A stretch of 64,000 bases of DNA from Escherichia coli (lineage in GTDB: Bacteria; Pseudomonadota; Gammaproteobacteria; Enterobacterales; Enterobacteriaceae): the NCBI RefSeq assembly GCF_045037415.1, contig NZ_CP173438.1; one strand, 5' to 3'. Numbering within the stretch: position 1 is the stretch's first letter; each line of letters opens with the position of its first letter. Shown here piece by piece: positions 1-64,000 of this stretch. Position numbers and translations under genes: made by a program. Under the pieces are notes generated by a model. It saw only the letters and a list, made by a program, of their open reading frames with translations. It did no database searches and had not been told where the DNA came from.

Positions 1-620
1 ATGAAAAAGGCAAAACTCGCCTCTCCAGCGTACTGATGCGCAACGAACTGTTTAAATCGATGGAAGGACATCCCGAGCGACACCGCCGCAACTGGCAGCT
101 GATTGCCGGAGAATTACAGCATTTTGGTGGCGATAGTATCGCCAACAAACTGCGCGGACACGGTAAATTGTATCGCGCCATTTTGCTCGATGTTTCAAAG
201 CGATTGAAGCTGAAAGCCGACAAAGAGATGTCTACGTTTGAAATTGAGCAACAGTTACTGGAACAATTTCTGCGTAATACCTGGAAGAAAATGGACGAGG
301 AACATAAGCAGGAGTTTCTGCACGCGGTCGATGCCAGGGTGAATGAGCTGGAAGAGCTGCTGCCGCTGCTGATGAAAGACAAATTATTGGCAAAAGGTGT
401 GTCGCATTTGCTTTCCAGCCAATTGACCCGCATTTTACGCACCCACGCAGCAATGAGCGTGCTTGGGCATGGTTTGCTGCGCGGCGCGGGTCTGGGAGGC
501 CCTGTGGGCGCAGCATTAAATGGGGTTAAAGCGGTCAGCGGCAGTGCCTATCGCGTGACAATTCCAGCCGTACTGCAAATCGCCTGCCTGCGCCGGATGG
601 TTAGCGCCACTCAGGTCTGA
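1..620 (+). CDS. yaaW: YaaW (UPF0174/DUF3944 family) protein, 5'-truncated at window edge; reading frame enters from upstream of position 1
   Basis: Open frame with no stop from position 3 to stop at 618-620; translation matches recalled YaaW C-terminal region; synteny next to satP. Confidence 0.8.
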   Translation, partial: EKGKTRLSSVLMRNELFKSMEGHPERHRRNWQLIAGELQHFGGDSIANKLRGHGKLYRAILLDVSKRLKLKADKEMSTFEIEQQLLEQFLRNTWKKMDEEHKQEFLHAVDARVNELEELLPLLMKDKLLAKGVSHLLSSQLTRILRTHAAMSVLGHGLLRGAGLGGPVGAALNGVKAVSGSAYRVTIPAVLQIACLRRMVSATQV

Positions 621-768
621 TACCGGAAACCGGGGAAAATTTTCATTTTCCCCTCAAAAGATCGTAGACACTGCCCCACTGGCTGATTATTATGCCGCGC
701 CCTGAAAACACTACAGTTATTCAGGGAAATTATTTCACCATTCATTCGATGATGATTTTTGAGGAATT

Positions 769-1335
769 ATGGGCAACACTAAGTTGGCTAATCCGGCACC
801 GCTGGGCCTGATGGGCTTCGGCATGACCACCATTCTGCTTAACCTGCACAACGTGGGTTATTTTGCTCTGGACGGTATTATTCTTGCCATGGGCATTTTC
901 TACGGCGGCATCGCGCAAATTTTTGCCGGTCTGCTGGAGTACAAAAAAGGCAACACTTTCGGTTTAACCGCATTCACCTCTTACGGTTCTTTCTGGCTGA
1001 CGCTGGTTGCAATTCTGCTGATGCCGAAACTGGGGCTGACCGATGCGCCAAATGCACAGTTCCTTGGTGTCTACCTGGGTCTGTGGGGCATATTTACGCT
1101 GTTTATGTTCTTCGGCACGCTGAAAGGCGCACGCGTTCTGCAATTCGTTTTCTTTAGCCTGACCGTGCTGTTTGCCCTGCTGGCGATCGGTAACATTGCC
1201 GGTAACGCCGCGATCATCCACTTTGCCGGCTGGATTGGTCTTATCTGCGGTGCCAGCGCAATCTATCTGGCGATGGGTGAAGTGCTGAACGAGCAGTTTG
1301 GTCGCACCGTTCTGCCGATTGGTGAATCCCACTAA
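769..1335 (+). CDS. satP: Succinate-acetate/proton symporter SatP (GPR1/FUN34/YaaH family), 188 aa
   Basis: ORF 769..1335; N-terminal NPAPLGLMGFGMTT motif typical of YaaH family; multiple TM segments; synteny. Confidence 0.93.
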   Translation: MGNTKLANPAPLGLMGFGMTTILLNLHNVGYFALDGIILAMGIFYGGIAQIFAGLLEYKKGNTFGLTAFTSYGSFWLTLVAILLMPKLGLTDAPNAQFLGVYLGLWGIFTLFMFFGTLKGARVLQFVFFSLTVLFALLAIGNIAGNAAIIHFAGWIGLICGASAIYLAMGEVLNEQFGRTVLPIGESH

Positions 1336-1345
1336 TTGTTTTGAG

Positions 1346-1373
1346 ATCCCCCCGCTCGGGGGGATTTTTTTAT
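1346..1373. terminator. Rho-independent terminator hairpin (atccccccgctcggggggat) plus T-tract, shared by convergent satP and mog
   Basis: Perfect GC-rich inverted repeat followed by T run immediately after satP stop; T tract overlaps the mog stop codon. Confidence 0.7.
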
Positions 1374-1957
1374 TCGCTAACTTCGCGTCTTGCACTCTTC
1401 GGTCTGAATGCTGCAACCACTTCCGGTGCCGTTTCAACGTATGGCCCTTCCAGCAACTGAATGCAGTACGGTACGCTGGCAAAAATACCGTGCACCACAA
1501 CGTTACCCTCAGCGTCCTTCACACCTTCCAGCGTCTCTTTAATAGACTTCGGTTGACCGGGTAAGTTAAGGATCAGCGCCTGTTTGCGAATCACCCCCAC
1601 CTGACGCGAAAGGATCGCAGTTGGTACAAAATGCAGGCTGATCTGGCGCATCTGTTCACCAAAGCCTGGCATCTCGCGGTCCGCTACTGCCAGCGTCGCA
1701 TCGGGCGTTACGTCACGACGCGCCGGGCCAGTTCCGCCCGTGGTAAGCACCAGATGGCAACTCATTTCATCCACCAGCTCACACAACGTTTGCTCGATGA
1801 TCGCCTGCTCATCGGGAATTAAGCGGGTTTCCAGTTCAAACGGCGTGGTTAGCGCCGATGTCAGCCATTCTTCCAGCGCAGGGATGCCTTTATCCTGATA
1901 AACGCCGCTGGATGCGCGATCAGAGATGGAAACTAAGCCAATACGTAAAGTATTCAT
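1370..1957 (-). CDS. mog: Molybdopterin adenylyltransferase Mog, 195 aa (start taken at second Met, MNTLRIGLVSISD)
   Basis: ORF 1370..1960; MogA/MoaB fold signature GGTGPARRDVTPDAT; synteny talB-mog-satP. Confidence 0.93.
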   Translation of the reverse strand: MNTLRIGLVSISDRASSGVYQDKGIPALEEWLTSALTTPFELETRLIPDEQAIIEQTLCELVDEMSCHLVLTTGGTGPARRDVTPDATLAVADREMPGFGEQMRQISLHFVPTAILSRQVGVIRKQALILNLPGQPKSIKETLEGVKDAEGNVVVHGIFASVPYCIQLLEGPYVETAPEVVAAFRPKSARREVSE

Positions 1958-2071
1958 CAAGATTTTTCCGTTTAAACAGTCTCGTTAAACAGAATGATAC
2001 ACTGCGAAGGGAGTGACAGACAGGTTTCAGAAGAGGTAGCGTGACCGACTTCCCGGTCACGCTAAGAATGA

Positions 2072-3025
2072 TTACAGCAGATCGCCGATCATTTTTTCCA
2101 GTTTTTCCTGGTCAACAGCAAACTTACGGATACCTTCCGCCAGTTTATCTACTGCCATTGGATCCTGGTTGTGCTGCCACAGGAACTCGGACTCAGTGAT
2201 ACGCGCCGGACGCGCTTTCACTTCACCAGTGTAAGACAGTTTACGTTCGATAGCCCCTTCGCTCTCCGCCAGCTCTTTCAGCAGTGCCGGTGCGATGGTC
2301 AGACGGTCGCAGCCTGCCAGTTCCAGAATTTCGCCGATGTTACGGAAGCTTGCGCCCATAACCACGGTTTCATAACCGTGCTCTTTGTAGTACTGGTAGA
2401 TTTCAGATACAGAAACCACGCCTGGATCTTCTGCCGGAGCGTACTCTTTCTTATCGGTATTCGCTTTGTACCAGTCAAGAATACGGCCAACAAACGGCGA
2501 GATCAGGAACACGCCCGCTTCCGCACAAGCACGAGCCTGAGCGAAGGAGAACAGCAGGGTCAGGTTACAGTTGATGCCTTCTTTTTCCAGCTGTTCCGCA
2601 GCACGGATACCCTGCCAGGTAGAAGCCAGTTTGATCAGAATACGATCGTTGCTAATACCTGCATCGTTGTAGAGTTTGATCAGGCGTTTTGCTTTCGCAA
2701 TTGACGCTTCGGTGTCATAGGAAAGACGCGCATCAACTTCAGTTGAGATACGGCCCGGAACCAGTTTCAGGATTTCCAGACCAATATTTACGGCCAGTTT
2801 GTCGGTCGCGTCCACGATCTGCTGCGCGCGATCGTTGCTCTGCTGTTTCGCCCAGGCGACAGCATCATCAATCAACTTACGGTATTCCGGAATCTGCGCT
2901 GCGTTAAGAATGAGAGAAGGGTTGGTTGTGGCATCCTGCGGTTGATACAGCTTCATTGCCGCGATGTCCCCAGTGTCGGCCACTACGGTGGTGTACTGAC
3001 GAAGGGAGGTCAATTTGTCCGTCAT
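2072..3025 (-). CDS. talB: Transaldolase B, 317 aa (start at [10 protein letters not shown], internal to the longer track ORF)
   Basis: ORF 2072..3088 contains recognisable TalB sequence; expected 317 aa length from MTDKL. Confidence 0.95.
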
Positions 3026-3303
3026 GATAGTATTTCTCTTTAAACAGCTTGTTAGGGGGATGTAACCGGTCTGCCCTGATGATATCACGACGCAACGTCA
3101 GCGCAACCGCCGACAAGACGGTTATCGCCAGGCGAGACTGTTTCGGATTTCTGACACTGCGTTGATATCGCCCGCCATTTTTATACAAAACCTCATGTAT
3201 GCTACGCAGAAGTTATCAAGTACCTCGTAGCGTATATACTTCTTAAACAATTGGTAACGTTTACACAGGAAAGTCATCGCGACCGGCAATAAGAGGGATA
3301 TGC

Positions 3304-4734
3304 ATGCCAGATTTTTTCTCCTTTATTAACAGCGTCCTTTGGGGTTCGGTAATGATTTACCTGCTCTTCGGCGCAGGTTGTTGGTTCACTTTTCGCACCG
3401 GATTTGTGCAGTTTCGCTACATCCGCCAGTTTGGCAAAAGTCTTAAAAATAGCATTCATCCACAGCCAGGCGGTTTAACCTCATTTCAGTCATTGTGTAC
3501 CAGTCTTGCAGCGCGCGTGGGTAGCGGCAACCTGGCCGGCGTTGCGCTGGCAATTACCGCCGGTGGACCTGGAGCCGTCTTCTGGATGTGGGTTGCCGCA
3601 TTTATCGGCATGGCGACCTCGTTTGCCGAATGTTCCCTCGCACAGCTTTATAAAGAACGTGATGCCAATGGGCAGTTTCGTGGCGGACCGGCATGGTATA
3701 TGGCGCGCGGGCTGGGGATGCGCTGGATGGGCGTTCTGTTCGCCGTCTTTTTGCTCATCGCCTACGGCATAATTTTCAGCGGAGTTCAGGCGAACGCCGT
3801 TGCGCGAGCCCTGAGTTTTTCTTTTGATTTTCCCCCGCTGGTGACAGGTATTATTCTCGCTGTCTTTGCTATGCTGGCGATCACTCGCGGTCTTCATGGC
3901 GTCGCCCGGCTCATGCAGGGGTTTGTCCCGTTGATGGCGATAATCTGGGTACTGACCAGCCTGGTGATTTGCGTAATGAATATCGGGCAACTTCCCCACG
4001 TCATTTGGTCTATTTTTGAGAGTGCTTTTGGCTGGCAGGAAGCGGCAGGCGGCGCGGCGGGATATACCTTAAGCCAGGCGATTACTAACGGTTTTCAGCG
4101 CAGTATGTTTTCCAATGAGGCGGGAATGGGGTCGACGCCAAACGCGGCAGCGGCAGCTGCGTCCTGGCCTCCGCATCCGGCAGCGCAAGGAATTGTCCAG
4201 ATGATTGGCATTTTTATCGACACCCTGGTCATCTGTACGGCAAGCGCCATGCTGATATTACTGGCGGGTAACGGCACAACCTACATGCCGCTGGAAGGTA
4301 TTCAGCTTATCCAGAAGGCGATGCGGGTGCTAATGGGTTCCTGGGGTGCGGAGTTTGTTACCCTCGTGGTTATTCTGTTTGCCTTCAGCTCCATCGTTGC
4401 CAACTACATTTATGCCGAAAACAATCTCTTCTTTTTACGCCTGAACACCCCTAAAGCGATCTGGTGTCTGCGGATCTGCACCTTCGCAACGGTCATCGGC
4501 GGCACCTTGCTAAGTCTTCCGCTGATGTGGCAACTGGCAGATATCATTATGGCCTGCATGGCTATTACCAATTTGACCGCCATATTACTGCTCTCGCCTG
4601 TGGTTCATACCATTGCCAGTGATTATCTACGCCAGCGTAAACTCGGCGTGCGCCCGGTGTTTGATCCGTTGCGTTATCCGGAGATCGGTCGCCAGCTTTC
4701 TCCGGACGCGTGGGATGATGTTTCGCAGGAGTAA
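3304..4734 (+). CDS. yaaJ: Alanine/glycine:cation symporter (AGCS) family transporter, 476 aa
   Basis: ORF 3304..4734; polytopic membrane protein with AGCS-family features; synteny. Confidence 0.9.
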   Translation: MPDFFSFINSVLWGSVMIYLLFGAGCWFTFRTGFVQFRYIRQFGKSLKNSIHPQPGGLTSFQSLCTSLAARVGSGNLAGVALAITAGGPGAVFWMWVAAFIGMATSFAECSLAQLYKERDANGQFRGGPAWYMARGLGMRWMGVLFAVFLLIAYGIIFSGVQANAVARALSFSFDFPPLVTGIILAVFAMLAITRGLHGVARLMQGFVPLMAIIWVLTSLVICVMNIGQLPHVIWSIFESAFGWQEAAGGAAGYTLSQAITNGFQRSMFSNEAGMGSTPNAAAAAASWPPHPAAQGIVQMIGIFIDTLVICTASAMLILLAGNGTTYMPLEGIQLIQKAMRVLMGSWGAEFVTLVVILFAFSSIVANYIYAENNLFFLRLNTPKAIWCLRICTFATVIGGTLLSLPLMWQLADIIMACMAITNLTAILLLSPVVHTIASDYLRQRKLGVRPVFDPLRYPEIGRQLSPDAWDDVSQE

Positions 4735-4803
4735 TCACAACTATCGATCAACTCATTCTCTTTTTTTGCTAAAGTCGGCATAAATTTCCTGCAAGGACTG
4801 GAT

Positions 4804-5580
4804 ATGCTGATTCTTATTTCACCTGCGAAAACGCTTGATTACCAAAGCCCGTTGACCACCACGCGCTATACGCTGCCGGAGCTGTTAGACAACTCCCAGC
4901 AGCTGATCCATGAAGCGCGGAAACTGACGCCCCCGCAGATTAGCTCCCTGATGCGCATCAGCGATAAACTGGCGGGTATCAACGCCGCTCGCTTTCATGA
5001 CTGGCAGCCAGATTTCACACCGGAAAATGCCCGCCAGGCAATTCTGGCGTTTAAAGGTGATGTCTACACTGGCTTGCAGGCCGAAACCTTCAGCGAAGAC
5101 GATTTCGATTTTGCCCAACAGCATTTGCGAATGCTTTCCGGCTTGTATGGCGTACTGCGCCCGCTCGATTTAATGCAGCCTTATCGTCTGGAAATGGGGA
5201 TACGTCTTGAGAATGCCCGAGGGAAAGATCTGTATCAATTCTGGGGAGATATCATCACCAACAAGCTGAACGAGGCGCTCGCAGCACAAGGCGATAATGT
5301 AGTGATAAATCTGGCGTCAGATGAGTATTTTAAATCGGTGAAGCCGAAGAAATTGAATGCCGAGATTATCAAGCCAGTGTTCCTCGATGAGAAGAACGGC
5401 AAATTTAAGATAATCAGCTTCTACGCTAAGAAAGCACGCGGTCTGATGAGTCGTTTCATTATTGAAAATCGGCTGACCAAACCAGAGCAACTAACTGGTT
5501 TTAATAGCGAAGGTTACTTCTTTGATGAAGCTTCCTCCAGCAATGGCGAACTGGTGTTTAAACGCTACGAGCAGCGTTAA
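4804..5580 (+). CDS. yaaA: Peroxide stress resistance protein YaaA (DUF328/UPF0246), 258 aa
   Basis: ORF 4804..5580; sequence [16 protein letters not shown] characteristic of YaaA; synteny. Confidence 0.92.
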
Positions 5581-5589
5581 GTTTGTAGT

Positions 5590-5615
5590 CAATGCCGGAT
5601 GGCAATCCGGCATTG
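5590..5615. terminator. 10-bp-stem hairpin (aatgccggat/atccggcatt) between convergent yaaA and yaaX; likely bidirectional terminator
   Basis: Perfect inverted repeat filling most of the 39-bp intergenic gap; no strong T-tract, so confidence moderate. Confidence 0.5.
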
Positions 5616-5619
5616 ATAT

Positions 5620-5916
5620 TTAGCGATGATGTTTGTCAGGCCCCGGACGATGATCGCCACGATGATCATTGTGCTTGTTATGGCGCGGCGATGGCGGCGG
5701 TCCATATGGGTGCCAGCGATTGCCTCGCCATTCATAATGTTGTTTCCACCAGCCGTGGTCGCGCCAGTGACCGCCATCCCAGTAATAGCCACGATTATCA
5801 CGATCGCCTATCTGTAATTTTACTGACGGGACTAGCGTAATTTCCGCAGCCTGCGCTGCCATGGGAGCGAACAGAACCAGGGAAAGTGCGAGTACGATAG
5901 ATTGCATCTTTTTCAC
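5620..5916 (-). CDS. yaaX: Small secreted His/Trp/Arg-rich protein YaaX (DUF2502), 98 aa with signal peptide
   Basis: ORF 5620..5916; N-terminal signal peptide ending AQAAE; low-complexity basic/aromatic tail; synteny downstream of thrC. Confidence 0.85.
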
Positions 5917-6073
5917 AGGTTACTCCTTTTATCATTGCCCGTTATGGGTCGATATCCGGAGATTACGCGATGAGAACGGCAGTTGTTATTCTCCGCAATC
6001 CTAATCTCTAAGTTACCGCATTTATTGAGAATTTCTCCTTTTTCCCTGTCGTTTTTCTCCATATTTTCTTCAT

Positions 6074-6107
6074 AAAAAAGCCGGGCTGCATAAAAGCAAA
6101 CCCGGCC
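6074..6107 (-). terminator. Probable thrC (thr operon) terminator: GC stem (gccggg/cccggc) followed by U-tract on the minus-strand transcript
   Basis: Inverted repeat followed by A-run on + strand (U-run in thr transcript) about 25 nt after the thrC stop. Confidence 0.5.
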
Positions 6108-6129
6108 TGATTGAGATAATGAATAGATG

Positions 6130-7416
6130 TTACTGATGATTCATCATCAATTTACGCAACGCAGCAAAATCGGCGGGCAGGTTATGCGAAAGCAAGGGTA
6201 AATCAGCACGTTCTGCCAGCTCTTTTGGCAGATCCAACGTTTCACCGAGAATCGCTTCCACGCTCTCTTTAAATTTTGCCGGATGCGCGGTGCCGAGGAA
6301 CAAGCCATATTCGCCTGGATTCAACTGGTCACGCAGCGCACGATAAGCTACGGCAGCGTGCGGCTCCGAGGTATAGCCCAGTTCTTTTAACTCACGCATT
6401 GTCTGTTGCGTGGTTTCATCATCCACGGCTGCATACCCCAGCTCTTTCAGTTGCCAGATTTTGCGGCGGAACAACTCTTCCACACGCGGCCAGTTGTTTG
6501 GCTGGCTAACATCCATCGCATTGGATAACGTCGCCTGAGTCGCTTTGGGTGACCACTGACCGCCGTGCAGGAAACGTGGCACGGTATCATTCACGTTGGT
6601 CGCAGCAATAAAACGCTTCACCGGCAGGCCAAGAGATTTCGCCAGCAGGCCCGCTGTCAAATCGCCGAAGTTACCGCTCGGCACCGAGACAACCAGCTGG
6701 TTGCGCGCTTCCTGCGGCAACTGCGCCACGGCTTCAAAGTAGTAGCAAATCTGCGCCAGCAAACGGCTGATGTTAATGGAGTTAGCAGAGTTTAGCCCCA
6801 GCGCCACTTTCAGCTCTTCATCATCAAACGCCTGCTTCACCAGCGCCTGACAGGCATCGAAATCGCCGTCGATGGCAACAGTTTCGATATTGCCGCCCAA
6901 TGTACAGAACAGTTTTTCTTGCAGTGGACTGATTTTGCCTCGTGGATAGAGGATAACCACTTTCACATTCGGTAAACCGTAGAAAGCATGAGCCACTGCC
7001 GCTCCAGTATCACCGGATGTCGCGGTCAGAATGGTCACTGGCTTATCGCCCGCAATATGGGTCAGCATTTGTGCCATAAAGCGACCGCCGAAATCTTTAA
7101 ATGCCAGCGTTGGCCCGTGGAACAATTCCAGACAACCGACATCGCTTTCAACATTGGCGACCGGAGCCGGGAAGGCAAACGCCGCACGTACGCGCTCTTC
7201 CAGGATTTCCTGCGGGATTTCATCACCAATAAACGCCGAGAGGATCTTCGCACTGCGGGTGACAAAATCCAGCTTCAGCATCTCATCAATTTCAGTCAGG
7301 CTGAATTCCGGCAGGTCGTGCGGAAAAAACAGCCCCTGATTTTTGCCTAACCCCTGGGTTACGGCTTGCGCAAAGCTGACCTGCTCATTGTGATCTTTCA
7401 GATTGTAGAGTTTCAT
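6130..7416 (-). CDS. thrC: Threonine synthase, 428 aa
   Basis: ORF 6130..7416; PLP-dependent threonine synthase sequence; last gene of thrLABC. Confidence 0.97.
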   Translation of the reverse strand: MKLYNLKDHNEQVSFAQAVTQGLGKNQGLFFPHDLPEFSLTEIDEMLKLDFVTRSAKILSAFIGDEIPQEILEERVRAAFAFPAPVANVESDVGCLELFHGPTLAFKDFGGRFMAQMLTHIAGDKPVTILTATSGDTGAAVAHAFYGLPNVKVVILYPRGKISPLQEKLFCTLGGNIETVAIDGDFDACQALVKQAFDDEELKVALGLNSANSINISRLLAQICYYFEAVAQLPQEARNQLVVSVPSGNFGDLTAGLLAKSLGLPVKRFIAATNVNDTVPRFLHGGQWSPKATQATLSNAMDVSQPNNWPRVEELFRRKIWQLKELGYAAVDDETTQQTMRELKELGYTSEPHAAVAYRALRDQLNPGEYGLFLGTAHPAKFKESVEAILGETLDLPKELAERADLPLLSHNLPADFAALRKLMMNHQ

Positions 7417-8349
7417 TTAGTTTTCCAGTACTCGTGCGCCCGCCGTATCCAGCTGGCAAATATGAACAAAACCTTCCTGATTTTGCAGGTAGTTCTTACC
7501 CAACCAGTCGGCAACGCGCTGAGCGGTATCCGGCTTGTCACACAGAGCGAACAAGGTCGGGCCGGAGCCGGAGATACCGCTCGCAACCGCGCCGATTTCC
7601 GCAACCGCCTGCCGCGCCTGCCGGAAGCCAGGCAATAACCGTTCACGGTAGGGTTCAGCGATAACATCTTTCATCAGCTTCGCGGCAAGCTCAGGCTGAC
7701 GGGAATAGCAGGCGTGAATGAATCCTGCCAAATGTCGCCCGTGCGCAATGCAATCCTGGCGGCGATACTGCGCCGGTAAAATAGCCCGGGCTTCTGCCGT
7801 CGAGACTTTAATCCCCGGATACGCCAGCACCCACAGCCACTCATCAAACCCTGGCACTTGCTGACTGATGATGTCGTTTTCTTCAATCATCAACTGCATA
7901 CCACCAAGAAAACACGGTGCCACGTTGTCGTAATGAATGCTGCCGGAGATACGCCCTTCCAACTCGCCCATCAAAGCCAGCAAACGAGTGTCATTAAGCG
8001 GCTTGCCGCAGTGTTCATTCATCGCCATCAGCGCCGCGACCACTGAACAGGCGCTGGAGCCTAAGCCCGAACCGATCGGCATATTCTTTTCCAGAGTCAT
8101 CGCCACTGGAATTTGCTTGCCAAGCTCCTGGCAAAAACGCTCCCAGCACTGATAAACGATATTTTCCCGTGGCTCTGACGGCAGCTTATCGGCAAAGCGT
8201 CCGAGGTTGTTGAGACTGAATGTCTCTGCTGCCTCAACCGTGACTACATCTCCGAGCAATGCACCATCAACAGGTGTCACCGCCGCCCCGAGCACATCAA
8301 ACCCGACGCTCATATTGGCACTGGAAGCCGGGGCATAAACTTTAACCAT
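7417..8349 (-). CDS. thrB: Homoserine kinase, 310 aa
   Basis: ORF 7417..8349; GHMP kinase motif [10 protein letters not shown]; abuts thrA and thrC. Confidence 0.97.
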
Positions 8350-8350
8350 G

Positions 8351-10813
8351 TCAGACTCCTAACTTCCATGAGAGGGTACGTAGCAGATCAGCAAAGACAC
8401 CGGCAGCTGTAACGTCATTGCCCGCACCATATCCGCGCAGTACCAACGGCAGCGGCTGATAATAGTGGCTATAGAAGGCCAGGGCGTTTTCGCCATTTTT
8501 CACTTTGAACAGCGGATCATTACCATCCACTTCGGCAATCTTCACGCGGCAGACGCCATCTTCATCAATATTGCCAACATAGCGCAAAACTTTTCCTTCA
8601 TCACGAGCCTTCGCCACACGCGCGGCAAAGAGATCGTCGAGCTGTGACAGATTCGCCATAAAAGCGGCAACATCACCCTCGGCGTTAAACTCTGCGGGCA
8701 GCACAGGTTCAATTTCAATATCCGCCAACTCCAGTTCACGTCCCGTTTCACGAGCGAGAATCAATAGTTTACGCGCCACATCCATACCAGAAAGATCATC
8801 TCGCGGGTCCGGTTCGGTATAACCCATTTCCCGCGCCAGTGTGGTCGCCTCGGAGAAACTCATGCCTTCGTCTAACTTGCCGAAGATATAAGAAAGCGAA
8901 CCTGAAAGAATGCCGGAGAACTTCATCAATTCATCACCAGCATTGAGCAGATTTTGCAGGTTCTCAATAACCGGTAATCCAGCCCCAACGTTGGTGTCAT
9001 AGAGGAATTTACGCCGCGATTTTTCCGCCGCATAACGCAACTGATGGTAGTAATCCATCGACGAGGTGTTGGCCTTTTTGTTCGGCGTAACAACGTGGAA
9101 ACCTTCGCGCAGGAAGTCGGCATATTGATCTGCCACAGCCTGGCTGGAAGTACAGTCAACAATGACCGGGTTCAGCAGATGATATTCTTTCACGAGGCGA
9201 ATTAAGCGCCCGAGATTAAACGGCTCTTTGGCTTGCGCCAGTTCTTCCTGCCAGTTTTCCAGATTAAGGCCATGTACATTGGTGAGCAGTGCCTTCGAGT
9301 TAGCAACACCGCAGACACGTAAGTCGATATGTTTATTCTTCAACCAGCTTTGCTGACGCTTCAGTTGCTCCAGCAGCGCACCGCCAACGCCACCGACGCC
9401 AATCACAAACACTTCGATAACCTGATCGGTATTGAACAGCATCTGATGAGTAACGCGCACGCCAGTGGTCGCATCATCGTTATTGACCACGACAGAGATT
9501 GAGCGTTCAGAAGATCCCTGAGCAATGGCGACAATATTGATGTTGGCGCGGGCCAGCGCGGCAAAGAATTTCGCCGAGATCCCACGTAAGGTGCGCATAC
9601 CATCACCTACCACCGAGATAATGGCCAGCCGTTCCGTCACCGCCAACGGCTCCAGTAAGCCTTCTTTCAGTTCCAGGTAGAACTCTTCCTGCATTGCCCG
9701 TTCAGCTCGCACACAGTCGCTTTGCGGAACGCAGAAACTGATACTGTATTCGGAAGATGATTGCGTAATCAGCACCACGGAAATACGGGCGCGTGACATC
9801 GCTGCAAAGACGCGCGCCGCCATGCCAACCATCCCTTTCATCCCCGGGCCGGAAACGCTGAACATTGCCATGTTATTCAGATTGGAAATGCCCTTGACCG
9901 GTAATTCGTCTTCATCACGGCTGGCACCAATGAGCGTACCTGGTGCTTGAGGATTTCCGGTATTTTTAATCAGGCAAGGGATCTGGAACTGGGCGATGGG
10001 GGTAATGGTGCGGGGGTGAAGAACTTTAGCGCCGAAGTAAGAAAGCTCCATCGCTTCCTGATAGGACATCGACTTCAACAACCTCGCATCGGGCACCTGA
10101 CGCGGATCGCAGGTATAAACACCGTCAACATCCGTCCAGATCTCGCAACAATCGGCGCGTAAACAGGCCGCCAGCACCGCAGCGGAGTAGTCGGAACCGT
10201 TGCGTCCCAGAACCACCAGCTCGCCTTTTTCATTACCGGCAGTGAAACCAGCCATCAGCACCATGTGGTCAGCCGGAATGCGGCTTGCCGCAATACGGCG
10301 GGTGGATTCAGCAATATCAACGGTAGATTCGAGGTAATGACCCACTGCCAGCAGTTTTTCGACCGGATCGATAACGGTAACGTTGTGACCACGCGCTTCT
10401 AACACGCCGGCCATAATGGCGATCGACATTTTCTCGCCACGGCAAATCAGCGCAGCGTTGATGCTATCCGGGCACTGCCCCAACAAACTGATGCCATGCA
10501 GGACATGTTTTATTTGGGCAAATTCCTGGTCGACGAAAGTTTTCAATTGTGCCAGCGGAAATCCCGGCTGGGCGGCGGCGAGTCCCGTCAGAAGTTCGGC
10601 AAAAATACGTTCGGCATCGCTGATATTGGGTAAAGCATCCTGGCCGCTAATAGTTTTTTCAATCATCGCTACCAGATGGTTGGTAATTTTGGCGGGGGCA
10701 GAGAGGACGGTCGCCACCTGCCCCTGCCTGGCATTGCTTTCCAGAATATCGGCAACCCGCAGAAAACGTTCTGCATTTGCCACTGATGTACCGCCGAACT
10801 TCAACACTCGCAT
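8351..10813 (-). CDS. thrA: Bifunctional aspartokinase I / homoserine dehydrogenase I, 820 aa
   Basis: ORF 8351..10813; begins [17 protein letters not shown]; full length bifunctional enzyme. Confidence 0.98.
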
Positions 10814-10839
10814 GGTTGTTACCTCGTTACCTTTGGTCG

Positions 10840-10880
10840 AAAAAAAAAGCCCGCACTGTCAGGTGCGGGCTTTTTTCTGT
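10840..10880 (-). promoter_or_regulatory. thr operon attenuator: intrinsic terminator hairpin (gcccgcac..gtgcgggc) with U-tract between thrL and thrA
   Basis: GC-rich inverted repeat flanked by A8 and T6 runs, positioned between leader peptide stop and thrA start. Confidence 0.85.
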
Positions 10881-10894
10881 GTTTCCTGTACGCG

Positions 10895-10963
<69 letters not shown>

Positions 10964-11173
10964 TGTTGTGTACTCTGTAATTTTTATCTGTCTGTGCGCT
11001 ATGCCTATATTGGTTAAAGTATTTAGTGACCTAAGTCAATAAAATTTTAATTTGATCACGGCAGGTAACCAGTTCAGAAGCTGCTATCAGACACTCTTTT
11101 TTTAATCCACACAGAGACATATTGCCCGTTGCAGTCAGAATGAAAAGCTGAAAATCACTTACTAAGGCGTTTT

Positions 11174-11860
11174 TTATTTGGTGATATTTTTTTCAATATC
11201 ATGCAGCAAACGGTGCAACATTGCCGTGTCTCGTTGCTCTAAAAGCCCCAGGCGTTGTTGTAACCAGTCGACCAGTTTTATGTCATCTGCCACTGCCAGA
11301 GTCGTCAGCAATGTCATGGCTCGTTCGCGTAAAGCTTGCAGTTGATGTTGGTCTGCCGTTGTGTCACTTTTCGCCGGTTGTTGTATTAATGTTGCTAATT
11401 GATAGCAATAGACCATCACCGCCTGCCCCAGATTGAGCGAAGGATAATCCGCCACCATCGGCACACCAGTAAGAACGTCAGCCAACGCTAACTCTTCGTT
11501 AGTCAGCCCGGAATCTTCGCGACCAAACACCAGAGCGGCATGGCTCATCCATGAAGATTTTTCCTCTAACAGCGGCACCAGTTCTACTGGCGTAGCGTAG
11601 TAATGATATTTCGCCCGACTGCGCGCAGTGGTGGCGACAGTGAAATCGACATCGTGTAACGATTCAGCTAGTGTCTTGAAAACTTTAATATTATCAATAA
11701 TATCACCAGATCCATGTGCGACCCAACGGGCGGCTGGCTCCAGGTACGCCTGACTATCGACAATCCGCAGTTCGCTAAAACCCATCGTTTTCATTGCCCG
11801 CGCCGCTGCCCCAATATTTTCTGCTCTGGCGGGTGCAACCAGAATAATCGTTATACGCAT
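11174..11860 (-). CDS. lasT: SpoU/TrmH-family RNA 2'-O-methyltransferase, 228 aa (start at MRITIILV)
   Basis: ORF 11174..11881; SpoU-type methyltransferase sequence; located between arcA region and thrL. Confidence 0.85.
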   Translation of the reverse strand: MRITIILVAPARAENIGAAARAMKTMGFSELRIVDSQAYLEPAARWVAHGSGDIIDNIKVFKTLAESLHDVDFTVATTARSRAKYHYYATPVELVPLLEEKSSWMSHAALVFGREDSGLTNEELALADVLTGVPMVADYPSLNLGQAVMVYCYQLATLIQQPAKSDTTADQHQLQALRERAMTLLTTLAVADDIKLVDWLQQRLGLLEQRDTAMLHRLLHDIEKNITK

Positions 11861-12259
11861 ATTGCCACTCTTCTTGACCAAATAACCGCGAACAGGGTGA
11901 TCACCGTCAACTTATTACGCGGTGAGAATTTACAAATTCTTAACGTAAGTCGCAGAAAAAGCCCTTTACTTAGCTTAAAAAAGGCTAAACTATTTCCTGA
12001 CTGTACTAACGATTGAATTGTTAAAAAATGCTACATATCCTTCTGTTTACTTAGGATAATTTTATAAAAAATAAATCTCGATAATTGGATTCACCACGTT
12101 TATTAGTTGTATGATGCAACTAGTTGGATTATTAAAATAATGTGACGAAAGCTAGCATTTAGATACGATCATTTCATCAAACTGTTAACGTGCTACAATT
12201 GAACTTGATATATGTCAACGAAGCGTAGTTTTATTGGGTGTCCTGCCCCTCTTAGCCTG

Positions 12260-12400
12260 TTATATTGCTGTTAAAATGGTTAGGATGACAGCCGTTTTTG
12301 ACACTGTCGGGTCCTGAGGGAAAGTACCCACGACCAAGCTAATGATGTTGTTGACGTTGATGGAAAGTGCATCAAGAACGCAATTACGTACTTTAGTCAT
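12260..12400 (-). CDS. yjjY: Small uncharacterised protein YjjY, 46 aa (MTKVRNCVLDALSINVNNIISLVVGTFPQDPTVSKTAVILTILTAI)
   Basis: Manual translation of minus strand; ATG at 12398-12400, TAA at 12260-12262; lies in the arcA upstream region; biological reality of this small ORF is not proven by sequence alone. Confidence 0.55.
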   Translation of the reverse strand: MTKVRNCVLDALSINVNNIISLVVGTFPQDPTVSKTAVILTILTAI

Positions 12401-12495
12401 GTTACGCCGATCATGTTAATTTGCAGCATGCATCAGGCAGGTCAGGGACTTTTGTACTTCCTGTTTCGATTTAGTTGGCAATTTAGGTAGCAAAC

Positions 12496-13212
12496 ATGCA
12501 GACCCCGCACATTCTTATCGTTGAAGACGAGTTGGTAACACGCAACACGTTGAAAAGTATTTTCGAAGCGGAAGGCTATGATGTTTTCGAAGCGACAGAT
12601 GGCGCGGAAATGCATCAGATCCTCTCTGAATATGACATCAACCTGGTGATCATGGATATCAATCTGCCGGGTAAGAACGGTCTTCTGTTAGCGCGTGAAC
12701 TGCGCGAGCAGGCGAATGTTGCGTTGATGTTCCTGACTGGCCGTGACAACGAAGTCGATAAAATTCTCGGCCTCGAAATCGGTGCAGATGACTACATCAC
12801 CAAACCGTTCAACCCGCGTGAACTGACTATTCGTGCACGCAACCTGCTGTCCCGTACCATGAATCTGGGTACTGTCAGCGAAGAACGTCGTAGCGTTGAA
12901 AGCTACAAGTTCAATGGTTGGGAACTGGACATCAACAGCCGTTCGTTGATCGGCCCTGATGGCGAGCAGTACAAGCTGCCGCGCAGCGAGTTCCGCGCCA
13001 TGCTTCACTTCTGTGAAAACCCAGGTAAAATTCAGTCCCGTGCTGAACTGCTGAAGAAAATGACCGGCCGTGAGCTGAAACCGCACGACCGTACTGTAGA
13101 CGTGACGATCCGCCGTATTCGTAAACATTTCGAATCTACGCCGGATACGCCGGAAATCATCGCCACCATTCACGGTGAAGGTTATCGCTTCTGCGGTGAT
13201 CTGGAAGATTAA
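12496..13212 (+). CDS. arcA: Aerobic respiration control response regulator ArcA (OmpR family), 238 aa
   Basis: ORF 12496..13212; [28 protein letters not shown] receiver domain plus winged-helix output. Confidence 0.97.
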
Positions 13213-13228
13213 TCGGCTTTACCACCGT

Positions 13229-13266
13229 CAAAAAAAACGGCGCTTTTTAGCGCCGTTTTTATTTTT
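13229..13266. terminator. Bidirectional intrinsic terminator between convergent arcA and creD (A-run, hairpin aacggcgct/agcgccgtt, T-run)
   Basis: Symmetric hairpin flanked by A8 upstream and T-rich run downstream. Confidence 0.75.
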
Positions 13267-13271
13267 CAACA

Positions 13272-14624
13272 TTATTTCCAGATACGTAACTCATCGTCCA
13301 TGGTAACTTCTTTACTGGCTTTCATTTTCGGCAGTGAAAACGCATACCAGTCGATATTACGGGTCACAAACATCATGCCGGCCAGCGCCACCACCAGCAC
13401 ACTGGTTCCCAACAACAGCGCGCTATCGGCAGAGTTGAGCAGTCCCCACATCACACCATCCAGCAACAACAGCACGAGGGTAAACAACATGCTATTACGC
13501 CAGCCTTTCAATACCGCCTGCAAATAAATACCGTTCATTAACGCCCCAATCAGACTGGCGATTATCCATGCCACAGTAAAACCGGTATGTTCAGAAAGCG
13601 CCAGCAAGAGCAAATAAAACATCACCAATGAAAGCCCCACCAGCAAATATTGCATTGGGTGTAAACGTTGCGCGGTGAGCGTTTCAAAAACAAAGAATGC
13701 CATAAAAGTCAGCGCAATCAGCAGAATGGCGTACTTAGTCGCCCGGTCCGTTAATTGGTATTGATCGGCTGGCGTCGTCACTGCGACGCTAAACGCGGGG
13801 AAGTTTTCCCAGCCGGTATCATTGCCTGAAGCAAAACGCTCACCGAGATTATTAGCAAACCAGCTACTTTGCCATTGCGCTTGAAAACCTGACTCGCTAA
13901 CTTCCCGTTTGGCTGGTAGAAAATCACCTAAAAAACTGGGATGCGGCCAGTTGCTGGTTAAGGTCATTTCGCTATTACGCCCGCCAGGCACCACAGAAAG
14001 ATCGCCGGTACCGCTTAAATTCAGCGCCACATTCAGCTTCAGGTTCTGCTTGCGCAAGTCCCCTTCGGGTAAAGGGATATGCACGCCCTGCCCGCCTTGC
14101 TCTAACCCGGTGCCGGGTTCAATGGTCAGCGCCGTACCGTTAACTTCAGGCGCTTTCACCACACCAATACCACGCGCATCCCCGACGCTAATCACAATAA
14201 ATGGCTTGCCTAAGGTGATATTTGGCGCGTCGAGTTCGCTAAGACGCGAAACATCGAAATCGGCTTTTAGCGTTAAATCACTGTGCCAGACCTGACCGGT
14301 ATAGATGCCTATCTTGCGTTCTTCCACATTCTGATTGCCATCAACCATCAATGACTCAGGTAACCAAAAATGAATAAAACTTCGTTTCCGCTCCACGGTT
14401 TTATCGTCTTCCTGCACCGTATAAAGCTCGGTCACAGGAATAGCGATGAGCGGCCCAACGAGTTTTTGCGGCCCGCTGGTACTTTGGCGAATCACATCTT
14501 CCACATCGCTACGGTAATCGGCACGTTCGACAATCACCTGCCGAATCAGCATTATCGGAATCAACAACAGCAATACTGCACCAAACAAGGTGGTCATTTT
14601 CCAGAACAGGGGGGATTTCAACAT
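13272..14624 (-). CDS. creD: Inner membrane protein CreD, 450 aa
   Basis: ORF 13272..14624; multi-TM protein; last gene of creABCD. Confidence 0.9.
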   Translation of the reverse strand: MLKSPLFWKMTTLFGAVLLLLIPIMLIRQVIVERADYRSDVEDVIRQSTSGPQKLVGPLIAIPVTELYTVQEDDKTVERKRSFIHFWLPESLMVDGNQNVEERKIGIYTGQVWHSDLTLKADFDVSRLSELDAPNITLGKPFIVISVGDARGIGVVKAPEVNGTALTIEPGTGLEQGGQGVHIPLPEGDLRKQNLKLNVALNLSGTGDLSVVPGGRNSEMTLTSNWPHPSFLGDFLPAKREVSESGFQAQWQSSWFANNLGERFASGNDTGWENFPAFSVAVTTPADQYQLTDRATKYAILLIALTFMAFFVFETLTAQRLHPMQYLLVGLSLVMFYLLLLALSEHTGFTVAWIIASLIGALMNGIYLQAVLKGWRNSMLFTLVLLLLDGVMWGLLNSADSALLLGTSVLVVALAGMMFVTRNIDWYAFSLPKMKASKEVTMDDELRIWK

Positions 14625-14681
14625 AGTCTTCTCCTTTGCAATGACAGCAGGATACGAAGGCTATGTGGGAAGAATTTGAAG

Positions 14682-16106
14682 CTATGTGAAGTGACGGTGA
14701 AGTCGAAGCGAGGCCAGCACGCCACCTTCCTGCACGTTGCGCAGCGTGACTTCGCCGTTAAACAAACGGGCGACCTCACTGACAAACGCCAACCCCAGAC
14801 CGCTGCTTTTTTGCCCATTTGCACGCGGCAAAGAGTAAAAGCGTTCAAAAATACGTGACAGCGCGTAGTCAGGAATCCCACTACCGGTATCCAGCACCTT
14901 AAGGGTGACGTATTCCTGATCCACTTCGGCGCTTAGCGTTATGCGACCGCTCTCGGGAGTAAAATCGATGGCGTTATCCAGTAAATTCCCCAGCGCCTGC
15001 TCCAGTAACGCCGGTTCAGCAGCAACGTTAATCTCAGTAGGCATAACATGCAAAGTGATGTTTTTTTCTGCCAACTGCACGGTGCGCGCTTCGCTGACGC
15101 GGCGAAATAATGCCGCCACATCAACAGCAGTCAGAACGACTTCCTGACGATTCTCCAGTCTTGCCTGGCGTAGTAACGTTTCCACCAGTGCCTGCATTCG
15201 CGCATTTTGCGTCAGAATGTTGTCGGTAAAACGAGCCACCACTTCCGGCGGCGGACCTTCGCGTAAAATTTCCGCCGCGCCACGAATCGCCGCCAGTGGG
15301 CTTTTTAGCTCATGAGTTAACGCATAAACATACTGCTCAATATAGTTTTTCCCTTCCAGCTTCACGCGCATACTTTCCAGCGCCTGCGCGAGTTTACGCA
15401 GCTCGCTACTACCGAGATCGGGGAGAGGAACGGGCTTATTGTCAGTGACGGAATCAGCATAGCGAGTGAGCCGGGCAATAGAGCGGTTGATCCACCAAAC
15501 CATGCCTGCGCCAATCACCAGTGCAATCCCCAACAAAATGGCGCTGGCCCATAAAATTCGCCGCTCGCTACGCTTAATGACCGGGGCCATCGCCGCGTTC
15601 GGTTTGCCTACGCTCAAAACGCCAATAAGCCGCGAGCCGTCCATAATCGGCGCGGCAACATACATCACAGAACTTTCGGGATCGGCAGGATTTTGCAACG
15701 TGCTGCGCGCACCATACTGACCACGCAACGTTAGCCAGACGTCATTCCAGCGCGAATAATCCTGTCCAACGGCTTTATTTGCCGAATCAAACAATACTTT
15801 GCCCTGCGCATCGGTCATATAGACATGATATTCGTTGCGCACTTTGTTAATGCCACCGATATTGGCGCGAAACGGGCGATGTTGTAGCTGATTAAACGCC
15901 TGCGCCAGTTGCCCATGCGTTGGGTCCCCAGAGAGCAAATCGGGACGCGCCAGCTCCGCCAGCAACGTTGCGGTGTCGATTAACGTCCCCTCGGTTGCTC
16001 TTCGCACGCCCGGTTTAACTTCTTTGACAAAAATAGCCAGTACGAACCAGGCCGCCACCGCCACCAGTAAAAAATAGCCCAGCAACAACCGCATGCCGAT
16101 ACGCAT
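14682..16106 (-). CDS. creC: Sensor histidine kinase CreC, 474 aa
   Basis: ORF 14682..16106; HisKA motif ELKSPLAAIRGAAEIL and HATPase domain; start overlaps creB stop by 1 nt. Confidence 0.93.
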   Translation of the reverse strand: MRIGMRLLLGYFLLVAVAAWFVLAIFVKEVKPGVRRATEGTLIDTATLLAELARPDLLSGDPTHGQLAQAFNQLQHRPFRANIGGINKVRNEYHVYMTDAQGKVLFDSANKAVGQDYSRWNDVWLTLRGQYGARSTLQNPADPESSVMYVAAPIMDGSRLIGVLSVGKPNAAMAPVIKRSERRILWASAILLGIALVIGAGMVWWINRSIARLTRYADSVTDNKPVPLPDLGSSELRKLAQALESMRVKLEGKNYIEQYVYALTHELKSPLAAIRGAAEILREGPPPEVVARFTDNILTQNARMQALVETLLRQARLENRQEVVLTAVDVAALFRRVSEARTVQLAEKNITLHVMPTEINVAAEPALLEQALGNLLDNAIDFTPESGRITLSAEVDQEYVTLKVLDTGSGIPDYALSRIFERFYSLPRANGQKSSGLGLAFVSEVARLFNGEVTLRNVQEGGVLASLRLHRHFT

Positions 16107-16795
16107 TACAGGCCCCTCAGGCTATATCCCATGCCGCGATGAGTATTAATCGGTGAAAGATCGGGGTTGATGGCGCGCAGCTTGGCACGCAGCGTTTTAA
16201 TGTGGGTATCGACGGTGCGATCGTAGGTGTCCTGCGCATCTTCCCACACGCTATCCATTAGTTGCTGGCGGGACCAGACGCGGCCCGGCGACTTGAGTAA
16301 CGTCTTCAGCAATAAAAACTCATACCGCGTCAGCGTTAATGGCGTGTCAAACCAGCTGATCTGCGCCGCAGGTTCATTCAATTCAAAATGACCAATACGG
16401 ATAACGGGAGACGGCGTCGAGAACTTCTTCACCCGACGCAGTAAGGTGCGCACTCTGGCGCACACTTCGCGAGGTGAAAACGGTTTAGCCACGTAGTCGT
16501 CAGCGCCAATTTCCAGCCCAAGCAGGCGATCGACCTCTTCACTTCGGGCCGTCAGGAACAGTACAGGTAACGCCGGATGGAGCGCCAGTAACTGGCGGCA
16601 CAATTCAAAGCCGCTGATATCAGGCAAACCAACATCGAGAATCATGACATCGGGAACCTGCTGGCGAGCTTTATCCAGCACTGGCAAGCCTCGCTCAAAG
16701 ACCTCGACGCCAAAACCTTCCTGTTGCAACATGTAGACCAGCGTATCGGCTATCCCTTGCTCGTCTTCTACTAACCAGACCGTTTCCCGTTGCAT
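16106..16795 (-). CDS. creB: Response regulator CreB (OmpR family), 229 aa
   Basis: ORF 16106..16795; receiver domain plus winged helix. Confidence 0.93.
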   Translation of the reverse strand: MQRETVWLVEDEQGIADTLVYMLQQEGFGVEVFERGLPVLDKARQQVPDVMILDVGLPDISGFELCRQLLALHPALPVLFLTARSEEVDRLLGLEIGADDYVAKPFSPREVCARVRTLLRRVKKFSTPSPVIRIGHFELNEPAAQISWFDTPLTLTRYEFLLLKTLLKSPGRVWSRQQLMDSVWEDAQDTYDRTVDTHIKTLRAKLRAINPDLSPINTHRGMGYSLRGL

Positions 16796-16807
16796 AAATC
16801 GCCTCTG

Positions 16808-17281
16808 TTATTGCCGCCACGGCATGACAGGAACCGCGCTAATCGCGTTTTTCGGCGAACCTTCTACAACTTTGTCGGAGTAAGCCAGATAAGCGAGCGC
16901 GTTGCGTTTAGCGTCATAAAAGCGCACGACCTGTAACGACTTAAAGACCAGGGACGTGCGTTTTTTGAATACTACCTCGCCCTGAGCTTTGCCGTTTTTA
17001 ATACGATCCGACAGTTCAATCGGCCCGACTTGTTGACAAGAAATGGCCGCATCGGAGGTATCTTCTGCCAGGCCCAATCCCCCTTTAATACCACCGGTTT
17101 TCGCCCGGCTCACATAACAGGTGACATTTTTCACATCGGGATCGTCAAAGGCTTCAACAACAATTTTGTGATCCGGGCCGATCATTTTAAATACGGTGTC
17201 GACCGAACCAATCTCTTCTGCATGAGCCAATGGCCCCAGCATTATCAGGCTTAAAGAAAGGATTAAATGCTTGTATTTCAT
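16808..17281 (-). CDS. creA: CreA protein (DUF1090-like periplasmic), 157 aa, signal peptide
   Basis: ORF 16808..17281; N-terminal signal peptide; first gene of cre operon. Confidence 0.88.
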
Positions 17282-17491
17282 ATTGTTACCATTTTTATCT
17301 ATTACACGAGCAATTAGTTCGTCACGGTAAATAACATATTGATTAAGAACAAAATCTCAATACTTTTATTTCCGTCAAGCCCTAAAACATACTCGACTAA
17401 GAAAAAAACACTGAATGCTAAAACAGCAAAAAATGCTATTATCCAATTACCTGATGTCAGGTGCTCGTTGTTGAAAGGATGAGGATATTTT

Positions 17492-18361
17492 ATGGATCAG
17501 GCCGGCATTATTCGCGACCTTTTAATCTGGCTGGAAGGTCATCTGGATCAGCCCCTGTCGCTCGACAATGTAGCGGCGAAAGCAGGTTATTCCAAGTGGC
17601 ACTTACAGAGAATGTTTAAAGATGTCACTGGCCATGCTATTGGCGCGTATATTCGTGCTCGTCGTTTGTCGAAATCGGCGGTCGCACTACGCCTGACTGC
17701 GCGTCCGATTCTGGACATCGCGCTGCAATACCGCTTCGACTCTCAACAGACATTTACCCGCGCATTCAAGAAGCAGTTTGCCCAGACTCCTGCACTTTAC
17801 CGCCGTTCTCCTGAATGGAGCGCCTTTGGTATTCGCCCGCCGCTGCGTCTGGGTGAATTCACTATGCCAGAGCACAAATTTGTCACCCTGGAAGATACGC
17901 CGCTGATTGGTGTTACCCAGAGCTACTCCTGTTCGCTGGAGCAAATCTCTGATTTCCGCCATGAAATGCGCTACCAGTTCTGGCACGATTTTCTCGGCAA
18001 CGCGCCGACCATTCCGCCGGTGCTCTACGGCCTGAATGAAACGCGTCCGAGTCAGGATAAAGACGATGAACAAGAGGTATTCTATACCACCGCGTTAGCC
18101 CAGGATCAGGCAGATGGCTATGTACTGACGGGGCATCCGGTGATGCTGCAGGGCGGCGAATATGTGATGTTTACCTATGAAGGTCTGGGAACCGGCGTGC
18201 AGGAGTTTATCCTGACGGTATATGGAACATGCATGCCAATGCTCAACCTGACGCGCCGTAAAGGTCAGGATATTGAGCGATACTACCCGGCAGAAGATGC
18301 CAAAGCGGGAGATCGCCCAATTAATCTGCGCTGTGAACTGCTGATTCCGATCCGTCGTTAA
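17492..18361 (+). CDS. rob: AraC/XylS-family transcriptional activator Rob (right origin-binding protein), 289 aa
   Basis: ORF 17492..18361; N-terminal AraC-type HTH, C-terminal GyrI-like domain. Confidence 0.95.
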   Translation: MDQAGIIRDLLIWLEGHLDQPLSLDNVAAKAGYSKWHLQRMFKDVTGHAIGAYIRARRLSKSAVALRLTARPILDIALQYRFDSQQTFTRAFKKQFAQTPALYRRSPEWSAFGIRPPLRLGEFTMPEHKFVTLEDTPLIGVTQSYSCSLEQISDFRHEMRYQFWHDFLGNAPTIPPVLYGLNETRPSQDKDDEQEVFYTTALAQDQADGYVLTGHPVMLQGGEYVMFTYEGLGTGVQEFILTVYGTCMPMLNLTRRKGQDIERYYPAEDAKAGDRPINLRCELLIPIRR

Positions 18362-19005
18362 CGCTGCAGCTCATCTAATGCAGGGGCGTCCAGATGCGAG
18401 ATGTCCCCTGCGGTTTCAACCACCCAGCCAGACGCCAGCCACAGGCTTTCCTGATAATCCACGCGCGAAATAGAACAGTTACGCAGACGTAAGCGGCGCT
18501 CTGCCCATGCTGGTAATCCGAGAATCGTACTCACCAGGCATCCCAGTGCAATACCATGGCTCACCAGTAGCGGTCGGCTTCCCTGCGGTAAGTCCCGGCA
18601 AGATTCCAGTGCCGCATTAACGCGATCGCTGAGCTCCTGCATTGACTCGCCTTCAGGAATACGCCCGTCAACGGTGCCATTGACCAGTTGCCGACGCCAG
18701 TTCTCTTCTTCTTCGGTGAGTGAATCGATATTTCTTGTTTCCAGTACACCCATATTTAATTCACGCAGGCGAGAATCAAATATGATGTCACAGCCGCAGG
18801 CCTGGGCGATGATTTCCGCCGTGCGCCGGGTGCGTCCTAAATCGCTACTGATGATATGCGTAATGCCAAGCTCTTTGGCACGGGTTGCCACCTGCATCGC
18901 CTGTTGCTCACCTTTGGCGGTCAGCGGGCTGTCAGACTGGCCCTGAATACGTCGCTCGGCGTTCCACTGCGTTTCACCGTGGCGGACTAGGTATACCTGT
19001 AACAT
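18358..19005 (-). CDS. gpmB: Histidine-phosphatase-family phosphoglycerate mutase GpmB, 215 aa
   Basis: ORF 18358..19005; catalytic RHGETQWN motif; stop codon overlaps rob stop. Confidence 0.93.
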   Translation of the reverse strand: MLQVYLVRHGETQWNAERRIQGQSDSPLTAKGEQQAMQVATRAKELGITHIISSDLGRTRRTAEIIAQACGCDIIFDSRLRELNMGVLETRNIDSLTEEEENWRRQLVNGTVDGRIPEGESMQELSDRVNAALESCRDLPQGSRPLLVSHGIALGCLVSTILGLPAWAERRLRLRNCSISRVDYQESLWLASGWVVETAGDISHLDAPALDELQR

Positions 19006-19044
19006 GCTTTTTTTCCGTATACTGCTGTAACGTTAATTTTCTGA

Positions 19045-19584
<540 letters not shown>

Positions 19585-19587
19585 TTA

Positions 19588-19658
19588 GGCGTTCACGCCG
19601 CATCCGGCATTCGGTGCACGATGCCTGATGCGACGCTGACGCATCTTATCAGGCCTAC
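19588..19658. repeat. REP/BIME element (two inverted REP units) in yjjX-trpR intergenic region
   Basis: Contains cgccgcatccggca and gatgcctgatgcgacgc..atcaggcctac, matching the REP consensus seen elsewhere in the window. Confidence 0.75.
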
Positions 19659-19662
19659 AAAA

Positions 19663-20004
<342 letters not shown>

Positions 20005-20036
20005 TTAGCGGGGGAAGCAAAATGCCTCCCCCGGTT

Positions 20037-20054
20037 GTACTCGCTAAAGAGTAC
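20037..20054 (-). promoter_or_regulatory. Candidate TrpR operator in the trpR promoter (gtactcgctaaagagtac; autoregulation)
   Basis: Imperfect palindrome with GTAC...GTAC arms about 50 bp upstream of trpR start, resembling trp-type operators. Confidence 0.6.
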
Positions 20055-20078
20055 GATAGCATATCATAAACGTGTGGA

Positions 20079-22016
20079 TCAGTAACGACGTCCCCATTCC
20101 GTGGCGCTCATCAACGTCGGTTTATCCCCCATGAAATAGCGGTAGTAAGCGTCATAAGCCAGCACGTTTTTCACATAACCGCGCGTCTCGGAGAATGGAA
20201 TACTCTCGACAAATGCCACTGCGTCGATACGCCCTGCGCTGTTGCCAAGCCAGGTCCGCACCCGCCCTGGTCCGGCGTTATAAGCTGCTGAGGAGAAAAT
20301 ACGGTTATTGCCAAACTGCTGATAAACATATTGCAGGTAACTGGTGCCAATGTTGATGTTCGTTTCCGGATCCAGCAATTGCCCAGGGCTGCTATAACCG
20401 GGAATAGAGAACATCTTCACCGTATGGGTCGCGGTACCAGGCATAATCTGCATCAGGCCGCTGGCCCCTACCGGTGATTTCACTTTCGGATTCCAGGCAC
20501 TCTCCTGACGAGCAATCGCCATCGCATAGCTTTGCGGGATCTCCTTACCACTGGTGTAGCGTTTGAAAAGATCGTTGTAAGCCAGCGGGAATCGCTCTTC
20601 CAGATGATCCCACAGCTTCCCGGCGATCGTTGCCTGAACGCTAAGATCCCACCATTGGTTATTGAAAGCATACCGAGCCAGTTGAGCCTGCTCTGTTTTT
20701 GACTTGCTCTTCACCAGATTGGCCCACTCGCTACGCGCGGTGTTATCGAGATTCCAGTACATCAACTCGCGCACGCGCGCCATCTCCGGCCCCTGAGTCA
20801 GGGCGCTGTCAACATTCTGCGGCGCTTTATCAATCTTCAGCTCATACTCTTCGCCGATGCGTTGTGCAGCAACCATCGGGTAGAAACCACGCTGTTGCAT
20901 GAGTTGATGCAAAATCTCTTTTGCTTCAGCTTCACGTCCGCGTTCCAGCAGTAAATCCGCCTGCCAGTAACGCCATTCATCTTTCTCTTTCGCTTCCATA
21001 GGCAGACGCGCCAGCCAGGTATTCAGGCCGCGACGATCGCCGGTGCCAAGCGCCATTCGCACACGGCGTTCAATAAGCGAAGTAGATTGCGAGCGCATAA
21101 TCGCGTCATCGCGCCATTTCGCCTGCTCGTCGGTGACATCGTTGCCCATCAAACGCCAGGCGACAATATCGCGCAGCTCCTGAATCTGATCTTCATTAAG
21201 CTGCTGTGCCTGAGCAAGCGACGGGATCATCAGCCGTGCATTTTCAGCATCCTGCCGCGCCACACTGGCAAACGCCACCGCCGCCATTTGACGGGTAAAA
21301 TCGGTCGCGCCGGTTGTACGCGCGAAGGTCAGTACCGTATTAGGGTTGTTCGCCAGTGAAATGATTGCCGAAGCGATAGTCTGGTAATCGGCAGGCATCT
21401 GCCCTGCCAGCACTGTTACCAGGCCGGTGTTACCCGCTTTCATCGCCAGACGGATACGCTCTAAATACGCCAGCGGATCTTGTTTACCTGACGCACGCCA
21501 GACGCTAAATAACTTGTCACAGGCGTTAGGCTGGCTCTTGCCGGTTAGCCACAGCTCTTTCGCCCCTTGCCAGGCTTCTTCACTCTGCCCGGTGTTCCAT
21601 TTCGCATAGTAGTAATTACATTGCGCTTCGGTAGTTCCGGGCTTTTCCGGGCTAAAGGCTAACAAGCCACGCCAGTCTTCACGCCGCGCCAGTTCATTGA
21701 CGAAACGAGATTGCAGCGTGCGAGCGGGAGGAAGCGTGGGGTTAGCGCGAACAAAGTTAGTGACCGTCACCGCCGGTTGATTCATCAGGTCATCAGTGAT
21801 CTGGCGGTATTCCAGGTAGGGATAAAGTGGGTAATCTTTCAGTCCAGGCATCATTTGTTCGACCACATCCATTTGTCGATTATCCCAGGCCTGCTTAATT
21901 TGCGCGTAACGGCTACGCTGCTCATCCAGTGAGTCGGCTCGCGCCACGCTGCTGACCGTCAGCAGACAGACACCGGCAGCCAACAGCCGCCAGGTAACGT
22001 GTTTGGCTTTTTCCAC
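20079..22016 (-). CDS. slt: Soluble lytic murein transglycosylase Slt70, 645 aa, GTG start (MEKAKHVTWR), signal peptide
   Basis: ORF 20079..22046; GTG at 22014-22016 preceded by GAGGAT SD; catalytic motif ESAWNPKVKSPVGASGLMQIMP. Confidence 0.93.
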   Translation of the reverse strand: MEKAKHVTWRLLAAGVCLLTVSSVARADSLDEQRSRYAQIKQAWDNRQMDVVEQMMPGLKDYPLYPYLEYRQITDDLMNQPAVTVTNFVRANPTLPPARTLQSRFVNELARREDWRGLLAFSPEKPGTTEAQCNYYYAKWNTGQSEEAWQGAKELWLTGKSQPNACDKLFSVWRASGKQDPLAYLERIRLAMKAGNTGLVTVLAGQMPADYQTIASAIISLANNPNTVLTFARTTGATDFTRQMAAVAFASVARQDAENARLMIPSLAQAQQLNEDQIQELRDIVAWRLMGNDVTDEQAKWRDDAIMRSQSTSLIERRVRMALGTGDRRGLNTWLARLPMEAKEKDEWRYWQADLLLERGREAEAKEILHQLMQQRGFYPMVAAQRIGEEYELKIDKAPQNVDSALTQGPEMARVRELMYWNLDNTARSEWANLVKSKSKTEQAQLARYAFNNQWWDLSVQATIAGKLWDHLEERFPLAYNDLFKRYTSGKEIPQSYAMAIARQESAWNPKVKSPVGASGLMQIMPGTATHTVKMFSIPGYSSPGQLLDPETNINIGTSYLQYVYQQFGNNRIFSSAAYNAGPGRVRTWLGNSAGRIDAVAFVESIPFSETRGYVKNVLAYDAYYRYFMGDKPTLMSATEWGRRY

Positions 22017-22222
22017 AAGCGCATCCTCTAAGTGTAAATACATCAATGCAGCGTCATGCCGCGTAATAGATTTATGCTAACCAGTCATTGCCGTTTACGC
22101 CACGTTACGGACACTTTTTTACTTTTACGGGGTGATCGACTGGCTGGGATTAGACAGGGAAACAGGCTACACTTCGCCTTTGAAAACTCATCATCACGAT
22201 AAACATAGAGGCGAAGTCCAAC

Positions 22223-23890
22223 GTGGCTCAATTCGTTTATACCATGCATCGTGTCGGCAAAGTTGTTCCGCCGAAACGTCATATTTTGAAAAACATCTCT
22301 CTGAGTTTCTTCCCTGGGGCAAAAATTGGTGTCCTGGGTCTGAACGGCGCGGGTAAGTCCACCCTGCTGCGCATTATGGCGGGCATTGATAAAGACATCG
22401 AAGGTGAAGCGCGTCCGCAGCCAGACATCAAGATTGGTTATCTGCCGCAGGAACCGCAGCTGAACCCGGAACACACCGTTCGTGAGTCCATTGAAGAAGC
22501 GGTTTCTGAAGTGGTTAACGCCCTGAAACGCCTGGATGAAGTGTATGCGCTGTATGCCGATCCGGATGCCGATTTTGACAAGCTGGCCGCTGAACAAGGC
22601 CGTCTGGAAGAGATCATTCAGGCTCACGACGGTCACAACCTGAACGTTCAGCTGGAGCGTGCGGCGGATGCGCTGCGTCTGCCGGACTGGGATGCGAAAA
22701 TCGCTAACCTTTCCGGTGGTGAGCGTCGTCGCGTGGCGTTGTGCCGCCTGCTGCTGGAAAAACCAGACATGCTGCTGCTCGACGAACCGACCAACCACCT
22801 GGATGCGGAATCCGTAGCGTGGCTGGAGCGCTTCCTGCACGACTTCGAAGGCACCGTGGTGGCGATTACCCACGACCGTTACTTCCTCGATAACGTTGCG
22901 GGCTGGATCCTCGAACTTGACCGCGGTGAAGGTATTCCGTGGGAAGGTAACTACTCCTCCTGGCTGGAGCAGAAAGATCAGCGTCTGGCGCAGGAAGCTT
23001 CACAAGAAGCGGCGCGTCGTAAGTCGATCGAGAAAGAGCTGGAGTGGGTACGTCAGGGAACTAAAGGCCGTCAGTCAAAAGGTAAAGCACGTCTGGCGCG
23101 CTTTGAAGAACTCAACAGCACCGAATATCAGAAACGTAACGAAACCAACGAACTGTTTATTCCACCTGGACCGCGTCTGGGCGATAAAGTGCTGGAAGTC
23201 AGCAACCTGCGTAAATCCTATGGTGATCGTCTGCTGATTGACTCCCTGAGCTTCTCGATCCCGAAAGGAGCGATCGTCGGGATCATCGGTCCGAACGGTG
23301 CGGGTAAATCGACGCTGTTCCGTATGATCTCTGGTCAGGAACAGCCGGACAGCGGCACCATCACTTTGGGTGAAACAGTGAAACTGGCGTCGGTTGATCA
23401 GTTCCGTGACTCAATGGATAACAGCAAAACCGTTTGGGAAGAAGTTTCCGGCGGGCTGGATATCATGAAGATCGGCAACACCGAGATGCCGAGCCGCGCC
23501 TACGTTGGCCGCTTTAACTTTAAAGGGGTTGATCAGGGTAAACGCGTTGGCGAACTCTCCGGCGGTGAGCGCGGTCGTCTGCATCTGGCGAAGCTGCTGC
23601 AGGTTGGCGGCAACATGCTGCTGCTCGACGAACCAACCAACGACCTGGATATCGAAACCCTGCGCGCGCTGGAAAACGCCCTGCTGGAGTTCCCGGGCTG
23701 CGCGATGGTTATCTCGCACGACCGTTGGTTCCTCGACCGTATCGCCACGCACATTCTGGATTACCAGGATGAAGGTAAAGTTGAGTTCTTCGAAGGTAAC
23801 TTTACCGAGTACGAAGAGTACAAGAAACGCACGCTGGGCGCAGACGCGCTGGAGCCGAAGCGTATCAAGTACAAGCGTATTGCGAAGTAA
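22223..23890 (+). CDS. ettA: ABC-F translation factor EttA (energy-dependent translational throttle), 555 aa
   Basis: ORF 22223..23890; two ABC cassettes (GLNGAGKSTLLRIMAG and GPNGAGKSTLFRMISG) with no TM domain. Confidence 0.95.
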   Translation: MAQFVYTMHRVGKVVPPKRHILKNISLSFFPGAKIGVLGLNGAGKSTLLRIMAGIDKDIEGEARPQPDIKIGYLPQEPQLNPEHTVRESIEEAVSEVVNALKRLDEVYALYADPDADFDKLAAEQGRLEEIIQAHDGHNLNVQLERAADALRLPDWDAKIANLSGGERRRVALCRLLLEKPDMLLLDEPTNHLDAESVAWLERFLHDFEGTVVAITHDRYFLDNVAGWILELDRGEGIPWEGNYSSWLEQKDQRLAQEASQEAARRKSIEKELEWVRQGTKGRQSKGKARLARFEELNSTEYQKRNETNELFIPPGPRLGDKVLEVSNLRKSYGDRLLIDSLSFSIPKGAIVGIIGPNGAGKSTLFRMISGQEQPDSGTITLGETVKLASVDQFRDSMDNSKTVWEEVSGGLDIMKIGNTEMPSRAYVGRFNFKGVDQGKRVGELSGGERGRLHLAKLLQVGGNMLLLDEPTNDLDIETLRALENALLEFPGCAMVISHDRWFLDRIATHILDYQDEGKVEFFEGNFTEYEEYKKRTLGADALEPKRIKYKRIAK

Positions 23891-23898
23891 TGCGTAAA

Positions 23899-24003
<105 letters not shown>

Positions 24004-24010
24004 TTGGTTC

Positions 24011-25243
24011 TTACCTCTGCTCCCCCATCATCTCCCGCACCAGCTCCACGCAGCGCAGAAAACGGCTGTCGTAATCGTCCTCTTCAACCCGCACGAATTC
24101 GATATTGTTCTCTTCCAGCATCTCCACCAGCAAGTTCTGGAACTCTTTGCGATCCACCGAACTGCCGAGGCTGCGTAAACCATCCGCCACCCACGGCGTG
24201 TTGTTCTCCAGCAGGATCACCAGATCGAAACGGTATTCATCAATCAACGCCTGCACAAACGGATGCTCACGCCCTTCGTACTTTTTGCAGAACGCCTGGG
24301 TAGTGACAAAATCGGTGTCGATAAACGCCACTTTATTGGCATATTTCACTGCAAAATCAATATATTGCGCATGTCCCAGCGCGATTTTATCGTAGTCGGA
24401 ATACTGCAACGCGATCTCATCGCCACCGAGGTGCGAAAAGACATAATCACGACCATATTCCCACGCACTGGTAGTGTTGAAGATATTGGCAAGTTTGTTT
24501 ACCAGGGTGGATTTACCGCTCGATTCACCACCGAGGATCGCCACGGTACGCACAAAGAATGGCTTCACTTCCGTAGGAATATATTCCCAGTAGCGGAACG
24601 GGTTTTCGCGGATCTGCGCACCGCTGATACTCATAAAGGTACGCTTCGGATCGACCAGCACCGTCTCGATCCCCAGATGTTCCATATACTGTGGCGCATC
24701 GGCTTCTTCCGAGGTGTAGATCAGGTCCGGCTGAATCCCTTTTTCAGCCATAAACTTTTTGATGCCGTTGCTCCATACATCCCAGCCGTGTGGATATGGC
24801 TCCATGCCCTCTTCATTGAAAGCATGAATACGGATATTTTTCTGATATTTAAAGGTTTGCAATAGCCAGCGCAGACGATCCGGCACCGTGGGCTGCTGCG
24901 ACATGGCGCTGTCTTCGAACAATGCGCGGTCGCGGGTATCGTCAAAACCCATAATGATATGCAGCTCGTCAACCTGGCTACAGGCGCGCTGGATAAGGTA
25001 GATATGTCCGGTATGCAGCGGGTAAAACTTACCGAATACGACACCGATCGTTTTCTTCTGCCGGGGAAATTCAAGTCCCAAATAACGGTGCAATGCCTCC
25101 AGCTTTTGTGCGCTGGGGCTTTTAATTTTGGCATTCAGTAACTGGCTTAAATACCCTTTGGTCATACCGCTGGCATCAGCTACCTGCTGTAGCGTGCAGC
25201 CCTGTTGCTTGATGGCAGTTTTCAGGTAATCAAATGACGACAT
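24011..25243 (-). CDS. nadR: Trifunctional NadR (HTH regulator / NMN adenylyltransferase / ribosylnicotinamide kinase), 410 aa
   Basis: ORF 24011..25264; HTH N-terminus, GKFYPLHTGHIYLI nucleotidyltransferase motif, GGESSGKSTL Walker A. Confidence 0.93.
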   Translation of the reverse strand: MSSFDYLKTAIKQQGCTLQQVADASGMTKGYLSQLLNAKIKSPSAQKLEALHRYLGLEFPRQKKTIGVVFGKFYPLHTGHIYLIQRACSQVDELHIIMGFDDTRDRALFEDSAMSQQPTVPDRLRWLLQTFKYQKNIRIHAFNEEGMEPYPHGWDVWSNGIKKFMAEKGIQPDLIYTSEEADAPQYMEHLGIETVLVDPKRTFMSISGAQIRENPFRYWEYIPTEVKPFFVRTVAILGGESSGKSTLVNKLANIFNTTSAWEYGRDYVFSHLGGDEIALQYSDYDKIALGHAQYIDFAVKYANKVAFIDTDFVTTQAFCKKYEGREHPFVQALIDEYRFDLVILLENNTPWVADGLRSLGSSVDRKEFQNLLVEMLEENNIEFVRVEEDDYDSRFLRCVELVREMMGEQR

Positions 25244-25263
25244 ATCTCCCTCCGTATCTCTCA

Positions 25264-26646
25264 TTATAAGTCGTCGAACACGCTAAGCGCGTCGGAGAGT
25301 TTTTTAACGCCAAAAATCTGCATCCCTTCCGGCGTTTTTTTCGGCACGTTAGCCGCCGGAACAATCGCCCGGCGAAAACCGTGTTTCGCCGCTTCTGAGA
25401 TTCGTTCCTGGCCGCTGGGCACCGGGCGGATCTCCCCTGCCAGCCCGACTTCACCAAACACCACCAGATCCTGCGGTAGCGGTCTGTCACGCAGGCTGGA
25501 AACCATCGCCAGCAGTAACGCTAAATCGGCACTGGTTTCCGTCACCTTCACGCCACCGACCACGTTAACAAACACATCCTGATCGGCCATTTGTAGACCA
25601 CCGTGACGGTGAAGCACCGCCAGCAGGATTGCCAGACGGTTTTGCTCCAGCCCGACTGCCACGCGGCGTGGATTCGCCATCATCGAGTGATCGACGAGCG
25701 CCTGAATCTCCACCAGCAGCGGACGCGTTCCTTCCCACACTACCATCACTGAGCTACCGGAGGTCACTTCATCGCCGCGACTTAAGAAAATTGCCGAAGG
25801 GTTGCTGACTTCACGCAGCCCCTGCTCGGTCATTGCAAAGACACCCAGCTCATTCACCGCGCCGAAGCGGTTTTTATGGCTGCGTAAGGTGCGAAAACGG
25901 GAGTCGGCATCGCCATCCAAAAGCACCGAACAGTCGATACAGTGTTCCAGCACTTTAGGGCCAGCCAGCGAGCCATCTTTGGTTACGTGCCCAACCATGA
26001 CAATCGCCACACCGCGCGTTTTGGCGAAGCGCGTCAGATAAGCCGCCGTTTCACGCACCTGTGCCACGCTGCCAGGCGATGATTGTACATCCGCCATATG
26101 CATCACCTGGATGGAGTCAATTACCATCAGCTTCGGTTGCTCTTCTTCGGCAATCAGGCAGATCTGCTCGATGCTGGTTTCCGACAGCATATTAAGATTG
26201 TCAGTCGGCAGGCCAAGGCGATGAGCGCGCATTGCCACCTGTTGCAGCGACTCTTCGCCGGTGACATACAGCGTTTTCATCTGCTGCGCCAGTTTGCACA
26301 GCGTTTGCAGCAACAGCGTGGATTTCCCCGCACCAGGGTTACCGCCAATCAGAATGGCGCTTCCCGGCACCACGCCGCCGCCTAATACGCGGTCGAACTC
26401 TTTAAATCCGGTGGAAAAACGCGGCAGCTCTTCAAGGCTGATGTCGGAAAGTTTCTGGACTTTTGCCACTCCGGCGCTACCGGCATAGCCACTGAGACGC
26501 TCGTTACGCGCCACCGTTGGCGACGCTGCAAGACGCACCTCGGTGATGGTGTTCCAGGCATGACAGGCACTGCACTGCCCCTGCCAGCGCGGATAATCGG
26601 CCCCGCATTCATTACAAACAAAGGCGCGTTTTGGAGCTTTTGCCAC
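25264..26646 (-). CDS. radA: DNA repair protein RadA/Sms, 460 aa, GTG start
   Basis: ORF 25264..26694; zinc finger CNECGADYPRWQGQCSAC, Walker A GGNPGAGKST, KNRFG motif, Lon-like C-terminus; GTG at 26644-26646. Confidence 0.93.
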   Translation of the reverse strand: MAKAPKRAFVCNECGADYPRWQGQCSACHAWNTITEVRLAASPTVARNERLSGYAGSAGVAKVQKLSDISLEELPRFSTGFKEFDRVLGGGVVPGSAILIGGNPGAGKSTLLLQTLCKLAQQMKTLYVTGEESLQQVAMRAHRLGLPTDNLNMLSETSIEQICLIAEEEQPKLMVIDSIQVMHMADVQSSPGSVAQVRETAAYLTRFAKTRGVAIVMVGHVTKDGSLAGPKVLEHCIDCSVLLDGDADSRFRTLRSHKNRFGAVNELGVFAMTEQGLREVSNPSAIFLSRGDEVTSGSSVMVVWEGTRPLLVEIQALVDHSMMANPRRVAVGLEQNRLAILLAVLHRHGGLQMADQDVFVNVVGGVKVTETSADLALLLAMVSSLRDRPLPQDLVVFGEVGLAGEIRPVPSGQERISEAAKHGFRRAIVPAANVPKKTPEGMQIFGVKKLSDALSVFDDL

Positions 26647-26694
26647 GATGTACCTCGTTAATGCTGTGCCGCCCGCAGGATGACGGGCGGACAA

Positions 26695-27663
26695 TTACTT
26701 CTGATTCAGGCTGCCAGAGAGGATGCAGAATACCCCCATCAGGTCAGCGTGACGGATGGTGACTTCCGTCTTTTCATTCACTTTTGGCTTGGCATGGTAG
26801 GCAATCCCCAGCCCTGCCGCTTTGATCATCGGCAGGTCATTGGCTCCATCGCCAATCGCCACGGTCTGCGCCAGCGGGATTTCATACTCCTGCGCGAGGC
26901 GGGTCAGGGTTTTCGCTTTATATTGCGCGTCAACGATGTCGCCGATCACATTGCCGGTAAATTTACCGTCCATGATCTCCAGTTCATTGGCTACCACGGC
27001 TGTCAGGCGCAGCTTGTCGCGCAGGTATTCAGCAAAGAAAGTAAAGCCGCCGGAGGCAATCGCCACTTTCCAGCCCAGCGTTTCCAGCTTGAGTACCAGC
27101 TGCGTTAAGCCTGACATCAGCGGCAGATTTTCACGCACCTGTTGCAGAATATTGGCGTCAGCGCCTTTCAGCGTCGCCACGCGGCTGCGCAGGCTGGCGG
27201 TAAAATCGAGTTCGCCGCGCATCGCCCGTTCGGTTACCTCCGCCACCCTCTCGCCCGTTCCGGCCAGTTTGGCAATTTCATCAATACATTCAATCTGGAT
27301 GGCGGTGGAATCCATGTCCATCACCAGCAAACCCGGCGTGCGCAGGTGTGGGATTTTCCCCAGCGGTGCGACATCCAGTTGCGCTTCATGGGCCAGGCGC
27401 GTAGCCCGCGCAGTGAGTGAACCTGCCAGACGAATCACCTGATAATCTTCCACGCACCAGGCGGCAACAATCACCATAGCCGCGCCCAGTTTGCTCTGGT
27501 ATTGGGTCAGACGTTGTTTATCCAGCCCACGACCATACAGCAGCCAGCCGCTACGACCTGCGTGGTAATCCAGTGGCATCACTTCATCACCACTTAATGA
27601 AAGAGGCAGACCAGGCCATAAAGAGACATCTTCAGGCAAGTCGCACCAGGTAATGTTAGGCAT
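26695..27663 (-). CDS. serB: Phosphoserine phosphatase SerB, 322 aa (start MPNITWCDLPEDV)
   Basis: ORF 26695..27801; HAD motif DMDSTAIQIECIDE. Confidence 0.94.
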   Translation of the reverse strand: MPNITWCDLPEDVSLWPGLPLSLSGDEVMPLDYHAGRSGWLLYGRGLDKQRLTQYQSKLGAAMVIVAAWCVEDYQVIRLAGSLTARATRLAHEAQLDVAPLGKIPHLRTPGLLVMDMDSTAIQIECIDEIAKLAGTGERVAEVTERAMRGELDFTASLRSRVATLKGADANILQQVRENLPLMSGLTQLVLKLETLGWKVAIASGGFTFFAEYLRDKLRLTAVVANELEIMDGKFTGNVIGDIVDAQYKAKTLTRLAQEYEIPLAQTVAIGDGANDLPMIKAAGLGIAYHAKPKVNEKTEVTIRHADLMGVFCILSGSLNQK

Positions 27664-27768
27664 TAAGGCTCCTGTAAAATCGTTCGAAGCAGGGAAAATA
27701 ACGCATGAGGCTACCTTGTATCCATTGCTTCTGGCAACATTAAGTCTCAAATTTTCAAAGGGTGGAAG

Positions 27769-28413
27769 ATGGCTCGCACAAAACTGAAATTCCGGCTGCA
27801 TCGGGCAGTGATTGTCCTGTTCTGTCTTGCCTTGTTAGTGGCGCTGATGCAGGGGGCGTCATGGTTTAGTCAAAACCACCAGCGACAGCGTAATCCGCAA
27901 CTGGAAGAACTGGCCCGCACCCTGGCGCGGCAGGTGACGCTAAACGTTGCACCGCTGATGCGTACCGACTCACCGGATGAAAAACGCATTCAGGCGATCC
28001 TCGATCAGTTAACGGATGAAAGCCGCATTCTCGACGCAGGCGTATATGATGAACAAGGCGATCTTATCGCCCGTTCTGGCGAAAGCGTCGACGTGCGCGA
28101 CCGGCTGGCGCTCGACGGCAAAAAAGCGGGCGGCTATTTTAATCAGCAGATTGTCGAACCCATTGCGGGTAAAAACGGACCGCTCGGCTATCTGCGCCTG
28201 ACGCTCGACACCCATACGCTCGCCACCGAAGCCCAACAGGTGGATAACACCACTAACATTTTACGCCTGATGTTGCTGCTCTCGCTGGCAATCGGCGTAG
28301 TGCTGACCCGCACGCTGCTACAGGGTAAACGCACCCGCTGGCAGCAATCGCCCTTCCTGTTAACCGCCAGCAAACCGGTGCCGGAAGAGGAAGAAAGCGA
28401 GAAAAAAGAGTGA
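27769..28413 (+). CDS. ytjB: Smp-family membrane protein YtjB, 214 aa
   Basis: ORF 27769..28413; N-terminal TM segment; synteny between serB and lplA. Confidence 0.85.
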   Translation: MARTKLKFRLHRAVIVLFCLALLVALMQGASWFSQNHQRQRNPQLEELARTLARQVTLNVAPLMRTDSPDEKRIQAILDQLTDESRILDAGVYDEQGDLIARSGESVDVRDRLALDGKKAGGYFNQQIVEPIAGKNGPLGYLRLTLDTHTLATEAQQVDNTTNILRLMLLLSLAIGVVLTRTLLQGKRTRWQQSPFLLTASKPVPEEEESEKKE

Positions 28414-28440
28414 CCCATTACTACAAGAAAGGAAATCGTT

Positions 28441-29457
28441 ATGTCCACATTACGCCTGCTCATCTCTGACTCTTACGACCCGTGGTTTAACCTGGCGGTA
28501 GAGGAGTGTATTTTTCGCCAGATGCCCGCCACGCAGCGCGTTCTGTTTCTCTGGCGCAATGCCGACACGGTAGTGATTGGTCGTGCGCAGAACCCGTGGA
28601 AAGAGTGTAATACCCGGCGGATGGAAGAAGATAACGTCCGCCTGGCGCGGCGCAGTAGCGGTGGCGGCGCGGTGTTCCACGATCTCGGCAATACCTGTTT
28701 TACCTTTATGGCTGGCAAGCCGGAGTACGATAAAACTATCTCCACGTCGATTGTGCTCAATGCGCTGAACGCGCTTGGCGTCAGCGCCGAAGCTTCCGGG
28801 CGTAACGATCTGGTGGTGAAAACCGCCGAAGGCGACCGCAAAGTCTCAGGCTCGGCCTATCGCGAAACCAAAGATCGTGGCTTCCACCACGGCACTTTGC
28901 TGCTCAATGCCGACCTTAGCCGCCTGGCAAACTATCTCAATCCGGATAAAAAGAAACTGGCGGCGAAAGGCATTACCTCAGTGCGTTCCCGCGTGACCAA
29001 TCTGACCGAATTGCTACCGGGGATCACCCATGAGCAGGTTTGCGAGGCCATAACCGAGGCCTTTTTCGCCCATTATGGCGAGCGCGTGGAAGCGGAAATC
29101 ATCTCCCCGGACAAAACGCCAGACTTGCCAAACTTCGCCGAAACCTTTGCCCGCCAGAGTAGCTGGGAATGGAACTTCGGTCAGGCTCCGGCATTCTCGC
29201 ATCTGCTGGATGAACGCTTTACCTGGGGCGGCGTGGAACTGCATTTCGACGTTGAAAAAGGCCATATCACCCGCGCCCAGGTGTTTACCGACAGTCTCAA
29301 CCCCGCGCCGCTGGAAGCCCTCGCCGGGCGACTGCAAGGCTGTCTGTACCGCGCGGATATGCTGCAACAGGAGTGCGAAGCGCTGCTGGTTGACTTCCAG
29401 GAACAGGAAAAAGAGCTACGGGAGTTGTCGGCATGGATGGCAGGGGCGGTGCGGTAG
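28441..29457 (+). CDS. lplA: Lipoate-protein ligase A, 338 aa
   Basis: ORF 28441..29457; motif [21 protein letters not shown]. Confidence 0.95.
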
Positions 29458-30789
29458 TTACCCACCCATGCGGGTAACTTTCTCTTCGATTTGCCGGATT
29501 TTTTCCGGCATTTCTTGCGCAATGTGGCGAAACGCCTCGCTGATACGCGGATCTCTGGCGACCGTTTGCCAGAACTGCTGCGCCAGCGGGATCGCCGTTA
29601 ACCATGCGCTTTTACTGATGTTAAGATCAAACTTCACCTCAATGGCAGCATCACGCAGCATTCCGGCGCTGTTTGGCGCATAGGCCATCGGCAGCATGTC
29701 GTAGACGGGTGTCAGCGCAAATGGTGGTTCAGATAAATAAAATGATAAATTGCCTGCGTGCATATCGCTGTTGGCGATAAGTCGCCCAAACGCCCAGATC
29801 ACTTCTGTTTGCGCCACGCTCTGGTGAGTGACAAGTTGTTGCTCACACAAATGCCGCATTGCCTCCGGCCACGATCCCGGAGAAGAGATAAACTCACTTT
29901 GCACCGCCTCCAGCGACACAATGGGCAAGCGACCATCGTTACCTTTGCAGTCAAAGCGTTCCGCTTCCAGGAATACCTGCCTGTTACTTGTTACAAGCAC
30001 CGTTGACTCGATGGCGTGGATCCCGCCGTCACGCAGGATTTGCGCGGCAATAGATTCAGCAATTAGCAGGTCCCCCCAACGTTGGCTGACTGCGGTTTGC
30101 TGTGGCACGGTGAATTTCACCAACACATGTTTATTGCCTGACGGCGTTTGTGCATAGCAGGTAAATTTTGGCTGCTCGCCGCCCGCAGAAGAACCCACAA
30201 TTTCTCCAGCCAGAGCATCGCTTGCCAACTGTTCGTAACGGGTGAGTTTTTGATCCAAAGGAATTTCCGCAGGGCGTTGTGCAGTAATCCATCGCTGATA
30301 ATTCCCCTCCCCGACCAACCAACCGCCAGTATATTCACCGTTAAATACGGTCAGGGCGTAGAGCACATCTTCTTCCTGCCAGAGACGTATATCATCAGTC
30401 AGATTCAGTTGCGCGGCTAACTTTCTGCCCCACGCGCGCCCTAAAAAGCCCTGCGGTCGGAGATCGGTCAAATACCAGGGCAAACCATCAAACCACTGTT
30501 CGTCGCCATCTGCGCCTGTTACCAGACAACTTCCCTGTGGCCAGCACAACCGGATGTCGGCGAATTTATGCGCCTTTCCGGCATCGTCCACCCGCCAGAC
30601 GGGAATACGCTCAATTCCGCGATAAGGACGCAGCAGTACATATCGCGTTGCCCGTGCTTTACCAAAGCGAATCACCCGATTTTCTCTGGCAACAAGGCGT
30701 GAGAACGTCGCCTGACTGATTGCCAGACGCTGGCGCAATTCCGGGGCAGAACGCGGCCCTTGCAGTAAAAGATCGGTCAGTTCGCTCAT
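29458..30789 (-). CDS. yjjJ: HipA-like Ser/Thr kinase with N-terminal HTH domain (YjjJ), 443 aa
   Basis: ORF 29458..30789; HipA-like catalytic motif SDMHAGNLSF and nucleotide-binding GGEQPKF; N-terminal HTH-like segment; stop abuts lplA stop. Confidence 0.85.
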   Translation of the reverse strand: MSELTDLLLQGPRSAPELRQRLAISQATFSRLVARENRVIRFGKARATRYVLLRPYRGIERIPVWRVDDAGKAHKFADIRLCWPQGSCLVTGADGDEQWFDGLPWYLTDLRPQGFLGRAWGRKLAAQLNLTDDIRLWQEEDVLYALTVFNGEYTGGWLVGEGNYQRWITAQRPAEIPLDQKLTRYEQLASDALAGEIVGSSAGGEQPKFTCYAQTPSGNKHVLVKFTVPQQTAVSQRWGDLLIAESIAAQILRDGGIHAIESTVLVTSNRQVFLEAERFDCKGNDGRLPIVSLEAVQSEFISSPGSWPEAMRHLCEQQLVTHQSVAQTEVIWAFGRLIANSDMHAGNLSFYLSEPPFALTPVYDMLPMAYAPNSAGMLRDAAIEVKFDLNISKSAWLTAIPLAQQFWQTVARDPRISEAFRHIAQEMPEKIRQIEEKVTRMGG

Positions 30790-30955
30790 TAATGAATAGA
30801 TTCGTGAATAGATACTTGAATAGATTTATTAACATATTTCACTGAAAAGTATAGCGAAAATATTCAAGCTGGAGAGATAAATGAATAAATACTAAAAAGC
30901 CGGAGCAGTCTCCCACTCCGGCTTCACACGACAATCGCCTTTCAGCAAAACACAA

Positions 30956-31675
30956 TTACTCTTTATCGCCCAGCAGAACGGATTCCAGCGCGATTTTGAT
31001 CATGTCGTTGAAGGTGGTCTGACGCTCAGCGGCAGTGGTCTGCTCGTGAGTGCGGATGTGGTCAGACACGGTGCAGATGGTCAGGGCTTTCGCGCCAAAT
31101 TCTGCAGCGACGCCGTAGATACCCGCCGCTTCCATTTCCACGCCGAGGATGCCGTATTTTTCCATCACGTCGAACATTTCGCCGTCCGGAGAGTAGAACA
31201 GGTCAGCGGAGAACAGGTTACCAACGCGAGCATCAACGCCCAGTGCTTTTGCCGCGTCTACCGCGTTACGCACCATGTCGAAGTCAGCGATAGCGGCAAA
31301 GTCATGGTCTTTAAAACGGATGCGGTTAACTTTGGAATCGGTGCAGGCACCCATACCGATAACGACGTCGCGCAGTTTTACGTGCGGCAGAACAGCGCCA
31401 CAGGAACCCACGCGGATAATTTTCTTCACGCCGAAATCAGTGATCAGTTCTTTGGTGTAGATGGAGCAGGACGGGATACCCATACCGTGGCCCATTACGG
31501 AAATTTTGCGGCCTTTGTAAGTACCAGTGAAGCCCAGCATACCGCGAACGTTGTTCACTTCACGGGCATCTTCAAGGAAAGTTTCAGCAATATACTTCGC
31601 ACGCAGCGGGTCGCCTGGCATCAAAACTACGTCAGCAAAATCGCCCATTTCTGCATTAATGTGTGGAGTAGCCAT
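30956..31675 (-). CDS. deoD: Purine nucleoside phosphorylase DeoD, 239 aa (start [16 protein letters not shown])
   Basis: ORF 30956..31732; PNP-I family sequence; last gene of deoCABD. Confidence 0.96.
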
Positions 31676-31731
31676 CGTTTTATCCTTTTTGTGACATATT
31701 AAAGGCGGAGTCACTGCTCCGCCCAAATCCA

Positions 31732-32976
<1,245 letters not shown>

Positions 32977-33006
32977 TCAAATTTAAATGATCGGATCAGT
33001 ATACCG

Positions 33007-34329
33007 TTATTCGCTGATGCGGCGATAGACAGTTGGTGTGCTTTCCGGTGCTTTATCGGCAAGTTTAATTGCCGCTTTCACCGCTTTCGCCGCTTCCTGC
33101 CAGCTGTTTTCGTCTTTCGCGTGGATAACTGCCAGCGGACGCTGACCGTCTACCTGGTCGCCCAGACGCGCCATATCAGTAAAGCCGACGCTGTAATCGA
33201 TGGTGTCAGATGCCTGACGGCGTCCGCCGCCCATTGCAACCACTGCCATCCCCAGTGCGCGGGTATCCATTTCACTGACAAACCCTTCGGTATCAGCATA
33301 GACTGCTTTCGTCAGCATCGCTGTCGGCAGATACTTCGCGTAGTTCTCAACGAAGTCGGTCGGGCCTTTTTGTGCCGCGACCATACGACCAAAGACTTCT
33401 GCCGCTTTACCGTTGTCCAGCACCGCCTGCAATTTCGCGCGCGCTTCGGCGTCATTTTTCGCCAGTTTGCCGGAGATCAGCATCTCCACGCACAGTGCCA
33501 TCGTGACATCAAACAGACGCGGGTTACGATGTTCACCCGTCAGGAACTGCACCGCTTCACGAACTTCAACCGCGTTACCTGCACTGGAGGCCAGTACCTG
33601 ATTCATATCGGTGAGCAGCGCGGTGGTGCGCACGCCAGCGCCGTTAGCCACGCCAACAATCGCTTCGGCAAGGGCTTCAGAGAGTTCGTAGGTCGGCATA
33701 AACGCGCCGCTACCCACTTTCACGTCCATCACCAGCGCGTCCAGACCTTCCGCCAGTTTCTTCGCCAGAATAGAGGCGGTGATCAGCGGGATTGAATCCA
33801 CGGTTGCGGTAATATCGCGGGTCGCGTAGAAACGTTTATCCGCCGGAGCCAGTGAGCTGGTCTGGCCGATAATCGCCACGCCGACGTCTTTAATAATTTC
33901 GCGGAAACGGTTGTCATCCGGGAAAATGTCGAAGCCAGGGATGGATTCCAGTTTGTCGAGCGTACCGCCAGTATGACCGAGGCCGCGACCGGAGATCATC
34001 GGAATATAGCCGCCACAGGCAGCGACCATTGGCCCCAACATCAGCGAAGTCACATCGCCGACACCGCCGGTCGAGTGTTTATCAACAATCGGGCCATTCA
34101 GATGCAGGCTTTTCCAGTCGAGAACGGTTCCTGAATCTCGCATCGCCATGGTCAGCGAGACACGCTCAGGCATTGTCATATCGTGGAAGAAAATGGTCAT
34201 CGCGAGGGCGGCAATCTGCCCTTCGGAGATAGTGTTGTCGCGAATGCCGTTGATAAAGAAACGAATTTCTTCATCACTCAGCGCATGACCATCACGTTTT
34301 TTACGAATAATTTCTTGTGCGAGAAACAA
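33007..34329 (-). CDS. deoA: Thymidine phosphorylase DeoA, 440 aa (start [14 protein letters not shown])
   Basis: ORF 33007..34398; motif KHSTGGVGD. Confidence 0.96.
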
Positions 34330-34406
34330 GGTAACCTCCCGTGGAAAAGAGACGAGGTAATCGGGGAACCGGATGAGCATCGCTGCATCATCCGGCAAAT
34401 CAAGCC

Positions 34407-35186
34407 TTAGTAGCTGCTGGCGCTCTTACCGTCGCCGTGGCCCAGAGCTTTCAGCAGGCTTGCCAGCAAGCTGGAAGCACCAAAGCGGTAGTGACGCGCA
34501 TCAGCCCAGTCAGCACCGAACAGTTCATCTGCAATGGCGAGATATTTCTGCGCATCTTCCGCAGTACGCACGCCGCCTGCCGGTTTGAAACCAACGGTTT
34601 TTTCTACGCCCATATCGCGGATCACTTCCATCATGATGCGCGCGCTTTCCGGCGTCGCATTCACAGCCACTTTACCGGTAGAGGTTTTGATGAAGTCAGC
34701 ACCCGCTTTGATGGAGATTTCAGACGCTTTACGGATCAGCGCTTCGTCTTTCAGTTCGCCGGTTTCAATAATCACTTTCAGCAGTACGTTCGCCGCAGCG
34801 CAAGCCTCTTTACAGGCTTTCACCAGGTCAAAACCAACCTGCTCGTTACCTGCCATCAGCGCGCGGTACGGGAACACCACGTCAACTTCATCGGCACCGT
34901 AGGCGATTGCCGCACGGGTTTCTGCCAGCGCGATTTCGATGTCGTCGTTACCGTGTGGGAAGTTAGTTACCGTAGCGATACGGATTTCCGGGGTGCCCTG
35001 CTCTTTCAGAGTTTTGCGAGCAATCGGGATAAAGCGAGGATAGATACAGATAGCGGCGGTATTGCCGACCGGAGTTTTGGCCTGATGACACAGTGCGATC
35101 ACTTTCTCATCGGTGTCGTCGTCATTCAGGGTGGTCAGGTCCATCAATTTCAGTGCACGCAGGCTGCTTGCTTTCAGATCAGTCAT
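34407..35186 (-). CDS. deoC: Deoxyribose-phosphate aldolase DeoC, 259 aa (start [12 protein letters not shown])
   Basis: ORF 34407..35210; ATG at 35184-35186 preceded by AGGAGAA SD. Confidence 0.96.
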
Positions 35187-35224
35187 TTCATTCTCCTGGC
35201 TTGTCGCCAATAAAATTCACCTTG

Positions 35225-35340
35225 CGAGTTTGTTAGTATTCTAACATCTACTCCGCAACACACTTCGATGTACATCACAATTAAGGAAATCTACTTACAA
35301 GTTTGCATCACTGTAATGCGATCTGGTTCAAATAATTCAC
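35225..35340 (-). promoter_or_regulatory. deo promoter-proximal region (deoP2): DeoR operator palindrome tgttagtattctaaca at 35231-35246 overlapping a TAGAAT -10, plus two CRP-like sites (about 35263-35284 and 35309-35334)
   Basis: Palindrome matching DeoR operator consensus TGTTAGAA.TACTAACA; TGTGA-containing CRP half sites. Confidence 0.7.
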
Positions 35341-35443
35341 TTTCAAATGAATGCGTCAGTGGTGGCAAACGCATCAGGATCAAAGTGAACATCACGAAAC
35401 TTCTTACAATGGCGCATCACCTTCGGCATAAAAGGAAAAGAAG

Positions 35444-36994
35444 ATGCCCACTTCTCATGAAAATGCACTGCAACAACGTTGCCAGCAAATTGTCACCAGC
35501 CCGGTACTTAGCCCGGAGCAGAAGCGCCATTTTCTGGCACTGGAAGCAGAAAACAATCTGCCTTACCCACAGCTGCCTGCCGAAGCCCGCCGCGCGCTGG
35601 ATGAGGGGGTAATCTGCGATATGTTTGAAGGTCATGCGCCGTACAAACCGCGCTATGTCTTACCCGATTACGCTCGTTTTCTGGCGCACGGTTCCGAATG
35701 GCTGGAGCTGGAAGGCGCGAAAGACCTTGATGACGCACTCTCTCTGCTGACCATTCTTTACCACCATGTACCGTCGGTCACATCGATGCCGGTCTACCTG
35801 GGGCAACTGGATGCGTTGTTGCAACCGTATGTTAGAATTCTAACACAAGACGAGATCGATATTCGAATAAAACGTTTCTGGCGTTACCTCGACAGAACCC
35901 TGCCAGACGCCTTTATGCATGCCAATATCGGTCCGTCTGATTCGCCCATTACCCGTGCAATATTACGTGCAGACGCAGAGCTGAAGCAGGTTTCACCGAA
36001 CCTGACCTTTATCTACGATCCTGATATCACCCCTGATGACCTGCTGCTGGAAGTGGCGAAAAACGTCTGTGAATGTAGCAAACCGCACATCGCCAACGGT
36101 CCGGTGCATGATAAAATTTTCACAAAAGGGGGCTACGGGATTGTGAGCTGTTACAACTCACTGCCGCTGGCGGGTGGTGGCAGCACGCTGGTACGCCTTA
36201 ACCTGAAAGCCATTGCCGAGCGCAGCGAATCGCTGGATGACTTCTTTACGCGCACTCTACCGCACTACTGCCAACAGCAGATCGCCATCATCGATGCGCG
36301 GTGTGAATTCCTCTATCAACAATCACACTTCTTTGAGAATAGCTTCCTGGTGAAAGAAGGGTTGATTGATCCTGAACGTTTTGTGCCGATGTTTGGCATG
36401 TATGGGCTGGCGGAAGCGGTTAACTTGCTGTGTGAAAAAGAAGGGATTGCCGCACGCTACGGTAAAGAGGCCGCCGCAAATGAAGTGGGTTATCGCATTA
36501 GCGCGCAACTGGCGGAGTTTGTCGCCAATACCCCCGTGAAATATGGCTGGCAAAAACGCGCCATGTTACACGCACAGTCGGGGATCAGTTCCGATATCGG
36601 CACCACGCCGGGCGCGCGTTTGCCATATGGTGATGAGCCAGATCCGATTACCCATCTGCAAACTGTCGCCCCGCATCATGCTTATTATTATTCCGGCATC
36701 AGCGACATTCTGACGCTCGACGAAACCATCAAACGTAATCCGCAGGCGCTGGTACAGCTTTGCCTCGGTGCCTTTAAAGCCGGAATGCGTGAATTTACCG
36801 CCAATGTCAGCGGTAACGATCTGGTTCGCGTTACCGGTTATATGGTGCGTTTGTCGGATTTAGAAAAATATCGCGCCGAAGGTTCACGCACCAACACCAC
36901 CTGGCTGGGAGAAGAAGCCGCACGCAACACTCGTATTCTGGAACGCCAGCCGCGCGTGATAAGCCATGAACAGCAGATGCGCTTTAGTCAGTAA
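35444..36994 (+). CDS. yjjI: Glycyl-radical-enzyme-like protein YjjI (DUF3029), 516 aa; substrate unknown
   Basis: ORF 35444..36994; C-terminal RVTGY motif (codons at 36827-36841) resembling glycyl radical fingerprint RVSGY; followed by overlapping radical-SAM activase gene. Confidence 0.85.
35829..35844 (-). promoter_or_regulatory. Second DeoR operator palindrome (tgttagaattctaaca; deoP1-type) located inside the yjjI coding sequence, 598 bp from the proximal operator
   Basis: Perfect 16-bp palindrome TGTTAGAATTCTAACA containing TAGAAT; spacing to proximal operator matches the known ~600 bp separation of deoP1 and deoP2. Confidence 0.7.
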
Positions 36995-37829
36995 GATTAT
37001 CCCCTTCTCCTGCGTTGACGGGCCAGGCAGTCGTCTGGCTCTGTTTTTGCAGGGCTGCAATCTGCGCTGCAAAAACTGTCACAATCCGTGGACGATGGGA
37101 CGTTGCAATGACTGTGGGGAGTGCGTGCCACAGTGTCCGCATCAGGCGTTGCAGATTGTTGACGGCAAAGTGGTGTGGAACGCTGTGGTTTGCGAGCAGT
37201 GTGATACCTGCCTGAAGAGGTGTCCGCAACATGCCACGCCAATGGCGCAATCCATGAGCGTGGACGAAGTGCTTAGCCATGTCCGCAAAGCGGTGCTGTT
37301 TATTGAAGGGATAACGGTAAGCAGCGGCGAAGCCACGACCCAACTGCCGTTTGTAGTGGCGCTGTTTACTGCTATCAAAAACGATCCGCAACTGCGCCAC
37401 CTCACCTGCCTGGTGGACAGTAACGGTATGTTGAGCGAAACCGGCTGGGAAAAATTACTCCCGGTGTGCGACGGCGCAATGCTCGATCTCAAAGCGTGGG
37501 GGAGCGAATGTCATCAGCAATTAACCGGACGCGATAATCAGCAGATTAAGCGCAGCATCTGTTTGCTGGCAGAGCGCGGTAAGCTGGCGGAACTGCGTTT
37601 GCTGGTGATCCCTGGCCAGGTGGATTATTTGCAACACATCGAAGAACTGGCGGCGTTTATCAAGGGACTCGGCGATGTTCCGGTACGCCTGAACGCGTTT
37701 CATGCCCACGGCGTGTATGGCGAGGCGCAAAGCTGGGCGAGCGCCACGCCGGAAGACGTTGAGCCGTTGGCTGATGCGTTAAAGGTGCGCGGGGTGAGCC
37801 GGTTGATATTTCCGGCGCTCTATTTGTGA
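36966..37829 (+). CDS. yjjW: Radical SAM glycyl-radical-enzyme activating protein YjjW, 287 aa
   Basis: ORF 36966..37829; CX3CX2C motif (CNLRCKNC) plus two ferredoxin-like Cys clusters ([24 protein letters not shown]); overlaps yjjI by 29 nt. Confidence 0.88.
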
Positions 37830-37831
37830 CA

Positions 37832-38335
37832 TGCCGGATACGGCCTACGGTTCGGCACAGACTTGTAGGCATGATAAGACGCGACAAGCGTCGCATCAGG
37901 CATTATGCGCCGACTGCCGGATGCGGCGTGAACGCCTTATCCGGCCTACGGTTCGGCACAGACTTGTAGGCATGATAAGACGCGTCAGCGTCGCATCAGG
38001 CATTGTGCGCCAACTGCCGGATGCGGCGTGAACGCCTTATCCGGCCTACGGTTCGGCACAGACTTGTAGGCATGATAAGACGCGTCAAGCGTCGCATCAG
38101 GCATTGTGCGCCAACTGCCGGATGCGGCGTGAACGCCTTATCCGGCCTACGGTTCGGCACAAACCTGTAGGCATGATAAGACGCGTCAAGCGTCGCATCA
38201 GGCATTGTGCGCCAACTGCCGGATGCGGCGTGAACGCCTTATCCGGCCTACGGTTCGGCACAAACCTGTAGGCATGATAAGACGCGACAAGCGTCGCATC
38301 AGGCATTATGCGCCGACTGCCGGATGCTGCCTACG
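37832..38335. repeat. BIME/REP tandem array: about 5 copies of a 100-101 bp unit, each built from two inverted REP sequences
   Basis: Direct repetition of gccggatgcggcgtgaacgccttatccggcctacggttcggcaca(g/a)ac(t/c)tgtaggcatgataagacgcg(a/t)caagcgtcgcatcaggcatt(g/a)tgcgcc with period 100-101 bp between convergent yjjW and yjjV. Confidence 0.9.
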
Positions 38336-38344
38336 AAGGGTAAA

Positions 38345-39127
38345 CTACCCACTAACGCTAAACAACGCATACGTATTATTAAGCAACACTTCGGCAATCT
38401 CATCTTCTGGTTCCGGGCGCAACTCGCAAAGCACGTCAAACACCCGCACAGCCTGTTCCGGTCGGTTAGGCTGCCCCTGAAAGCCGTTGAGCGGCATATC
38501 CGGCGCGTCGGTTTCCAGCAACAACGATGCCAGCGGTAATTTTGCGATGACATCGCGGGTTTTACTGGCGCGTGGATAGGTGATAGTACCGCCTACGCCG
38601 ATTTTGTAGCCCAGCTGTACAAACCGCTCGGCCTGTTGCAGGCTGCCGGAAAAACCGTGAACCACGCCAGTGCACGGTAAATCGTGACGTTTAAGATGCA
38701 TCGCCAGTTTGTCGTGTGTACGCCGGGAATGAAGGATCACCGGCAGATCGTAGCGTTTCGCCAGTTTCAGCTGTTCGTCGAGTAACCACTGCTGCCTCTC
38801 AAATTGCGGATCGTCGCCGAAGAGATCCAGACCGATCTCCCCCACCGCCACCACCTTCGCCGGACGCCTTTCCAGCGCCTGCTGTAGCTGATCAAGAGAC
38901 ACATCGCTATGTTTTTCCAACATCCCCGGATGCAACCCCAATGCGGCATACAGCGGTTGATATTTTTCCGCTAACGCCTGCACGCGGGCAAAATTTTCCG
39001 CCTCTGTCGCCGGAACAATGATCTTGCCTACGCCCGCTTGTGCCGCGCGTTGCAGGCTGGCCTCTTCATCGCCACTAAACGGCGGGAAATCAAAATGGCA
39101 GTGGGTATCGATAAAACGGCAAATCAA
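38345..39127 (-). CDS. yjjV: TatD-family metal-dependent DNase/hydrolase YjjV, 260 aa
   Basis: ORF 38345..39127; MICRFIDTHCHFDF TatD signature. Confidence 0.9.
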   Translation of the reverse strand: MICRFIDTHCHFDFPPFSGDEEASLQRAAQAGVGKIIVPATEAENFARVQALAEKYQPLYAALGLHPGMLEKHSDVSLDQLQQALERRPAKVVAVGEIGLDLFGDDPQFERQQWLLDEQLKLAKRYDLPVILHSRRTHDKLAMHLKRHDLPCTGVVHGFSGSLQQAERFVQLGYKIGVGGTITYPRASKTRDVIAKLPLASLLLETDAPDMPLNGFQGQPNRPEQAVRVFDVLCELRPEPEDEIAEVLLNNTYALFSVSG

Positions 39128-40197
39128 GCCAGATCCTCATTGTTAAATGTCGGGTCGTTCGCCTGCGGAGCATCGCTCACTTCGGCAACCAGCGTATCGT
39201 TGGCGACTGGCGCAGGCGGAATAACGATCGATTCCGGCGTCACCACTGGCACCAGATGGCAGGTAAGCGGCGCTTTTTCAGTTAATAGCTTGCCAACCGT
39301 GGCGAGGAAATAACGACCGCATAAACGCCCAAGTTTATAGTCTTCACGCAGCGCCGGAATCCGACTGCCAAGCGCGATACTATGTAATGGCTTCGGTGGA
39401 TAAATTTCGAATATCCGCAGCTTGCCCGGTGGTTTCTCAATAAATTGCTGAATGTCACGATAGCTGGTTTCATGATGCTGCACCAGATTGACCAGCGGCT
39501 GCAGGCTACTGTCACCCAGCCAGCGTTCCATGCGTTTGAACCACTGCGGCGTGTAGTACATTTGTGACGGCACAGTGCGGATGACGACCAACGTTTTAGC
39601 GCCCTGCCTTGCCGCCTCTTTAACCGGAATCGCATCACTGATCCCGCCATCCAGGTAGTTAATGCCTTCCAGCGACACTCCGCTACGATAAAAGCCAGGT
39701 ATCGCACTGGAGGCGCGAATCACATCCAGCCAGTTTTGTTTGGTTGGTAAAAAGTAATTAGGCGCGTAGTCATCCTGACGACAGGCGCACATATAAAACG
39801 ATTTGCCGCTGTCAAACAACCGCGCGGCGGTATCCATTTGCAACGGCATCTGGCTTGCGGTGGCCTCCACCAGCCAGTCGAGATCGATAAGATTTCCTCC
39901 ACGGACAAAGCGCAATGGATCGAAAAATTCGCGTTTTGTGGTATAGCGCATGATGACTTTGCGCGCGTAACCGGGCTGATTGCAGATAAACGCCGAGAGG
40001 TTCTGCGCCCCGGCAGATGTGCCGAGATAAAGATCGAAAGGATTAAACTGCGCGCGCATAAACTCATCCAGCACGCCAGCCGTGAAAATTCCACGCTGTC
40101 CGCCGCCTTCGCACACCAGAGCTATTCGTCCAGGCTGGAACGGCCTTAGCGACAACGGCGCAATATTACCAAGCGTTACAGGTATTCGCTGCCCCAC
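39124..40197 (-). CDS. yjjU: Patatin-like phospholipase YjjU, about 357 aa, probable GTG start
   Basis: ORF 39124..40233 opens at a TTG; GTG at 40195-40197 has AGGAAGG SD 6 nt upstream; patatin motifs GGGQRGIF and GTSAG; overlaps yjjV start by 4 nt. Confidence 0.85.
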   Translation of the reverse strand: MGQRIPVTLGNIAPLSLRPFQPGRIALVCEGGGQRGIFTAGVLDEFMRAQFNPFDLYLGTSAGAQNLSAFICNQPGYARKVIMRYTTKREFFDPLRFVRGGNLIDLDWLVEATASQMPLQMDTAARLFDSGKSFYMCACRQDDYAPNYFLPTKQNWLDVIRASSAIPGFYRSGVSLEGINYLDGGISDAIPVKEAARQGAKTLVVIRTVPSQMYYTPQWFKRMERWLGDSSLQPLVNLVQHHETSYRDIQQFIEKPPGKLRIFEIYPPKPLHSIALGSRIPALREDYKLGRLCGRYFLATVGKLLTEKAPLTCHLVPVVTPESIVIPPAPVANDTLVAEVSDAPQANDPTFNNEDLA

Positions 40198-40318
40198 CTC
40201 TGCCTTCCTGTTTTTGTTGTGAAAGAATGACAAAGTAACGCAATTTATTATTCGCTAAAACCGCAAAAGCCAGTCCGCTGGACTGGCTTTGGATAAAATT
40301 TTCTTAATGATCTGAAAT

Positions 40319-40480
40319 CTAGGGTCGTTTTCGGCCCATGAACAAACTCACCAGGAACAGAATAATCCCGACGACAAAGACAATTTTAGCTGCGCCTGCA
40401 GCGGTACCGGCCAGACCACCAAACCCAAGTGCGGCGGCGATTAACGCGATAACCAGAAATATGATGCCCCAACGAAACAT
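40319..40480 (-). CDS. ytjA: Small membrane protein YtjA (DUF1328), 53 aa (start [10 protein letters not shown])
   Basis: ORF 40319..40510; single hydrophobic helix protein; synteny next to osmY. Confidence 0.75.
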
Positions 40481-40606
40481 AAGCGTCTCCTTTACCATAG
40501 TTAATGTCACCGCTTGATATGAGCGTGAAAATCACTCAATGCGATATTTTTAGTGTGGTGCACATCGCGCCTCCCGACAAAGTTCGGGAGGACGAATTAC
40601 GACGAA

Positions 40607-41212
40607 TTACTTAGTTTTCAGATCATTTTTAACGCTTTTCACACCATCTACCGCTTTGGCGATACTTTCAGCACGGTCGCTCTGTGCCTGGGAATCGACG
40701 GTACCGGAGAGCTGAACCACGCCGTCGGTGGTTTCAACTTTCACATGACGGGAAGGGACGATATCGTCCGCCAGCAGTTTGGCTTTGATTTCACTGGTGG
40801 TGGCGGTGTCACCCGCGTAGCCCTTCACAGAGCCTTCTTTAGCGTCGCGAACGTGCAGTTTGTCGCTGACAGAGGTCACCCCTTCAACGCCTTTCGCCAC
40901 TTTCACTGCCTCTTCGGCCTGAGCCTGGCTTTCAACGAAACCGCTCAGGGTCACGACTTTTTGATCGGTTTTGACAGAGATATCGGTGCTCTTGATGTTG
41001 TCATGATCCACCAGGGCCGCCTTCACTTTCGCGGTGATGGCGCTGTCATCCATGAAATTACCGACTTTATTCATAGAGCTATCGACTTTTTGCCCTGCGC
41101 TTTCATTGGTAGTCTGCGCGTTGTTTTCCGCGTAGGCAGAGCCTGTCGCGACGGCAGAGGTCAACATTACAGCCAGCAGAGTTTTCGAAATCTTCAGTCT
41201 TGTCATAGTCAT
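40607..41212 (-). CDS. osmY: Periplasmic osmotically inducible protein OsmY (two BON domains), 201 aa with signal peptide
   Basis: ORF 40607..41290; start [28 protein letters not shown]; tandem BON domains. Confidence 0.93.
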
Positions 41213-41604
41213 CGATTTATTCCTGTAAGTTTGCTCGTAATTTGAGCCTGGCAACACGAGGTTGCATTGCTGAATAGGGAGAGACTTCACCCTCTACAGA
41301 AGTCAATGGTCGCCATCACAAAAGCGATGGGTGATGAATAACGACCATTACAGCCTCTGAATCAGTTATTAATATCGGTAGAATGACAATCTACGGCTTT
41401 AGATACTGATATCTACGCATTGAACGGTATTTAACGCCGTCAGAAATGTCATTACTTTGTTAAATATAGATCACAATTTTGAAACCGCTCGGAATATCAT
41501 CGAAAACATAAGCAAAAGTGAATGTTTTAAGAACATTCCGTAAGCGGCTAATAAGGAAGGGAAATTGACAGGGCGCAGCGGCTACCGCGCCCTGGAGGCA
41601 AGAA

Positions 41605-43194
41605 TTAATGCTCGCGGGTCTGGTGGAACTGAACGTCCGGATAACGTTCCTGCGCCAGGCGCAGGTTGACCATGCTGGTAGCGATGTAAGCGAGGTTATC
41701 GCCGCCATCAAGCGCCAGTTGGCTTTCGTTCTTACGCTTGAACTCTTCGAATTTCTTCGCGTCTGCACATTCTACCCAGCGGGCGGTGGCAACGTTGACT
41801 GATTCATATACTGCTTCAACGTTGTATTCGCTCTTCAGGCGCGATACCACCACATCAAACTGCAGCACACCAACCGCACCAACGATCAGATCGTTGTTGG
41901 AGATTGGACGGAACACCTGCACCGCGCCCTCTTCGGAAAGCTGTACCAGCCCTTTGAGCAGCTGTTTTTGCTTCAGCGGATCTTTCAGGCGGATGCGACG
42001 GAACAGTTCTGGCGCGAAGTTCGGAATACCGGTGAACTTCATCATCTCACCCTGGGTAAAGGTGTCGCCAATCTGAATGGTGCCGTGGTTGTGCAGGCCG
42101 AGGATATCGCCCGGATATGCTTCTTCAACGTGCGAACGGTCACCTGCCATAAAGGTCAGCGCGTCGGAGATCACCACATCTTTCGCAGTGCGCACCTGGC
42201 GCAGCTTCATGCCTTTTTCATATTTACCGGATACCACGCGCATAAACGCCACGCGGTCGCGGTGTTTCGGGTCCATGTTGGCCTGAATTTTAAATACGAA
42301 GCCGGTAAATTTGTCTTCGCTCGCCTCTACGGTACGGGTATCAGTCTGACGCGGCATCGGCGCAGGAGCCCACTCCACCAGGCCATCCAGCATATGATCG
42401 ACACCGAAGTTACCCAGCGCAGTACCGAAGAATACCGGAGTGATTTCGCCCGCAAGGAACAGCTCTTTGTCGAACTCATTAGACGCGCCTTTCACCAGTT
42501 CCAGTTCGTCACGCAGCTGCTGTGCCAGATCTTCACCGACCGCTGCATCGAGATCCGGGTTATTCAGCCCTTTAACAATGCGGACTTCCTGAATGGTGTG
42601 GCCTTTACCGCTCTGATAGAGATAGGTTTCGTCTTTATAAAGGTGGTAAACGCCTTTAAACAGCTTGCCGCAGCCGATCGGCCAGGTGATCGGTGCGCAG
42701 CCGATTTTCAGCTCGTTCTCAACTTCATCGAGCAGTTCCATCGGGTCGCGGATATCACGGTCAAGTTTGTTCATAAAGGTGAGGATCGGCGTGTCGCGCA
42801 GACGGGTAACTTCCATCAGCTTGCGGGTACGATCTTCAACACCTTTTGCGGCGTCGATAACCATCAGACAGCAGTCCACCGCCGTCAGGGTACGATAGGT
42901 ATCTTCCGAGAAGTCTTCGTGCCCCGGGGTGTCGAGCAGGTTAACCAGGCAATCGTGATACGGAAACTGCATCACAGACGTAGTAATGGAGATCCCACGC
43001 TGCTTTTCCATCTCCATCCAGTCCGACTTAGCGTGCTGGTTGGAACCACGGCCTTTTACTGTACCGGCGGTCTGAATGGCCTGTCCGAACAGCAGCACCT
43101 TCTCGGTGATGGTAGTCTTACCGGCGTCCGGGTGAGAAATAATGGCAAAAGTGCGGCGCTTCGCCACCTCTTGCAAATAAGGAGACAACGTCAT
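41605..43194 (-). CDS. prfC: Peptide chain release factor 3 (RF3), 529 aa
   Basis: ORF 41605..43221; start [28 protein letters not shown]; translational GTPase. Confidence 0.96.
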
Positions 43195-43284
43195 AATTCT
43201 TTCTTCTTGAGTAAGCGGCATCGCGCCGCGCTTGTTGAAAACGAAAAATTGCGGCTATTTTACCCATCAACGGGGGGGAGGCAA

Positions 43285-43962
43285 TCAGTGTTTACACAGG
43301 AGCTGCTCCAGTTCGTGCAACGAAGAAACGGTCCAGGTGGGCGCGATGCCTTCTGGTTGCTCGCGATGGTGCGCATTCAGCCAGCAGGTCGCAAGCCCGG
43401 CGTTGATGCCACCGAGAATATCGGACTCGGCAGTGTCGCCAACCATCAGCACGCGTGAACGGTCAGGATTGCCCGCCTGTTCCAGCGCATAATCGAAAAT
43501 TTTCTTATTCGGTTTGGCAACGCCAACTTCTTCGGAAATCACCAGCAAATCGAAGTAATCACGCAGGCCCGTGCGTTCCAGACGCACTTGCTGCAAGGCG
43601 CTAAAGCCGTTGGTGATGATGCCGATTTTAGCGTTGCCACGAATGGCGTTAAGCAGGGAAACCGCCCCCGGCAACGGCGTACAGATTTCCGCCATCGCAT
43701 TAATAAAGGCCTCGTTGAGTTTACCCGGTTCGACGTTCAGCCGTTCGGCCCAGCTCTCAAACCGCCCGTGCTGAAGCTGTAATGAAGTGATCACGCCGTT
43801 TTGATAATCCACCCACAGTGGCTTGTTAACGGCCTGATAGTCCTGAAAATCTTCAGCGGTAAAGGTGACGCTGTAATCAAGAAACATCCGCTGCAGGCCG
43901 GTGAATGAGTCAAAGGTAAACAGCGTTTCATCGGCATCAAAGAAAATCCAGTCCCACTTCAT
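43285..43962 (-). CDS. yjjG: HAD-family pyrimidine 5'-nucleotidase YjjG, 225 aa
   Basis: ORF 43285..43962; [17 protein letters not shown] motif I. Confidence 0.93.
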
Positions 43963-43976
43963 TATTCCACCTTGTC

Positions 43977-44423
43977 TTACATACTGATTGGTAACGCCAT
44001 GATGATGGCGTCTTCGCGACCGTCCGTGGTGGGGTAGTAATTGCGGCGAATCGTCGCCTCGTTAAAGCCTAAACTTTCGTACAGGGCAATGGCGGCAGCA
44101 TTTGAGGCACGGACTTCCAGCCATAGCGTCGCCACGCCGCGTTTTTCCAGTTCGTCGATCAGATGTTCCAGCAGCGCCCTTCCCAGTCCCTGACGCTGAT
44201 AGTCAGGATCGACCGCAATATTGAACAATGTAGCTTCATCCAGCACCACTTGCGTAATCGCAAACGCCGCCATTTTGCCGTTTTGCGTTAACTGAAAGTT
44301 GAGATAGCGCTCGCCCTGGTTGCTGGCAAAGGTTTTTTCACTCCACGGAAAGGTGTGGGCGCGTTGTTCAATGTGGAAAGCCGCTGGTAAATCAGTCGTT
44401 TCGAGGGAAGAAATCGTGTTCAT
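43977..44423 (-). CDS. rimI: Ribosomal protein S18 alanine N-acetyltransferase RimI (GNAT), 148 aa
   Basis: ORF 43977..44423; GNAT motif [13 protein letters not shown]. Confidence 0.93.
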
Positions 44424-44805
44424 ATGTGCAAATTTGTTGCCATAACGCGGCGCGTGCCGTTGGGTTTGCCCGTAATTCGGTGAGCGCCGGTGATGTCACC
44501 TGAGCGCCTTCCAGTGATAGCGGTTCGTCAGTACCCAACCGCCAGCTGTTGCAGCGGCTGCCTTGCGGCAGCATCGCGATTTTTTCTGGCGTCAGTTGCA
44601 GCACTTGATCGGGGCTGACGGTTAACGCACGCAGAACATCGCTCACCAGAGGATCGGTCAGGGCGGGAAGATCGTTTGCCACCATCACCAGACGGACGTG
44701 TGGCGGGATCGCAATGGCAATCTCCCCCTGCAACGCGCCAGGGCGACGCAGCGACCACTGGGTAATGCCCAGTTGCTGTAACTGCCAGTCTCGTCGGGAT
44801 GTCAT
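44392..44805 (-). CDS. holD: DNA polymerase III psi subunit HolD, 137 aa
   Basis: ORF 44392..44805; 3' end overlaps rimI start by 32 nt. Confidence 0.92.
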   Translation of the reverse strand: MTSRRDWQLQQLGITQWSLRRPGALQGEIAIAIPPHVRLVMVANDLPALTDPLVSDVLRALTVSPDQVLQLTPEKIAMLPQGSRCNSWRLGTDEPLSLEGAQVTSPALTELRANPTARAALWQQICTYEHDFFPRND

Positions 44806-44907
44806 AGCGAATCGCTCCTGTTGTCAGGGGCGCAAATATAGCAAATTCGTCGATACCGCGCCAACATATGGCTATAATCGCCGCCAGTATCAATTGAGGA
44901 GCATTCC

Positions 44908-45939
44908 ATGTCTGCATTTACCCCGGCAAGTGAAGTCTTGCTGCGTCACAGTGATGATTTCGAACAAAGCCGTATTCTGTTTGCCGGAGACTTACAGGAT
45001 GACCTGCCCGCGCGTTTAGATACCGCGGCCAGCCGTGCTCATACCCAGCAATTCCACCACTGGCAGGTGTTAAACCGCCAGATGGGGGATAACGCCCGTT
45101 TTAGCCTGGTCGCCACGGCGGATGATGTCGCTGATTGCGATACTTTGATTTACTACTGGCCGAAGAATAAACCGGAAGCCCAGTTCCAGTTGATGAATTT
45201 ACTTTCTCTGCTTCCGGTGGGCACGGATATTTTTGTCGTTGGCGAGAACCGCAGCGGCGTGCGCAGCGCCGAGCAGATGCTGGCCGATTATGCGCCGTTG
45301 AATAAGGTAGACAGCGCCCGTCGCTGCGGCCTCTATTTTGGTCGTCTGGAAAAGCAGCCGGTATTTGATGCCAATAAATTCTGGGGCGAATACAGCGTCG
45401 ATGGCTTGACGGTCAAAACGCTGCCGGGCGTGTTTAGCCGCGACGGTCTGGATGTCGGCAGTCAGTTGTTGCTCTCGACGCTAACCCCGCACACGAAAGG
45501 TAAAGTGCTGGATGTCGGCTGCGGCGCAGGCGTTCTTTCCGTTGCTTTTGCGCGCCATTCACCGAAGATCCGCCTCACTCTGTGTGATGTTTCTGCACCA
45601 GCGGTAGAAGCCAGTCGCGCAACACTTGCTGCCAACAGTGTTGAAGGTGAAGTCTTTGCCAGCAACGTCTTTTCCGAGGTGAAAGGTCGTTTTGATATGA
45701 TCATCTCCAACCCGCCGTTCCACGATGGGATGCAAACCAGCCTGGATGCGGCGCAAACGCTGATTCGCGGCGCGGTGCGTCATCTTAATAGCGGCGGCGA
45801 GCTGCGAATTGTAGCGAACGCCTTCCTGCCTTACCCGGACGTGCTGGATGAGACATTTGGTTTCCACGAAGTGATTGCGCAAACCGGGCGCTTCAAGGTG
45901 TATCGCGCCATTATGACCCGCCAGGCGAAGAAAGGTTAA
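44908..45939 (+). CDS. rsmC: 16S rRNA (guanine1207-N2)-methyltransferase RsmC, 343 aa
   Basis: ORF 44908..45939; SAM motif [12 protein letters not shown] and [10 protein letters not shown]. Confidence 0.94.
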
Positions 45940-46069
45940 GTATCTGATATCTGTCGCCGCATACCGTGTTGGATGCGGCGTACACGCCTTATCTGACCGA
46001 CAAACGAATTATCCACAATCCGCTGATGGACATTTTTCCAGCAATTACACCTCTGTCGATAATTAACTA

Positions 46070-46097
46070 TTGACGAAAAGCTGAAAACCACTAGAAT
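46070..46097 (+). promoter_or_regulatory. Candidate sigma70 promoter for the tRNA-Leu operon (-35 ttgacg, 16-nt spacer, -10 tagaat), AT-rich upstream region
   Basis: Near-consensus hexamers about 40 nt upstream of first tRNA. Confidence 0.6.
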
Positions 46098-46138
46098 GCG
46101 CCTCCGTGGTAGCAATTCTTTTTAAGAATTGATGGTAT

Positions 46139-46225
46139 GCGAAGGTGGCGGAATTGGTAGACGCGCTAGCTTCAGGTGTTAGTGTCCTTACGGACGTGGG
46201 GGTTCAAGTCCCCCCCCTCGCACCA
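46139..46225 (+). tRNA. leuQ: tRNA-Leu (anticodon CAG), 87 nt, copy 1
   Basis: gcgaaggtggcggaattggtagacgcg...ttcaagtcccccccctcgcacca; long variable arm; CAG in anticodon loop; encoded CCA. Confidence 0.95.
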
Positions 46226-46253
46226 AAAACCACGTTGATATTGCTCGCACTGG

Positions 46254-46340
46254 GCGAAGGTGGCGGAATTGGTAGACGCGCTAGCTTCAGGTGTTAGTGT
46301 TCTTACGGACGTGGGGGTTCAAGTCCCCCCCCTCGCACCA
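46254..46340 (+). tRNA. leuP: tRNA-Leu (anticodon CAG), 87 nt, copy 2 (one-base variant: agtgttcttacgg vs agtgtccttacgg)
   Basis: Same sequence as copy 1 except a single C to T difference in the variable arm. Confidence 0.95.
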
Positions 46341-46374
46341 AACGAGGCAATATCAAAAAAAGTAAGATGACTGT

Positions 46375-46461
46375 GCGAAGGTGGCGGAATTGGTAGACGC
46401 GCTAGCTTCAGGTGTTAGTGTCCTTACGGACGTGGGGGTTCAAGTCCCCCCCCTCGCACCA
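46375..46461 (+). tRNA. leuV: tRNA-Leu (anticodon CAG), 87 nt, copy 3
   Basis: Identical to copy 1. Confidence 0.95.
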
Positions 46462-46499
46462 ATTATCTTTACTTCTTTTCTTGTCTCTTCACTGTTTTA

Positions 46500-46736
46500 T
46501 CACCCCTGATTCAAATTCATTATCATCAGCATGATGCCAGCAATAAGCGCCAGGCACGATGGTAGCAAAACGTAATGCCGTAACTGTTTGTGATACAGCA
46601 TCACCGGCGTCAATACCAATCCCATCAGAATGACAATCCGCCATTGATCCGGCGATAAATCCGCATACATCAGCCCTGTAATCAGCAATCCCGGCAGCAA
46701 CACTCCCCAGCCACTGCCCAGCGTACGTTGCAACAT
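46500..46736 (-). CDS. yjjZ: Small inner-membrane protein YjjZ, 78 aa (start MLQRTLGSGWGVLLPG)
   Basis: ORF 46500..46847; hydrophobic small protein divergent from fhuF. Confidence 0.75.
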   Translation of the reverse strand: MLQRTLGSGWGVLLPGLLITGLMYADLSPDQWRIVILMGLVLTPVMLYHKQLRHYVLLPSCLALIAGIMLMIMNLNQG

Positions 46737-46754
46737 GGTTTCATCTCTTTCATT

Positions 46755-46790
46755 GATAATGATAACCAATATCATATGATAATTTTTATC
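46755..46790. promoter_or_regulatory. Fur-box-like sequence (gataatgataaccaatatcatatgataattt) in yjjZ-fhuF intergenic region
   Basis: Repeated GATAAT/ATCAT hexamers resembling Fur consensus GATAATGATAATCATTATC. Confidence 0.6.
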
Positions 46791-46838
46791 ATTTGCAAGC
46801 CAGAGAAATCCCTTGCTATCGGATAAACCTATCGCTAG

Positions 46839-46858
46839 GATTAGCAATCATTATCATT
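46839..46858. promoter_or_regulatory. Fur box (gattagcaatcattatcatt) about 20 bp upstream of fhuF start
   Basis: Close match to the Fur consensus immediately upstream of the iron-regulated fhuF. Confidence 0.7.
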
Positions 46859-46876
46859 TAGATTACTATCCCGATT

Positions 46877-47665
46877 ATGGCCTATCGTTCCGCACCGCTC
46901 TATGAAGATGTTATCTGGCGAACGCATCTCCAGCCACAGGATGCTGGGCTTGCACAAGCCGTACGTGCGACGATCGCCAAACATCGTGAACATTTGCTCG
47001 AGTTTATCCGCCTGGATGAACCCGCTCCGCTTAACGCCATGACGCTGGCGCAATGGTCATCACCGAATGCGCTAAGTTCTCTACTCGCGGTCTATTCCGA
47101 TCATATCTATCGCAACCAACCAACGATGATCCGCGAGAACAAACCGCTGATCTCACTATGGGCACAATGGTATATCGGCCTGATGGTGCCACCATTAATG
47201 CTGGCGCTACTGACGCAGGAAAAAGCATTAGATGTGTCGCCGGAACATTTCCATGCTGAGTTTCACGAAACCGGCCGTGCCGCCTGTTTCTGGGTCGATG
47301 TGTGTGACGATAAAAACGCAACACCACATTCGCCGCAGCAGCGAATGGAAACGTTAATCAGCCAGGCGCTGGTTCCGGTTGTGCAGGCACTAGAAGCGAC
47401 CGGAGAGATCAACGGCAAACTTATCTGGAGTAATACCGGTTATTTGATCAACTGGTATCTCACTGAGATGAAGCAACTGCTCGGCGAGGCGACGGTTGAA
47501 TCGCTGCGCCATGCCATCTTTTTTGAGAAAACGCTCACGAACGGTGAAGATAATCCACTCTGGCGTACCGTGGTACTGCGCGACGGCCTGCTGGTGCGCC
47601 GCACTTGCTGCCAGCGTTATCGCTTACCGGATGTGCAGCAATGTGGCGATTGTACGCTGAAATGA
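46877..47665 (+). CDS. fhuF: Ferric-siderophore reductase FhuF (2Fe-2S), 262 aa
   Basis: ORF 46877..47665; C-terminal Cys cluster CCQRYRLPDVQQCGDC. Confidence 0.93.
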   Translation: MAYRSAPLYEDVIWRTHLQPQDAGLAQAVRATIAKHREHLLEFIRLDEPAPLNAMTLAQWSSPNALSSLLAVYSDHIYRNQPTMIRENKPLISLWAQWYIGLMVPPLMLALLTQEKALDVSPEHFHAEFHETGRAACFWVDVCDDKNATPHSPQQRMETLISQALVPVVQALEATGEINGKLIWSNTGYLINWYLTEMKQLLGEATVESLRHAIFFEKTLTNGEDNPLWRTVVLRDGLLVRRTCCQRYRLPDVQQCGDCTLK

Positions 47666-47702
47666 AAGCACTGCCGGGGAAGTAAACCCGGCATCATGCG
47701 GA

Positions 47703-48380
47703 TTAATAGGGATGCAACACATTACTTGCTTCGCAATGCCGCATACATAACAGAATATCTGCGGCCTCCAACAATCCTGCATCAGAACTGACGCCCAGTT
47801 TCGACATCACATTAAATTTATGCGCGCGGATCGTTTTGATATTGCGTTTAAGCTGCTCGGCAATTTGTGTCATTGAGTAGCCACGCGACATAAAGCGCAA
47901 TATTTCTCTCTCCGTCGGGCTTAGCGTCCGGCTTTGGTTAATGTACCACTGATTGTTCAGTCGGTCGGTCGCCTGACGTACACCATTTAATGACAAAAAG
48001 AGTTCCTGATGAAAAATCTCCAGCGTTGACGCTTTACTTAATACACCGTCCAGCGGTGATGGCGACAATGAACCAATCAGCCGAGCTTCAATATCATCAT
48101 CCGCAATAACTAAACGCCGGGTACGCGGAAACTTAATCGCCAGTTCAGTCAGGCAAGATAATCCCTCTCTGCGCTCACTTCTCATGGCAGAAAAAGAAAA
48201 AATGACCGCCGCAAACGAGATCCGCGACATGGCATCCTGAAATGACTCCTGACTGGTATAGGTATGGAGCTTATAAGGGTTGCCCGCAAACTTTCTGAAT
48301 AAACTCTCAATACCGATACTACTCATGACGCATTTTTCTATGAGTGCGACATTTCTCTTCTTAATTCGGCTGTGTTCCAT
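47703..48380 (-). CDS. bglJ: LuxR/FixJ-type transcriptional regulator BglJ, 225 aa
   Basis: ORF 47703..48380; C-terminal LuxR HTH; overlaps yjjQ 3' end. Confidence 0.88.
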
Positions 48381-49063
48381 TCTGCGGCATCTCCATAAAC
48401 AGAAGGCAAGTTAAGTTCTCTTGCACCCTGCGCGCTATTTATCCATGCATACATTTCAGCGTTGCTGTGAATTGCCAGTCGACGCATCGCACTGTTTTTT
48501 TGGGCGCTGATAGTTTTATTACTTTTCTTAAGCAATGAAGCTATCTGGTTGATGCCCCATCCTTTACCTAATAGCCGCAGTACCTTGCGCTCTGAAAGAG
48601 TGAGAATGACGGAGCGATAGCTAAAATCATGAGTTTCAGTCATTGCCGGAGAGGTCAGCATGGCGCTGATACGCTCTGCGTGCGTATTGCCGGAACGTAC
48701 GGTCTTGACCAGATTCTCAATGGGTTCAACATCAGACAATAACGTCGCCGTAGGGCACATGAGCAGTTCTACTGCCTGGGAATACCAGGAGCGTGACACC
48801 ATGAAAACCCAGTGAATTTCCCGATATTGTGAGATTAAAGAATAATAATGTTCACAAACAGAACGTGGATCTTCACTTTCACCGGCTAAATCAGCAATGA
48901 CTAATCCGGAACGACGTAATTGTAATAAGGTAAGGTCCTCCGCAGAGGCGCTGGATATTATTTCATATTCAGGGAAGTGAGTCCTCATGACCTCTTTTAA
49001 CCCTGCTTGCATAACAGGTATTTTACTGATAACAATTCCATTTTTGCAGCATCCTGGCAACAT
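48338..49063 (-). CDS. yjjQ: LuxR/FixJ-type transcriptional regulator YjjQ, 241 aa
   Basis: ORF 48338..49063; C-terminal LuxR HTH ([20 protein letters not shown]). Confidence 0.88.
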
Positions 49064-49683
49064 ATTTCCTCCACATCCACTGTCTAAAAATTATGATGGT
49101 TTATTCAGGATATTCATTCCTTAAATGTTTCCAGCAAATTAATAGATTAAGCGAATAAATTATCCTTAGCATTCACTTTCATATCAGCATACTCCTGCTG
49201 CACAACAACTCCACTGCATGTGTCAGAAGGTTAGCATCAAATGATAACCTGGTGAAATAGCCTGGAGACATTTAAAATATCTACATTAAGTTGTTAGGAA
49301 TACTTAATGAAAAACAGAAATCACATTCATTTAATTATAAATTAAATGATATCCCTTCCCGCAGAATGCGGGAATCACACAATCAATATTTATTCAATAA
49401 AATCTGATGATTTTAACTTGTTAACACTAAAAAACGCGCCCAGCTATCTATTATCCTGACCCGTAAAGGCTAAAACAATAAATTCATTATAGTGATAATA
49501 TTCATGTGATAGTTTGTTTGCGGCGAGAGATAATTCGCTTTTTATCACCGAGCTTGTCCCGATAACCAGGATTAATCAGCGCAATTTTGATCTTAACCTA
49601 CCTCAAAACAACCGTGCTTCATGATACAAATGGATTCTCATTATCTGAACAATACGCAGCACGTCTATGACAAAGGGCGAGTT

Positions 49684-50454
49684 ATGCAAACTGAGCAACA
49701 GCGAGCCGTAACGCGGCTTTGTATCCAGTGTGGATTATTTCTTTTGCAACATGGTGCGGAAAGCGCGTTGGTTGATGAGCTTTCCTCACGACTGGGTCGG
49801 GCGTTGGGAATGGACAGCGTCGAAAGTTCTATCTCTTCGAACGCCATAGTGCTGACAACTATTAAAGATGGGCAATGCCTGACATCGACACGAAAAAATC
49901 ACGATCGCGGCATTAATATGCATGTGGTGACTGAAGTCCAGCACATTGTGATTCTTGCGGAGCATCATCTGCTGGATTACAAAGGCGTAGAGAAACGATT
50001 TAGCCAAATTCAGCCATTACGTTACCCAAGATGGCTGGTAGCCTTAATGGTTGGCCTTTCTTGCGCCTGTTTCTGTAAACTCAATAACGGTGGCTGGGAT
50101 GGTGCCGTCATCACCTTCTTTGCCAGTACGACCGCGATGTATATCCGCCAGCTGCTGGCACAACGTCATCTTCATCCACAGATCAACTTTTGCCTTACCG
50201 CTTTCGCCGCCACCACCATTTCCGGATTGCTTTTGCAACTCCCCACTTTCAGCGATACACCCACCATTGCGATGGCCGCCAGCGTTCTGCTGCTGGTGCC
50301 GGGCTTTCCGTTGATTAATGCCGTCGCCGATATGTTTAAAGGCCACATCAATACCGGACTGGCACGCTGGGCGATCGCCAGTCTGCTGACGCTGGCTACC
50401 TGCGTCGGCGTGGTGATGGCACTGACGATTTGGGGGCTACGCGGATGGGTGTGA
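49684..50454 (+). CDS. yjjP: ThrE-family (DUF1212) inner membrane protein YjjP, about 256 aa (start MQTEQQRAV)
   Basis: ORF 49621..50454; start chosen by length expectation; polytopic membrane protein; paired with yjjB. Confidence 0.8.
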
Positions 50455-50918
50455 TCGAGTTTCTGTTTGCATTGGCGCAGGATATGATCCTCGCCGCCAT
50501 TCCAGCGGTCGGCTTTGCGATGGTGTTCAACGTTCCCGTGCGGGCGTTACGCTGGTGTGCGCTGCTTGGCGCGATTGGCCATGGTTCACGAATGATCTTA
50601 ATGACCAGCGGGCTGAATATTGAGTGGTCAACTTTTATGGCTTCTATGCTGGTCGGCACCATTGGTATTCAATGGTCGCGCTGGTATCTGGCGCATCCGA
50701 AAGTGTTTACCGTGGCGGCCGTTATCCCTATGTTCCCGGGCATATCGGCTTATACCGCAATGATTTCGGCGGTAAAAATCAGCCAGTTAGGTTACAGCGA
50801 ACCGTTGATGATTACCCTGTTAACCAACTTTCTTACAGCTTCATCGATTGTTGGTGCGTTATCCATCGGTCTTTCCATTCCTGGATTATGGTTGTACCGC
50901 AAGCGCCCTCGCGTATAA
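50445..50918 (+). CDS. yjjB: ThrE-family (DUF3815) inner membrane protein YjjB, 157 aa
   Basis: ORF 50430..50918; overlaps yjjP 3' end by 10 nt; hydrophobic. Confidence 0.8.
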
Positions 50919-51024
50919 AATTGCCTCGCTTAAGCACACGGATGAGAGACAGCCTCCTCTCCTCCGTGTGTTACTATAAAAGTTATCTCCCTTCTCGTTC
51001 ATCGTTCCATATTTGAGAAACAGT

Positions 51025-51564
51025 ATGTCTTCCAGAGTTTTGACCCCGGACGTCGTTGGTATTGACGCCCTGGTACACGATCACCAAACCGTTCTGGCAA
51101 AAGCTGAAGGCGGTGTGGTTGCCGTATTTGCTAACAATGCCCCGGCGTTTTATGCCGTCACGCCTGCACGCCTGGCTGAACTGCTGGCGCTGGAAGAAAA
51201 GCTGGCGCGTCCGGGAAGCGATGTCGCTCTGGACGATCAACTCTATCAGGAACCGCAAGCCGCTCCCGTTGCTGTCCCCATGGGGAAATTCGCCATGTAT
51301 CCGGACTGGCAACCCGATGCCGACTTTATCCGCCTGGCGGCGCTATGGGGCGTGGCGCTAAGAGAGCCGGTGACCACCGAAGAACTGGCCTCATTCATTG
51401 CCTACTGGCAGGCGGAAGGTAAAGTCTTTCACCATGTGCAGTGGCAACAAAAACTGGCGCGCAGCCTGCAAATCGGTCGTGCCAGCAACGGCGGACTGCC
51501 GAAACGAGATGTGAATACGGTCAGCGAACCTGACAGCCAAATTCCACCAGGATTCAGAGGGTAA
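51025..51564 (+). CDS. dnaT: Primosomal protein DnaT, 179 aa (start [12 protein letters not shown])
   Basis: ORF 51013..51564; immediately upstream of dnaC. Confidence 0.92.
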
Positions 51565-51566
51565 CG

Positions 51567-52304
51567 ATGAAAAACGTTGGCGACCTGATGCAACGCCTGC
51601 AAAAAATGATGCCTGCCCATATCAAACCTGCATTCAAAACGGGTGAAGAGCTACTGGCCTGGCAGAAAGAACAAGGGGCGATCCGCTCCGCCGCTCTCGA
51701 ACGTGAAAATCGGGCGATGAAAATGCAGCGCACCTTTAACCGCTCCGGTATTCGTCCACTGCATCAGAACTGCTCCTTTGAGAACTATCGCGTTGAGTGT
51801 GAAGGGCAGATGAATGCGTTAAGCAAAGCGCGCCAGTATGTCGAAGAGTTTGACGGCAACATCGCCAGCTTCATCTTTTCTGGTAAGCCAGGAACCGGCA
51901 AAAACCATCTGGCGGCGGCAATCTGCAACGAGCTGCTGCTACGCGGTAAATCCGTATTGATCATCACCGTGGCCGATATTATGTCGGCGATGAAAGATAC
52001 CTTCAGGAATAGCGGTACCAGCGAAGAACAACTGCTTAACGATCTGAGCAACGTTGATCTGCTGGTGATCGATGAGATCGGCGTGCAGACCGAATCGAAA
52101 TACGAAAAAGTGATCATCAACCAGATCGTCGATCGCCGCTCTTCTTCCAAACGCCCAACCGGGATGCTGACCAACAGTAATATGGAAGAGATGACCAAGT
52201 TGCTGGGCGAACGCGTGATGGACCGTATGCGCCTGGGTAACAGTTTGTGGGTGATCTTCAACTGGGATAGCTACCGTAGCCGTGTAACAGGTAAAGAGTA
52301 TTAA
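51567..52304 (+). CDS. dnaC: Replicative helicase loader DnaC (AAA+), 245 aa
   Basis: ORF 51567..52304; Walker A FIFSGKPGTGKNHLAAAI. Confidence 0.96.
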   Translation: MKNVGDLMQRLQKMMPAHIKPAFKTGEELLAWQKEQGAIRSAALERENRAMKMQRTFNRSGIRPLHQNCSFENYRVECEGQMNALSKARQYVEEFDGNIASFIFSGKPGTGKNHLAAAICNELLLRGKSVLIITVADIMSAMKDTFRNSGTSEEQLLNDLSNVDLLVIDEIGVQTESKYEKVIINQIVDRRSSSKRPTGMLTNSNMEEMTKLLGERVMDRMRLGNSLWVIFNWDSYRSRVTGKEY

Positions 52305-52349
52305 TCCCCGTTTCTGGCGGTATACTGCGACACAATTCCACCTTGAGTA

Positions 52350-52847
52350 ATGATGATGAAAACTGTTAAACATCTTCTGTGCTGTGCCATTGCCGCCAGC
52401 GCATTAATTTCCACCGGGGTGCATGCTGCGTCCTGGAAAGATGCGCTCTCCAGCGCCGCCAGCGAACTTGGCAACCAAAACAGCACGACACAGGAAGGCG
52501 GTTGGTCGCTCGCGTCATTAACTAACTTGCTTAGCAGCGGGAACCAGGCCTTAAGCGCAGATAACATGAACAACGCCGCAGGCATTCTGCAATACTGCGC
52601 GAAGCAAAAGCTGGCTTCGGTAACCGATGCCGAAAACATCAAGAACCAGGTGCTGGAAAAGCTGGGCCTGAACAGTGAAGAGCAAAAAGAAGACACCAAC
52701 TATCTGGATGGCATTCAGGGTTTGCTGAAAACCAAAGATGGTCAGCAACTCAATCTGGATAACATCGGAACGACTCCGCTGGCAGAAAAGGTGAAAACCA
52801 AAGCCTGCGATCTGGTGTTAAAGCAGGGGCTGAACTTCATTTCCTGA
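52350..52847 (+). CDS. yjjA: Periplasmic DUF2501 protein YjjA, 164-165 aa, signal peptide (three consecutive ATG codons at start)
   Basis: ORF 52350..52847; signal peptide ending GVHAAS. Confidence 0.85.
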   Translation: MMMKTVKHLLCCAIAASALISTGVHAASWKDALSSAASELGNQNSTTQEGGWSLASLTNLLSSGNQALSADNMNNAAGILQYCAKQKLASVTDAENIKNQVLEKLGLNSEEQKEDTNYLDGIQGLLKTKDGQQLNLDNIGTTPLAEKVKTKACDLVLKQGLNFIS

Positions 52848-53100
52848 ACCGCGAAACGCCGCGTTTTAGCTGTTACCCGGCTGACGCGGCTCTCTCCTGC
52901 CCTTTTCCCTGCTCCTGGACGGTTTTACCCCTGTTACACGGGAAGCGATCGCGATCAAAAAAGTCTGTTTATAAACTAATTCCTAACAACATCGCATTTT
53001 TTTGACACTAGAATTGCAGCAATATGGCGACGCCATTACATTGTGCTTCTCAAAAAGCTTAAACGTTGGCTAAACGGCCCGGTTTAGTGAGGATCGCCCG

Positions 53101-55392
53101 TTGTCAGAACTACTCTCTTTCGCCCTTTTTCTCGCCTCTGTGCTGATTTACGCATGGAAAGCGGGACGTAACACCTGGTGGTTTGCAGCCACATTAACAG
53201 TGCTGGGGCTATTTGTCGTTTTAAATATCACCCTGTTTGCCAGCGACTATTTTACTGGCGATGGTATTAACGACGCGGTTCTCTATACCTTAACCAACAG
53301 CCTGACCGGTGCTGGCGTCAGCAAATACATCCTGCCGGGTATCGGCATTGTGCTGGGGCTGACAGCGGTGTTCGGTGCGCTGGGCTGGATCCTGCGCCGT
53401 CGTCGCCATCATCCGCACCATTTTGGTTACAGCCTGCTGGCGCTCTTACTGGCGCTGGGTTCGGTGGACGCCAGCCCGGCATTTCGTCAGATAACGGAAC
53501 TGGTGAAATCCCAGTCACGCGATGGCGACCCGGACTTTGCGGCTTATTATAAAGAGCCGTCGAAAACTATCCCTGACCCGAAACTCAACCTGGTTTATAT
53601 CTATGGCGAAAGTCTCGAGCGAACCTATTTTGATAACGAGGCTTTCCCGGATCTCACGCCTGAACTGGGCGCGTTGAAAAATGAAGGCCTGGATTTCAGC
53701 CACACGCAGCAGCTGCCAGGAACGGATTACACGATTGCGGGCATGGTGGCTTCTCAGTGCGGCATACCGCTGTTTGCCCCCTTTGAAGGCAACGCCTCCG
53801 CCTCTGTCTCCAGCTTCTTCCCGCAGAACATCTGTCTGGGCGATATCCTGAAAAACTCGGGTTATCAGAACTATTTCGTGCAGGGCGCAAATCTGCGTTT
53901 TGCCGGTAAAGATGTGTTCCTGAAATCGCACGGCTTCGACCACTTATACGGCTCAGAAGAGCTGAAAAGCGTGGTAGCCGACCCGCACTATCGCAACGAC
54001 TGGGGATTCTACGACGATACCGTTCTCGATGAAGCGTGGAAAAAGTTTGAAGAGCTTTCCCGCTCAGGTCAGCGATTCTCACTGTTTACCCTGACAGTCG
54101 ATACCCATCACCCGGATGGTTTTATTTCTCGTACCTGTAACCGCAAAAAATATGATTTTGACGGTAAACCGAATCAGTCATTCAGCGCGGTAAGTTGCAG
54201 CCAGGAGAATATCGCGACGTTTATCAACAAAATCAAAGCGTCACCGTGGTTTAAAGATACTGTCATCGTCGTCTCTTCTGACCATTTAGCGATGAACAAC
54301 ACGGCGTGGAAATACCTCAATAAGCAGGATCGCAATAACCTGTTTTTTGTCATTCGTGGCGACAAGCCGCAGCAAGAGACGCTGGCAGTGAAGCGTAACA
54401 CGATGGATAACGGCGCGACGGTGCTGGACATTCTCGGTGGCGATAACTATCTCGGACTTGGTCGTAGCAGTTTATCCGGGCAGTCGATGTCGGAAATCTT
54501 CCTCAATATCAAAGAGAAAACATTGACGTGGAAGCCAGATATCATCCGCCTGTGGAAATTCCCTAAAGAGATGAAAGAGTTCACCATCGACCAGCAGAAA
54601 AACATGATTGCCTTCTCGGGTAGCCATTTCCGTTTGCCGCTGCTGTTGCGGGTTTCAGACAAACGCGTGGAACCGCTGCCGGAAAGCGAATACTCAGCAC
54701 CGCTGCGTTTCCAGCTGGCCGATTTCGCTCCACGCGACAATTTCGTCTGGGTTGACCGTTGCTATAAGATGGCACAACTCTGGGCTCCGGAACTGGCACT
54801 TTCCACCGACTGGTGTGTCTCGCAGGGGCAGCTTGGCGGTCAGCAAATTGTCCAGCATGTTGACAAAACAACATGGAAGAGCAAGACGGCATTTAAAGAT
54901 ACGGTCATCGACATGGCGCGTTACAAAGGCAATGTCGATACGCTGAAGATTGTTGATAACGATATTCGCTACAAAGCCGACAGTTTCATCTTTAACGTCG
55001 CCGGTGCGCCAGAAGAGGTGAAACAGTTTAGCGGGATTTCCCGTCCGGAGTCGTGGGGCCGCTGGTCCAACGCGCAGCTGGGCGATGAAGTAAAAATCGA
55101 GTACAAGCATCCGCTGCCGAAGAAATTTGACCTGGTGATTACCGCCAAAGCATACGGCAATAACGCCAGCCGTCCTATTCCGGTACGCGTAGGCAATGAA
55201 GAACAAACTCTTGTGCTGGGCAATGAAGTGACCACCACCACACTGCATTTCGATAACCCAACCGATGCCGACACACTGGTAATTGTGCCGCCGGAACCTG
55301 TCTCAACCAACGAAGGGAATATCCTCGGACACTCGCCGCGTAAGCTCGGGATCGGCATGGTGGAAATTAAAGTTGTGGAACGTGAAGGGTAA
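53101..55392 (+). CDS. opgB: Phosphoglycerol transferase I OpgB/MdoB (sulfatase superfamily), 763 aa, TTG start
   Basis: ORF 53101..55392 beginning at TTG ([20 protein letters not shown]); N-terminal TM segments plus periplasmic sulfatase-like domain. Confidence 0.92.
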
Positions 55393-55403
55393 TTCCTGAC
55401 TGA

Positions 55404-55434
55404 TGTGTAGGTCGCATAAGGTGCGACCTACACA
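55404..55434. terminator. Strong hairpin (gtgtaggtcgc/gcgacctacac, 11-bp stem) between convergent opgB and lgoD, followed by REP-like ccggcctac
   Basis: Perfect inverted repeat 12 nt after opgB stop. Confidence 0.6.
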
Positions 55435-55531
55435 CCTTCTCCGGCCTACAAAACATCATTGAGAAACAGAAAAAAAACAGCGCCCAACACTTCCCCGGAC
55501 GCTGCATGGCAACTTTAATAATCTCGCCTTA

Positions 55532-56554
55532 TCAGAAAGTAATTACGCCTTTAATTAACTCACGATTGTTAATCACATCGCGCTCGTAGGTTTCTGCCAG
55601 CGTGGCGAACGGATAGCGATGGGTTAACATCATGTCGGCAGTGATTTTCCCTTCCGCCATAAGTCGACCGACTTTAGCGAAATCTTCCGGCGTGGCGTTG
55701 CGGCTGCCCATCATCGTCGTTTCTTTTTTATGGAATTCCGGATCGGAGAACTGCAACTCACCTTTAAACAGGCCGACAAATACCACCGTGCCACCGTGAC
55801 GAATCAGATTCACGGTGTTATTCATCGCATGTTGATTACCTGTCGCGTCGATCACTTTCTGCGCCAGCGAACCACCAAACTGCGCCCGCAGCTGCGCGTC
55901 AAAATCTTCGGCTGACGGGTCCAGCACGGGCAACTCCAGACGCGTTGCCACATGTTCACGGCGCGCCGGACTGGTATCCGCCACCACCACCTGTGCGCCA
56001 TCGGCTTTAGCGATTGCCGCCGCGCCCAGACCGATTGGCCCCGCTCCGACCACCAGCACCTGCTCGCCGGGAGCAATGGCTGCGCGACGCACCGCATGAG
56101 CGCTAATAGCGAAAGGTTCAATCAATGCGGCCGCCTGCGGGTCAATACCGTCTGCGGGCAAAATGTTCGCCACCGGCACGCTCAAATACTCACTAAAACC
56201 GCCATCCTGATGCACGCCAATGACTGAAATTTTTTCACAGCAATTGGTACGCCCGCTTTTACACGCCGGGCATTGCTGACAGGCAACATAAGGGATCACA
56301 GCAACTTGCTGACCATTTTTAAGATCAGCAACATTTTTACCCAGCCCAACAACCTCCCCACATATTTCATGGCCTAAAACCCGTGGATAACTAAAAAATG
56401 GTTGATTTCCACCCCAGGCATGAATATCGGTACCGCAAATCCCGACAGACTTAATTTTTATTAATGCTTCATTGTCACCCGGAATAGGAATCTCGCGTTG
56501 TTTCCAGACTAATTCTTTCGGCTGCTGGCAAATTAAAACATTCATCGTAGACAT
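55532..56554 (-). CDS. lgoD: Zn-dependent L-galactonate 5-dehydrogenase LgoD, 340 aa (start MSTMNVLICQQ)
   Basis: ORF 55532..56569; MDR-family alcohol dehydrogenase motifs (GHEICGEV, VVGAGPIGLG). Confidence 0.9.
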   Translation of the reverse strand: MSTMNVLICQQPKELVWKQREIPIPGDNEALIKIKSVGICGTDIHAWGGNQPFFSYPRVLGHEICGEVVGLGKNVADLKNGQQVAVIPYVACQQCPACKSGRTNCCEKISVIGVHQDGGFSEYLSVPVANILPADGIDPQAAALIEPFAISAHAVRRAAIAPGEQVLVVGAGPIGLGAAAIAKADGAQVVVADTSPARREHVATRLELPVLDPSAEDFDAQLRAQFGGSLAQKVIDATGNQHAMNNTVNLIRHGGTVVFVGLFKGELQFSDPEFHKKETTMMGSRNATPEDFAKVGRLMAEGKITADMMLTHRYPFATLAETYERDVINNRELIKGVITF

Positions 56555-56692
56555 GATTCGGCTCTCCATTTTTTGTTGCCTTAGATATCAATGAAAATGA
56601 AAAATGGCAGCGGAACGGAAAATCTGTTTTGTGAAAACACGCGCATAAAAATGTTTTAAATCGGGTTTTAATGGACTCACAAGGAGGAAAAT

Positions 56693-57607
56693 ATGAGTCG
56701 TTCACAAAATTTACGCCACAATGTGATTAACCAGGTCATTGATGATATGGCGCGGGGTCATATCCCTTCCCCACTTCCATCGCAAAGTGCGCTGGCGGAA
56801 ATGTACAACATCAGCCGCACTACAGTGCGTCATATTCTCAGCCACTTACGCGAATGCGGCGTCTTAACGCAGGTTGGAAACGACTATGTTATTGCGCGTA
56901 AACCTGACCATGATGACGGTTTCGCCTGTACTACCGCTTCAATGAGTGAACAAAACAAAGTGTTTGAGCAGGCTTTTTTCACGATGATAAACCAGCGCCA
57001 GTTACGCCCAGGGGAAACTTTTTCTGAACTGCAACTGGCTCGGGCCGCGGGTGTCAGCCCGGTGGTTGTAAGAGAATATCTTTTAAAATTCGGCCGTTAT
57101 AATCTTATTCAAAGCGAAAAGCGCGGCCAGTGGAGCATGAAGCAATTCGATCAATCCTACGCCGAGCAGCTGTTTGAGCTACGCGAAATGCTCGAAACAC
57201 ATTCACTTCAGCACTTTCTCAACCTGCCTGATCATGATCCCCGCTGGCTGCAGGCGAAAACCATGCTCGAACGTCACAGGCTACTGCGTGACAACATCGG
57301 CAATAGCTTTCGCATGTTCTCGCAACTTGACAGAGATTTTCACTCCTTACTGCTTTCAGCTGCCGACAATATCTTTTTTGAACAATCGCTTGAGATCATA
57401 TCAGTCATCTTTCATTTTCACTATCAATGGGACGAAAGCGATCTTAAACAGCGCAATATCATTGCCGTCGATGAGCATATGACCATTCTCAGCGCTCTGA
57501 TTTGCCGCAGTGACCTTGATGCCACCCTTGCGCTCCGTAACCATTTGAATTCAGCTAAACAATCAATGATTCGATCCATTAATGAGAACATGCGTTATGC
57601 TCATTAA
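56693..57607 (+). CDS. lgoR: GntR/FadR-family transcriptional regulator LgoR, 304 aa
   Basis: ORF 56693..57607; N-terminal GntR HTH; divergent from lgoD. Confidence 0.9.
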   Translation: MSRSQNLRHNVINQVIDDMARGHIPSPLPSQSALAEMYNISRTTVRHILSHLRECGVLTQVGNDYVIARKPDHDDGFACTTASMSEQNKVFEQAFFTMINQRQLRPGETFSELQLARAAGVSPVVVREYLLKFGRYNLIQSEKRGQWSMKQFDQSYAEQLFELREMLETHSLQHFLNLPDHDPRWLQAKTMLERHRLLRDNIGNSFRMFSQLDRDFHSLLLSAADNIFFEQSLEIISVIFHFHYQWDESDLKQRNIIAVDEHMTILSALICRSDLDATLALRNHLNSAKQSMIRSINENMRYAH

Positions 57608-57823
57608 GTACGGATTAAAAACAGCAAACTATTAGCGGGTGCACGGTTTTATCAAAAGATAAATACCGGAAAATTCCCGCTTACCTATGCTCACAATCAG
57701 TCGACTAAAAATGTTTTTTTGTGAGCGGTAGTAAAGTCCTAAAACTTTAACCTGCCGTTAATGTCAACCTTGCGTAATGCACAATTACGTAAACAATTAA
57801 AATTATAAATACAGGAGTCCGGC

Positions 57824-59185
57824 GTGGAAAAAGAAAATATCACCCTCGATCCGCGTTCTTCATTTACTCCATCTTCGTCGGCAGATATTCCCGTGCCACC
57901 AGATGGATTAGTTCAACGCAGTACCCGAATTAAACGCATTCAAACCACCGCCATGTTGTTATTATTTTTTGCGGCGGTAATCAATTATCTCGACCGCAGT
58001 TCGCTGTCGGTAGCAAATTTAACGATTCGTGAAGAATTGGGATTAAGTGCCACCGAAATCGGCGCTTTGCTCTCCGTGTTTTCACTCGCTTACGGGATTG
58101 CGCAACTTCCTTGCGGCCCACTATTGGATCGTAAAGGCCCGCGCCTGATGTTGGGACTGGGGATGTTCTTCTGGTCACTGTTCCAGGCAATGTCTGGCAT
58201 GGTGCACAGCTTTACGCAGTTCGTGTTGGTGCGTATCGGTATGGGAATTGGTGAAGCGCCGATGAACCCATGCGGTGTAAAAGTCATTAACGACTGGTTC
58301 AACATCAAAGAGCGCGGACGCCCGATGGGCTTCTTCAACGCAGCTTCTACCATTGGCGTTGCCGTAAGCCCACCGATTCTGGCGGCGATGATGCTGGTGA
58401 TGGGCTGGCGCGGGATGTTTATTACCATTGGTGTACTGGGGATTTTTCTCGCCATCGGCTGGTATATGCTCTATCGCAACCGCGAGCACGTAGAACTGAC
58501 TGCCGTTGAACAAGCTTATCTCAATGCAGGTAGCGTCAATGCCCGCCGAGATCCGCTCAGTTTTGCCGAATGGCGCAGCTTGTTCCGTAACCGCACAATG
58601 TGGGGAATGATGCTCGGATTCAGTGGCATCAACTACACTGCGTGGCTGTATCTGGCCTGGCTTCCTGGTTACCTGCAAACAGCCTATAACCTGGATTTAA
58701 AAAGCACAGGGTTGATGGCGGCTATCCCTTTCCTGTTTGGGGCTGCCGGGATGCTGGTCAACGGTTACGTTACTGACTGGCTGGTCAAAGGGGGAATGGC
58801 TCCGATTAAAAGCCGTAAGATCTGCATTATTGCCGGGATGTTCTGTTCTGCCGCCTTTACGCTGGTCGTACCGCAAGCGACAACATCCATGACAGCGGTT
58901 CTGCTGATTGGTATGGCACTGTTCTGTATTCACTTTGCCGGAACATCCTGCTGGGGCTTGATCCACGTCGCAGTTGCTTCTCGCATGACTGCGTCGGTGG
59001 GCAGTATCCAGAACTTTGCCAGCTTCATCTGCGCCTCTTTTGCGCCGATCATTACTGGTTTTATTGTTGATACCACCCACTCATTCCGTCTGGCACTAAT
59101 CATCTGCGGTTGCGTCACCGCAGCGGGGGCACTGGCGTACATCTTCCTGGTTCGTCAGCCGATCAACGACCCACGGAAAGATTAA
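57824..59185 (+). CDS. lgoT: MFS L-galactonate:H+ symporter LgoT, 453 aa, GTG start
   Basis: ORF 57824..59185; GTG preceded by CAGGAG SD; 12-TM MFS protein. Confidence 0.9.
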   Translation: MEKENITLDPRSSFTPSSSADIPVPPDGLVQRSTRIKRIQTTAMLLLFFAAVINYLDRSSLSVANLTIREELGLSATEIGALLSVFSLAYGIAQLPCGPLLDRKGPRLMLGLGMFFWSLFQAMSGMVHSFTQFVLVRIGMGIGEAPMNPCGVKVINDWFNIKERGRPMGFFNAASTIGVAVSPPILAAMMLVMGWRGMFITIGVLGIFLAIGWYMLYRNREHVELTAVEQAYLNAGSVNARRDPLSFAEWRSLFRNRTMWGMMLGFSGINYTAWLYLAWLPGYLQTAYNLDLKSTGLMAAIPFLFGAAGMLVNGYVTDWLVKGGMAPIKSRKICIIAGMFCSAAFTLVVPQATTSMTAVLLIGMALFCIHFAGTSCWGLIHVAVASRMTASVGSIQNFASFICASFAPIITGFIVDTTHSFRLALIICGCVTAAGALAYIFLVRQPINDPRKD

Positions 59186-59192
59186 TCTCCCT

Positions 59193-59227
59193 ATGCCCGA
59201 TAACATTTTGCTTATCGGGCATTTTTA
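59193..59227. terminator. Bidirectional intrinsic terminator between convergent lgoT and tsr (atgcccgataa...ttatcgggcat + ttttat)
   Basis: 11-bp perfect stem with T-tract. Confidence 0.75.
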
Positions 59228-59233
59228 TGGCGA

Positions 59234-60898
59234 TTAAAACGTTTCCCAGTTCTCACCGCTATCTGCCACGGCCATTTTACGCGGCGCAGCTGGCATCACG
59301 GTTTTTACCACAGCCGATGTTTCACGCTGCTGTTGCTGCTGTTGCTGAATCCGGAACACTGCCACTGCTTCGGTCAGGCGACTGGCCTGCTCTTCCAGCG
59401 CGGCGGCGGCGGCGGCAGATTCTTCCACCAGCGCGGCGTTCTGTTGAGTTACCCGGTCCATCTCAGCAACCGCTAAGCCAACCTGATCGATACCACGGCT
59501 CTGCTCATCAGAAGCAGAAGCAATTTCGCCCATAATGTCCGTCACGCGGGTCACAGCACTGACAATCTCCGCCATTGTTTCCCCGGCGCTTTCGACCAGC
59601 GTAGAGCCAACATCCACTTTCCCCACCGAGTCTTCAATCAGGCTTTTAATTTCACGAGCCGCCTGGGCGCTACGCTGGGCCAGATTACGCACTTCTCCCG
59701 CAACCACCGCAAAACCACGTCCTTGCTCACCCGCACGCGCTGCTTCAACCGCCGCGTTCAAAGCCAGAATATTGGTCTGGAAGGCAATGCCGTCAATTAC
59801 GCTGATAATATCGGCGATTTTCTGCGAACTGGTGGAGATATCACGCATAGTCTGCACCACGTTATCTACCACTTTGCCGCCGCGTTGCGCCGTTTCAGAA
59901 GCACTTAACGCCAGGTGGCTGGCCTGGCGCGCATTCTCGGCGTTCTGTTTCACCGTTGCGGTCAGTTGCTCCATGCTGGCTGCCGTCTCTTCCAGCGAAG
60001 CAGCCTGTTGCTCGGTGCGCGAAGAGAGATCGTTATTGCCGGTAGCGATTTCGCTGGCACCGCTATAGATGGCATTGGCCCCGTTGCGCACATCACCGAC
60101 GGTACGCATCAGCTCTCCCTGCATATGGCGCAAACTCTCTGCCAGTTGCCCCATCTCATTAGAGCCATCCACCTCAATCGGTTTCACCAGATCGCCGCCT
60201 GCAATATGACGAATGCTGTCAATCAGGCGATTCATTGGCGCTACCAGCGAGGCTTTAATACCGAACCAGACGGCGAAGATGACCGCCAGTACGACGATCA
60301 TCACGCCCACCAGAATCCACATCGCCTGGCTGTAGGAGGCATTGTTATCGCTGACGGCGATATCATGGAGCCGATCGTTTTGTTCCATGTAAGCCACATA
60401 CTGCTTCTCGAAACCGTCCTGATATCCCTGAGTCGGCTGATCAAAGAACTCGTTGATTTTGCCTGCACCTAACAGTTGGATCAGCTCCGCCAGCGCATTG
60501 TGATAAATATCGTAATTACGTTTGATCTCTGCCGCTGCGGCGGTGCTCTGACGCGGGTCACGCGGCAACGCTTCGTAATCCGCCCAGTTTTTTTCCGCCT
60601 GTTTCAGCGAAATACTGGCACTCTGCATCAGCTCAGCAACGGTTGAACCGCTACCAATATTATTCTGATCCATCATGTAGCGGATACCCGCGCGGTTGAG
60701 GGTGTTACGCGTCTGCAACAACGCGACCCAGCTGCCATTCAGCGTGGATTGCTGCTGGCGAATGGTTTGTAAAACAGTGAAATTTTCTTTGTCATTCTTT
60801 AAGGCATTAAAGAACAGACCGCCTGATGTCAGTTGTAAAAGGCCAAAAACGGCCAAAACCAGCAGTAAGCTGGTCACAATTTTGATACGTTTTAACAT
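59234..60898 (-). CDS. tsr: Methyl-accepting chemotaxis protein I (serine sensor) Tsr, 554 aa, C-terminal NWETF
   Basis: ORF 59234..60898; MCP signalling domain, methylation sites, C-terminal pentapeptide NWETF; 7-residue polyQ tract before the tether. Confidence 0.95.
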
Positions 60899-60928
60899 GG
60901 TTTCTCTTTCCTGTGGACCGATGCAAGA

Positions 60929-60955
60929 TTTTCGGCCTGGAAAGGAAAAACTTTA
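60929..60955 (-). promoter_or_regulatory. Sigma28 (FliA) class 3 promoter for tsr: TAAAGTTT - 11 nt - GCCGAAAA on the minus strand
   Basis: Reverse complement reads taaagtttttcctttccaggccgaaaa, close to FliA consensus TAAAGTTT-N11-GCCGATAA, about 30 nt upstream of tsr ATG. Confidence 0.75.
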
Positions 60956-61041
60956 TGAATATCCCGCGGAGATTACGCCGAGTAATTTTATTCACACTCT
61001 GAATTTAAAAAGCCATTATTTACATAAATTATTCACAATAT

Positions 61042-61067
61042 AAATATGTGATATGAATCACATATTT
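61042..61067. promoter_or_regulatory. Near-consensus CRP binding site (aaatatGTGAtatgaaTCACAtattt) in tsr-btsT divergent intergenic region
   Basis: Perfect 10-bp inverted arms with 6-bp spacer matching TGTGA-N6-TCACA. Confidence 0.6.
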
Positions 61068-61274
61068 ATCGTCACTTAAACGACGCCTTTGCCGCTCAAC
61101 CGCAAAACTGACCGCTTACATCCCTAAAATAACCACTCAGTTATTTACCTTACTTTACGCGCGCGTAACTCTGGCAACATCACTACAGGATAGCGGTCAA
61201 TTTACCTCCTCAAACGCAACGCAAACCTAGAACGGCTTCGGCCAACTATTAATCAATACATGCCAGGTTTTACT

Positions 61275-63425
61275 ATGGATACTAAAAAGATATTCAAGCA
61301 CATACCCTGGGTGATTCTCGGAATCATCGGTGCATTCTGCCTCGCGGTAGTTGCATTACGTCGGGGGGAGCACGTCAGCGCCCTGTGGATCGTGGTCGCC
61401 TCTGTATCGGTGTATCTGGTGGCGTATCGCTACTACAGTCTGTACATCGCCCAGAAGGTGATGAAACTCGACCCCACGCGCGCGACGCCTGCGGTTATTA
61501 ACAACGACGGTCTGAACTACGTTCCGACCAACCGTTACGTGTTGTTTGGTCACCACTTCGCCGCTATCGCCGGTGCTGGTCCGCTGGTGGGTCCGGTTCT
61601 CGCCGCGCAGATGGGCTACCTGCCTGGCACGCTGTGGCTGCTGGCGGGGGTCGTGCTGGCCGGTGCGGTTCAGGACTTTATGGTGCTGTTTATCTCCTCT
61701 CGCCGTAATGGCGCATCTCTTGGTGAGATGATCAAAGAAGAGATGGGACCAGTACCGGGGACTATCGCGCTGTTTGGCTGTTTCTTAATCATGATCATCA
61801 TCCTCGCCGTCCTGGCGCTGATTGTGGTTAAAGCCCTGGCCGAAAGTCCGTGGGGTGTCTTCACCGTTTGCTCAACCGTACCGATTGCGCTGTTTATGGG
61901 TATCTACATGCGCTTTATTCGTCCGGGGCGTGTGGGTGAAGTCTCTGTCATTGGTATCGTGCTGCTGGTTGCCTCTATCTACTTCGGTGGCGTGATTGCT
62001 CACGATCCGTACTGGGGTCCGGCACTGACCTTTAAAGACACCACCATTACCTTCGCGCTGATTGGCTATGCGTTTGTTTCCGCACTGCTGCCGGTGTGGC
62101 TGATCCTCGCACCGCGCGACTATCTGGCAACCTTCCTGAAAATCGGCGTTATCGTCGGCCTGGCGCTGGGTATCGTGGTGCTGAACCCGGAACTGAAAAT
62201 GCCTGCCATGACCCAGTACATTGACGGTACTGGCCCGCTGTGGAAAGGCGCTCTGTTCCCGTTCCTGTTCATCACCATCGCCTGTGGTGCGGTATCTGGC
62301 TTCCACGCGCTGATCTCTTCCGGTACGACGCCAAAACTGCTGGCTAATGAAACCGACGCGCGTTTCATCGGCTACGGCGCAATGCTGATGGAGTCCTTCG
62401 TGGCGATTATGGCGCTGGTTGCTGCGTCCATCATCGAACCGGGTCTTTACTTCGCGATGAACACCCCGCCTGCTGGCCTTGGCATCACCATGCCTAACCT
62501 GCATGAAATGGGTGGCGAGAACGCGCCGATCATCATGGCGCAGCTGAAAGACGTTACCGCACACGCGGCAGCGACCGTCAGCTCCTGGGGCTTCGTGATT
62601 TCGCCAGAGCAGATCCTGCAAACCGCGAAAGACATTGGTGAGCCTTCTGTCCTGAACCGTGCAGGTGGTGCGCCGACGCTGGCGGTAGGTATCGCTCACG
62701 TGTTCCACAAAGTGCTGCCGATGGCTGACATGGGCTTCTGGTATCACTTCGGTATTCTGTTCGAAGCACTGTTCATCCTGACCGCGCTGGATGCGGGTAC
62801 CCGTTCTGGCCGCTTTATGCTGCAAGACCTGCTGGGTAACTTCATCCCGTTCCTGAAAAAAACCGACTCTCTGGTTGCCGGTATCATCGGTACTGCGGGC
62901 TGTGTGGGTCTGTGGGGCTACCTGCTGTATCAGGGCGTGGTCGATCCGCTGGGCGGCGTTAAGAGCCTGTGGCCGCTGTTCGGTATTTCCAACCAGATGC
63001 TGGCAGCCGTAGCGCTGGTACTGGGCACCGTTGTGCTGATTAAGATGAAGCGCACCCAATACATCTGGGTAACTGTTGTTCCGGCTGTATGGCTGCTTAT
63101 CTGCACCACCTGGGCGCTGGGCCTGAAACTGTTCAGCACCAACCCGCAGATGGAAGGCTTCTTCTACATGGCAAGCCAGTACAAAGAGAAGATTGCTAAC
63201 GGTACTGACCTGACGGCGCAGCAGATTGCCAACATGAACCACATCGTTGTGAACAACTACACCAACGCGGGCCTGAGTATTCTGTTCCTGATTGTGGTGT
63301 ACAGCATCATCTTCTACGGTTTCAAAACGTGGCTTGCGGTGCGTAACAGCGACAAACGTACTGACAAAGAAACACCGTACGTTCCAATCCCGGAAGGCGG
63401 CGTGAAGATCTCTTCGCACCACTAA
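61275..63425 (+). CDS. btsT: CstA-family pyruvate/H+ symporter BtsT (YjiY), 716 aa (start MDTKKIFKHI)
   Basis: ORF 61260..63425; large polytopic CstA-family transporter. Confidence 0.93.
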   Translation: MDTKKIFKHIPWVILGIIGAFCLAVVALRRGEHVSALWIVVASVSVYLVAYRYYSLYIAQKVMKLDPTRATPAVINNDGLNYVPTNRYVLFGHHFAAIAGAGPLVGPVLAAQMGYLPGTLWLLAGVVLAGAVQDFMVLFISSRRNGASLGEMIKEEMGPVPGTIALFGCFLIMIIILAVLALIVVKALAESPWGVFTVCSTVPIALFMGIYMRFIRPGRVGEVSVIGIVLLVASIYFGGVIAHDPYWGPALTFKDTTITFALIGYAFVSALLPVWLILAPRDYLATFLKIGVIVGLALGIVVLNPELKMPAMTQYIDGTGPLWKGALFPFLFITIACGAVSGFHALISSGTTPKLLANETDARFIGYGAMLMESFVAIMALVAASIIEPGLYFAMNTPPAGLGITMPNLHEMGGENAPIIMAQLKDVTAHAAATVSSWGFVISPEQILQTAKDIGEPSVLNRAGGAPTLAVGIAHVFHKVLPMADMGFWYHFGILFEALFILTALDAGTRSGRFMLQDLLGNFIPFLKKTDSLVAGIIGTAGCVGLWGYLLYQGVVDPLGGVKSLWPLFGISNQMLAAVALVLGTVVLIKMKRTQYIWVTVVPAVWLLICTTWALGLKLFSTNPQMEGFFYMASQYKEKIANGTDLTAQQIANMNHIVVNNYTNAGLSILFLIVVYSIIFYGFKTWLAVRNSDKRTDKETPYVPIPEGGVKISSHH

Positions 63426-63433
63426 CCGTGTTT

Positions 63434-63460
63434 AGCCCCGCTTCGGCGGGGCTTTGTTCT
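63434..63460 (+). terminator. Hairpin (agccccgc ttcg gcggggct) with T-rich tail after btsT
   Basis: GC stem with tetraloop followed by ttgttctt; yjiX follows 15 nt later, so read-through is likely. Confidence 0.55.
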
Positions 63461-63474
63461 TATCAGAGTGAACT

Positions 63475-63678
63475 ATGTTTGGTAACTTAGGACAGGCAAA
63501 AAAATATCTCGGCCAGGCGGCGAAGATGTTGATTGGCATTCCAGACTACGACAACTACGTCGAGCATATGAAGACCAACCATCCCGACAAGCCGTACATG
63601 AGCTATGAAGAATTCTTCCGCGAACGCCAGAATGCGCGCTACGGCGGCGATGGTAAAGGCGGTATGCGCTGTTGTTAA
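63475..63678 (+). CDS. yjiX: Small DUF466 protein YjiX (YbdD/YjiX family), 67 aa
   Basis: ORF 63475..63678; [33 protein letters not shown]; downstream of CstA-family gene. Confidence 0.88.
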
Positions 63679-63688
63679 TGGAGAGAGC

Positions 63689-64000
63689 ATGAACCCGATT
63701 GCAGTTACCCTACTCACCGGTTTTTTAGGCGCAGGCAAAACCACCCTGCTGCGCCATATTCTTAACGAACAACACGGCTACAAGATTGCCGTGATTGAAA
63801 ACGAATTCGGCGAAGTCTCCGTTGATGATCAACTGATTGGCGACCGCGCCACGCAGATCAAAACGCTGACCAACGGCTGCATCTGCTGTTCGCGCTCCAA
63901 CGAGCTGGAAGACGCACTACTCGACCTGCTGGATAATCTCGACAAGGGCAATATTCAGTTCGACCGTCTGGTCATTGAATGCACCGGCATGGCCGATCCC
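63689..64000 (+). CDS. yjiA: CobW/P47K-family GTPase YjiA, 3'-truncated at window edge
   Basis: ATG at 63689 with GGAGAG SD; MNPIAVTLLTGFLGAGKTTLLRHILNEQHGYKIAVIENEFGEVS P-loop; frame runs off the end of the window. Confidence 0.9.
   Translation, partial: MNPIAVTLLTGFLGAGKTTLLRHILNEQHGYKIAVIENEFGEVSVDDQLIGDRATQIKTLTNGCICCSRSNELEDALLDLLDNLDKGNIQFDRLVIECTGMADP

Follow-up and report, generated by a model that had tools for sequence, protein, structure and literature searches.

A consensus CRP site and an array of BtsR-type direct repeats in the spacer between tsr and btsT of Escherichia coli

The serine chemoreceptor gene tsr and the pyruvate/H+ symporter gene btsT (yjiY) diverge from a 376-bp spacer in the E. 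coli DNA analyzed here, a stretch of 64,000 nucleotides that we refer to as the 64-kb window. The tsr coding sequence occupies 59234-60898 on the minus strand and encodes a 554-aa methyl-accepting chemotaxis protein, and btsT lies on the plus strand at 61275-63425 and encodes a 716-aa transporter of the CstA family. Both assignments combine the open reading frame list with the RefSeq annotation of identical DNA. When 60850-61320 was compared with complete E. coli genomes by megablast, the 100% identical matches were annotated as tsr and as "btsT: pyruvate/proton symporter BtsT", so the gene identities given in the original prediction, which had been made from the letters alone, were right, and every sequence quoted in it occurs where it had been placed. 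A 67-aa open reading frame directly 3′ of btsT (63475-63678) is yjiX (YbdD/YjiX family) by the annotation of a related E. coli locus; a gene of the YjiX/YbdD family is the usual partner of CstA-family transporters. The Tsr protein encoded here carries a run of eight glutamines near its C-terminal end. We take K-12 Tsr to be 551 aa long with a shorter glutamine run, and a CAG/CAA repeat-length polymorphism may be present.

The spacer contains the sigma-28 (FliA) promoter of tsr, as had been predicted. It lies on the minus strand at 60929-60955, reads TAAAGTTT-N11-GCCGAAAA, and departs from TAAAGTTT-N11-GCCGATAA by a single mismatch (0.03 matches expected). Genomic SELEX places a peak of the RpoF (sigma-28) holoenzyme between yjiY and tsr, and tsr is the known target there (PMC5493296); the promoter is conserved in those species in which tsr is the divergent neighbor.

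Further toward btsT there is a predicted CRP-cAMP site (61040-61069) centered at 61054.5. The palindrome aaatatGTGAtatgaaTCACAtattt at 61042-61067 had been noted before; a repeat search widens it to perfect inverted arms of 13 nt, ATAAATATGTGAT (61040-61052) and ATCACATATTTAT (61057-61069). Its core TGTGATATGAATCACA (61047-61062) matches TGTGA-N6-TCACA with zero mismatches and is the sole perfect match in the 64-kb window, where dinucleotide shuffles lead one to expect 0.05. At up to one mismatch the same pattern occurs twice against 1.55 expected, close to chance level, and it is therefore the perfection of the core that is informative. The 22-mer at 61044-61065 differs from the CRP consensus AAATGTGATCTAGATCACATTT (AAATGTGAT-N4-ATCACATTT) at 2 of the 18 specified positions (0.01 expected). 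The claim of a near-perfect CRP site thus describes a consensus-grade palindrome, and the distances that accompanied it, approximately 210 bp to btsT and 145 bp to tsr, are close to those measured from the center of the site, 220 bp to the btsT ATG (61275) and 156 bp to the tsr ATG (60898). In the accessible literature we found neither a published position for this site nor CRP binding to it by gel shift, footprint, ChIP, or SELEX. Other readings of the palindrome were rejected. The TGTGA/TCACA core is at odds with the FNR consensus, TTGAT-N4-ATCAA; CytR requires tandem CRP sites as a rule, and a single one is present here. A match of the palindrome to the Rfam Pistol family is below threshold (20.4 bits against a gathering score of 34.5, E = 0.18) and is attributed to chance.

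Between the CRP site and btsT, three direct repeats on the plus strand resemble ACCRCTYA. Positions relative to the btsT start placed at 61187 (see below) are given with each. The distal one, M1 (GCCGCTCA, 61091-61098, -96 to -89), is a putative BtsR-type repeat that matches the motif at 7 of 8 positions. The central repeat M2 (ACCGCTTA, 61111-61118, -76 to -69) and the promoter-proximal repeat M3 (ACCACTCA, 61132-61139, -55 to -48) are exact. The repeats follow each other at 20-21 bp center to center on one strand, with centers near -92.5, -72.5, and -51.5. Lone octamers are not rare (the window has 9 where 6.1 are expected), so the signal resides in how the repeats are arranged. The M1-M2 pair, with its 12-nt spacer, is the sole match in the window to ACCRCTYA-N12-ACCRCTYA at up to one mismatch (0.00 expected), and the M2-M3 pair, with a 13-nt spacer (61119-61131), matches the corresponding pair pattern exactly (0.04 expected). 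The original prediction had proposed LytTR-type direct repeats from M1 and M2 as its first and second half-sites. Both are real and 12 nt apart, but there are three copies rather than two, and M3, which falls outside the interval that had been marked, was missed.

The connection to BtsR, also known as YehT, comes from published work. According to PMC4222967, which cites Kraxenberger 2012, the binding site of YehT is a direct repeat whose halves are 13 bp apart, and an oligonucleotide named "yjiY YehT bs" was used by the Jung laboratory as a YehT binding site (PMC4847170). In its 58-nt core, the "yjiY YehT bs sense" oligonucleotide is identical to 61086-61143 of the window (0 mismatches), and this stretch spans all three repeats. 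The abstract of Kraxenberger 2012 reportedly gives the BtsR/YehT motif as ACC[G/A]CT[C/T]A. Only the M2-M3 pair has a 13-nt spacer, and this degenerate motif can be derived only from ACCGCTTA together with ACCACTCA; the published pair is therefore M2 + M3 (61111-61139), with M2 as its upstream and M3 as its downstream half. The earlier assignment of the repeats to the BtsS/BtsR system consequently stands as far as the operator is concerned, since M2 fits the motif exactly and M1 at 7 of 8 positions, but the pair it named, M1 + M2, shares just one half-site with the published pair and is spaced by 12 nt, not 13.

A consensus scan found no canonical sigma-70 promoter at btsT. Its three matches, all in AT-rich DNA at 60991-61057 and none at the btsT promoter, do not exceed the 1.6 ± 1.1 found in shuffled sequences and were set aside as chance. 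A conserved block at 61172-61180 on the plus strand (TGGCAACAT, TGn followed by the hexamer CAACAT) reads instead as an extended -10 element, with G61173, A61176, and T61180 conserved in 100% of the aligned sequences and the invariant A and T falling at what would be the -11 and -7 positions. The pattern TGnCAnnnT occurs 30-32 bp 3′ of M3 in 74 of 80 aligned sequences. There is no good -35 element, as expected for an activator-dependent promoter. We also considered a sigma-54 promoter on account of a conserved CTGGCA (consensus TGGCAC-N5-TTGCW, with GC 10-11 nt after GG), and rejected it; 61184-85 reads TA, and these columns carry 0.20 and 0.58 bits. From the placement of the conserved -10 hexamer, 7 nt upstream, we infer that btsT transcription starts at approximately A61187, which gives an 88-nt 5′ untranslated leader (61187-61274). 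The same leader length is implied independently by the nomenclature of the published reporter: the Jung laboratory clones 300 bp up to the btsT start codon (PMC7730263), and the reporter fragment is named PbtsT -212/+88 (PMC10653868). With the start at 61187 this fragment corresponds to 60975-61274 and includes the CRP site.

To place these elements in a wider context, one genome per species was scanned for relatives of BtsT, which yielded 80 loci at 90-100% protein identity from Escherichia, Citrobacter, Salmonella, Klebsiella, Raoultella, Kluyvera, Kosakonia, Enterobacter, Lelliottia, Leclercia, Pluralibacter, Trabulsiella, Pantoea, Erwinia, Mixta, Rahnella, and Leminorella. A composite search was applied to the 78 loci with enough upstream DNA, and a MAFFT alignment combined these 78 species with two E. 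coli haplotypes (80 sequences). With BtsT at least 90% identical throughout, these 78 species are closely related, and they do not count as phylogenetically independent. The same layout was recovered in 78 of 78 Enterobacterales species: the CRP core, approximately 28 bp, M1, 12 bp, M2, 12-13 bp, M3, approximately 32 bp, and the extended -10. The composite of the CRP core with M1, M2, and M3 was found with 0-4 total mismatches in every one of them, and shuffled regions never scored below 9. The gap between the CRP core and M1 is 28 bp in 69 species, 27 bp in 7, and 29 bp in 2. M1 and M2 are 12 bp apart in 73 of 78, and the M2 to M3 spacer measures 12 bp in 53 and 13 bp in 24 (77 of 78).

Conservation is limited to the elements, and the DNA between them is essentially unconserved. 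Mean information per alignment column is 0.11 bits in the upstream flank, 1.57 in the left and 1.96 in the right half of the CRP core, 0.21 in the gap to M1, 1.63 in M1, 0.47 in the first spacer, 1.80 in M2, 0.62 in the second spacer, 1.66 in M3, and 1.47 in the extended -10. Within the CRP site the bases contacted by CRP, GTGA and TCACA, are 99-100% conserved over the 80 sequences against 0.11-0.21 bits in the flanks, and G61048, G61050, A61051, T61058, C61059, and C61061 are invariant. A degenerate direct repeat, TTATTCACA(c/a)T(c/a)T(g/a)AAT, is present at 60988-61004 and 61029-61045, 41 bp apart. The AT-rich segment that carries it is specific to the E. coli haplotype that lacks the hpa cluster described below and has 0.11 bits per column across species.

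The three repeats differ in how well they are kept. M2 is the best conserved (perfect in 69 of 78 species), and M1 and M3 are each perfect in 55 of 78. In the strain analyzed here M1 has G at position 1, where 96% of species have A. A rival account, which we think unlikely while giving it real weight, is that only M2 and M3 are BtsR sites and that M1 is conserved for another reason or is nonfunctional in this strain. The position-1 mismatch speaks for it, as do the habit of LytTR regulators, which generally use two repeats, and the description in PMC4222967, which mentions only the direct repeat with a 13-bp spacer. Set against this, M1 is as well conserved as M3 (1.63 against 1.66 bits) and stands out from flanking spacers of 0.21 and 0.47 bits; its variation falls mostly at the degenerate motif positions 4 and 7 and at position 8, which is variable in M3 too; its 12-bp distance from M2 is held in nearly all species; and in the E. 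coli haplotype that carries hpa it is a perfect ACCGCTCA even though the adjoining spacer sequence differs. Given this conservation across 78 species, M1 is probably a genuine third BtsR site, and its contribution in K-12-type E. coli, where it is imperfect, may be small. PMC5552118 describes the BtsR motifs as "highly conserved" where target promoters from other genera were compared, and part of the conservation described here may already have been shown there. A third E. coli haplotype (GPEC102, locus L083, 250-625) has a contiguous tsr-btsT spacer in which the M1-M2 spacer sequence is of the hpa type and M1 reads GCCACTCA, with a change at a degenerate motif position and the position-1 G kept; this combination suggests recombination inside the operator region.

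The original prediction had gone on to propose that this one region integrates carbon-status and flagellar inputs in opposite directions, and the comparison speaks against that. If the CRP site were shared and bidirectional, it would also control tsr and feed carbon status into chemoreceptor expression. In this strain the geometry permits such a view: the btsT start is 132.5 bp away from the site and the 3′ end of the tsr FliA -10 approximately 125 bp, which makes the two promoters roughly equidistant, and the 125-bp distance to the FliA promoter recurs in E. albertii. Where the spacer contains a FliA-like promoter (27 loci), however, the distance from the CRP site to that promoter ranges from 69 to 131 bp, compared with 28 ± 1 bp to the BtsR repeats in 78 of 78 species. 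The identity of the neighbor varies as well. Full-length divergent tsr adjoins btsT at approximately 22 loci, tsr is 1.0-1.8 kb away at 13, hpaC takes its place at 17, and neither lies within the fetched flank at about two dozen; the module is kept in all neighbor classes, whether hpaC, tsr, or other genes. At most of the 78 species loci there is no tsr promoter within 900 bp, and the CRP site is retained.

Within E. coli itself, the spacer is a presence/absence polymorphism for the approximately 11-kb hpa (4-hydroxyphenylacetate catabolism) cluster, hpaR...hpaBC (window ~60960-61090; locus L001 1-2806; locus L082 4088-15818). The contiguous tsr-btsT spacer is found in 2750 of 5389 matching E. 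coli genomes, and the hpa cluster lies between tsr and btsT in the others. In hpa-type genomes, the hpaC-btsT spacer carries the perfect CRP core TGTGATCTCAATCACA and all three repeats, with intervening sequence that differs from the window, whereas tsr on the far side is left with 118 bp of upstream DNA in which homology to the window ends just past the FliA -35, and has no CRP site. The hpaC gene also adjoins btsT in Klebsiella, Raoultella, Pseudocitrobacter, and some Citrobacter and Enterobacter, which raises the possibility that the arrangement with hpa next to btsT came first. The fixed CRP-BtsR spacing, the variable CRP-tsr distance, and the retention of the site where tsr is absent together lead us to conclude that the CRP site is positioned for btsT only, and we regard dual control of tsr as very unlikely. 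The tsr promoter, which is of the same kind as other class 3 flagellar (sigma-28, FliA) promoters, is an independent unit that shares the spacer in this strain, a neighbor of the btsT control module and not part of it.

We therefore read the region, with a probability of roughly 0.85, as the known control region of btsT, in which a weak sigma-70 promoter with an extended -10, three BtsR-type repeats, and a consensus CRP site make expression co-dependent on BtsR and cAMP-CRP. Three elements of this reading are established in the literature: btsT depends on BtsS/BtsR, BtsR (YehT) binds in this DNA to the direct repeat spaced by 13 bp, and expression is lost when crp is mutated. Deletion of crp fully abolishes expression of a btsT reporter (PMC7730263), btsT is subject to catabolite repression, and its reported regulators are BtsS/BtsR, cAMP-CRP, and, post-transcriptionally, CsrA (including PMC7730263 and PMC10653868). 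The dependence on crp might in principle be indirect, acting through btsSR expression, pyruvate excretion, or cAMP-dependent physiology, with the palindrome bound by another factor or serving a structural role. The accessible literature on crp and btsT is genetic only, and a center at -132.5 relative to the placed btsT start is unusual for CRP activation; the class I and class II positions (-41.5, -61.5, -72.5, -82.5, or -92.5) do not accommodate it. These points are outweighed by the site itself. Both half-sites are perfect, the positions that do not vary coincide exactly with the bases that CRP contacts, GTGA and TCACA, around a fixed 6-bp spacer in otherwise unconserved DNA, and the reporter that responds to crp is carried on a plasmid, with the site inside its fragment. 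An indirect effect is, in our estimate, slightly less probable even than shared control of tsr.

[quoted passage not shown] The proximal copy would abut the poor -35 region and recruit RNA polymerase, which would then use the extended -10. As a co-activator, cAMP-CRP would be needed at its fixed position 28 bp upstream of the distal repeat, where it would most likely bend the DNA and either stabilize the BtsR array or let the C-terminal domain of the alpha subunit reach it. Transcription would then require both pyruvate and relief from catabolite repression. The length of the 28-bp gap is strictly kept and its sequence is not, which argues for a stereospecific role of CRP; how CRP would co-activate from -132.5, outside the classical class I positions, is a matter of conjecture. 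A more ambitious version, to which we give somewhat less than even odds, holds that the elements form a rigid nucleoprotein module of approximately 135 bp across Enterobacterales with three BtsR sites in register, in which M1 is functional and links the array to CRP and in which the M1 of K-12-type E. coli is weakened by its G for A. Such strains, from which the existing characterization of the system comes, also lack the hpa cluster and the ERIC-like leader insertion of other E. coli, and if this version is true, the promoter used in the laboratory may understate how this system operates in the majority of strains.

The locus, the operator DNA, and the regulators are those of the E. coli K-12 yjiY (btsT) promoter studied by the Jung laboratory, and nothing here differs from it in kind. 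That promoter was reportedly described by Kraxenberger et al. in 2012 (J Bacteriol 194:4272). The need of btsT for BtsS/BtsR and cAMP-CRP, the target gene, and the logic of a pyruvate signal AND low glucose are already published. In the accessible sources the promoter is given two repeats with a 13-bp spacer, whereas we find three evenly spaced repeats with CRP at a fixed 28 bp. Our modest additions, for which we found no match in the accessible papers, are that a third repeat is conserved, that the spacing is rigid, that the module travels with btsT, and that M1 is weakened in K-12-type strains. LytTR operators in general comprise two repeats of 9-11 nt that are 11-13 nt apart. The btsT array shares with those of AgrA (P2/P3), YpdB (at yhjX), ComE, PlnC/D, and VirR the use of 8-11 nt direct repeats, 11-13 nt apart, just upstream of a weak promoter; it differs in having three repeats in register where two are usual, and in the sequence ACCRCTYA, which is specific to BtsR. 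YpdB recognizes GGCATTTCAT, and the yjiY oligonucleotide has served as a "no binding" control for it.

CRP and a specific activator are both required, with CRP in the upstream position at about -81 to -111, at promoters such as araBAD (AraC), uhpT (UhpA), rhaSR (RhaR), and melAB (MelR). The btsT promoter behaves like a co-dependent promoter of this type, with its specific activator by the -35 region and CRP further upstream, but the architecture proposed here from the DNA places CRP further away than in any of these, at about -132.5. The importance of these observations beyond annotation is small, with some value for work on LytTR regulators and on CRP co-activation. A three-site array at a strictly fixed distance from CRP would be a clean case for CRP action from about -130, and it would allow one to ask whether a LytTR regulator can work through an array of more than two sites. 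Ready material is provided by the natural variants of E. coli, with G or A in M1, with or without hpa, and with or without the insertion in the leader.

Several features of the DNA between M3 and the btsT ATG were recorded in addition. Between M3 and the -10 there are two TTTAC units 10 bp apart, ATTTACC (61143-49) and CTTTACGCGCG (61153-63), with several columns 86-94% conserved. This segment (61143-61163) overlies the -35 region and is a poor match to TTGACA; BtsR or RNA polymerase could make contact with the DNA here. The leader is free to vary in length, from 56 to 211 nt among the compared loci, and its 88 nt in the window fold no better than shuffled sequences (z = +1.08) and match no Rfam family; we postulate no riboswitch-like element there. 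A GGA at 61188-90 was considered as a CsrA site and is not conserved, 61189 being C in 82% of sequences. Three blocks of the leader are conserved across genera: CCTCCTCAAAC (61205-61215), GGCTTCGGCC (61234-61243), which could form a 3-bp stem with a UUCG loop, and CCAGGTTTTACT (61263-61274), immediately before the ATG. These blocks may be related to the reported control by CsrA. Finally, many E. coli carry a 125-bp insertion in the btsT leader (locus L001, 2668-2792, equivalent to window ~61255-61260) that is absent from the window and lengthens the leader from 88 to approximately 211 nt. At least 80% of it is present in 2063 genomes, and it also occurs in Escherichia sp. E1V33 and E. albertii. 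The insertion contains GTGAATCCCCGGGAGCTTGCA and CAGTAAGTGACAGGGGTGAACG, which we take to resemble the two ERIC (IRU) repeat primers, so that it looks like an ERIC element; an insertion of this kind could alter post-transcriptional control of btsT.
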